Source: Callorhinchus milii (taxonomy: Eukaryota). Taken from it: a stretch of DNA of 64,000 nucleotides. The stretch covers positions 130,140,001-130,204,000 of the forward strand of contig NW_024704742.1 of assembly GCF_018977255.1 (NCBI RefSeq). Reading direction: 5' to 3'. Made by a program: the position numbers and the translations under genes. The notes under the pieces were generated by a model. The model saw nothing but the letters and a program-made list of their open reading frames with translations. It searched no databases and had not been told where the DNA came from. Of this stretch, positions 1 to 64,000 are shown piece after piece; the stretch's first letter is position 1, and each line of letters begins with the position of its first letter.

Positions 1-11590: not shown

Positions 11591-12852
11591 CATGCCTTAT
11601 AAATAGTTATCTTATTCCTTAATTAAGTAAGTTTTTTTGTATTTATTTTTTGTAATATTTTTAAGGGCTTTGCTATATCAGATGTCCTTGATCTGCGTTA
11701 TTTAAAGTCTAGACCTGGACAGGGAGCAGGATAGGGAGGGAGGTTGATAGAGGGTACGTGGCTTGAGTTCTGATATTTGTTTTGCTGATGAGGAAATGTC
11801 ACCACAAATCTTTGAGACGTGGCCACAATAACAATTTCCATTTGTTGCATATATTTTTTGACCTACGCATCCTGAAACTTTTGGGAAAGAAAATAGGCAT
11901 TTATTTTGTCATTTACATATGTAGATTTTTTTTCTTGGCGCTGCTCCCACTCGAGAAACATTGCAATGCCTCGCCCAAAAGATAAAAAGGTCTAATCCTA
12001 ACACTTCCTTGATATTACAGAGTTATGGATTTTTTAAAAAAAACAAAATTGTAAGTTCTGGGAAATGTGTTTTACGGAGAATGTTGAACCTGATTGAATT
12101 GTTAACAGCGGATTGGACTTTTTTTCAACAAAAAATCTCTGTGCAAGCACTTTCAAAGGAAGCTTGCACACAGCTTCTTTCAAAAGCTTCCCCAAAATAA
12201 ACCTATGCAATTATTGTATGTAGGTGTTAGTTCTGTTTATTGCTAGCGATGTACTTTCTTGGCAAAGTAAACAACACAACAATGAATGTAGCGTTGCAAT
12301 CCTATCCGGTTTACTGTGGGTACAGCAACATGCCTCTGGTCGGTTCTGTACCACATCAGCTGCACCTTTTTTGAGATCTGGAGCATAAACCATGGGAACT
12401 GAGTCCTGTTTGTGTAAAGCAGAGTTGTGTGTTTTCTGAAGTTGTGCGAAGTTTGTGTTTTTCTGTGTTTTTGTCTTGAATCTATCATTGCTTGAAATTT
12501 CATTGTACTTTGTACACAATCAATTATCTCCCTTGGATCACGCTTTCCCAATCCCTACCAATTAAATGACTGGATATTACCGAGTTCTTGTCCAAACTCG
12601 CCTTAAACTTTTTAATTTTTGAACAGCGTGTTTCCTGTTTATCAGGACTGTAGTTTCGGGTGATGTAATCTAGCAAGGGGACTGCCCAGGCAGTCAGTCA
12701 TGTATTGCAGCAGTGTTGGCTTATGCTACAATCCACATTCACAGCGGAACCTTTTGCAGTCTGTTGTGGATTAGCATTAGGACCCTGTTTGTGCCAATTG
12801 AAATCCTTTTTTCAAATGAATGTGTAGCACTTGCATGAAGAGGAGTAGCACC

Positions 12853-13177
12853 TAATAATAATAATAATAATCCTTGCATTTGATATAGCGCTTTTCACGT
12901 CGGGAGGACGTCCCAAAGTGCTTCACAGAACACACTGTAAAGTGAATTGACTGTATATTTGTGGGCGAACGCGGCAGCCAATTGCGCACAGCAATGTCCC
13001 ACAAACAGTCGTAGGTTGAAAATGACCAATTTATTATTGTTTTTGGTTTTGGAGGGATTATTATTAGGCTCTGTGTGGAGTAAGGAAACTTGCCCAAGGT
13101 TTCGCCCTCTGCCTGGAATTGAACTCAGGTCTCTCGCTTGCAAAGCAAGTGCTCTAACCACTGAGCTACAGAACTCC
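12853..13177 (-). mobile_element. tRNA-derived SINE with L2-type tail, full length
   Basis: tRNA-like head GGAGTTCTGTAGCTCAGTGGTTAGAGC, L2-like 3' stem-loop, (ATT)n tail; copies at 37621, 48371, 61063. Confidence 0.92.
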
Positions 13178-13830
13178 ACCTCATTTGAAAGGAGTGGCTA
13201 ATGGCAAGTTGTTTGTTCATTGTAAATAACCAGCTATCACAGTCAAGTGGCTGATCTGTACACTTGACAGCATTATTTAAAAAGATTATCACAAGGAACG
13301 ATGATTAATAATCCTTGCATTTGATATAGTGCCTTATCACGTCTTGAAGAAGTCTCGAAGAGCTTCACAGAATATACTGTGAAGTGAATTGACTTTTGTG
13401 GGTGAAATGCGGCAGTCAATTGTGCACAGCAGTGTCCCACAAACAGCCATGGATTGAAGTGACTAATTTATTATTATTATTAGGAACCCAGTTGTTGTTC
13501 GATTGACATCACTTTTCCAGTGGTAATAATCCTTTCCAAAAAAAATTTATTTGGTCACTCAATCCACGACTGCAATTGTCTGCCACGTTTCAAACACAAC
13601 GTGCTCCACTTAATACTAAACACAACTCCACTTAATACTTACGCAGTCCTAAATTATTCACCCATAGCTTTATCTTAATAACAGCCTACTTAGTATAAAA
13701 AATTGAAGGTCTGCATGTCCTTGCATGTCTTAAATGCTTACAGAAACACAGAAAATATTGTAAACAGCAATCAAAGGTCTACATTGAAGATAGGTTAATA
13801 TTTATGAAGGTATTTTTTGTCTTCCTGCAG

Positions 13831-13959
13831 ATGGCTTTAAGTGATGATCTAAACAACAATGAACTCATGGACCTGTTATTTCAGACTGAGCCTCTATCAG
13901 ATCAGGAATTTAGTGATGGGACCAAGTTTATGGAGGATTGGGGACTTTGTGACCAAGAT
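13831..13959 (+). CDS. CREB3: CREB3 coding exon 1
   Basis: [27 protein letters not shown]...[15 protein letters not shown]. Confidence 0.85.
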
Positions 13960-16900
13960 GTAAGTTATCGTTTGTTTGTTTTCTGTGTAATAAAATAAGT
14001 TTTCTTTTGGTTACAGTTTTGTGTAAAGATGCTAACCTGTATCTTAGCTAAGCTAGTAGTGGTTTTATTTCATAATTTTTTGGGGAGGCTGTGTTGGGGG
14101 GCAGGGGGTAAGTGGGGTCTTGAAGCTAGATTTGTTCATCTCTTGCCACTCATCTCCTGTTAACCCTGCAAGCCAAAGCCCAACGGGTAGTGTGGTCCTA
14201 GCTGGACAAGCAGCAGGAAGCTTGCCCAATGGTGTTCTCAATGGCAAGCTATATGGTTATAGCTGGTTAAGCTCTAGTAGTACCCCATTGAACATTCCAA
14301 GCCTTGACTTTTGCCTGCTTGCTCCTAATACTCTCTGTACTTGGGTAAGCAGGTTGTGTCCCTCCAGGGATGGAGTGAGCATTCCAATACATGGGAATTT
14401 CCATGTTTAGGTGGAATCCTTGAAACTTTCTTTGATTTGAATTCTTAAGCACGGTGATGGGTTTTTGCACGTGTCAGCTGACTCCCCAAAAATGTTTGTT
14501 CACATTTTTGAGTGCCTTACGATGCAACCAAACCACAACTGTAACCCTCAAGTGTTGTTGCATGTAAATGGATCTCCCAAAATGTAATTTGTGCCCCTGT
14601 TCCATTAAACAGTGTCATTCAATGAACACTTTCTTTCCACTCCCTTTGTGCATATAAATGTCCCAACCCTGAGACTGTTTTTTATATTTCTCAGATGCTG
14701 AATGACCACGACACTGAGGATTTTCTAAACTCCATCATTGGTTCTTTTGAGGACGAGAGCCCTGCAATTCTCTCCTGGTCTCCAGTGGGGAGTGACAGTG
14801 GGATATCAGAAGACAATAATCACTTTGTCCAAGCAGACAGCCTGTCAGGGAGCGATGCTGCCCTGTCTGATAGTCCCTCATGTTATGATGTCATTGTTTC
14901 CGACCATAACTATTCACTTGTTCAGGATTCACAGCAGAATGCAGATTGTTTGTACAGTGTAAAGACTGAAACCCCAACAACAGAAACCGATATTTCAATT
15001 GATCTAGGTTAGTGCCTACTACATTATATGACAATTTTGCAATAATGTACACTTATATAGCAGGTTCCATGTTGGGGGAATGTACCAAAGTATTTTGCAG
15101 AGATTGAGCAGGAGCTTAAACTGGGAGGGAAGGGAGAGAAGAGAGATGACTGAAAGTGCAGTCAGAGCGGTAGGTCTTCAAGGTTGATTCGAAGGCTGAG
15201 AGGTAAGGTGAGTTCCGGAGTGAGGAGGCAATGTAGTCCCTCCCTTTTGACTGTTGAAGGAACAATTGTTCTTTTTTTCTGTATTTCAGGCTAAACTTGC
15301 TCTTCTTGTTTTCCCTTTCTCACTCCCATTCCTTGGCCTCCCTGGGGTTGTATAACAGTTGTAAAACTCCATTGTGATGGTGTGTCCGGAAGCCTGACAA
15401 TTTGGTGGGATTTATCCTGTCCTGTAGAACTTTCTTCTTATTTGATGATTGAGAGGTATTGGTGACTACTAAGGAGCCAGGCTCTGCCCTGTAGTGAAGG
15501 AGTGAGAGTTGACATACATTTGCCAAAAGAAAGTTCAATTATCATTCTCCATTCTGAATATTAAAAGACTGTAAGATGCCAGCATATAGTCATTTGTACA
15601 AAAGTTATTGTTTTTCAACCAAATGAATAGCACGTACCATTCCAGATCACTGCAAACTGGGAAGTCGTGTTTCAGGTTGTTCCACGAAACCTACTTTTAT
15701 TTCAAGACTTTCATTATGACAGTCGCACAGATTGTATCTAAATTAAGATAAACAATAAAAAAAAGCTTGGCAGTGTCATTTTTTTCTCCTGAACCCAGTG
15801 GGTTAAAATCTGAAGGAAGTATTTAGTTATGCACTTGGCATGTTTGCTGTCTGTTTTTAATGTTGTGATTATGAGCTGATCTGATGGTTATTTATATAGT
15901 ATTCTTTCTAGCCAACAGTGACTAAGTAAGCTCTTCTTAGTTGTGGGCAATGTATTTCAAATTGTTAAAATCCCCCAAGTTCATTTCCTTTTTTAAATTT
16001 GCCTAAAATCTTATGTTTAGTAATAGTTTTTTTTTAAAAGTTGTTTTCCTCCCCATTTAAATAAGTGTCACTGACATGCGATTTACTCATTTCCTTTCCT
16101 CTTAGACTGGGAGCCTGAGTTTTTGACGGAAAACTCACAAGTTGTGCCAACTAAAAATAGCACTGACCTTGTGAGCCTCACCATTGAAGATCTGCAGCAA
16201 TACAGTAAATTAAACCCAGTAAGTTTGCACTCTCTAACTTCAAATGAATATGTTTGATTCTGGCAAATACTGGGGATTGGTGGGTTGGAAGTAGGGGAGA
16301 TGGAAGTGGAGGAGATCATTTGTGTTCTCACAGAAGTGTGATGTTTATTTTCCTCTTGTTTGCTGGATTCCTCAACTCTTCCCTCCACAAGTTACAGACC
16401 GTTCAGAACTCTACAGCTCGGTCCTCTTCCGCACCAGGCTCCGTGCATTTTATTTGTTTGGGGGGCTTCTCTGAAGTGTACAACCGGCATTGTTTAGCCT
16501 TATTTAACCAATAGCCAAACACTTCTAGAAAGTGTTACCTTGTGTGATTATAGTGAGTTTTAAAAACACTCTACTCAGTGTGCTACTGGGAGAAATCTGC
16601 CTGTTGGGGAAAAGTTGTATTCAGTGGACTTTATTAATTCTCTGCTCTGTGAATATGATGGACTGCTCTGCTAAGAACAGTTTGCAGTTTGGTGGAGCAC
16701 CATGGAGTGCCATGGACTGATGGAACACAGTCATGCCTGTAATTCTTCAGTTTTCACCCCCCACCCCCTCACACACACATACACACAATATTCCATCAGC
16801 TGCTGGGATACTGAGAGTGGTTGGGGTGGGGGGGGGTCACATCTAGCATTCACCCCTCCCCCTCGTTCCCCAGGCACAGTTCCCAATCTGAGGTGTGTCA

Positions 16901-19900
16901 CGATGGGAAAGTGCTGAGCAGAGGAACTCAGATCTCGTTGCCCAGTCTTGGGTAACTCATAGTAACTAGGTACAGAATGGCAGTGGAGGCAACACAGGTT
17001 AGTGTACGTTGTTAAAGTCACTACATTTAGTGGCGAGAGGAATTTGTTGGCTCAGCAGTGTTAAACCTAATAAAGAGCAATATCCAGACCAGAACATATT
17101 CTTTATTTAAAAAGAAGAGTTTCTTTCTTGCTGCCATTGGGTTGTACAAGCCTTCACAAGGTTGTAACCTGAAGGTATTTTATGCTAGCATCAGAAATTG
17201 CTTTTGTTTGAAGGCATTAATTTGAACTCTGATGACCTTTGGATGAGAACTAAATTTCTCCAGTTGAATGTTGACAAGACAGTGGCTCTCCTGCTTGGCT
17301 CACATCACCACTTTCTCACCTCAGGCACTGACACATTTCATGAGTGCTGACAACAATACACACTCCGCCTCATGGAGCCAGTGCAGAACCTCTGATCCTC
17401 ATCCTTGCTTTTAAATCCTCCAAGGTCTTGCCCCACCTTACCTCTGACCTCCTTAAAACCCTACCAACCTGTGCAGTCCCTCGGCTCAGCAAGTCTGCAT
17501 CACGTCCCTCACCCTGCCCGATCCACCATTAGTGGTTGGGTTTTCAGTTTTACTGCTCCCACTCTCTGAAACTCCATCCCAGAGTCCCTTTGCCTGCTCC
17601 TTCCCTTGCCTCCTTCAAGATCTGTCTCAAGACCTTCCTCTTTGACTGTGTCTTTGGTCATCTTTCCTTTCCCCCTTTGTCTCCAACCGCCAGCTCTGAC
17701 TAGTGCCTTGGGAGGTCCTCCCAATTTGAAAGATGCAATTTGTGGTTGGTATGATTTTTGACAAGAGTGATGAAACTATGTATATAAACTACGTTATTTT
17801 TCCTTTCCAGTATCAATTTGATGAACTACTGCTGAATGATGAAGAAAGAAGACTATTAGCTAAAGAAGGCCTATCCATCCCAACAAATCTTCCACTGACC
17901 AAGGTCAGGGAATATTTTTGCTGCCCGTTAGGCCTTGGGAGTGAAGTACCTGTTTGATTCGAATGTTGTAGTTTGAGATTTTGAACCACGGGATAATGCA
18001 GTACATTAAACTGATTTATGAAACATGATTTAATAATTATTTTAGAAAATAAAAGATGACTGCAATTATTAAACAATTATGCTGTAATATTTAACTTTCT
18101 GATGAAAGAGCGGAATATTAATAGTTCTGTAAATTTCCCCGAAGAGGGTTTAGCAGTTCATCAGTAATTATGTGAATCAGATGAAATCCTAAATCAGTTT
18201 AATTTAGTAATAATTATACCTTTATTCTGTTGTCTGATTCTAGCTTCAGTTACTGTTTAATTTTCGCTGAGTGTTTGACCACTGCTCCTAGCATTAGTCA
18301 GTCATTTAATGCATGTTAATTAGGCAGTGGGATCTTACATGGGATAACTTGTAATAGATACCCTAACATAGGGTTTATCCTAACTTGTCCTTAATAAGAA
18401 AACTGAAATTATGACATATCTCTACTGTAGCAAATTACTTTCAAAGCATTGTTTCATGGCTTAGTGGGGTATACCTTTTAAGAATTCAGCTAGAAATGAT
18501 CATATTAGACCCCAGTGTCCAGAATTGATTGTTTCATGAAATTCTGTGTGGCATGGTCTGAATTATGGAACAAACTTAATCGTGTGAATTGAGTTGAAAT
18601 TCAGGTGTCTCTTTATTCACCATCTCGCTGTTCACTCCCTCAGTCAGAAGAACGAATCCTGAAGAGAATCAGAAGAAAGATTCGCAATAAACAGTCTGCT
18701 CAGGAGAGTCGCAGGAGGAAGAAGGACTACATTGATGGCCTGGAGAGTCGGTATGTATGAGTGCTGGCAAGCCTTATTCTTGCTAAAAACAGATTTATTT
18801 TCTTGGTTCAATGGCATTTGCATGTTGGAGGGTAACCTCTTGAAGCCAGTCTGTATTTCCACAAAGCATCACAGCCATGCCCATTGCTGTCCTCACCCCA
18901 TAGTCGAGGAAGAGACAACAACTTGCATTTATATATAGCCCCCCTCATGCAGAGTAGAGTGCCAGAGCGCTTGATAGTAGCGGAGCATGTCGCCGGGGAG
19001 GAGGAGGTGACCATAGGCACAATTGAAGAAGGTTTTCAGACATGACTTAAAGATGGAGAAGAATGGATTGAGGGAGAATGTTCCAGAATTTTCCAAATCA
19101 CTTGAGTAACAACCAAAAGTAGCAACCCTGGCTGCTCTCCTAATGATCCCAAGAGTGCTGTCATTTGTAGTTTCCCAATTGCTGCTGCAGCTGAGATCAA
19201 CTTACAGCACAGACCAGACTTTGAAACTAGGCTTTTCTTGGTCAGTTTGCCACTATCCAGCTGAGCTGGCAAGGAACGTTTAGAACAGAACTACTTATAA
19301 ATTAAATTATTTTGTGACTTGCCTTTTGCGATTCTTCAAACACAATTTTTGTTTTGTTGAAGAGTCGTTGCCTGCACGGTCCAAAACCAGGAGCTGCAGC
19401 GGAAGGTGCAACACCTGGAGAAACAGAACATGTATGTATTACCATAAGATACAGCAAGTATGTTAATATATTAGTGAATAAGTGCAGTTGTACGGCACTG
19501 AACCTGGGAGAGGTTCACACTGTTGACATTAGAGGGTGCCTGAAGTCAAATATTTAATTGTCAGCAATAATATTTACACTTTGATCATCACAGAAGTGTG
19601 TATATGCGGAGGGGGAGGGTGGGAGGAAATTAAATTATAATCTCATTAGATTTGTTTGAATTTCTGTGAACTTTGTGCTAACAATGGGGCGTTCCCTACC
19701 AGGAGTTGAAAATAACTCGCTCCCGGAAACTGAAAGTGTGGCACCTCTATCCCGTACACAAATGTTTCTCACTCCTTCAGCAAAGAGCTGAAAATCCACA
19801 ATCTAGTGGGAAGGATGCTTGGAATGGTGCTGGATATTAAGGGAAATTTTCTTTTCATATGATTTAAGTTCAATTTTTAAATTTTATTGATACAGATCCC

Positions 19901-21368
19901 TCGTTGAACAGCTAAGACGACTCCAAGCTCTCATCAAGCAAGCATCCAGCAAAACTGCCAACACGAGTACTTGCATTATGGTAAGCATAAAGCCCCAACA
20001 ACAGTAGCAAATTACATTTGTATAGTGCCTTTCACATCGGGAGGACGTCCTAAGGTGTTGGACAGTCAAGGATTTGCACCCGAGCTGGGGGCTGAGATAA
20101 GGAGGGTGGAGGGTAGAGAGAGTAGGGATAGGAGGGTGACCGAAGGTATGTCCGAGAGGAAGGTCTTGAGACAGGCCTTGAAGGAGGCAAGGGAGGGGTG
20201 AGGCAAAGGACTGTGGGAACAGTTGAGTTGTACAACACAAGTCTGGGCTACAAAACTTATTGTTAGAATGTTATTCGTGGAAGTTCATTTCTTCACTGAG
20301 AACCGTTGCAATTACATGAAAACTATGTGAATACCTTTCAAATATTACCTCATCGTCTTGACATCACCAATCCAGCTGTTTCCTAAATGAGTCTGATATC
20401 CCTGTCTCTTCCACTTTTCCTGGTAACCTAATCCAGATGTTAATTTTAATGTGTCAAAATGTTAACAAATTTCTCATTCTTCAGAGCTGCTATCACTGGT
20501 GCTCTACATTGGGAGTTTTTAATGCTTCGGGTCACGTGTTTTTCTCTCATCACTGTGCCTCTGCATAGGCCCTTCATTTTGCTGGGTAGAATATTATAGT
20601 CTGTAGGTTCAACCATGAATATCTCCTAAGAGATTCCATAGCCCTTTGTTGTGGAGAGTTTAGAGTGCCGATCAATTGACTGCCAATAGCATTTCATCCC
20701 ATTTATATTTTTTGAGTTGCATAACCGTGTTAGTGCGCTCGCCTCACAAGCAAGAGGACCTTGGTTTGATTCCCGGGTGGGGTGAAACCTTAGGCAAGTT
20801 TCCTTACTCCACACATATCTTGTTTCCCTAGCAGTAGGTTGTTACTCGATTGGCGGGTCACTTTTCAGGGGTAATAATCCCTAAAAATAAATCACGCAAT
20901 CCACGACTGTTTGTGGGACACTGCTTTGTGCAATTGGCTGCCATGTTTCAACCACAAAATATACTCAATCCACTTTACAATATATTCTATGTAGGGCTTT
21001 GAGACTTCTAAACGACATGATAAGGTGCTCTATCAAATATTATTATAACTGTTAAGATTAATCCTTTTTCCAATTATTTTCTCCTTAGGTGTTCCTCTTG
21101 TCTTTTACACTGATTATCTTCCCCAGTATCAACCCGTTTGGTGGAAAGCTTGTACCCAAAGAAGAGTCTTACAGCGGTAAGTAAAACTTTTTAAGCATGT
21201 ATGGGACAACTAGGCCATCATGCTGAAGGTAGGCAAAATTACTGGTTGAATTTTCAAACCTTCAAAATGTGTACATTTTAAACTAGATTGTGATTCTATA
21301 ATAATGTTTTATGGTTGGCCAACCAATGATTGTTTAGCAGGGATGTATATAAGGGTTGTCCCTCCACA

Positions 21369-21409
<41 letters not shown>

Positions 21410-24012
21410 CACACACACTATACATCTATATATATATATAGATGTATAGTGTGTGTATATATGTGTGCTATATATAATGTATAATATATATATTTTATAT
21501 AATAATGGAACTGTGGAAGGCCAGACGTAGATATTCAATCAGTGTCAGGCAGACTATATAATAAATATTATTTTAAACTCCTATCTTGGTTGTGAGCATT
21601 CAAGTTATTACAGGTTTGTTTCTGTCAGACACTTTCACTTATTAACTTTGTTTTGAAATATTTGGCTTTTCCGTATAACCTTCCTGATTTCCCAAATTGT
21701 AGTGTGTGGAGGTTACAACAATGTGCAGCAGGTCCAAGTTTGCTTTTTTGTAAAGGGGGAATGAGACTGGAGAAACCTGCAAAGGGTGTATAGGGATTTG
21801 TAGGAGAGAGTGGGGATCTTTATGAATCTGCTAGAAGTTGGAGATAGTGGAGCTTGGTGAGGACAGTAGTGATTGGCACGTGAAGTTTAGTCAAGGTGAG
21901 GATACGAGCAGCTGAATTTTGGATGATCTGGAGGTTGCGAAGAGCTGGGGAGATGGGGAAGCCAAGCTGGAGGTAACAAACGCAGGGTTATAGATTTTTT
22001 TTGATCAGCTGGGTGTCTGACACATGTGAAAACCCATTGCCCTGTTTAAGAGTATTCAAACCAGAATTTCATGCATCACCTAATGGTTTCAACCTCACTG
22101 GGTGTGAAATTGGGACATAGGTGGATGATGTGATTAAGGTAAGTGTATGAAAGGGTTTGGGCGAAATGAAATGAAACAATCTGCTATGATCTACTGAATT
22201 GGTTGAACAAGCTTGACAGACTGAATGATTTCCTGTTTCTGAGCTGAACTTGATTTCTCACTGAAATCTGGGTGGGATGCTGTGTTCACAAGGCCTCATT
22301 TGTTCTGAAATTAAGGAGCAGCTTGAATGTCACCATTATGTCTCTGATGCCCCCAATTTAAATTTAGCCCTGTCATTTCAATCGTTTTGTCTTTATACGA
22401 TTTGTATGACCGGTGAAAGGTACATACAGTTATTCTACTATACAGTTATTCTACTATATATAGAGTCATATACTCTCGTATTCTAGTACATGAAGTAGTT
22501 TACTATTGAGAAAGAAGTACAATATAGTGTGCAAGCAAGAGAACCTGGGTTGATTCCCAGGCAGGGCAAAACCTTAGGCAAGTTTCCTTACTCCACACGC
22601 CTCTGTTTACATAACAGTAAGTAGGAACCCGATTGTTAGTCGATAGGCAAATCACTTTTTCGGAGGTGATAACCCCACCAAAAAGAAGTCACTTGATCCA
22701 TGACTGTTTGTGGGACGCTGCTGTGTACGACTGGCTGCCACATTTCGCCCACAAAATACGCAGTGAATCCACTTTATCTGTGAAGCACTTTGAGACATCT
22801 CAATGACGTGATTAGGTATCATATTAATGCAAGTTTTACTGTTATACACTTATCCTTTTTATGAAAATAAATCTTTTACAACAAAGAAGAGAGATGGGGA
22901 AGTGCAGCATCCATAACGTTTGCCACTCTTCAGTTTATTATTAATTATCCTTGTATTTGATATAGCGCCTTTCAGGTCAGGAAGTTTCAAAGCTCTTTAC
23001 AGGATACACTACAAAGTCAGTTGACTGCATTTCAACTGCAAATGTAACAGATAGTTTGGACACTGCAACGTCCATCAAACAGCCAATGGAATGGATGAGA
23101 AATTTTGTTTGCTGGTGAACAAATCACTGTTCTAAATTTCAGACTTGAAAACTGCAAAAGGTGCAATTTGTAAAACATTTTACAATCCTACTATTGTAGG
23201 TAGTTCATATTATCTACATAACTTCTGATTGTAGAACTGGAATAATACATTTCTAATTCAGAAGGATATTGTGGGTTAATACTTTCCCTTTTTTTATACG
23301 TCAGTTAGCACTCATTCTGGTGCCCTCCTCCCCTTAGGAGTGAGACATTTCAGATCAAGTGGAGAGGCCTGGAGTATGATGGAGGACCCCACTATTCAGC
23401 AACTGAGATTGGCATCCACTTTATTCTCTCACATTGATCCAAGCCTAGCAGTGACTAAGCAACTTTGCATTTGAGTGCTACCACCCATCTGTTGCAGTTA
23501 CAATTGTCCACCTTTTATTTTCAGTACAAATTGCTTTACACTAGCTATTCACAATTGCGTGGTGCTGTGTAAGTATACACTGTGACACTTGTTTCTATTT
23601 GTACTTCACAGTACTTTCCCGCACTCTGCTCGACACTGAGTCATCCCAAGTACGGATCATCCCAAATGACTACAATGCTGATCTGGATATTAACCCGGAG
23701 ACAATAGAAGAGAAACTGGCATTGGGTCAAGAGGTTCCGGAAAGCATCTTGTCAGGAGGACAGAACAGCACACCCGAGACAGCAAACTTAGCAAAGACGA
23801 CCTCTGCTGCAACATTAAGCAGTAATTTCTCCTCTGATACCGATGGAGTGGTAAAAGCTCCCATCCAAGATGATGTGAGCCTGGAAAGGATGGCTTCCAT
23901 AAACGAGAAGGTGGGCTTCGGTGCATCGGCAACAGTGGTGAACAAGCCAAACTGGACCGAGCATTCCACTACCGTGATCATTAAAACCCACCCACGCTCC
24001 GACGAAATGTAA
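13831..24012 (+). CDS. CREB3: CREB3/Luman-like ER-membrane bZIP transcription factor, 9 coding exons, 465 aa
   Basis: Exons 13831-13959, 14695-15007, 16106-16218, 17811-17903, 18644-18750, 19363-19431, 19896-19980, 21089-21176, 23612-24012 join in frame (1398 nt); b[22 protein letters not shown] helix, S1P site RTLL, HCF-1 motif DHNY. CREB3 preferred over CREB3L4 from the DHxY motif and FAM166B/FAM221B linkage. Confidence 0.88.
14695..15007 (+). CDS. CREB3: CREB3 coding exon 2
   Basis: TCTCAG|ATG; contains DSGISED and DHNYSL; G|GTTAGT. Confidence 0.9.
16106..16218 (+). CDS. CREB3: CREB3 coding exon 3
   Basis: [19 protein letters not shown]...SKLNP|GTAAGT; phase 1 to 0 fits neighbours. Confidence 0.82.
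17811..17903 (+). CDS. CREB3: CREB3 coding exon 4
   Basis: [37 protein letters not shown]. Confidence 0.93.
18644..18750 (+). CDS. CREB3: CREB3 coding exon 5 (basic region)
   Basis: [43 protein letters not shown]. Confidence 0.95.
19363..19431 (+). CDS. CREB3: CREB3 coding exon 6 (leucine zipper)
   Basis: [30 protein letters not shown]. Confidence 0.93.
19896..19980 (+). CDS. CREB3: CREB3 coding exon 7
   Basis: [34 protein letters not shown]. Confidence 0.93.
21089..21176 (+). CDS. CREB3: CREB3 coding exon 8 (transmembrane helix)
   Basis: [36 protein letters not shown]. Confidence 0.92.
21368..21503. repeat. (TG)n/(TA)n compound microsatellite
   Basis: Alternating purine-pyrimidine runs. 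Confidence 0.9.
23612..24012 (+). CDS. CREB3: CREB3 coding exon 9 (luminal domain)
   Basis: CACAG|TA; VLSRTLL (S1P RxxL) ... HPRSDEM*. Confidence 0.92.
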
Positions 24013-26117
24013 CTGATCAGTGATGTTCTGTAGCAGGTGTCTTCCTTGTTTTGTTTTTAGAGTATTAAGGAGCTACATGAGTGAACGTCTTCACCGTGTA
24101 CCATATGGGTTGATGTCTGAGGTGTTCCAGCTCCAGTTAGTTGGGAGTGGATGTTAAGTTGGATATGATGCTATTCACTTTGTAAAACTCGGTCATAAAT
24201 TGTACACCTTTACATTTGTGACCCGAGTGTTGACTGAAAAATCAACATTATACTAAATCAAAACATACAACAAATTATTCAGCATCGCTTTGCCGGATTC
24301 TAAACTTGACTTAGAAACTCATTCCATATGCTATCTCTGCTGGGTGTGCTGCTCCACTTTATTTCCTGCTGAAAGCACCCTGGGTTGGCTGGCTCCTCAT
24401 GAGGTATATTACTTTACTGTGTTTGAACTGTTGGGATCCACAGGGGCAGGTTCAGGTTAGTTAAATGGATCAAATGTAATTTTCCTCTGCACTGCATGAT
24501 GCGCCTGTTGGCCTCATTGTACCCAGTATGGACCCTATGTCCTGTACTAACTCCAAGTACTGTAGCTCACAACGTCCATTGTACTTAGTGCAGAATGTTT
24601 AACTTAAGCCGAGTTACACTTTTTTTCTAAAAAAGCACGTGATAACTAAGTGCAGCTTTGACATCCAATATTGCATTTGCCACATTCAGTGTGCTCTCTG
24701 GTGTCTATACTTACAGAAAAGGAGCTCTTGATTTTAAATTTATACTGGATCTATGTTTGTTATGATTTGTCCTCAATCTGCTCCCTTCAGAGTGAACCAT
24801 GGACATGAGGCTATCATAAGGCAATCACTTAAACAGTCTTTAATGGGACGTCCCATTAACGCAATGGTGATCGCTGTTTTTAGTACTCAGCACACAGCCC
24901 ATCTCATTGTCTTTGTAGTGCACAGATAGCTGTGGGTGATAATTTCCGTCTCCTGAAAGCTGAGAAGGGAATTTTTATAAATGCTAATTTTTGAAAATTT
25001 CCGCCTGTTTTGCAGTGATACCAAGTCCAGAATCTTCATTAAATGAATTTACCTAGAGCCTTGAATGCACAGTGCTGTAAACCAAAATGTATACACTGTA
25101 GGATGTGAATAACTTCTGTGATACAGGCAGCGTTTTACTCAACAGGAACCATTCACCTGGGGCTATGGGTAATCTGGGTCAGAGATGTCAAGTGGACCTA
25201 TTTGTGCTTGGGTGTTGGAATAAAGTATTTCTTCTGGTTGCAAGTGCAATGACGTTTCAGGTTGTCCTACCCTATAAATGGCAGGGACATCATGTAGATA
25301 CAGGGGCAAACTTACAAATGGAATACACTGAGAAATGATGCTTCATCAGGACTCGATGACCGGTATTATCCGTGAATGTGTCTGAACATGAGCTGACGAG
25401 CCCCTGGATTGAAAACCTAAAACAAATTGAGGCTTGTCGGGGAAAGCAAATCTATGGCTTGTCAAAATGTTGACATTTTTGCCTGCTTGTCAGATGTTTA
25501 GTATGTGAATATCTTGTGTGTATCAGCATATAATTACCAAAGTTCCTTGGCTTTTGTAAACATACTGTATAGAAGTACAGTGCACTCCAAGTTAAAAGCA
25601 CCCAGTAACTTGCATCTGCTGAATATATGAACAACAATGTTATTGGATCTGTATCATCAGTTACAGGTATTTAGCTGTTTATTGGAATATAAGTTCAGAT
25701 ATTTTATTTCCCCCAAGGCTACTGATGTTTTGAATTTAGCCCTGATCTTTTTAGTCATGTTTCCCTTGCACTATATAACAACCGTTTTTAGTCTAGGGCG
25801 CTTCCCTGCTGTTAGGCTGGATACAATAGTTTTGAAACATTTTAATTGCTAACGTGATTATTGCTGAATGCCATGGTTGAAATAAACAGCAAAAGCAAGG
25901 AGTAACGTTCTTGCTTTTAAGCGCAGTTTATGTGTTTAATGATGAGTCTTAATTTCCAGGTGATACTGGAGCTGCTGAAGATGGATTTTGCCAGGACATT
26001 GTCATGAGTATGTTTATGTTGGTTTTGGAAAAGTGCTGTAATATACTTTGCTGCTCAAGTTGGGTAATTATTGTTTTGCTGTATGTAAATTCTAAAATCT
26101 TTTATAACTATGTTTTG

Positions 26118-26123
26118 AATAAA
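26118..26123 (+). terminator. Candidate CREB3 poly(A) signal (others at 25219 and 25881)
   Basis: AATAAA at the end of a ~2.1 kb stretch after the stop with no recognisable interspersed repeat. Confidence 0.5.
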
Positions 26124-27497
26124 TCGTTCACAAAGGTAGTGAATATTTGTATTATTATCCATCTTTTGCACATAATTACTCCACAATCCACAGTTTTGCC
26201 TTGCCTTGCCTTGCTGGTAATCATTGCAATACCGTTCTGCTTTGTGGAAGTTTCAATTAGACAACTGGTTTCCGGAATTACAGCACAGCCCATGCCAGGT
26301 CTCAGAGCTGTCCATTTAGTCCCAATCCCCCTGCCATCTCCCCATACTCTTAATCAAATGAGGATTATTACAAAACAATACACACTTACATTTATATAAA
26401 GCCTTTCAAATCGGGAGGATGACCCAAGGCATTGGACCGTCTAAGGTTTGCACCCGAGCTTGGGGTGAAGATGTCCAAAAGCGCACATTAAAGTCTATAT
26501 ATTCCTTTTTCAAATATGTCTAATTTCCTTTTAAAATCTGTTCTGGATTCCGCATCAACTGCTTTTGGTACAGCATTATATATCCTAATAAATCCTGTTT
26601 CAAAAAAAAATCAAATTTTTTGGCAATCTTAAATTTATGCCCTCTATCTACACCAACCTGAGAAAATAGTGTGTCTCTACTTCTCAAAACCCCCAGATTA
26701 CAACAACATTTGTATAATTTTGTCTAAAAGAAAATTCTAAACCGCAGTTTGTATTTCTTTTTGGAACTTTGTAAAAAGCTCAAACTATCTGGTTTCCACA
26801 AATTTCATCAAGTACTTTAAAGTTCAGTTACAGCCTTGTAACTTTTTAAATTATAGAAATAAACTCCAAAATTCAAATTTATTTACCATAAAAAGAATAA
26901 TGCTCCAATTAAACCATTTGCAGGAAAACTTTAAGCACTTGCTTCTGAGGAATTTTTAATACTTTTTTCTATAGATGTTACTAACACCAACACCTTTAAT
27001 AATTTATGAAGTCCTATATTTGAGCTCTTTAAAATAAATGTGATGCGTACCCTGAGGGTGCCAGGTTCCATTGCCCTGCCTTTTCAGTTAGCTCACCTCA
27101 CCATGACAGAAATAAGTAGTGCAATTATTCAAAGTGGCGTGTTGGATGTAGAGAATATCTAACTTGGATCAATTGCATCTCTGTGATTGAACAGCTGGCA
27201 ACTTGACAGAGATTCTTCGAGGTTTGTTAGTACTTGTGGGAACCATTCCCCAACATGAGTCTTCTACTCTCAGGAGAGAGAGGAAACCCTCCAACATTTG
27301 CCAGCCCTTTCATTACTTATGTAGGTATTTGATTTAATAATATTAATAATTTAATAATAATAATCCTTGCATGTTATGTAACTCCTTTCGCATAGGATCA
27401 CTGTAAAGTGTAATGAATGTGTATTTCTAGGCAAATGTGGCAGCCTGTCTGTATTGCTTGTAGGTCAGTCACCTTGTGCGATTTAAATTCCAGTTAG

Positions 27498-27503
27498 TTT
27501 ATT
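27498..27503 (-). terminator. Candidate FAM166B poly(A) signal
   Basis: AATAAA on minus strand ~230 nt past the stop codon. Confidence 0.4.
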
Positions 27504-27730
27504 TTTCTGTCAGCCTATTTAAATCACATTTACAACAAACATTACCTTCACATTCCTTGTTTGTGCATTTTCTTTACACATAAAACGCCTGCAAAATCAT
27601 AAAGCAGTCTAATTAATTGTGAATTGTAAAAATACTGAATCTTCATAAGCTCCTAGTGCTTGATAGCTGAGTGAGAAGTGATCAAGTGATCAAGAAGTGA
27701 TCAAGCGGTTTGTCTCGTTGGTACTTGTGG

Positions 27731-27784
27731 TCAGTGTGTTGCGCTTATGGTCTTTCTAGCTGTGCCCAAATTGAAACTTGGTTT
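27731..27784 (-). CDS. FAM166B: FAM166B exon 6
   Basis: TTTTATTTACAG| acceptor; ancestral frame KFQFGHS*; current frame [17 protein letters not shown]. Confidence 0.72.
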   Translation of the reverse strand, partial: KPSFNLGTARKTISATH

Positions 27785-30700
27785 CTGTAAATAAAAGAAC
27801 ATTAACAGAATGTTGTTAACTTCATTACATGTTTTTTTTATATTCTGTAGTCTAGTATTGCAATACTGCATAAAATAATGCTTGGCAAGGTTCTTAAGGC
27901 TTGCTGGTATCTGTGGAACCATTTCACCACTTTGAGTGAGGGAGGAAACCCTCTCACATTCGCCAATCCTTCTCCAATAGCTTTTAGTCAAGTCAGTGGC
28001 TATAGTGGGTTGTCAAATAGATTCAGAAGGTTCAGTTCCCTATAATAATAATATAATAATAATAATCCTTGCATTTGATATAGCACTTTTCACATCTTCT
28101 AGACATCTCAAAGCGCTTCACAGAATAGACTGTAAAGTGAATTGACTATATTTGTGGGCAAAACGCGGCAGCCAATTGCACACAGCAGTGTCCCACAAAC
28201 AGTCTAATCTCTATTGAGTTACAATGATCTTAATGTGCATACACGAAGAGTGGGGAATAGGAGGGAAGGGAGCTTTTGTGACTTATAAACATTAGTACAA
28301 AGTCATTGGGCTGTAAGATCTGTTTGTGTGATGTATCATTCTATATAACTGGGACAGCAGTTAAGGTCCTGCAATTGATCTCAGTACCCTTTGGCTACAG
28401 ATCAGAAAATCAGCCAGCGTTTTCTGCCACTTACTGATCACCACTTAGTGGAAAATGCCTGGGTGTGGATGCTGTGTATAAGCTTGCCTCAATTGCCACT
28501 GTCTGTCTATAGACCTAACTATGAAGAATGACCATTTGGAGTTGGGGGGGGATATAATATGTGGAATTGTATCCCAGTCATTTCCCTCAGGAGAGGAAGA
28601 GGGAAATAAGTGAACAAATGTTAACTCAAACCAATATCAAGGTGCAATACTGTTTTACTGCTTCCACTACGATTGATGATCTCCCTGTTTTGGGCAGTTT
28701 CTTGCAGAGAACAGGGTTCAGGTATTGATTGCATTGTGTCAGCACTAGAAGTTTAGTCTTGTTTTGAATTCATTTCAGACAAGACAAGCCTCAGCCCATC
28801 TGACAGAGCACAAATGTCTGTTGACCTCATCTCTCTCAATGTGCATCTTGTGAGTTGATGAATTATCTTCAGTGGAGCAGTGATACCTATCATGGTGGAT
28901 GTTGGCATGTAATCCATTTTATAACAACAATTTGCATTTATATAGAGCCCTTCATGCAGGTTAACGTCTCGGAGTGCTTAAAATACAAATTAAAATTTAC
29001 ATTAATGTAGCGTTTTTCATGTCAAGATATCCAAAGGCACTCTTAATTTATTAGTATCCTATTCTGTACTACTAATGTAAATGTACAAGTGTTTAATGGG
29101 ACTCCTAAACTCTGTGTGTGGGAAGAGGGTGAGGGTAGGGTTGGGAAAGAGGCCAATTATACAAAATAAAACAGCTGCTGATGTGGAAGACCCATATTAC
29201 TGAAACATCCATGTATCATGTATCTTTATAACACAAAACAACTCAGGAACATCTTACCTGGTGCATAGACTGAATAGTGGGGCAGCACATCCCAGTCAGG
29301 GGACAGGCAGACTTGATCCTCGGTAGGCCTTCACCTTCTTTCAAAGAGTTTCCAACAGGAACTGGTGAAGTCTTTGATCTATTAAGCACCCGACTGAACT
29401 CGATCAGAGCTTTGTTGGTGATAATGGGGTAGCCAGCGCCAAACAGAAACTGTGCACGTGGAACAAACCCTCTGTATCCTGTGAGAAACAGTGGACTTAG
29501 TTTCTTGGCGCTTGTGAAACAACTGCACAGGCCATGTAAATACTCAACATATGATTTGCTTATTACAAAAAATCCCAATTTGTTTGTATAAAGACCCCGT
29601 AACAACAAACAAATATATTTGTAATAGCACCTTTCATGTTGGGAGGCATCCCAAGTTGCTGGACAGTCAAGAATTTGGACTCGAGCTGGGGATTGTGGTC
29701 AGGAGGGGTGGAGGGCAGGAGGCTGACCAAAGGCACGGTCAAAGAGGAGGCACTGAAGGAGGGAACAGAGGGGGCGAGGTGAATGGACTGTGGGATTGAG
29801 TTCCAAAGGATGAAAGGCTGAAGACCCGACCGCTGATGGTGTGGCGCGCGGGGGGGGACACGCAGGGGGTCAGAGTCCTCTGAATATCACTCCACTGACA
29901 TTTTGGTAATCAAACTTTTGAGGGTGTGTGATAAGGTAAATAATAATAGTAAATAATAAATGAGGAGAAACTATTTCCAGTCACCAGCGAATTAGTGAGC
30001 AGTTGATATACATGTAAAATCAGTAAAACAAAATTAAAAAATCACAAAACGATGAAGAAAGGCCCTTCACCATCTGATCCACCCACCCTACCGCCATCCC
30101 ATCGCTGCATCAAGCTGCTTTTTAAATGAGTCCAGTGTCCTGTCCAGTTGTTAATTAAGCCCTGCTTAAAGAAAAGCTTCCTGGTATCTGGTTGATACCA
30201 GAATTTGATTTACACACGGCGTTGTTAGGACTCTCCATCAAAAACAGTGGATGAAGCAGAATCCATGATTGCATTTGATAAGAAATTAGACATATTTAAT
30301 AATAATAATAATAATATTTACAGTGGAAGCCACTTAAGGTGGATACGTTGGAGCCGGCTGTTTTGTCCGGCTTAAGTGGCGTCCGGAGCAATCACAGTTC
30401 CCTTTCCGTCCAGCAAAGGAGCAGAGGAAGGCGCCTCCTCCCTCCCATTGCCGTTCCCATTGGATGGGAAAGGGACCATTTAGCGGTGGGCACTCCACCC
30501 ATTCACCAGCGGCTCCAGCTGTCAATCAATCATAATTTGACTCCTCCCATTCCCTCCCTTGTTTCTTCCCTGTTCCTCCGATCTCTCATTGATTGACAGC
30601 CCAGAGCCGCTTATGAATGGTTGGAGTCCGGTGTCAGTCAATCGCAATTTGACTTCTTCCATCTCCATTCTGGAACTGCTTGAGACACAGAAGGCTGAGT

Positions 30701-33700
30701 GAGTTGATGTAGTGAGGACCAACGCAGCATTTTGTCCCGATCAACTGGAACTTTGTCCGAATTGACAGATATATTTAAAACACGTAAGAGTTCAAATGTA
30801 TCGGGGCCGGGTATTTTGTCCAGTTTACCCAGCATCCAGCTGAAGAGTCCAGTTAAAGTGGCTTCCACTGTATTTGAAAAGGAAAAAATATAAAATGGGG
30901 AAAGGACAGAGGATTGGGAGTAAATGGATGCATTTTTCAGATAACCAACATAGAATTGATAGGCCAAAAGGAGAGGTAAATTTCTCTTATTCTATTGTTT
31001 CCAGCAACTTGGGACTTTCTTCCAACATGAAAAGCGCTATATAAGTGCAATTTGTCGTGGACAAATTATTTATTTTTGGAATACGTTTGAGTTCCACAAA
31101 TATACAGTACCTGGTGACGGTATCACCAAGTAAATTATTTACGGTCCAGAGCGTCACTTCAATACAATGCTGGGAGTGTGCTGCATTGTAAAAGGTGTCC
31201 TTCAGATGAGACCCTAAAACTGAGGACCCATCTGCCTGTTCAGGTGGACGTTAAAGGTTTAATGTCACTACTGTTCTTGGAGAAATGAAAGGGTTTTCTC
31301 CGGTTTCCAGGTCAATAGTCCTCTAGATGAAATTGGTCATTCACTTCATGGCGGTTTCTGGGGTATTGCTGTGTGCACATTAGCTACAGTGTTTGCCTAC
31401 AAATACATAGTCAATAAAATCCTGTGAACCTCTTTGAGATGTTTCAATGTTATGATAAGACATTATATCAAATGCAAAGATTATTATTATATTATTATTG
31501 CTTGCTTTGTGCCTTTCTCTACTCTTTCCTTCATTCGTTGAAGCAGAAGATTTTACACCACAAATTATGTAGGCTTGGAAAAAAGCCCTTCAGACATTCT
31601 AGATTACTCAGTGCAGCCTTGTTGAACGTAGTCAGAAATGGTGAGAAACAAATTCATTTCGTGAGTTAGCACAGAGTATAGTTTCCAAGGCTCATTTTCT
31701 AAATGCATGTCAGCAAACAATCAGGCATTCAGGTACTTGGTGTAAATTATTCATCGTGGAAAGGATAGCTTTGAAGTGAAAAGGTAACATGGGTTCAGGA
31801 AATCAAAACAAAATAGGGGGCGGAACCAAATACTCAAACTATTCAAAAAGAGAAGGCAGTTTCTACTGGTGTCCTGACCAACAATCGCTAGATAAAAAAT
31901 ATTCATCCATGGTTGTTTGGGGAACATTACTGTGTGCAAAACTGACTGCCACATTTGCCAACAAGTAGCCACTCACTACAACAACAACAACTTGGATTTA
32001 TGTAGCGCCCTCCATGCCAGACAACGTCTCAGATCGCTTCACAGTAATGGATCCCGGGGCACTACTCTCTACAGTGAACCTGTGAAGTGTTTTGAGTCAT
32101 CCTTCCTACATGAAAGGCACCATATAAAATCCAAGTATTATTATAATACCTATTTAAGTGATGGAAGGGCTGGCAAATGTTTAATTAGTCAAATTGATTT
32201 TCCATGCAAACATAAAGCTACAGCTCTGTGAGGTGAGAGCAGGGATGTATTTTATTGCCGATACTGACATCCTTGCTGGAAGCGGGAAGATATACTATCA
32301 AGTCTCTGATAGGCAGGTGTTGGAGAATTTCTGACATGAGGGTTAGAAAATACCTTTAAAAGGAGCCAGAGAAGGTGCTCCTAAGGTATGTGCCTGAGTT
32401 TAACAGGACAAATCAAAGCGTGGGCTTAGCTTAGTGCTTCCTATGGTGACACATCTTCACAATTTGTGACGACACAAACCTACATGTCTATCCAGTGGAG
32501 TCCTGTAGCTCAGCAGTTAGAGCACTCGCTTTGCAAACGAGACACCTGGGTTCAATTCCAGGCAGGGCGAAACCTTGGGCAAGTTTCCTTACTCCACACG
32601 CCTAATAATAATCCCTCCAAAATAAAACAATAATAAATTGGTCATTTTCAATCCACGACTGTTTGTGGACACTGCTGTGTGCAATTGGCTGCCGCGTTTC
32701 GCCCACAAATATACAGTCAATTCACTTTACAGTATTCTGTGAAGCGCTTTGAGACGTCTCGAAGACATGATAAGGCGCTATATCAAATGAAGGATTATTA
32801 TTAGAATCCTTGAATTTGATCATGTCATTGAGACGGCTCAAAGCGCTTCACAGGATATCCCGTAAAGTGGATTGACTGCGTACTTTGTGGGTAAAGCGTG
32901 GCAGCCAGTTGCGTAGAGCAGTGTCCTGCAAACAGCCATGGAATGAGTGACCGATTTTATTTGAGAGACCAATAACTCAACAAATATATAATGCTGCCTT
33001 ACATAGAGTGATACTACATGGAAACAGGCCATTCGATCCAATTAGAGCTCAAACAAAGATAGACCAACAATAGTAGTAAGCTATATTATATTCAAAATTA
33101 ACCTTGATCTCTCAGTCTCACCTGAGATAAAGTGTTTGTGGGGGTTTTCATTTGCCATTAGGTACGGAGAGCCCAGAGCTTTGTAGGAATAAGGTGAGTT
33201 GTAAGGAGGAATGCTTGTTCCCGTGGGTCTGAGAGGCATGCTGCACCTGACTGTTAGAAGCTGAAAGGAAAGAGGGAAATATTTAATACAGATTAAAAAC
33301 TAGTATAAGAGTACTGGACTGAGGAGAGCCCAACCCTCATAAATTACAGTCAAAAACTACAACCACAGGTGCTGTGCAAATGTGTTTGTACTCCTGTACC
33401 AATCACAATGCATTTCAATCATTCCTTTACACCTGAGAATGACACAATTTAATCATATCAATAATAATCATAATAATCCCTGCAATTGGCATAGCGCCTT
33501 ATTACGTCGAAAGCACGTCTCAAAGCGTTTCACAGGATTGACTGTGAAATGAAGTGGCCGTGTATTTGTTAAGAACATGGGAACAGGGATAGGCTATTTG
33601 ATCCATTAATCCCACTACGTCATTTTATTAGTTTGTGGCAGCTCTTTATTTTTCCAAATTCTATTTTTCTGCCTTTTCTCCACAGCACAAGTACTTTTCG

Positions 33701-36372
33701 AGCATCTACAGTGCAGCCATATTGACTTCTGGGTCATCAGGTCACCTTCTATGTCACTTCCCATACAATGTGCACAGAAAGTGACATTGGCAGCAAACTG
33801 ACAACTTGTAAATAAGTCATTTGTAGCCAAGAGCCAAGAGGCAAATGAAGGTGAACCAGCCAGATCTGCAGCTCGTAGGACCAAACATATTACTATTAGC
33901 TTATTATAAACATATTCTGGACAAAAAAGTAGCACAGATACAGTTACTTTTTTTTCTTGCTCTGTTCTTGCTTTGCGGTTCCCAGACTGCAGTGAGGTGA
34001 TGAGTTCCAGCTCCCGTTTCTTGGTAGCAATCTTGAGTTGTTCTCTCTCAAACTGCCTGATTGCATCTTTGCAGGTTTTCGTGTAGGTTTTCGAAAAATA
34101 GTGTTCCATGTTGGGAATGAATCCTGCACAGAGGAAACGGTCTTACCTTTGCAACATTATAGGTGTGTGATAGCAAACGCACTTTGTCAACTTAGCTCAG
34201 TGGTTAACGCTCACCTCTGGATTGGAAAGGTGTGGGTCAAGCTCTGATGTCAGGACTTAAGTACGTACCGGGAGAAGAGAGAATGCATTGGCTAATTGCA
34301 ACCAATCTCGAAGAAAGAGGGATCTACTCCAATCAACATGGATCGATGCACATTAACAAACCGATTCCTCCATCAAAGCCATTGTATTGATACGATTAAC
34401 CCATTGCGGTGAACTTTAATAACCTGTCATAAGCATTAATTTGATTTGATGAAATGTATAACTTTGATATGCATTTATTTGCTTGTCTTGTATTAAATTT
34501 TACTATTTAAGAGGAAATTTGTGTCAGTTGATACTTCACCACAGGGTCACAAATTTAATTAACCCTTTGCAGTACCAGAGGAGCAGTGCCATGAAAAGTG
34601 CCATCCTCTGGTTGAAATGTTAAACCAATGTGTCAACATTTCCCCTTTTTCCCCCTTCCAAAGTTGGAATCAATAAACCAACCTGTGTATCCGGGGATCA
34701 TTACGTCATTCAGTTTCTGGTCTGCCCAGCTGACTTTACAACTCCGGAGCTGATGGTTCGTTCCCTCATCAATGCTGGGAGCTGGTAAGTGGGTTGGCTG
34801 AAGAATTAATCGGCCAGAACGTGCTATCCCAGGATCTGTCAGCAGCTTAGAGGTCAACTTGCCATAGGATTGCCCCACACTGTACTTATACTGAGGACAA
34901 TAGCCTCCGTACCTAAAGAGATGTCCCAGGAACAGGGCAGCCATTATTCTTCATAAAAGTAACTTGAATATTTAGTTGAAGATCATGGAATCCAATACAA
35001 CTTTAGCTAACTGGACTGAAGAAGAGTTACCTTCAATAATATAGATATAACATTCACCAACGAGGGAGCAGAGAGGAACAGCACAAAACAGTTGTTTGGT
35101 CACTCAATCCACAACTGTTTGTGGGACACTGCTGTGTGCAATTGGCTGATGCGTTTCATCCACAAAATATACTGTCAATTCATTATACCGTATATTCTGT
35201 GAAGGTCTTTGAGACGACTCAATATTGAGAAAAGGCACTATATCAAATGTTAGGATTATGATTATTTATTATTGTCCCAGAAAGCATCAGTCAATCCCCA
35301 TCTTAACTACTGGGTCTTGTCACTTAATCGTAAGGAAATATATTATTGCACTCGAGAAATAGAGGTGATTAGCTATTTGTTATTTAAGCTCTAAGGAAAA
35401 TTAAGGAAGTTAGATAGGTGTAATGTGATTTCACCCCCGCTTATAAAATAGCCTATCAGCATTGACTGCCGAGACTCACATCTGAGGTAAATGAAATGTT
35501 TTTTTTGAGAGAAGCAAATTTCCGTGATAAAGCTTAGAGGACTAAAGGTAAATTCCAGAACTTTTTAAGTGAGAAAGTTCCAGAGTGATGATATGCCCTG
35601 TTTGATCCTTTTGTTTACAACACTTGTTGGATCCTTTTTAAGTTTTTTTTGAAGTCAGTCCACTTTACAATACATTTATTTAAATATATATTTTAATTTT
35701 AAAAAAATATATTGTGAATTAATATATTTAATTAATACATTTACACCATTAATATAGTTAATTAATATATTTACACCACTAATATATTTAATTCATATAT
35801 TTACACCCCTAATATACTTACAATGTTTTTAAACAGATTTTTTAAAGTCAATCTACTTTACAGTGTATCCTGTGAAGCACTTGAGACATGAATAAGGCGC
35901 TATGTCAAATGCAAGGATTATTATTATTGATAATATTATTTTTAACAATGAACCAAGTAACGAACACACATTCTCCCTCTCCCTCTCTCTCTGCAGTCTT
36001 TCAAAGTGTCAGGAGTTGTTGCCATGGGAAAGCCAAACACAGCGTTGTATCTGAGTAGACTGAGCAGAATCGTTTTAACCTTTAAATGTTGGAATAAGAA
36101 AAGACACATTTCTTTTTTTTATATACAAAATGGGAAATGGAAGGTGTTTGCTGTGTGCCGGAGCGTACAGATTGCACTCAATACATTGCACAAGGCAGTA
36201 AATATACAGAGATATATATTATATGTATTTTTTATATATATATACATATATATAAACGTATTCGAAACGTGGCTCTCTAGCTAGACTGGGACGATCTCGC
36301 TTACCCGGGGATGTAGTGAGGATCCGGAGTCATTAGTATTGAGCTGATCTTCGGTGGGAATTGCTTTGCCAT
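27731..36372 (-). CDS. FAM166B: FAM166B/CIMIP2B ciliary microtubule inner protein, 6 exons, 295 aa, frameshifted C-terminus
   Basis: Exons 36372-36305, 34912-34683, 34123-33948, 33260-33122, 29478-29258, 27784-27731 (888 nt); motifs [52 protein letters not shown]. Confidence 0.88.
29258..29478 (-). CDS. FAM166B: FAM166B exon 5 (contains apparent 1-nt deletion)
   Basis: [27 protein letters not shown]...; CAG|GTAAGA. Confidence 0.88.
30321..30870. mobile_element. Tc1/mariner (Tigger/pogo-like) non-autonomous MITE, 550 bp
   Basis: TIR CAGTGGAAGCCACTT (15 bp perfect, ~23 bp imperfect); TA duplication at 30319-30320 and 30871-30872. Confidence 0.88.
32497..32802 (+). mobile_element. tRNA-derived SINE, full length
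   Basis: GGAGTCCTGTAGCTCAG head through (ATT)n tail. Confidence 0.9.
33122..33260 (-). CDS. FAM166B: FAM166B exon 4
   Basis: [10 protein letters not shown]...[24 protein letters not shown]. Confidence 0.88.
33948..34123 (-). CDS. FAM166B: FAM166B exon 3
   Basis: [24 protein letters not shown]...EQEKK|GTAACT. Confidence 0.88.
34683..34912 (-). CDS. FAM166B: FAM166B exon 2
   Basis: [27 protein letters not shown]...MIPGYT; G|GT. Confidence 0.92.
35731..35820. repeat. 30-bp AT-rich minisatellite, 3 copies
   Basis: ATTAATATATTTACACCACTAATATATTTA-like unit. Confidence 0.85.
36018..36031. promoter_or_regulatory. RFX X-box-like site in FAM166B intron 1
   Basis: GTTGCCATGGGAAA versus consensus GTTGCCATGGCAAC; paralogous GTTGCCATAGGAAT at 36862-36875. 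Confidence 0.5.
36305..36372 (-). CDS. FAM166B: FAM166B exon 1
   Basis: [30 protein letters not shown]. Confidence 0.88.
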
Positions 36373-37620
36373 CTCCAGCAACGCACTGAGCCAGACAAAC
36401 GGCCCCCAGCAATCGGCGACTGACACAGAGAGACTTTCCTACATGCGCTCTATCCAGCACGTCCCCAGCAGGTAAACACTGACACTGTCCACTCACAGGG
36501 AGCTCTCACAGGGCACACCAGCAAGTGGTTCCACAGAGATACAAACAATCAACAGGCCCTGTGATCAGGTGGAGGTCGGAGCCAGGTAGATCAGCCTGGA
36601 TGTAACTTAACAAAAGATTTTTGTTTCTCCCGCGAATATTTACAATATTTTTTTAAAAAAATATATAATAATAATAATAAAAATATATCTTTTAAAGTCA
36701 ATTCACTTTACAATATATTCTGTGAAGCGCTTTGAGATGTCCCAATGACGTGATAAGGTATTATATCAAATATTATTAATATTATTTTTAACCAGGAAAC
36801 AAGTAACCAACACACACTCTCCCTCTATCTCTCTCTCCAGCCTTTCAAAGTGTCAGGAGTTGTTGCCATAGGAATGCCAAACACAGGGTTGTATCTCCTG
36901 TACAGAATCGTTTCAATTTAAATGTTTAATAAGATCTATATTTTATATAAGAAATGGGAAACAGAAAGTGTTTGTTCTGTGCTAATGCATTTAGATTGCA
37001 CCCAATGGAGAAATATATATTATATTTTTATACATATATAAAAACTTATTCAAAACGTGGCTGTCTATGTAGACTGGGATGATCTCCCTTTACAGTATAT
37101 TCTGTGAAGTGCTTTAAGACGACTCAACGACATAAGGTGCTATATTATAATAATCCTTGCATTTGATATTGCGCCTATTCACGTCGTTGAGACGTCTCAA
37201 ACCGCTTCACAGAATATATTGTAAAGTGTGCACAACAGTATTCCACAAACCATGGTGGATTGAGTGACCAAATTATTATTTTTTAAAAGGGATTATTACT
37301 CCCGGAAAGCGATCAGCCAATCGACTAACAACCAAGTTCTTACTTACTGCTGGGTAAACAGAGACGTGTGGAGTAAGGAAACTTGCCTAAGGTTTCGCTC
37401 TTTCGCTCTTGCTATATCAAATGCAAGGATTATTATATGATGTTCACCTACAAAATACAGTCACTCCACTTCACAGCACATTCTGTGAAGCTCTTTTATA
37501 CGTCCTCCTGCCAGACGTGAAAGGTACTATTCCAAATGCAAGGATTATTATTATTAATAATAATGATCTTGGAACTTCATCCTGGAGTCCCTGACCCTCA
37601 GCCCTCCCCATCCCACTTGT

Positions 37621-37941
37621 AGAGTCCTGTAGCTCAGTGGTTAGAGCACTCGCTTTGCAAGTGAGACACCTGGGTTCAATCCCCGGCAGGTCAGGGCGAA
37701 ACCTTGGGCAAGTTTCCTTACTCCACACGCCTAATAATAATCCCTCCAAAACAAAAAACAATAATAAATTGGTCATTTTCAATCTACGACTGTTTGTGGG
37801 ACATTGCTGTGCGCAATTGGCTGCTGCGTTCGCCCACAAATATACAGTCAATTCACTTTACAGTGTGTTCTGTGAAGCGCTTTGGGACGTCCTCCCGACG
37901 TGAAAAGCGCTATATCAAATGCAAGGATTATTATTATTATT
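37621..37941 (+). mobile_element. tRNA-derived SINE, full length (young subfamily)
   Basis: Near-identical to 48371-48674 and 61063-61376. Confidence 0.93.
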
Positions 37942-39061
37942 AAAACCCACCTTAAGACCTTTCCATTCAACTGGGCTTTTGGTCACCCCCCCAAAGGATT
38001 CTTCCACCCCCACGTCTGGCTCCCAATCAGCTCTGTTAAGCGAATGGAGACATCCTCTGAATGTGAAAGGTGTTTATATATAAATGTAAAATTGTTGTTG
38101 TTGTATCGTATGACACTGTTCAAAAGGACAAAGTGGTTTGTCCCCCGTGTCTTGTCCAGCAATCCTCCAGATTAGTTTATCGTTCACCTTCATAGTTGTT
38201 TGTGGGACTTTGCTATACAGTAAAACTGACTGTAAAGGGTCCTTTGATATGATAGCGGCCTCTGAAAATATAATTCTTTATCACTTCCCAGTATGCATAT
38301 GGTACATGGCTGTTTGTGATGCCTCACTAAGGCAAATGGTTTTTAATGTCTTCCAGCTTGTTTTTAAATGAATCCAGTTGCCTCGTCTTTTCCATCCTTT
38401 CTGGTAACCCTTTCAGTGGTTAATTGCCCACTGTGTAAGGAATGTCTTGCTGGTATCTGTCCTGAAATTGCCCGCCAGTATATAAAAATTCCTGATGTAT
38501 CCAAGGGATTTCCCAGTTACTTTGGGGGCTCAATATGCAGCAATTAGTTCAGATGCTGAAGCAACTGTGTATGTTCAAGTACCCCTCTCAAAAAAAAGTA
38601 TTTTTCCCTCATAAAGTCCAATAATATAAAGTGTGTGATGTTACTGTGACAATAATGCTGCAATACTCTTGTATTCCATTCCCAAATTACAGCAATAACT
38701 TGCATTTATATAACGCCCTTCATGCGGACAGTGTCTTGGAGCACGATGCCGAGCCGGGAGGAGGGGGAAGGGGGGTAATAACCATTAGCATGGTCAAAGA
38801 AGAAGGTCTTCGATTGGGATCTAAAAGAGGGGAAGGAGGGAACAAGACAGAGGGATTGAGGGAGAGAGTTCCAAAGCTTTGGGGCGTAGTGGCTGAAAGC
38901 CAGGCCACCTGAGCAGGAACAAGGAAAGATTTTCCAAATCCTCTCACAAAGACAACACCCTTTAAACACCTGCCATGAATTGTGGCCTCCAATGAAATGG
39001 ACCAAATAATGAAAAATAAACTAGTTTCTAGCAAGTTTAATTCAGACTCTCTAAGTGTTAA

Positions 39062-39261
39062 TTACTGACGTTTCAAAGTCCCCATGGGGTTTGCGACTAC
39101 AGCTGAAGAAGAGGTATCTGTATTGGACGATGGAAAAATCCTTTGAACAAAAGCTCCAGGTCCTTCTGTGATGTTTATGAACTCTGATTCATCTTCTTCA
39201 TTACCTGTCAGCACTGCATTCCGTAAATTGGTCATCTCTGCAAAGGGCAAGTAGGCCTCAC
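39062..39261 (-). CDS. FAM221B: FAM221B coding exon 6
   Basis: TTTTAG|GT; EAYLPFAEMTNLRNAVLTG...TLKRQ*. Confidence 0.9.
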
Positions 39262-42200
39262 CTAAAACCATATGATTTGTACATTTCAATAACAGGAGAA
39301 ATCATTCCAACAACAATAACAACTACAAACAACAAATTGCATTTATATAGCGTCTTTCAAGTTGGGAGGACATCCCGAGGTACTGGGTAATAAGGGGTTT
39401 GCACCCAAGCTGCGCGTTGGGTTGATGATGATAATAATAATTATAATAATAATCCTTGCATTTGATATAGCACCGTATCACATCGTTGAGATGTCTCAAA
39501 GCAGTATATATTTTAAAGTAGATTGACCATGTATTTTGTGGGCGAAACATGGTAGCCAATTGCGCACAGCTGTGGGATCAGAGATTCCAGTAGGGAACAG
39601 ATGATCAGAAGCAAATAGTATACAAATATGAATACTGGATTGAAATTTCACCCGGATCTAGATTTTTTTTATTGTTTCAATGTATCCAGAATTTGAGTTC
39701 AGCCTTATCTTTGAAGATGTTTTTAATAATCTTAGCGTTTGATGTAGCACCGATCATATCAGGAGGATGGCTTAAAGCGTTTCACAGGATTCACTGTGAA
39801 GTGCATTGACTGCGTATTTTGTAAGGGAATGCAACAGCCACTTTGCACACAGCGGTGGCATTCTGTAAAATCCATAAAGAAGTTACAGAAAATAAGCTTC
39901 AAAATTAAGTCTGCATTTAAGAATTCTGGACGTTCTGAAATGCCAAGAAGATAAGAGTTTGAAAATCAAGACCCAGGTGGAATTTCTACCCAAAGGTTCC
40001 CAGAGAAATATCATGGGAGTTGTAAGAGAATTAATGAAATATTACAATAATGTGTTTGTTGGCATTTTCTAAATATGCTTGATCACATTTTTCCCTGATA
40101 AATTAAATGGTAAATAACCACCCATCAAACTGAAAAGATCTTGTTTGGAAAGATGTTACTTGTAGCCAGCAAGTGGACTACAGTTTATTATTACAGCGCC
40201 TTGGGATGTCCTCCCGACGTGAAAGGCGCTATACAAATGTAATTTTGTTGTTGCCGTCCACTTACTGATTGCAAGTAACATCTTTCTCCTCTGTCACTGT
40301 TGAGTGCTCTGAAACACTACCCTGCACGAATGGCTCTATATAAAAGCAAGTTGTTGTTTTTGTTGTGATTTGACTACATCTTATCAGAACATCTGGTTTG
40401 AGCCTCAATTATCGTTCCTGGTTACCTGTTTCAATTGTTAATTATCCACTCAAAAAGAAATAATTCCTGATGTCCGTCCTGAAATTGGCCTTTGCAACTC
40501 TAGTTCAAGCTGAATTTATTCACCCAAAGTGCCACAATGTGGCCCCAGATAATGAGCACAATAAGAGTGGGCTTAGTATTGCTATTTCCTTACCATATGG
40601 GAGTCCATTTTGTTTTCTAGATTGCTCTGAATCAAAAAATGTTGCATGTTGTTCCCAGTGTTTATCACAAGCAGCACAAAGGAAGTTGGACTCAAACTGT
40701 GAGCAAGGACAACCTATTTAAAGACCATAACGATTTGAAATAATATTAGCATTGTTGAACTCAATACGCAAACTGCAAAGTCTTGCCTTATGCACCCACC
40801 TTATCCCCTCTGCTCAACCATTGGTGTTTGTGCTTTCAGCCACTACCCCCCAAACTTTGGAACTCTCTATCTCAATCCCTCCAACTTTCCCCCCTCAATA
40901 CCTCAAGTATCCCAGCCCAGCCTCACCCATGCTACATTTCTAGTGCTGACAATGTGTCGTACTGTGTAACCTGTGACTCTCTTAAGTAAGATTGTCCCAT
41001 TATTGCAGAGCCAAGAGCAGTTCCGCTCTGTGTAGTGGAGCACGTCTCCACAGTTACAAAAGTTGTGAGTCAGATAATAGATTTTTGTAAAAGGCAACGG
41101 GAATCCTTACGGGTAAATGAGCACTTGACCATTCGCTACAGGTTGCTGCGCCAGCACTCCCATCCGTAAGGTGGACTATTGTGTTTTACAGATACCAAAT
41201 CCAAATATGGAAAGCATAATCACAAAACAGGGAGAAAAATGGCAGTCAGGCAAGCAAGAGGAAGGCAATAGCACTTACGTTAGTGGTCCTTGTGTATCTC
41301 AAGACCCTACTCTTCGACTCTATGGCTACCCTCCTACCCTTACTCTCCCTGCCCTGCAACCCTCCTGATGCCAACCCCCAGCTCAGGTCCAAATCCCTAA
41401 TTGTCCAACACTTTGGAACATCCTCCCAACATGAAAGGCGCTATATAAATGTAATTTGTTGCTGCTGTCTGTTAACTTACCACTAATAGTGCAGTGATGG
41501 CTTCCAGAGGGATCATGCTCTTCGTGGGAATGTTTACAACGGCATTTTGCTCTCCAAGTCCTTGGATCAAAATTGGGTCTTTTTCTCAGCCAGAATTCTC
41601 CTACATCCTCAGGGCGGGCTGGGACGAATGCAAAAGCCTTGCATTGGCAGAAATTCACAGCACAAGGAACGCGAACACTTTGAGCTGATCAGAAGGAATA
41701 ATATCAGATCATAGAAGACTTGTGTTACAATCTTAAAGGTAAAAAGGAAGAGTAATTTTATTTCACTCTGGCCTGCTCTACGTCCCCCGCTCTACCTGCC
41801 CCACCATCAGAAATCGGGCCTTCAGCCTTTCTGCCCCCACCCTTTGGAACTCCATCCCACAGTCCCTTCACCTCACTCCCTCTGCTGTCTCCTTCAAAGT
41901 CCATCTCAAGACCTTCCTCTTCAACCACACCTTCGGTCACCCTCCTACACCCACGCTCCCTGTGCTCTACCTCTCCTGATCTTAACCCCCAGCTCAGGTG
42001 CACATCCTTGAGTGTCCAGCACTTTAGGATGTCCTCCTGACATGAAAGATGTTATACAAATATAATTTATTGTTGTTGTTTACACAATTCAGATCAACAG
42101 ACTGTGACTCTAATGAACTTGAACTGCCTCCTCTTTCCATGACCACGTTTCCTTGTAGTGAAGCGTTTATTAGGATCCAATGATTTACTCTCTTTGGGCA

Positions 42201-45200
42201 GGAGGGTCCCATTGGAGCTGAGCTGTCTCCAAGGTCACACACATGCCTGGCAACAGAATATCTCCATTGAGTCAACCCTCTGCGGCAATCTCAAGAGGCC
42301 CAGTACACAAGTTGGTCAGCAGTACTCCTGGATCATCCAACCTGTCTCATCGGCAAGACTTGGGAGAGTAGACTGGGATACCGGGAGAATGGGATTCTTC
42401 CTATTTGTCTCCTGTTAACCCTGCAAGCTAAAGTCTTCACAGGTGGACAATCCCCCAACTAAAATTTTTCAACTACTTCATGGCTTTATGTTTGACGTTG
42501 CTGTATGCTCAAATTGGGTGCAACTTTCGCGAAAAGTAAGTCACTAATCTTTGCAGTAAAATCCTGTGATGGGCTTTGAGATGTCTCAACAGGGCAATAA
42601 GCTGCTAAAAAGCTCTGAGGAGATGGAGATCGGTGAGGAGGATCTTACAGTCCATCAGTGTTCCATAGTGCAATTGTGGGGTCTATCCACAAGAAGGATG
42701 ACCCTAGTGAGACCGATAACTACAGATAACTATGATTTCAGTGGCTCTTAAAGTGGTGCTTCGAGAAGTCACTGCACATGTATCACATGCACTGGAGGCT
42801 CATGGTTTGATCAGGAACGAGAAGGCTGGTTTCTGTTCTCGTGGCTTTGTATGAGATCGCAGAAAGTCGCAAGGCTTTCAACTTAGGCATCAGTTTCGAT
42901 TCCCAGCTATCCTTTGTACCCCACATCCGGTCCTTGGCGAGGACCACTTTCCTCCACCTCCGCCACATTGCCTGCCTCTGTCCATACTTCACTCCAAAGG
43001 CTGCTGAAGCCCTTGTCCATGCTTTCGTCACCTCCTGCCTTGGCTATTCAAATGCTCTCATCACTGGTCTCTCCTGCTCCACTATTCACACAATTCAACT
43101 AATTCAAAACTCTGCCAACCGCATTCTCACCTGCACTAAACTCCGTACCTCCAATACCCAAGTCCTTGTCAAACTTCAATGGCTTTCTGTCACAGAGCAG
43201 ATCGATTTCAAGATCCTCACTCTTGTATTTAAATCCCTTCATGACCTGGCAAACCCCTATCCCTCCAACCTGTTCCCTCCCTATGCTACTACACACTGCT
43301 TCCGCTCGAATGTCTCTGGCTTCCTCCTTGACCACTGGACCTCCACCTCACCATCAGGGCCATGCTTTCAGCCACTACACCCAGAAGCTGTGGAACTTTC
43401 TCCCTCAATCTCTTCACCTTACCTCCTCTCTCCCCATTTTCAGGTCGCACTTGAACACCTTTCTCTTCAAAGTCTGTTGGTTACTTTCCCCCTCCCCCGG
43501 CTTGGCATTGGGCTCCCCCACTGTTAAACACTCGGAGACTCCATCTGGTGTGAAGGGCACTATATAAATGCAAGTTGTTGTTGTAGTAGTGCCTCATGAG
43601 GCCCTCATGATGAAATTGGAAGCCATGGGAGTATATGACCAAATCTTGGATTTTATCCGGAATATGTATTCCAGCTTCAAGAACCATGCAAGGGTCAATA
43701 GTGGACTCACTGAGCACATCCTTCTGGAAAGAGTGGGGGAGGCGGGTGGGTAAGGCTGCCCATTGCACCCACCCTATTCGATGTGTTCATCAATGATGTA
43801 TTGGATGGCATCGAAGGGGAAGGACTTGGTATATCTGTTCCAGGCTTTTCTGACAGGATTGCGGGGCTTCTGTTTGCGGGGCTTCTGTTTGATATATTTG
43901 ATGATATTGTGCTAACGATGGACTCACCTGGGGAGCTTCTGCGCTGCACCCGCCATCTTAAACACCGGGCCAACCGGTGGGACATGGCGATAGGCGCCCC
44001 CAAGTGTGGAATCATGGTTCTGGATGGCCCAAGAGTACACATCGAGGGAAATGATTGGAAGATACAAGGGGCATCAGTCCCAATTGTTGACTCATATCGG
44101 TACGTCGGGGTCGTGGTGGACACCAACTTCAGCCTGGACACTGTCCTTAAGGACCGCACTGAGAAGAGGTGAAGGGCACTCTGCTCGTCCCTCTTCAAGG
44201 ACAGCAGGATCTCAATGCAGGTCAATCTTGCAGCATATAAGATCTCTGTGCAAACAGTCCTCCTTTTGGATCCGAGCACCTGGGGATGCAGTAGAAAGGC
44301 TTCCTCTGACCCATTTGCAAAGTCCAGGATCAAGCAGTGAGGTGGATTGTGGTAAACACGGGAAGTGGCTGCAGGGAGGGAGGGCTCCGGCCTACACTGA
44401 CCTGTCACTAAGCTCCCTGGAGGCGGAGTCTTGCAGGGAGTTCCTGGTACCTACCATCCACTTACTGAGGGCTCAAACCCACACTTGCTAGATGTCAAAC
44501 ACCGAACCACTGACTATTCCCTTTGAAGGAGAGGTAAGCGGGGTCTTCTTGGAGCTAAACTGGATTGAGGGTGACGTGTCTGGCAACAGAATCGAACTAG
44601 CTCTTCATGGTGGACTTGGTACTCCAGGCCACTGCTGATGGCAGCACAGCCAGCCTGGCTCATCAGCAGGACTTGGAGGAGCAGACCAGTCACTGGGGGC
44701 AGGGAATCATCCCATTCAGCTCCCGTTTACCCTGCAAGCCAAAGCCCTAAAGGATAGGGTGGTCCTAGCTGGACAAACAGCAGGAAAGATTGCCAAACTC
44801 TAATATCAATTGCAAGCTAATTAGACTCAACGCACCCTCTGCGGTGCCTTCGTCTTGACTCTTGCCAACCTGCGCCTAATACTTTCTGGAATTAGGTAGC
44901 AGAATGTTTCCCTCCAGGGAGAGATTGTGCATTCATTCCAACAATCTATCTCTAAAATTTGCATGCAAAGGAAATCTCTGCTTGGTTGGGTTACTCTTAA
45001 GCATGGTGATGGATTTTCGCATGTGTCAGACACCCAGCTGACCCAATTTAAAATAAAATGTACTATCCACTGAAACATTGAAGTACTTGTTTCGGAATAC
45101 ATTATCTCATTGTGCCTTTGTTTGCAGTTTTTGGCTCAGATACATAGCTTTACCCCTCACCTGAAAATCGCTCATGTTCGGCAAGCAGGTGGCCACAGAA

Positions 45201-47845
45201 ACACTTGGACTTTATTCCAACCCGGATGCAATCCCATTTGTACTCCGGAGATCTCCATCCAATATAGATTCCTTTCATTGTAACACAAACACCAATACAT
45301 TAGTTCACATGAAATAACGGTACCATCTAGCTCTTGCTTCCAATGCAGGGAGGTTCACATTAAACAGGAGCTTTCTTGTAAAAGGAAGAAGCTAAACTGG
45401 AAGTATAGTGTGCTGATCTCTCACACTGCTCCATGGAGTGTCAATTGTGAAGTCCTGTAGCTCACTGGTTAGAGCACTCGCCTCGCAAGCAAGAGACCTG
45501 GGTTCGATTCCCAGCAGGGCGAAACGTTGGGTAAGTTTCCTTACTCCACACACCACTGTTTACCTAGCAGTGAGTAGGAACCCAGTTGTTAGTCGATTGG
45601 CTTTTCCGGGGATAATAATTCCTTCAATAATAATAATAAATTGATCACTCAATCGATGACCATTGGTGGGACACACTGTGTGCAATTGGCCGCTGTGTTT
45701 CGCCCACAAGATATACAGTCAATTCACTTTACTGTATATTCTGTGAAGCGCTTTGAGACATCTCGAAGATGTGAAAATGCAAGGATTATTATTATTATTA
45801 TTATTAACCTGCGGCTTATATAGCTCATATCTTATATAGAATTACATTGTCTCCACCATTCCTAATTCCCTCTCCTGTAGCTCTCTATTCCCCTCTCCAT
45901 TATTTATCCATTGAGTTTCTCTTAAATAGATTGTTGCTTTCTGATTCAACCATAGCTTCAAGAAGCGAATTACACGTTATCACCACCCTCTGTGTAAAAA
46001 AGTTCCTCCTAACTTCCTTTTTAGATCTTGAGCTATGTCACCTTGATAAGGCAACGTGTGAAGCCAAGGCTGGCCTCACAAAGGAGTTTGCCTCAGTCTG
46101 TGCACATTTCTCCTTTGTCTAGTTTCAGAAGCTCCTGAGCAGGTCGTGCAGACAGTGAGTGCTGTGTGCAGGCCAAGACATGCAACCTCAGGATCTAAGT
46201 AATGTAGGATGTGTAGACACCAAGAAAGAAGAGGAAAATATATCTACAAATAGTAAGAAACAGGAGAGAAAAGCCATCTGTCTCAGGGAAATCATTATCC
46301 ATCTTGCCTCTGAGTTAGCCTCGTGATACAATAAATCACCGTTCTACATTACATACAACTTCCCAATGGCCATCTCTCTGAGATGCTATCCTACATGAAG
46401 AGAATTGTATAAATACAAGATGTTGTTGTCTCTGCAGTGTAACAACCCCTCCCTTCAGTCTAACTACCTCTCTTTCTGACTAACCGCCCATCTCTTTGAC
46501 TAAAATCCCTCTCTCTTACTATAAACACTGGCTGCATACTATGCACATTACAGGAGTCTGGGGCACACTATGGGAGCAGTAACTTCAGTCACCTAACCTG
46601 AACACTTACAGAAGTTGCAGCAAACTCACCTGACCTAATTGCATCCAGCGCTGCCTCTCTCTCCGGATCAAAAAGTTCTTTCACTCGAGCTCCGAATTGA
46701 TCTTGGTGCATCGCCTTCGCAACAGAGATGAGCTCCGCTTTATCGGCTGGGATTATGGGTTTCACTGTGTAACCTGTGAAAGGCAATTTGACGTTAGACA
46801 TAATTTTCTGGAGTCCTGCAACATAGTGGTTAGAGCATTCGCCTCGCAAGCGAGAGGACTCGGGCTCAGTTCCTTAGGCAAGTTCCTCACTACACACGCT
46901 TCTGTTTACCTAGTAGTAAGTAGGAACCCGGTTATTAGTTGATTGGCAGATCACTTTCTGAGGGCAATAATCGCTTATAAAAAATTAAAAATAAAAATTT
47001 GGTCACTCAATCCACGGCTGTTGATGGGACACTGCTGTGAGCAATTGGCTCCTGCGTTTCGTCCACAAAATACAGTCAATTCACTTTACAGTATATTCTG
47101 TGAAGAGCTTTGAGACGTCTCAATGACACGATAAGGCATTATATAAAATGCAAGGATTATTAAATTATTATTAATTTCCTATTTCCTGCCTGCTCTCACC
47201 TAGAAAGGATATGATATTGCACATCCGACAATGCAACACACCCCCAGGATTGCAGTGGAGTATCAACTTAGACTATGTGATTCCAAGTCCTGATGTGGGG
47301 CTTGAACCCACAACCTTCTGATTCAGAGACTGTGCCAGGCTCATGCAAATGTATCCATATAACAAAAAAACACACTACTGTACATATACAGTACTTATGT
47401 ATTAATATTACTAGCAATGCTTTCATTACTTCCCGCTCACAAAATATAGAGTCAATCCAGTATACAGTATATCCTGTTAAGCGATCTGAGACGTCTCAAT
47501 GATGCAATAAGGCATTATATCAAATGCAAGGATTATTATACTATAACAACTTGCATTCGCATAGCACATTATAATGTTAAATTCTAGCAATCTGTAACGA
47601 TAGAGAACGTGAATCACAACCTTAAAAGTGTTTCTCACTGTACCTTTTGGGGCCAGCATTACTTTGCCTTTTGAAAATCCTGATGGGAATGGCACGAGAG
47701 CCTGGTTACTGGGCCCGGGCACATTGCTCGAGCCTCTTCCTGTCGATCCCTTGACGCTGATCTGATTCTGTTTCTGAGATGGATACCTGGAGACAGGAAA
47801 CGGAGACTTCTCGGTGCGTTTTCCCCCGCCTCGACCGGCAGACAT
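39062..47845 (-). CDS. FAM221B: FAM221B, 6 coding exons, 326 aa
   Basis: Exons 47845-47644, 46773-46630, 45271-45161, 41684-41481, 40713-40594, 39261-39062 join in frame (981 nt); motifs VAKAMH, YIGWR...CFCGHLL, RPEDVGEFWL, CRCKHSHEEH, FESNFLCAACDKHWEQH. Confidence 0.93.
40594..40713 (-). CDS. FAM221B: FAM221B coding exon 5
   Basis: CPCSQFESNFLCAACDKHWEQHATFFDSEQSRKQNGLPY; G|GTAAGG. Confidence 0.93.
41481..41684 (-). CDS. FAM221B: FAM221B coding exon 4
   Basis: QSVRVPCAVNFCQCKAFAFVPARPEDVGEFWL...HHCTIS; G|GTAAGT. Confidence 0.93.
42870..43585 (+). mobile_element. Older L2 LINE 3' fragment
   Basis: NLGISFDSQLSF...HAFVTSCLGYSNAL...IDFKIL; 3' tail at 43530-43585. Confidence 0.9.
43590..45058 (+). 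mobile_element. Degenerate non-LTR retrotransposon of a non-L2/non-CR1 clade (RT fragment plus long 3' region)
   Basis: VPHEALMMKL, GCP..PTLFDVFINDVLD, GLLF...DDIVL, WDMAIGAPKCGIM; 3' region repeated at 14110, 42240, 49255, 50220 and elsewhere. Confidence 0.78.
45161..45271 (-). CDS. FAM221B: FAM221B coding exon 3
   Basis: IYIGWRSPEYKWDCIRVGIKSKCFCGHLLAEHERFS; G|GTGAGG. Confidence 0.93.
45449..45805 (+). mobile_element. tRNA-derived SINE, long subfamily
   Basis: Head with CTCGCAA loop; extra internal TGTTTACCTAGCAGT...GATTGGC segment; related copies at 20716, 22530, 46810, 57068. Confidence 0.9.
46630..46773 (-). CDS. FAM221B: FAM221B coding exon 2
   Basis: YTVKPIIPADKAELISVAKAMHQDQFGARVKELFDPEREAALDAIRS; G|GTGAGT. 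Confidence 0.93.
46810..47170 (+). mobile_element. tRNA-derived SINE, long subfamily
   Basis: Same structure as 45449-45805. Confidence 0.88.
47644..47845 (-). CDS. FAM221B: FAM221B coding exon 1
   Basis: MSAGRGGGK...MLAPK; G|GTACAG; phase fits the next exon; start codon less certain. Confidence 0.7.
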
Positions 47846-48116
47846 CGTGCATGTGGGTTGTCAGGCGTAGTCATCAAACTTCAGGCGGCCACTACAGCAC
47901 CAACCCGTGAACTTGCCTTGCCATTTCGACAGGCGCACTCGCGCTCAGCCACATTCAGCAAACGCACAAACACCGTCTCGAGAGGGTTGCAAAAAAATAA
48001 TATGAATAATAATGATAAAAGTCCTGCCAGCTTGTCAAGCTTTTTACCTCTCTGGAAGTGCCCTGCTCCTCACAAAGCATGTGAGGCAGTTGTTATGCAA
48101 TGGGTGAGCGTCCACA

Positions 48117-48129
48117 GTATCTAGGAGAC
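48117..48129. promoter_or_regulatory. RFX X-box-like site 5' of FAM221B
   Basis: GTATCTAGGAGAC (minus GTCTCCTAGATAC), next to a candidate non-coding-exon donor GAG|GTAAAA at 48047-48046. Confidence 0.5.
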
Positions 48130-48370
48130 GGCAGGCAATGAGAGTGACAGAGCAGAGTGATTGCTGGTTGGTGCGGAAGTCTCTGCTGGGAAGCAGCAGT
48201 GCAGTTGGACAAGTTAATCTGTGGATCAGGTTCAGGCTGATGGACAAGAAATACATTAATGAGGTTTCAGGAATCTGATTACAGGTGGGCAATAACATCA
48301 AACAAGGAACGTGCAACGGGTTAAGTTTATTTTTGACACTGCGCCAGCTGGAGTTTTTTTAATTTAACTT

Positions 48371-48674
48371 AATCCTTGCATTTGATATAGCACTTTTCAC
48401 GTCAGGAGGACGTCCCAAAGCACTTCACAGAACACACTGTAAAGTGAATTGACTGTATATTTGTGGGCGAACGCGGCAGCCAATTGTGCACAGCAATGTC
48501 CCACAAACAGTCGTAGATTGAAAATGACCAATTTATTATTGTTTTTTGTTTTGGAGGGATTATTATTAGGCGTGTGGAGTAAGGAAACTTGCCCAAGGTT
48601 TCACCCTGCCTGGAATTGAACTCAGGTCTCTTGCTTGCAAAGCGAGTGCTCTAACCACTGAGCTACAGGACTCC
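48371..48674 (-). mobile_element. tRNA-derived SINE, full length (young subfamily)
   Basis: Reverse complement of the 37621 copy. Confidence 0.93.
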
Positions 48675-48779
48675 TGTGGGGCCAGGATGGAAAATATCTC
48701 CCCTCTTCCTCTCCGAAAAGAAATCACTTATGCTGGGGTAGAGTTCTGTGGATATCGGCTGCCCTCTGGTACCTGACTC

Positions 48780-49120
48780 AAGTGGGAATGTGGGTTTGAG
48801 CCCCACATCAGGACTTTGAACTCACATATTCTATCCAGGTTAACACTCCAAGGCAATGCTGGGGGGAGTTGCATTGCTCGAGGCAATGTCCTTCAGATGA
48901 AATGTTAACACGAGCTCCCATCTGCCTGTTCGGTTGGATGTTAAAGATCCAGCAACTCAAGAAGTGAAGGGACTTTCTCCTGGTGTCCTGACCAACAATC
49001 CCCCAGAGAAAACGAATCACTGACTGACAAATTAATGAATCATTGGCTGTTTATAGAACATTACTGTGCGCAAATTGGCTGCCGCGTTCGCCTACAAATT
49101 ACATAGTGACTAGACTTTAC
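48780..49120 (+). mobile_element. Older SINE family (SacSINE1/DeuSINE-like), degenerate
   Basis: CAGATGAAATGTTAA...CATCTGCCTGTTCGGTTGGATGTTAAAGATCC core; other copies near 5290, 31140, 51700, 58370. Confidence 0.65.
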
Positions 49121-49877
49121 CCATGTGTGCACTTTTCCAGAATGTGGGAAGGGGACACTTGATATGCAAGAGGGAGAACATTAGCAAGTTTTTTCCGCCT
49201 CCATGACCCATACATAGGATATAAAACCTAACACAGCGATTTAATCCATTCACTCAAAGACTATCATCCTTGGGAGGTGGAAGAGGTAAGCGGGGTCTCC
49301 TTGGTTCCAAGGTGATGTGTTTGGCTACAGAATGTCAGAATTAAGTCAACCCTCTGTGGGGGGGTTTGTAGAAGTCTGATTCATGATACAAGCGGGTTTG
49401 CAGTACTCCAGGGCACTGCTGATGACAGCACTGGTTCAGCAGGACTAGGAGGGGCAAAGCAGTCACTGGAAGCAGAGTCAAGTCTCAGGACATCCTTCTG
49501 ACGTGAAAGCCGCTATACAAATGTAATTTGTTGTTGTCTTGATAACTCTGCAAGCCAAAGCCCGAATGGGCTCAGTGGTCCTTGCTGATCAAGTATGGGA
49601 ACACTTGCCAGAAAGTGCTCTCAATGGCAAGCTATATGGTTTTAATAATACTAATACTTGCATTTGATGTAGCGCCTTTTCACATCGTCGAGACGTGTAA
49701 AAGCAGGATTACACATTACTGTAAAATGGATTGACTGTATTTTGTGAGTGAAATGTGGCAGCCAATTTGCACACAGCAATGTTTCATAAATAGTCATGTT
49801 TGGGGACATTTGGGGAAAAATCAAAGAGTGACCAATTGGGGGGATTTGTTGGAAACAACATCAAGAGAAACTCCCGA

Positions 49878-50085
49878 ACAAAAATAGTGAGAGCTGGGAA
49901 AACTCAGCAGGTCAGCGGAGAAAGGAAAGTGAGTCAACGTTTCAGAGGGATGACCCCACGTGCACAATGTTTCTGTTCTGACTCACTTTCCTTTCTCCAT
50001 AGATGCTGCCTGACCTGCTGAGTTTTCCCAGCTCTCTCTGTTTTTGTTTCAGATTACCAGCATCTGCAGTATTTTGTGTTTTGTT
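49878..50085. mobile_element. Penelope-like palindromic repeat, copy C
   Basis: GAGAGCTGGGAAAACTCAGCAGGTCAG / CTGACCTGCTGAGTTTTCCCAGCTCTC inverted arms. Confidence 0.6.
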
Positions 50086-51896
50086 GAGAGAAACTCCCTT
50101 CTTTTTTGAATAGTGCCATGGGACCTTTAACATCTATCTGAACAGGCAGATGGGACCCCGGTTTAATGTATCATCCAAAGGACGAATTTAGTTTGTTGAT
50201 CTCCAACTGTTCCCCAAAACACACTCTGGGGTCCCCAAACCTTGGCTCTTACCATTGTGCTCAATACTCTCCAGAATTAGATAAGCAGGGTCCATCCCTT
50301 CAGAGAGAGAACATTCCAAATACATGGACATTTCCAGGTGTATCAGACATACATGTGTGGAACTCTCAGATTGGTTTGGATGCTCTTAAGCCTGGTGATG
50401 GGTTTCCACATGCATCAGACTGACCCAAGAAGAAAACATTCACTCAAAGAGGAAACAATGAGACTAGAAACTGAAAAAAAAAAACAATAAAATCCTAGGT
50501 TTGACATAAAACACTACAATATGTATTTCAAACATAATGTCTACAGAGACGTGGAAATCTATCCTGGCTTAGGCAGGCATACCGAGGCATTCTCTCTATG
50601 CATGAAAAGCTGATGACCGCATGTGTAATTTCCCATTCCCATCATTTTTGTGAATGCTTATTTTTTTTTCTCTTTCTTTCATTCATCTCTTCTCTCTCTT
50701 TTTCTCCCTCCGTTCACCATACCTTATCTTAGTTCCTCATTTTCCAATGTTTTATGTCTCGTAGGCCAGTGTGCTGTTCACATAGCCACTGAGTGTAACT
50801 GGACCCCACTGTATCCCATTGCAGCATCATAAGGTATTTGTGACACTTCAGGTTATTCTCAGTTCCTGGATATTGTGACATCATGAGGCTATTAAAATAG
50901 TCCTTGCAATTGATACAGCATCGACATGTCTCAAAGGGCTTTTTAGGTATCTGCTATCAAATGTAGTGACTGTCCAATTGTAGGCAAATACTACTGTATA
51001 GTTTGAGCACAGCAAGGCTCCTCAAACAGCCATAAAGTGAACAACAATCTTATATTCATATAGCGTCTTTCATCTCATGAGGACATCTCAAATCTCTTCA
51101 AGCAGTTGACCCGGAAGAGAGGATTTATCTGGAGGATTGTTGGCAAGGACCCCGGGAGAAACTCCCTTCTCTTTTTGAACTGCATTGTCAGATCTTTGAC
51201 ATCTAACTGAGGACCGGCAGATGGGACCTTGGTTTTATGACTCACCCGAAGGAGGGCACCAATGTTTCAGCGTTCTCCTAGCTCTGTACTGGTGTGTCAG
51301 TTTAGACTTTGAGCTCAAAGTCACATTTAATAGTTTCATGGACACCTCTCGAGCTGTTCAGCTGCCATAATCATTGAGCCATTCAAACTTTATTTCACCC
51401 TACCTCTCCCATTCTCCTCTGTTTCTATTGCTGGGGTAACATTCTACAAACACCACACCCTCTTCCATCTCACTTAAATGGGTTTCTTTCTTTCAATGTG
51501 CAAGCCTCGTCAGCTTGGATGAGGTGAAAGCACCCGCATCTCTGAGTCAGAAGAATGCGAATTCAAGCTCATAGGGGCTTTCAGCTCATAGTTCAGGCTG
51601 ATATTCTAGTGCAGTACTGATGGAGCCACTACATTGTCAGACATTAAAGATTCTATAACATTGTTTGAAAAGACTAGGGCGTCTCCAATATCTTCCACAT
51701 AAATTTGTCATTCATATGACAGAAACAACCATGAGGTGAATGACCATTTTTATCTGGGGGATTGTTGGCCAGGAGAAACTCCCTTCTCTTTTCAAATAAT
51801 GCCATGAGATCTGTAATGTCCACCTGAATAGGCAAGATGGAAATTTGGTTTAACGTCTCATCCGAAGAACAGCACTTCCGACAATGCAACACACCT

Positions 51897-54800
51897 ACAA
51901 CAACAACAACAACAACAAGATTCCATTTATAAAGCGCCTTTCACGTCAGGAGGACGTCCCAAGGCGCTGCACAGTTGGGTCATGACCCGAGCAGGGGGGA
52001 AATGGTCAGGGGAGGGGAGGGAGCGAGGAGGGGGGAAATGGTCAGGGTGAGGGGAGGGATGGGAGGGAGCGAGAAGGGGGAAGAGAGTCGAGAGGGGAGC
52101 TGAAGGCTCGGTCAAAGAGAAAGGTTTTGAGACCGGCCTTGAAGGAGGAGAGGGAGGAAGCAAGGCGAAGGCACTGGGGATAGAGTTCCAGAGCCTCGGG
52201 GCTGAGAGGCTGAAGGCCCGACCACCAATGGTAGGGCGATTGGGGCGGGGGACGTGGAGCAGACCGGAGCCGGAGGAACGGAGGGTACGGGCAGGTAGGT
52301 AGGGGGATAGTAGGTTGGAGAGGTAGGAGGGAGCAAGGCCGTGAATGGCCTTGTAGGTGAGGATGAGGATCTTGAAATCAATCCTCTGGGGGATGGGGAG
52401 CCAGTGGAGGCGAGCGAGGGTGGGAGTGATGTGGTCCCGAAGCCTGGTGCGGGACAGTACACGAGCTGCAGAGTTCTGAATGACCTGCAGCTTGTGGAGG
52501 GAGGTGGCGGGAAGGCCGACGAGGAGAGAGTTCCCATAGTCCAGCCTTGAGGTGACAAAGGCGTGAACCAGGGTTTCAGCAGCGTGAGGGGTGAGGTAAT
52601 GGCGTAGTCTGGCGATGTTCCGGAGGTGATGGAAGGCGGTGCCAGTTGTGGTGCGGATGTGAGGGAGAAAGGACAGCTCAGGGTCGAACAAAACGCCGAG
52701 GTTCCTGACTGGCTTTGAGAGGTGGAGAGTGCAGCCTTGGATGCTGATGGTGTCGGCGCCTGAGGTGCGGAGGCGCTGACGTGAGCCAATCAGGAGGGCC
52801 TCGGTTTTTCGCACGTTGAGCTGAAGAAAGTTGTCTCTCGTCCAGGACTCGATGTCGGACAGGCAGGCTGTCAGGACATCGGTGGTCGTGGAGTTGAGAG
52901 TAGAGGAGGAAAGGTAGAGTTGGGTGTCATCCGCATACATGTGGAAGTTAACTCCATGTCTGCGGATGATGTCACCAAGGGGGAGCATATAGAGGGTGAA
53001 GAGGAGGGGACCGAGGACAGAGCCCTGAGGGACACCACATGAGACAGTACGGGGGGTGGAGGAGAAGCCATTCGTCGAGACAAAGTGAAGACGGTGAGAA
53101 AGGTACGACCTAAACCACTCAAGGACAGTGCCTTGAAGGTTGAGGTGGGAGGACAAGCGGTGGAGTAGGATAGCGTGGTCGACCGTATCGAATGCTGCCG
53201 ATAGGTCGAGGAGGACGAGGAGGCAGAGGGAGCCCTGGTCACAGATGGTCAGGATATCATTGGTGACCTTGACCAGGGCAGTTTCTGTGCTATGGGCAGC
53301 ACGGAAACCTGACTGAAGGGGTTCGAAAAGAGAATGGGTGGAAAGGAAAGAGCGCAGTTGGGAGGCGACAACTCTTTCCAAGACCTTGGAGAGAAAGGGG
53401 AGGTTGGAGATGGGCCGGTAGCTTGATAGCTGCGACGCATCAAGGGAGGGTTTTTTCAGGGTGGGCGTGATGGTGGCAGTTTTTAATGGAATGGGGACAG
53501 AGCCAGAGGAGAGGGACAGGTTGATGATGTCAGTGATATGTGGGGCAAGAAAGTGGAGCTGGGAGATAAGGAGTGGAGTGGGGATGGGGTCAAGGGAGCA
53601 GGTGGTTGGTTTTAGGGATAGGATGAGTTCAGTGACAGAGGGTGGGGAAACGGGTACGAAAGTGTGTAGGGGAGGATGGGTAGGAGTCGGAGTGTGGGAG
53701 TGAGGGGGTGGGGGGTTGGTGGATGTTGGAGGGGAAGTGACCGCGGAGCGGATTCCCTTGATCTTGGATTCAAGGAAATCCAGCATCTCCTCGCAGTGAA
53801 GGTTGGAGGAGATGACCTGCGCGGGGTGGCGGGGGGACGGAGGAGTCGGGTTGTGGTGGAAAACAGTAGCCTGGGGTTGTTCTTCGCCTCCAGGATTATC
53901 CTGGAGTAGAAGGACGACTTGGCCAAGGCTAGAGTGGAGCGGTAAATTTTGAGGAGGTCCAGCCAGATTTGTCGGTGGACCGTTAGGCCAGATTTGACAT
54001 TCAGCAGCCCGCACCTGGCTTTTCAGTGAGCGGAGGTGTGTGGTGTACCAGGGGGAGGAGCGGGAGTAGGAGACAGTGCGGGAAGTGATGGGGGCAAGAG
54101 TATCGAGTGTGGAGGGGAGGGTATTGTGGAGGAGGGAGAGAGGAGAAGAGGGGTCGGTGAGGGTTGAAGGCCAGAGGGAGAGGAGTTCAGAGGACTCCAA
54201 GGCATCGGTTAGGGATTGTGGGGGTAACTTCTTCCAAGGGCGGTAGAAGATGGTGGTGGGTCTGGTGGAGGTGGGGAGGGGGGTGGAGGTGGTGAAGGAG
54301 ATGAAGTAGTGGTCAGAGATGGCCTTGTCGGTAATAGTGACATCCGAGACACTGAGGCCCCGGGTGATCACCAAATCGAGTGGGTGGCCGTGACTGTGAG
54401 TGGGGGAGTTTATGTGTAAGGAGAGGTTGAGTGAGGAGAGCAGGGAAGAGAAGTCTGTGGAGATGGAGCAGGAGGGGGTGAAGTGTAGGTTAAAGTCGCC
54501 CAGGATGATGAGGCGATCAGAGCAGAGGCAAAGAGATGTGAGGAGTGTTGAAATGTCAGAGATGAAGGTGGGAGAGGTTTTAGGGGGCCGGTAGAGGAGG
54601 AGGATTTTAAGGGAGAGGAATGAGGGGTGGGAGAGGGTGAGGTGCTCAAAGGAGGGGAAAGAGCCAGTGGAGTAGGGGATAGGGCAAGTGGTGTCCTTGA
54701 GATAAGGGCAACACCACCGCCACGGCGGTTGGGGCGGGGGATGTGGTGGGAGGTGTAGCCGGGTGGCGTGGCCTCCGTGAGGGGGAAGGTGTCGCCTGGG

Positions 54801-55612
54801 GTGAGCCAGGTTTCTGTTAAGGCCATGATATCAACGTTCTCATCAAGGATGAGATCGTTGATGACCAGGGCCTTGTTGCAGAGGGAGCGGACATTTTGCA
54901 GTCCGATGTGGAGGGAGCGGTTGACAGAAGGGTGTGTGGGAGGGGAGGGGGTCCAGGTTGTGAGGCAGGGGTGGGGGGAATGGGGATGAGGGAGGAGAGG
55001 TTGACTCCCCGGGTCTGTGTCCGGGGTGGGTGGCGAGTGTGGTGGGGAATGGGGCAGTCGGTGTGGCTGCTGCTGGACAGCCAACGCCGAGTGCCACGGT
55101 GAGCCCGGCGGAGGATTCCCAGGCTGGAACAGAGGGAGGTTGTGGGAGGGTCAAGTGGGGATAGAAGACGAGAGGGACGGAGAGAGAGGAGGAGAGAGCG
55201 GGAGAGATGCAGAGGGGGGAGGGTTTGGGGGGAGAGAGGAGGGGGCGGGAGGGAGGGGGTGAGGGGGCTCGGGTCAAAGCGGCAGCCATAGTGCGCACGC
55301 GGGGACCGGGAGCGAGCGGTCAGGTGGATGGCATTATCCCGTAGATTGGGGCAGCGAACCCAACAGGACCATAGTGGGCTCTGATGTGAGCCCTGGGGGG
55401 GGGGGGGCGCGCAGAGGTTTTTTTTTTTTTTTTTTTTTCGCGCACGCACGCACCTGAAAACTAATCTATGACGTCGCAGTTCCCCCGCTCCGCCCCCACA
55501 CCGCCCCTCCCCCCCCCCCCCCGGGGCTGAACTCGCTCCGGCGTCGAGTTTAAGTACCTGGGTCAGTAGGCCCAGGCTCCTCCCCGCGCTGTCCTGCCGC
55601 CCCTCCCTCTAG
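51897..55612 (-). mobile_element. Near full-length L2-clade LINE (APE endonuclease + RT, several frameshifts, no ORF1 seen)
   Basis: Endonuclease motifs QNVRSL, LTETWL, GGGVAL, GDFN, SDH; RT motifs [42 protein letters not shown]; 3' stem-loop and (TTG)n tail; GC-rich 5' UTR. Confidence 0.95.
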
Positions 55613-56256
55613 CTAGCTCTGGATTGGAGTGTCAGCTTATGTGAATTCAAAATCTCAACATGGGACATGAATATACAATCTTTTGACACAGAATTAAGAG
55701 TACTATCAAATGAACCAAGTTGATAACTATTGGATGTATTGTACATCAACATTACCCAAACCCAATTTGCTGCTCTGGATTACATTGCTACTTGAGCCAC
55801 AGATATTTATGTCCACCGAGATATTGATATGGTGTTAAAAATTTTGTACATTGAATATAACAAAGGCATTAAATTTAAACAGACAAATAATAATCATAAA
55901 CATGCTTATTAATGATCATAACACCAAATTCTGCAATATAAAATAATTCTTAAATTATATTGAATATACAGAAATTATAGCAATAGCAATTGTTTTTTTC
56001 TTTCCTTATTTCTGACATATTTTAGCACAAAGAAAATACTTTGAAATAACACTGATTTATACAGTATTCAGTATACAGTATCATACTATTATTCAGTATA
56101 AATATTCTAGATGTAAATCGCACTGTGTTAGCTTCCCCATTCTCAATTCAAAGCTGAATATTAAAATTCATATTTGTTTTCTGGTCTTCGTGCAAAGAGA
56201 TGTAATCTGTTAATTATAAAACAGGGCATCCACTCTACATTACAATACTGCCACAA

Positions 56257-56630
56257 ACTACAACAACAAGATTACATTTGTATAGCACCTTTCACGTCGG
56301 GAGGACGTCTCAGGGCGCTGGACAGTATATAGCATTTCAGACCCGAGCAGGGGTCGGGGGGGAGAGGGGAGGGGAAGGGGGGTGGCCGATGGCATGGTCG
56401 AAGAGGAGGGTCTTGATGCAGGACTTGAAGGAGGCTAAGGAGGGGGTGAGGCAAAGTGATTGGGGGATGGAATTCCAGAGGTTGGGGGCAGAGTGGCTGA
56501 AGGCTCTCCCACCAATGGTGGGGCGGGTGGGTCGGGGGGCGTGGAGCAGCCGGAGCCGGCTGAGCAGAGGGAGCGGGCGGGTTGATAGGGGGTTAGGAGG
56601 TCGCAGAAGTAGGGTGGAGCGAGGCCGTGG
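56257..56630 (-). mobile_element. L2 LINE 3' fragment
   Basis: HGLAPPY...GGRAFSHSAPNLWNSIP; tail at 56257-56320. Confidence 0.9.
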
Positions 56631-56824
56631 AGTATTAACACAACTTAAATGTACAGTACAGTGAAAACCTTGATTATTCACCAATTTATTATTATTATAT
56701 TCACCAATTTCAATTACCAAGTAGGGGGAATGCCTGGCATGAGAATTAAAGTTTTGTTCTATTTAGACTTGCACATAAAGACATTAAACTCAAGCTCAAT
56801 ATGAAAGCAACAATTCTGACAGCC

Positions 56825-56890
56825 TGAAAAAAGATTGAGGGCACTGAAGCCCAAAAAGGCCAAAAAGCCCGAGACGATTGAAATGTACAA
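56825..56890 (-). pseudogene. Relic duplicate of the Bcl-2-like transmembrane exon
   Basis: LYISIVSGFLAFLGFSALNLF aligns ungapped to MNIAIASGFLFMFGTVLLKLL (9/21 identical); AA in place of acceptor AG; TCA in place of TGA. Confidence 0.5.
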
Positions 56891-57067
56891 TTTAAATAGT
56901 AACAAGCACTTATTTTTCAGCAAGAGCACAGGGGTGTTCACCCTGAGTCTATGTTTTTGGGTGATCATAGCTTCATGTCTTTTTTCCCCTTCAAAGTTCC
57001 TGTAATAAGAGAAATATATTGAATCATTACTAGTGCTGGAAGACTTGATGGCTTTCTTACCATCAAG

Positions 57068-57418
57068 GAGTCCTGTAGCATATTGGTAAGATCACTTGCC
57101 TCGCAAGCGAGAGGGCCTGGGTTCGATTCTCGAACAAGGCAATACCTTAGGCAAGTTTCCCTACTACATACGCCTGTTTACCTAGCATTAAGTAGGTTGT
57201 TAGTCGATTGGCGGATCGCTTTCTGGGATAATAATCCTTTAAAAAACAATTGCGTCACTTCAATCTACAACTGTTTGTGGGACACTGCAGTGCGCAATTT
57301 GCTGTCTTATTTCGCGCACAAAATACAGTCAATTCACTTTACAGTATATTCTATGAAGCGCTTTAAGCCACCTCAACAATTTGATAAGGCCCAAAGTCAA
57401 ATGCAAGGATTATTATTT
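57068..57418 (+). mobile_element. tRNA-derived SINE, long subfamily
   Basis: GGAGTCCTGTAGC head through GCAAGGATTATT tail. Confidence 0.88.
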
Positions 57419-58155
57419 GTATTGTCAGGAATGTTTTAAGCTCTTGGTTGTTTGCCAATAACAACAACTTGCATTTATACAGCGCCCTTCATGTTAGGTG
57501 AGTTGCTTGCAGCACTGAGATTGCCAGAAATTACTTTTACTAGGAGAATTCTGCTGCAGGAGACATTAAATCTTTGCTTAAATTGTAATGACACTAAAGA
57601 TGTCACAGGAGCATGGAGGGGTGAACTTCTCATTCAGAGCAAATGTGGGGAAATTCCACTTTGAGAGCTCAAAATTCCACCTAGTCTTACCCCATAATAC
57701 ATTTTTGCCTTAAGGTTTTAAATTTTGCAGAAACATTTTGTGGAAAAATCTTAAATTTAGTCATGATTTGCAACGCATTTTTTTTTACAAATTGGGAAAA
57801 TATTGATTTTAAAATGATTTAAGATTCTGCACGATCTTAAATTTTAAGACAAAATGATATACAGACACGATAGGCCAAATGACCTTCTGTGATGTAAATT
57901 TCTATGTGTCTATGCTACAGCTGGATGTCTGACACACATGGAAACGATGCAATACAATATAAATTTACATTTATATAGCGCCTTTCATGTCAGGAGGATG
58001 TCCCAAGGTGCTTAACAATATTGGTTTGGCACCCAAGCTGGGGGTGGGAGTCAAGAGGGAGGGGGAGGGGAAAGATGACCGAAAGCACAGTCAAAGAGGT
58101 AGGTCATGAGACAGACCTTGAACGAGGCGCGGGATGGAGCCAATCAGACATACTT

Positions 58156-58186
<31 letters not shown>

Positions 58187-59342
58187 AACAAGATTACACT
58201 TGTATAGCATCTTTCACATCGGGAGGACATCCCAAGGGATGGAATTTCAGAGAGTTGGAGCAGAAAGGCTGAAAGGCCGATGATGGGTCGGGTAGGGCAG
58301 AGGACATAAAGCAGGCTGGTGCTCAAGGGAGTAGCTGGGTCACATTGAGACTTGGAAAACATATAGTCTGAGGTAACACTTCAAAGCAGTGTGGGAGGGG
58401 GGCTGCTGAATTGTTGGAGGTGCCATTCTTTGGATGCGATGTTAAATTAAGGTTCTATCTGCCTATTCAGGTAGACGATAAAGATACCATGGATTTAAAA
58501 AAGAGGAGTTTCTCCCAGTGTCCTCGCCAACAAGCCCCAAATAACATTGGTGATTCACTTCAAGGCTGTTTGCAGGACATTCGTGTGTGGAAATTGGCTG
58601 CTGCATTTGCCCACAAAATACAGTCACTCCACCTTACAGTATCCTGTGAAGCACTTTGGGACATCTTCAGAAGTAAAAAAAAATCCAAATATTATTATTA
58701 ATTATTATTACCTAATTCTGGATTTTAGGTGCAGGTTGGCAAATAAAACAACAAGACTTCCTTAAGAAGTCCCAGGGTGTGCATTGCATTTTGAGCCGTC
58801 TAGAAGACGTGAAAAGCACTATATCAAATGCAAGGATTATTATTATTATTATTATTGGGGAATTGTAGGAAAGGCTTTGAACATGAGTAGAAGGGATATT
58901 CCCTGAATTCTACATTGAAAGAGAGACAGTGACATATATGCAATACAATCCACCTTCCATTCGGTGGCTCTGAAAGGAAAATATAGGGGACAGAAGGCAC
59001 AGTACCACTTAATTTTAGACATTAAAATATAATTTAGTTAGAAGTGACATTGAACATTCATTTGAAGGTCACGTGATTGAAGATGTAAGGACTTTATGAG
59101 AATGGGAGAGTGATGTTCAGTTATATTCTTATTAATCTTAATACTCTTATATTAGCTTCCACTCCCAGGGATGAGAGGTTTGATTCATCCCTCTGTGAGT
59201 TAAGGCTTTTGAAACTTAGAAAGTGTAACTCAACGGTTTTCTCTAAATGAAACTGAACTCAACTATTTTCTGGAAGTGAAATTCAATTCTGCTACCAATA
59301 TTTTATATATTAACTACTTACATCAGTGCAGCAGACACAGAG

Positions 59343-59408
59343 TCACAGCAGTTTCAGCAAAACAGTTCCAAACATGAAAAGGAATCCAGATGCAATGGCA
59401 ATATTCAT
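59343..59408 (-). CDS. Bcl-2-like coding exon 2 (transmembrane anchor)
   Basis: Strong acceptor, phase 0, 21 hydrophobic residues, TGA, then donor GAT|GTAAGT 21 nt later (exon ends 59322); next acceptor TTATTACAG| at 56999. Confidence 0.7.
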   Translation of the reverse strand: MNIAIASGFLFMFGTVLLKLL

Positions 59409-62400
59409 CTACAAAAAAAACGTAAAATTAAGCTAAAATTAATGGGTTAAGTTTAGAAATACAGTACTGTTTATTAGCGACGATTGAGAAGTCACAGGAG
59501 GAACAGGGATTTGATCTACTCGTATAACTGTGTTGTAATTGAATAGAAATGCACAGTCTCTACATTTTACAGTATAAATCCTATCAGCATGCTTTGTCAA
59601 CACTATGTCAAACGCAAGGATTGTCATACTGTAGCTCTTTCTTAAAATCCCAGTGTGAGGTGGGGGAGAAGACTGGGTAACAGATTGTATCAGAGGGACT
59701 AGTCACAGGAGTGGTTCTTAGAACTCTGTGACGGTGTCTGAGGATAGACTTGTGTCACATCCAAACAACCACAGAGGGGGATCTACGGAGCACATTCGTT
59801 GAAAACACAACGAAAGCCTCTGTCTGGGCTCATGTGTCAAAAATTGACACTTGGGCGAGGTAGTAGAATAGCTAGGGAACATAAACAACAACAACAACAA
59901 CAACTTGCATTTATATAGGGGCAGTCTCTCGGAGCGCTTAACAGTGGCGGAGCCTGAATGGATGAACTAATGGCCTATATCCCAGTGCACTATAAGTAGA
60001 GGCAACCCTAGTTATAGGCAAACTAGGCAACTGCCTTGGGCAGCAGATTTCTGTGAGAAGCGATGTTGTTTTGAATGCTCGACCGACCAAATAGAGTCAG
60101 GCAGGGCTGCAGGGAGTTAAATTCATCTGTCTTAAGTTAAAGCTATTGAACTTCTAAGGGGTGATAGGAGGGGCGGAACATTGAGGTTTTCATGTGCTCC
60201 GGGACGCTACCCCACGTGAAGGGTGCTATATAAATGCAAGTTGTTGTTGTTTTTGCTGTAGGGTAGCAGATTGTCTTGAGTGGCTTCCGACTATAAGAGT
60301 CTGAGGTCTAGAGGCTGGGTTTCTGAGTACAGTACACTCTCTAGGTGTGCCTGGGAGGAAAGAACCACAATAGATTTTAATGCAAACAACATATGCTTGT
60401 AATTCCCCTCATCAGATTGGCAGAAGATGAAAAAGCAGTTGATGTCATGGAAAATCCCAGCAAAAAGAAAATTCTATCATTCATTTCGCCCACAAATATA
60501 GAGTCAATTCACTTTACAGTCTATTCTGTGAAGTGCTTTGAGACGTCTAGAAGACGTGAAAAGCACTATATCAAATGCAATTTATTATTATTATATTTGA
60601 CTCCCCATCGTTCAGCAAATTTGAATACTGTATACACTTGACAAAGGCCAAACCGTTTGAAAACCGTAATGGTCCAACTGCAATCTAATATATCTGGTTA
60701 AACTCCAGATGAACTCCATCTGAACAACATATGTGGTCCCCAAGCTATTTGGGAAATCGGAAAATTTCTGAGCGACCCCAGGAATGGTACCCAAGCTCCC
60801 CTGTGAAAGTGGCTCCCGATTTAAAAAGAAATACATAGGCAGTTGGCGAGGGTTAGAGGGGGCTCAGCACCCCCATCTTCCCCCTACACACACTCCCAAA
60901 TCTACCAGCTTTTTCCATGAAAACCCTGAGTCCTTTCAGGGAGACAGTCTGCCCCTGTCCCTCAACTCTTAGCCAATCTGTGCCTAAACTTTCTGAGCTT
61001 TGATAAGCAGGGTACTGGCTCTGGGGGAACATGCTACGCTCCACACCGGACAGATATAATTTGGAGTCCTGTAGCTCAGTGGTTAGAGCACTCGCTTTGC
61101 AAGTGAGAGACCTGAGTTCAATTCCAGACAGGGCGAAACCTTGGGCAAGTTTCCTTCTCCACACGTCTAATAATAATCCCTCCAAAACAAAAAACAATAA
61201 TAAATTGGTCATTTTCAATCTACGACTGTTTGTGGGACACTGCTGTGCGCAATTGGCTGCCGCGTTCGCCCACAAATATACAGTCAATTCACTTTACAGT
61301 GTGTTCTGTGAAGTGCTTTGGGACGTCCTCCCGACGTGAAAAGCGCTATATCAAATGCAAGGATTATTATTATTATATAATTCTAGTTTCATTCTAGTTT
61401 ATCTAGTTCATTGTATTTTCATAAATATATTTGAAACTCTCAATAGTTTGGTTTGGTTATTCTTAAAATGGGTTTCCACATATGTCAAACACACGTCTGA
61501 CCCCAAAAAATTACATGATCTAATTATCAATGTTGCTAGATAATAGAAGCTGCAAAGACACTTGAAACAACGTATAAAGACTATAATCTAATACTATTGT
61601 TTGAATAAGAGTTTCATTGCATATTAACATCACTAAACTTTGCCCTCGATTTTATGATCACATCTTCACATGGAATCCCAAAGCGTAGTGGTAAGTAGGA
61701 ACCCGGCTGTTAGTTGATTGGCGGATTGCTTACTAGTGGTAATAAACCCTCAAAAACATTTTGGTCATTTAATCCACGACTGTTTGTGGCATATTGCTCT
61801 ATGGAATTAGTTGCTGAGTTTCATCCAAAAAATACACAATCAATTAACTTTACAGTATAATCTGTGAAGCACTTAGAGTCGGTCTCAACGACGTGATAAA
61901 GTGCTATATCAAATGCAAGGATTATTGTTATTATCATTATAATCTAATAGCATCGTTAATAAGAGTTTAATTGCACAATAATATCAATAAGCTTTGCTCT
62001 TCAATTTTATGATCACACTTTTATCCTCCCTGTTGCATTGCTGGGACCTGTTAATACAGCAGTTTTTCTACTTCTCTAAAGTAACGTACCCAGTTAGTGT
62101 TGTTCTGCGGCTGTGCTTTCTTGAACTGCATCAGACACTCGGCGATACTTTGGGACAGCAGTTCCACTTCTTTCTGCTCTACAGATGGAGTCATCACCCG
62201 ATCTGCTACACAAGATACAAATACAAGGAAAGCCACTAACCGCCCACAGCAATACTTTCTTGGTTCATTCAGTTCAGATGCAACTCTAGAAATTATCCGG
62301 GCACCATCTTCAACGCTTAAAAGATTCATTCCAGATATATCCTTGAGAATGGATTCTGAGATCTTAGAGATGACTTCCTCTAAACTTCCCATCTCTTTAC

Positions 62401-62557
62401 AGGAGGATTCAATAACTTGGCTTTTTCCCTGGCTATGATCCATTAAAAGCTTTGTCATATCACTGCATCGAGCCCGGATTTCATCATCAGACAAGTCGAC
62501 TGGGATGGAATGAAGCCCTTTCAGAATCTCTATCATTATCTGAGGTCGGGTAACCAT
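59343..62557 (-). CDS. Divergent Bcl-2-family protein with C-terminal tail anchor, 2 coding exons, 177 aa
   Basis: Exon 62557-62090 (Kozak GACATGG; ISRVASEL..CCGRLVAFLVFVSCVA BH1-like; W|GTACGT at the conserved BH2 intron position) plus exon 59408-59343 (TTTTTTTTGTAG|MNIAIASGFLFMFGTVLLKLL*). Confidence 0.75.
61063..61376 (+). mobile_element. tRNA-derived SINE, full length (young subfamily)
   Basis: Near-identical to the 37621 copy. Confidence 0.93.
62090..62557 (-). CDS. Bcl-2-like coding exon 1 (156 codons)
   Basis: Non-repeat helical ORF, BH1-like motif, phase-0 donor after Trp156. Confidence 0.8.
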
Positions 62558-62670
62558 GTCTTAGCTTTGTAACGTAGTTGCCTGAAGTGTGAATGATCCT
62601 TTGGTAGATTTTATTTGAACCCTGTTACTAACCCTGTTGATAACCATGCATATAACTCTTTATCATCCAT

Positions 62671-62769
62671 GGGGAGTTTCCACTGGATTTTTTTAGTTCC
62701 GTTTTCCATTTCAATAACTTTCCCCAGCCGATGCATTTTATTTCATAGCTCAGCACCCACTTTCACCTT
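62671..62769 (-). promoter_or_regulatory. NF-kB plus IRF/ISRE-like site cluster upstream of the Bcl-2-like gene
   Basis: GGGAGTTTCC 62672-62681 fits GGGRNNYYCC; minus GAAATGGAAA within 62695-62712; minus AAGGTGAAAGTG 62758-62769. Confidence 0.5.
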
Positions 62770-63479
62770 AACAAACCTCCGCTCAAAACAACACAGTGAG
62801 GAATGATATCTAATGGCCAAATGTATTGTGGTGACAGCACCACACCCAACTTCATATATCTTTCTGCTCATTGAGAATTGACACTGAAAACATGACCATA
62901 CATGGTTGCACACTCACCTTACTAAGCCAATCCAGAACCTTGGTATCTTGCTTGACCCTCAACTATCCTTTCTACCCCAGATCCGTGCCATAACTCACTC
63001 TGCCTTCCCCCAACTTCACAACATCACCCGGCTCTGCCACTGTCTCACACCACAGGCTGCCGAGACCCTAATTTTTCACATTGAAAGACAAAAAACTTTT
63101 CAAAAACCACTAAAATAAAAGTCACAATGACTCCTACTGTGTATATGAATGGCAAATGCTTGAGAGATCTCTTGTTTTGATGGTTCCCTGCAGTAAATTT
63201 GACTTCACTTTTAATAACCGATTTCCACACTGCTATCAGCGTTCTGTTTTCCCACGCCCCTATCAGTGTTCAGCATCTTTCCTGCCCATACAGGACACGC
63301 AGTCAGAGCCAGTGGTGTGGAACCTACTACCTGGTTTCTCTGCTGGGACTCAACACCGTCCCCACTTCTTCACAAAATGTGCAGCCAGGTATTGATAATT
63401 CAATTACAATTTACATGTTTATGTATATATATATATATAAATCCCTGTTACACTATATTCTGTGAAGCACTTTGAGACG

Positions 63480-64000
63480 TGCTCCCCCTTGGTGACATCA
63501 TCCTCAGACATGGTGTCAACTTCCACATGTATGCGGAAGACACCCAACTCTATCTTTCTGCTTCTATCCTCAATTCCAGGACCACTGCTGTCCTGACAGA
63601 CTGCCTGTCAGACATCAAGTCCTGGGTGAGGGCAAACTTCCTACAGTTGAATATGAACAAGACTGAGGCCCTCCTGATTGGCTCGCGCCAGCGCCTCAGC
63701 ACCTCAGGCTCTGGCACATCAACCTCCATGGTTGCACACTACAACTCACCAAGCCAGTCAGGAACCCAGGGGTCTTGTTCGACCCTCAACTGCCTTTTCT
63801 CCCCCCCATCCAAGCCATGACCCGCTCTGCCTTTCCTCACCTCCGTAACATCGCCCGACTCTGCCACTACCTCACCCCTCAGGCTCGACTATGCAAATGC
63901 CCTGCTTGTTGGCCTTCCCAACTCCTCCCTCCACAGGCTGCAGATAATCCAGAACTCTGCAGCCCATGTCCTCTCCCGCACCAAATTCCATCGCCCCCAT
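63480..64000 (+). mobile_element. L2 LINE RT fragment (runs off window)
   Basis: [24 protein letters not shown]..., same family as 51897-55612. Confidence 0.92.

Follow-up and report, generated by a model that had tools for sequence, protein, structure and literature searches.

The window analysed here is a stretch of 64,000 nucleotides of the Callorhinchus milii genome (contig NW_024704742.1, positions 130,140,001 to 130,204,000; positions below are those of the window). It holds FAM166B (CIMIP2B) on the minus strand, as six coding exons for a protein of 295 residues (Table 1). Every intron runs from GT to AG and the translation of the six exons is identical to XP_007895357.1, the RefSeq isoform X1 (295 aa). 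In isoform X2 (XP_007895358.1, 213 aa) exon 5 is skipped and the protein ends at the TAG at 27758-27756. The exon 2 translation has 100% identity to the C. milii protein named FAM166B, and the family model PF10629 (CMI2B-like) matches the C. milii protein in three stretches at 92.4 bits against a curated cut-off of 21.6. In a sequence search CIMIP2B proteins were its top matches (among the best 120 of 205), those of sharks and rays having 55-63% identity over the aligned part, and a shark orthologue compared with PDB chains matched FAM166B at an E value of 1e-53, FAM166A at 4e-19 and FAM166C at 7e-4. The gene is taken as the orthologue of FAM166B by name and sequence similarity rather than by a tree. 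Three PYG motifs are found, at residues 24, 98 and 206, and because this departs from the layout of four PYG-type repeats that is usual in vertebrate members the protein appears as a variant and not as a typical member.

Table 1. FAM166B of C. milii and the features of its frameshifted end (window positions; X2 to X6, sequencing runs).
Feature	Positions	Strand	Basis
Exon 1, coding part, ATG at 36372; begins PYG repeat 1	36305..36372	-	RefSeq X1 match; run X6 contig over 36304-36450
Exon 2, 230 nt; remainder of repeat 1, beginning of repeat 2	34683..34912	-	spliced contigs, X5 record 17 and X6 record 26
Exon 3, 176 nt; remainder of repeat 2, long helix	33948..34123	-	gene model and run contigs
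Exon 4, 139 nt; linker, beginning of repeat 3	33122..33260	-	X6 record 26
Exon 5, 221 nt, AG/GT ends; remainder of repeat 3, then linker, frameshift and the initial 14 residues of new tail	29258..29478	-	gene model and contigs
Net -1 frameshift, best-scoring single break (G4 run; C4 on coding strand)	29299..29302	-	break scan; gapless in all four runs
Exon 6, coding part; final 17 tail residues and TGA	27731..27784	-	junction 29258>27784 in X5 record 17
Old-frame remnant, decayed, of repeat 4 (second half) and of the ancestral C-terminus; ends at TGA 27692-27690	27690..27784	-	frame reading, column comparison
Old-frame TAG, polymorphic; TAC allele gives R287T in the new frame	27756..27758	-	run contigs
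3' UTR, AATAAA at 27503-27498	27350..27730	-	intron-free in spliced contig down to 27350, the end of the compared stretch

Several other features were seen in the window. About 400-450 bases comprising the start of intron 1 and the exon 1 donor are duplicated just upstream of exon 1 (37095-36700 and 36310-35870 on the minus strand, 81% column identity). Each duplicate has a half-X-box-like site (36872-36862 and 36028-36018), putatively for RFX, which would fit a ciliary gene. On the plus strand, the open frames at 14626-15012 and 23545-24012 presumably belong, as exons, to a CREB3-type gene that runs towards FAM166B; a Pfam search of the two frames gave no match. On the minus strand, a 169-codon open frame at 62051-62560 has a weak match to the Bcl-2 family (E 8e-4, below the curated cut-off), and one of 967 codons at 51927-54830 with endonuclease and reverse-transcriptase-like motifs is, we assume, a LINE element.

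The end of the gene can be read in two frames. Exon 5 is entered in phase 1 and left in phase 0, and the old, shifted frame would require an exit in phase 1. The gene model confirms the length of 221 nt, the coordinates and the frames that the original prediction had given for this region. The in-register frame is open through the splice between exons 5 and 6 to the TGA at 27733-27731, and the old frame has a 10-residue stretch resembling repeat 4 at the end of exon 5 and continues in exon 6 as KFQFGHS before the TAG at 27758-27756. Since the old frame aligns with shark repeat 4 without a gap and scores 20.1 bits on a hidden Markov model (HMM) of that repeat, its resemblance is not due to chance; the in-register tail has no match to the same model. 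The predicted loss of the terminal PYG-type repeat and its replacement by a tail of about 30 residues are likewise borne out: a net -1 frameshift at 90% of the protein length follows 264 open codons and leads into 31 new residues, giving 295 residues in all as against 304-310 in most sharks and rays. When single breaks were placed along the region and scored against 11 elasmobranch proteins, the best position was 29299 (score 57.2), with placements from 29311 to 29290 near to it (50.0-54.8). The G4 run at 29299-29302, near which the missing base had been suspected, is thus the best-scoring and the best candidate site, but it is not a proven one.

To examine the break in sequencing data, contig sets of four runs (X2, X3, X5 and X6, from three studies) out of 14 matching runs were compared with the window. 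Logan contigs collapse heterozygous sites and run contigs are presence data only; "fixed" therefore denotes here presence in 4 of 4 contig sets and in the window. X5 record 17 and X6 record 26 were treated as cDNA solely because they skip the introns at the exon ends. Contigs cross the break in all four runs (X2, 29265-29751; X3, 28928-29746; X5 and X6, 29258-29477), and each is gapless over 29299-29302, so that the check called for at 29295-29305 upholds the frameshift at the level of contigs. X5 record 17 is a spliced contig of 1353 nt that runs from exon 2 to exon 6 and has the expected junction 29258>27784 at its positions 795/796; exon 4 has no listed row in it, but 140 unlisted letters fit that exon. 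The frameshift is found both in DNA and in a spliced RNA contig. At 27756 and 29267 the alleles of X3 and X5 differ from those of the window, so these runs are not copies of its haplotype, yet they have the same frameshift. The frameshift is real and not an error.

The stop in the old frame fared differently. At 27756-27758 the TAG was present in X2 and X6, as predicted, but X3 and X5 have TAC, so the stop is not fixed but segregates, and the argument that two lesions speak against a sequencing error does not hold in that form. The decay of the old frame, described below, is a stronger argument against error than the TAG because the old frame keeps few conserved columns while the sequence upstream keeps nearly all; the segregating TAG would rather indicate that the old frame has ceased to matter. 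Three SNPs lie in the tail, and none of them is synonymous in the old frame. In the new frame those at 29267 and 27743 are synonymous and the one at 27756 (R287T) is nonsynonymous; two synonymous of three has a chance of 0.16 under neutrality. In X5 the tail has 3 SNPs in 99 nt compared with 2 in 579 and 1 in 381 elsewhere (p 0.02-0.03), a post hoc comparison on too few sites to be used. The SNP at 29267 was considered as damage to an invariant tyrosine, and this was rejected since sharks carry either Y or H there. Among the differences listed, the runs also showed a V-to-F change at 29356 in X5, which falls in the linker that follows repeat 3, before the break, and a synonymous change at 34876 in X2, X3 and X5. 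In X3 a short tandem repeat of the 3' UTR is shorter by 16 bases (27688-27704), which removes the old-frame TGA at 27692-27690; X3 also has clustered differences in intron 2 (34360-34403), with 22 other letters and 6 gaps over a contig of 1557 nt, which suggest a divergent haplotype.

The distribution of repeat 4 in the family was surveyed with an HMM built from 25 panel proteins and a threshold of 45 bits. The set of 145 proteins (P0001-P0145), which includes isoforms and the best 120 of 205 search matches, extends to Nematostella, and 135 of the 145 reached the threshold, or 135 of the 143 outside C. milii. The ten that did not were the two C. milii isoforms, three isoforms of Mobula, three isoforms of lacertids, one Labeo model and one Merluccius model (37 bits). 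Genomic loss was rejected for the lacertids, as other lacertid isoforms carry repeat 4, and convergent genomic loss is not claimed for Mobula, as M. birostris has an isoform with repeat 4. The three Mobula isoforms (P0043, P0054 and P0135) end early inside repeat 4, and the M. birostris form with repeat 4 (P0134) is four residues shorter there than those of other rays. This may hint that constraint on repeat 4 is relaxed in Mobula as well, a second lineage of cartilaginous fishes. In C. milii the loss is an ordinary domain loss in one lineage. No sequence of another chimaera occurred among 37 matches, the best 120 of 205 matches, short proteins and 57 unnamed cluster representatives, which is weak evidence of absence.

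An alignment with shark and ray orthologues (11 elasmobranchs), which the original prediction had proposed as a check, shows a conserved head and a decayed repeat 4. A column was counted as conserved when it was so in at least 80% of 23 jawed-vertebrate proteins, and the old frame was read with an X at the break. Upstream of the break C. milii keeps 74 of 78 such columns; downstream, where the old frame is read, it keeps 10 of 23 (Fisher p 2e-7), with 13 of the 23 altered and five of six conserved glycines lost; panel members keep 19-23 of 23-24 downstream columns. A second consensus was drawn from bony vertebrates and lamprey, with sharks excluded. Repeats 1-3 of C. milii keep 23/24, 14/18 and 18/23 columns, inside or at the top of the elasmobranch range (22-23, 10-14 and 16-20), and repeat 4 keeps 12/27 compared with 21-25 in the elasmobranchs. 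The amount of change was estimated by likelihood with ancestral codons summed over the panel amino acids, a measure that is anchored on proteins rather than on shark DNA and is not dN/dS. It came to about 0.3 substitutions per site in the old frame (0.16-0.58 over settings) and 0-0.08 in repeats 1-3; the 8 codons past the new stop gave 0.5, with a wide interval.

The head has no disabling lesion: residues 1-264 are open and the splice sites are normal. When neutral drift of the head was simulated at 0.15, 0.2 and 0.3 substitutions per site, 20, 7 and 0 of 1500 runs were free of stops, and no simulation (1500 per setting) kept more than 65 of the 74 columns. Because neutral drift never reproduced the conservation of the head, the gene would not have been dead while the tail decayed, and a protein of three repeats has likely been maintained by selection.

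Purifying selection in the new frame would be expected to shift change towards wobble positions, since the -1 shift turns old first positions into wobble and old second positions into first. Over 27 tail codons, with ancestral codons guessed from amino acids, change was 0.5 at new first positions and 0.22 at wobble; another estimate gave 0.48 and 0.24, an excess that is not significant (2dlnL 1.7). The log-likelihood of the tail was -81.4 under neutrality and -82.9, -84.7 and -86.6 with constraint of 0.5, 0.3 and 0.2, so that mild constraint lies 1.5 units below neutrality and the stronger settings 3.3 and 5.2 units. Strong purifying selection on the tail in its new frame is thus disfavoured relative to neutrality, mild constraint may still act, and the tail is likely neutral, unselected filler. 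No relative of the tail was found in three sequence searches (including the best 120 of 205 matches). In the ESM Atlas, residues 260-295 had one feature match of 0.76 to the same family, a value too low to be reliable and one that a shifted frame would be expected to give, and structure matches with a TM score of 0.41 or less, giving no lead to a family. AlphaFold2 models the tail without helix and with pLDDT below 50, but the intact repeat 4 of a shark is modelled likewise, so this does not discriminate.

The explanation that we consider probable is that a net loss of one base near 29299 replaced repeat 4 with a tail of 31 residues that is neutral filler, and that a microtubule inner protein of three repeats survives. 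FAM166B is described as a lumenal protein of the A-tubule in mammalian respiratory doublets (PMC8595878, PMC10973386), in which a PYG repeat is a loop and a short helix whose conserved tyrosine and proline contact two adjacent tubulins, the number of repeats varying among family members (PMC10973386). In mammalian sperm FAM166A is reported to replace FAM166B (bioRxiv 10.1101/2022.09.29.510157, PMC11779644), and docking of Tetrahymena FAM166B is reported to need RIB72A (PMC10105768). For C. milii the sequence of events would begin with the loss near 29299, common to the four runs compared, which puts the new tail in the place of repeat 4. The stop lies in the last exon of the spliced transcript, and a stop in the last exon escapes nonsense-mediated decay (NMD) under the exon-junction rule. 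The position of the stop was confirmed in the spliced contig and the frameshifted mRNA, as originally proposed, would for that reason avoid NMD and be translated. Repeats 1-3 would still dock on adjacent tubulins within the A-tubule lumen, by analogy with mammalian FAM166B (PMC10973386), and the new tail would hang free and disordered. To judge from sequence, the protein of 295 residues is predicted to be made and to enter cilia.

Other explanations were weighed against this one. A sequencing or assembly error in a homopolymer is so improbable that it can in practice be set aside: the break does lie at a run of four bases and the first C. milii assembly relied on 454 reads (PMC3964593), but contigs from three studies are gapless there in 4 of 4 runs and 13 further conserved columns are altered in the old frame. 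It is quite unlikely that the gene is a transcribed pseudogene, or is becoming one, with the protein killed or weakened by the loss of repeat 4, although early pseudogenisation was the alternative named in the original prediction. The loss should be costly because nearly all family members have the repeat (135 of 143 homologues other than those of C. milii, including the best 120 of 205 matches), and PMC3868571 lists FAM166B as a gene for which people carry loss-of-function variants in the homozygous state, so that it may be dispensable. Pseudogenisation is disfavoured, however, because the head was conserved at the level of sharks while the old-frame tail drifted by about 0.3 substitutions per site, which the neutral simulations fail to reproduce; exons 1-5 before the break are moreover without stop or frameshift and the introns keep GT and AG. 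Conservation of the head may be compatible with a very recent loss of function, and nothing indicates such a recent death.

We regard it as very improbable that the working product is another form which uses the old frame, be it the exon-5-skipped isoform X2, use of an internal donor, or ribosomal frameshifting. Isoform X2 does read exon 6 in the old frame directly after exon 4, KFQFGHS is well kept, both ends of exon 5 are break points of run X6 contigs, as would fit a skip, and a phase-1 GT is present at 29334. Among the junctions listed for the runs, a listing crowded by repeat elements, none joined exons 4 and 6. Isoform X2 nevertheless lacks repeat 3 and never includes the proline-tyrosine-glycine part of repeat 4, and its stop is polymorphic, a point that is new here, so that its end differs between haplotypes. 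The conserved repeat 3 of exon 5 also implies that the form with exon 5 is what selection sees, and with five of six conserved glycines gone a slip back into the old frame would not restore the repeat. Recruitment of the tail to a new function under selection, for example through a new contact made inside the doublet lumen or as a site of cysteine-based modification, is unlikely. With change of about 0.3 substitutions per site, the 31 codons of the new frame are still without a stop, two of the three tail SNPs are synonymous in it, and the fast change, higher at first positions than at wobble though not significantly, could be positive selection. Against this, strong purifying selection fits worse than neutrality, R287T alters the tail, its Cys-Cys pair would be ancestral M-L-P codons read in the shifted frame, and the searches gave neither a relative nor a family lead; the shift described for euAP3 came with few other changes (PMC1513400) and that of C. 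milii with many. The gain of a functional part, the other half of what had been predicted, is accordingly not supported, as the tests show no constraint on the tail. A bolder version is decidedly unlikely, namely that the frameshift is as old as the living chimaeras and common to all of them, with a tail kept functional that remodels the A-tubule lumen and gives a different footprint in the 48-nm repeat.

A three-repeat protein with a neutral tail would have a long history. Of the chordates that PMC3964593 compares, none has a neutral rate as low as that of C. milii, and a shark mutation rate of 7e-10 per base per generation is given in PMC10587355. In PMC11521621 the living Callorhinchus go back to a common ancestor of about 15 Ma, and the age of crown holocephalans varies between analyses (173-245 Ma). 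To reach 0.16 substitutions per site in 15 Myr would require 1e-8 per year, and relaxation would for that reason very likely predate the Callorhinchus crown; at an assumed 1e-9 per year it would be at least 160 Myr old. The loss is very likely old, older than the living Callorhinchus species, though the dating is rough, no usable neutral branch length for C. milii having been found, and the frameshift is possibly common to other chimaeras. Selection on repeat 4 may have been relaxed by the frameshift itself or already before it.

The sampled proteins keep repeat 4 from cnidarians to mammals, and one vertebrate lineage has apparently been without it for long though it retains repeats 1-3, which makes the gene a natural deletion experiment. 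It suggests that PYG repeats are additive, partly redundant anchors, and predicts that FAM166B truncated at repeat 4 would still decorate doublet microtubules. The case has a modest bearing on late truncating variants in human CIMIP2B, and it marks the elephant shark, a common stand-in for the ancestral jawed vertebrate, as the derived one for FAM166B. In the literature searched, most subscription journals being outside its coverage, the loss in Callorhinchus is undescribed; the sequence itself is already in RefSeq, where the names of XP_007895357.1 and XP_007895358.1 are silent on the lost repeat and the frameshift.

Compared with the chains named FAM166B in PDB entries 7UNG, 7RRO, 8TO0 and 9CPC, the C. 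milii protein shares repeats 1-3 but not repeat 4 and the conserved C-terminal segment. Predicted proteins of three repeats are also found in two species of Mobula, but as M. birostris has the isoform with repeat 4 as well, the shorter forms look like a product of splicing, unlike the genomic frameshift of C. milii. A fixed frameshift in a last domain is a known kind of change and not a new mechanism. The euAP3 motif of eudicot APETALA3, as described in PMC1513400, came with few accompanying changes and is conserved across its clade, whereas the C. milii tail appears heavily drifted and constraint on it is unseen; what the two cases have in common is the loss of a single nucleotide by which a conserved C-terminal motif was moved into a new reading frame.
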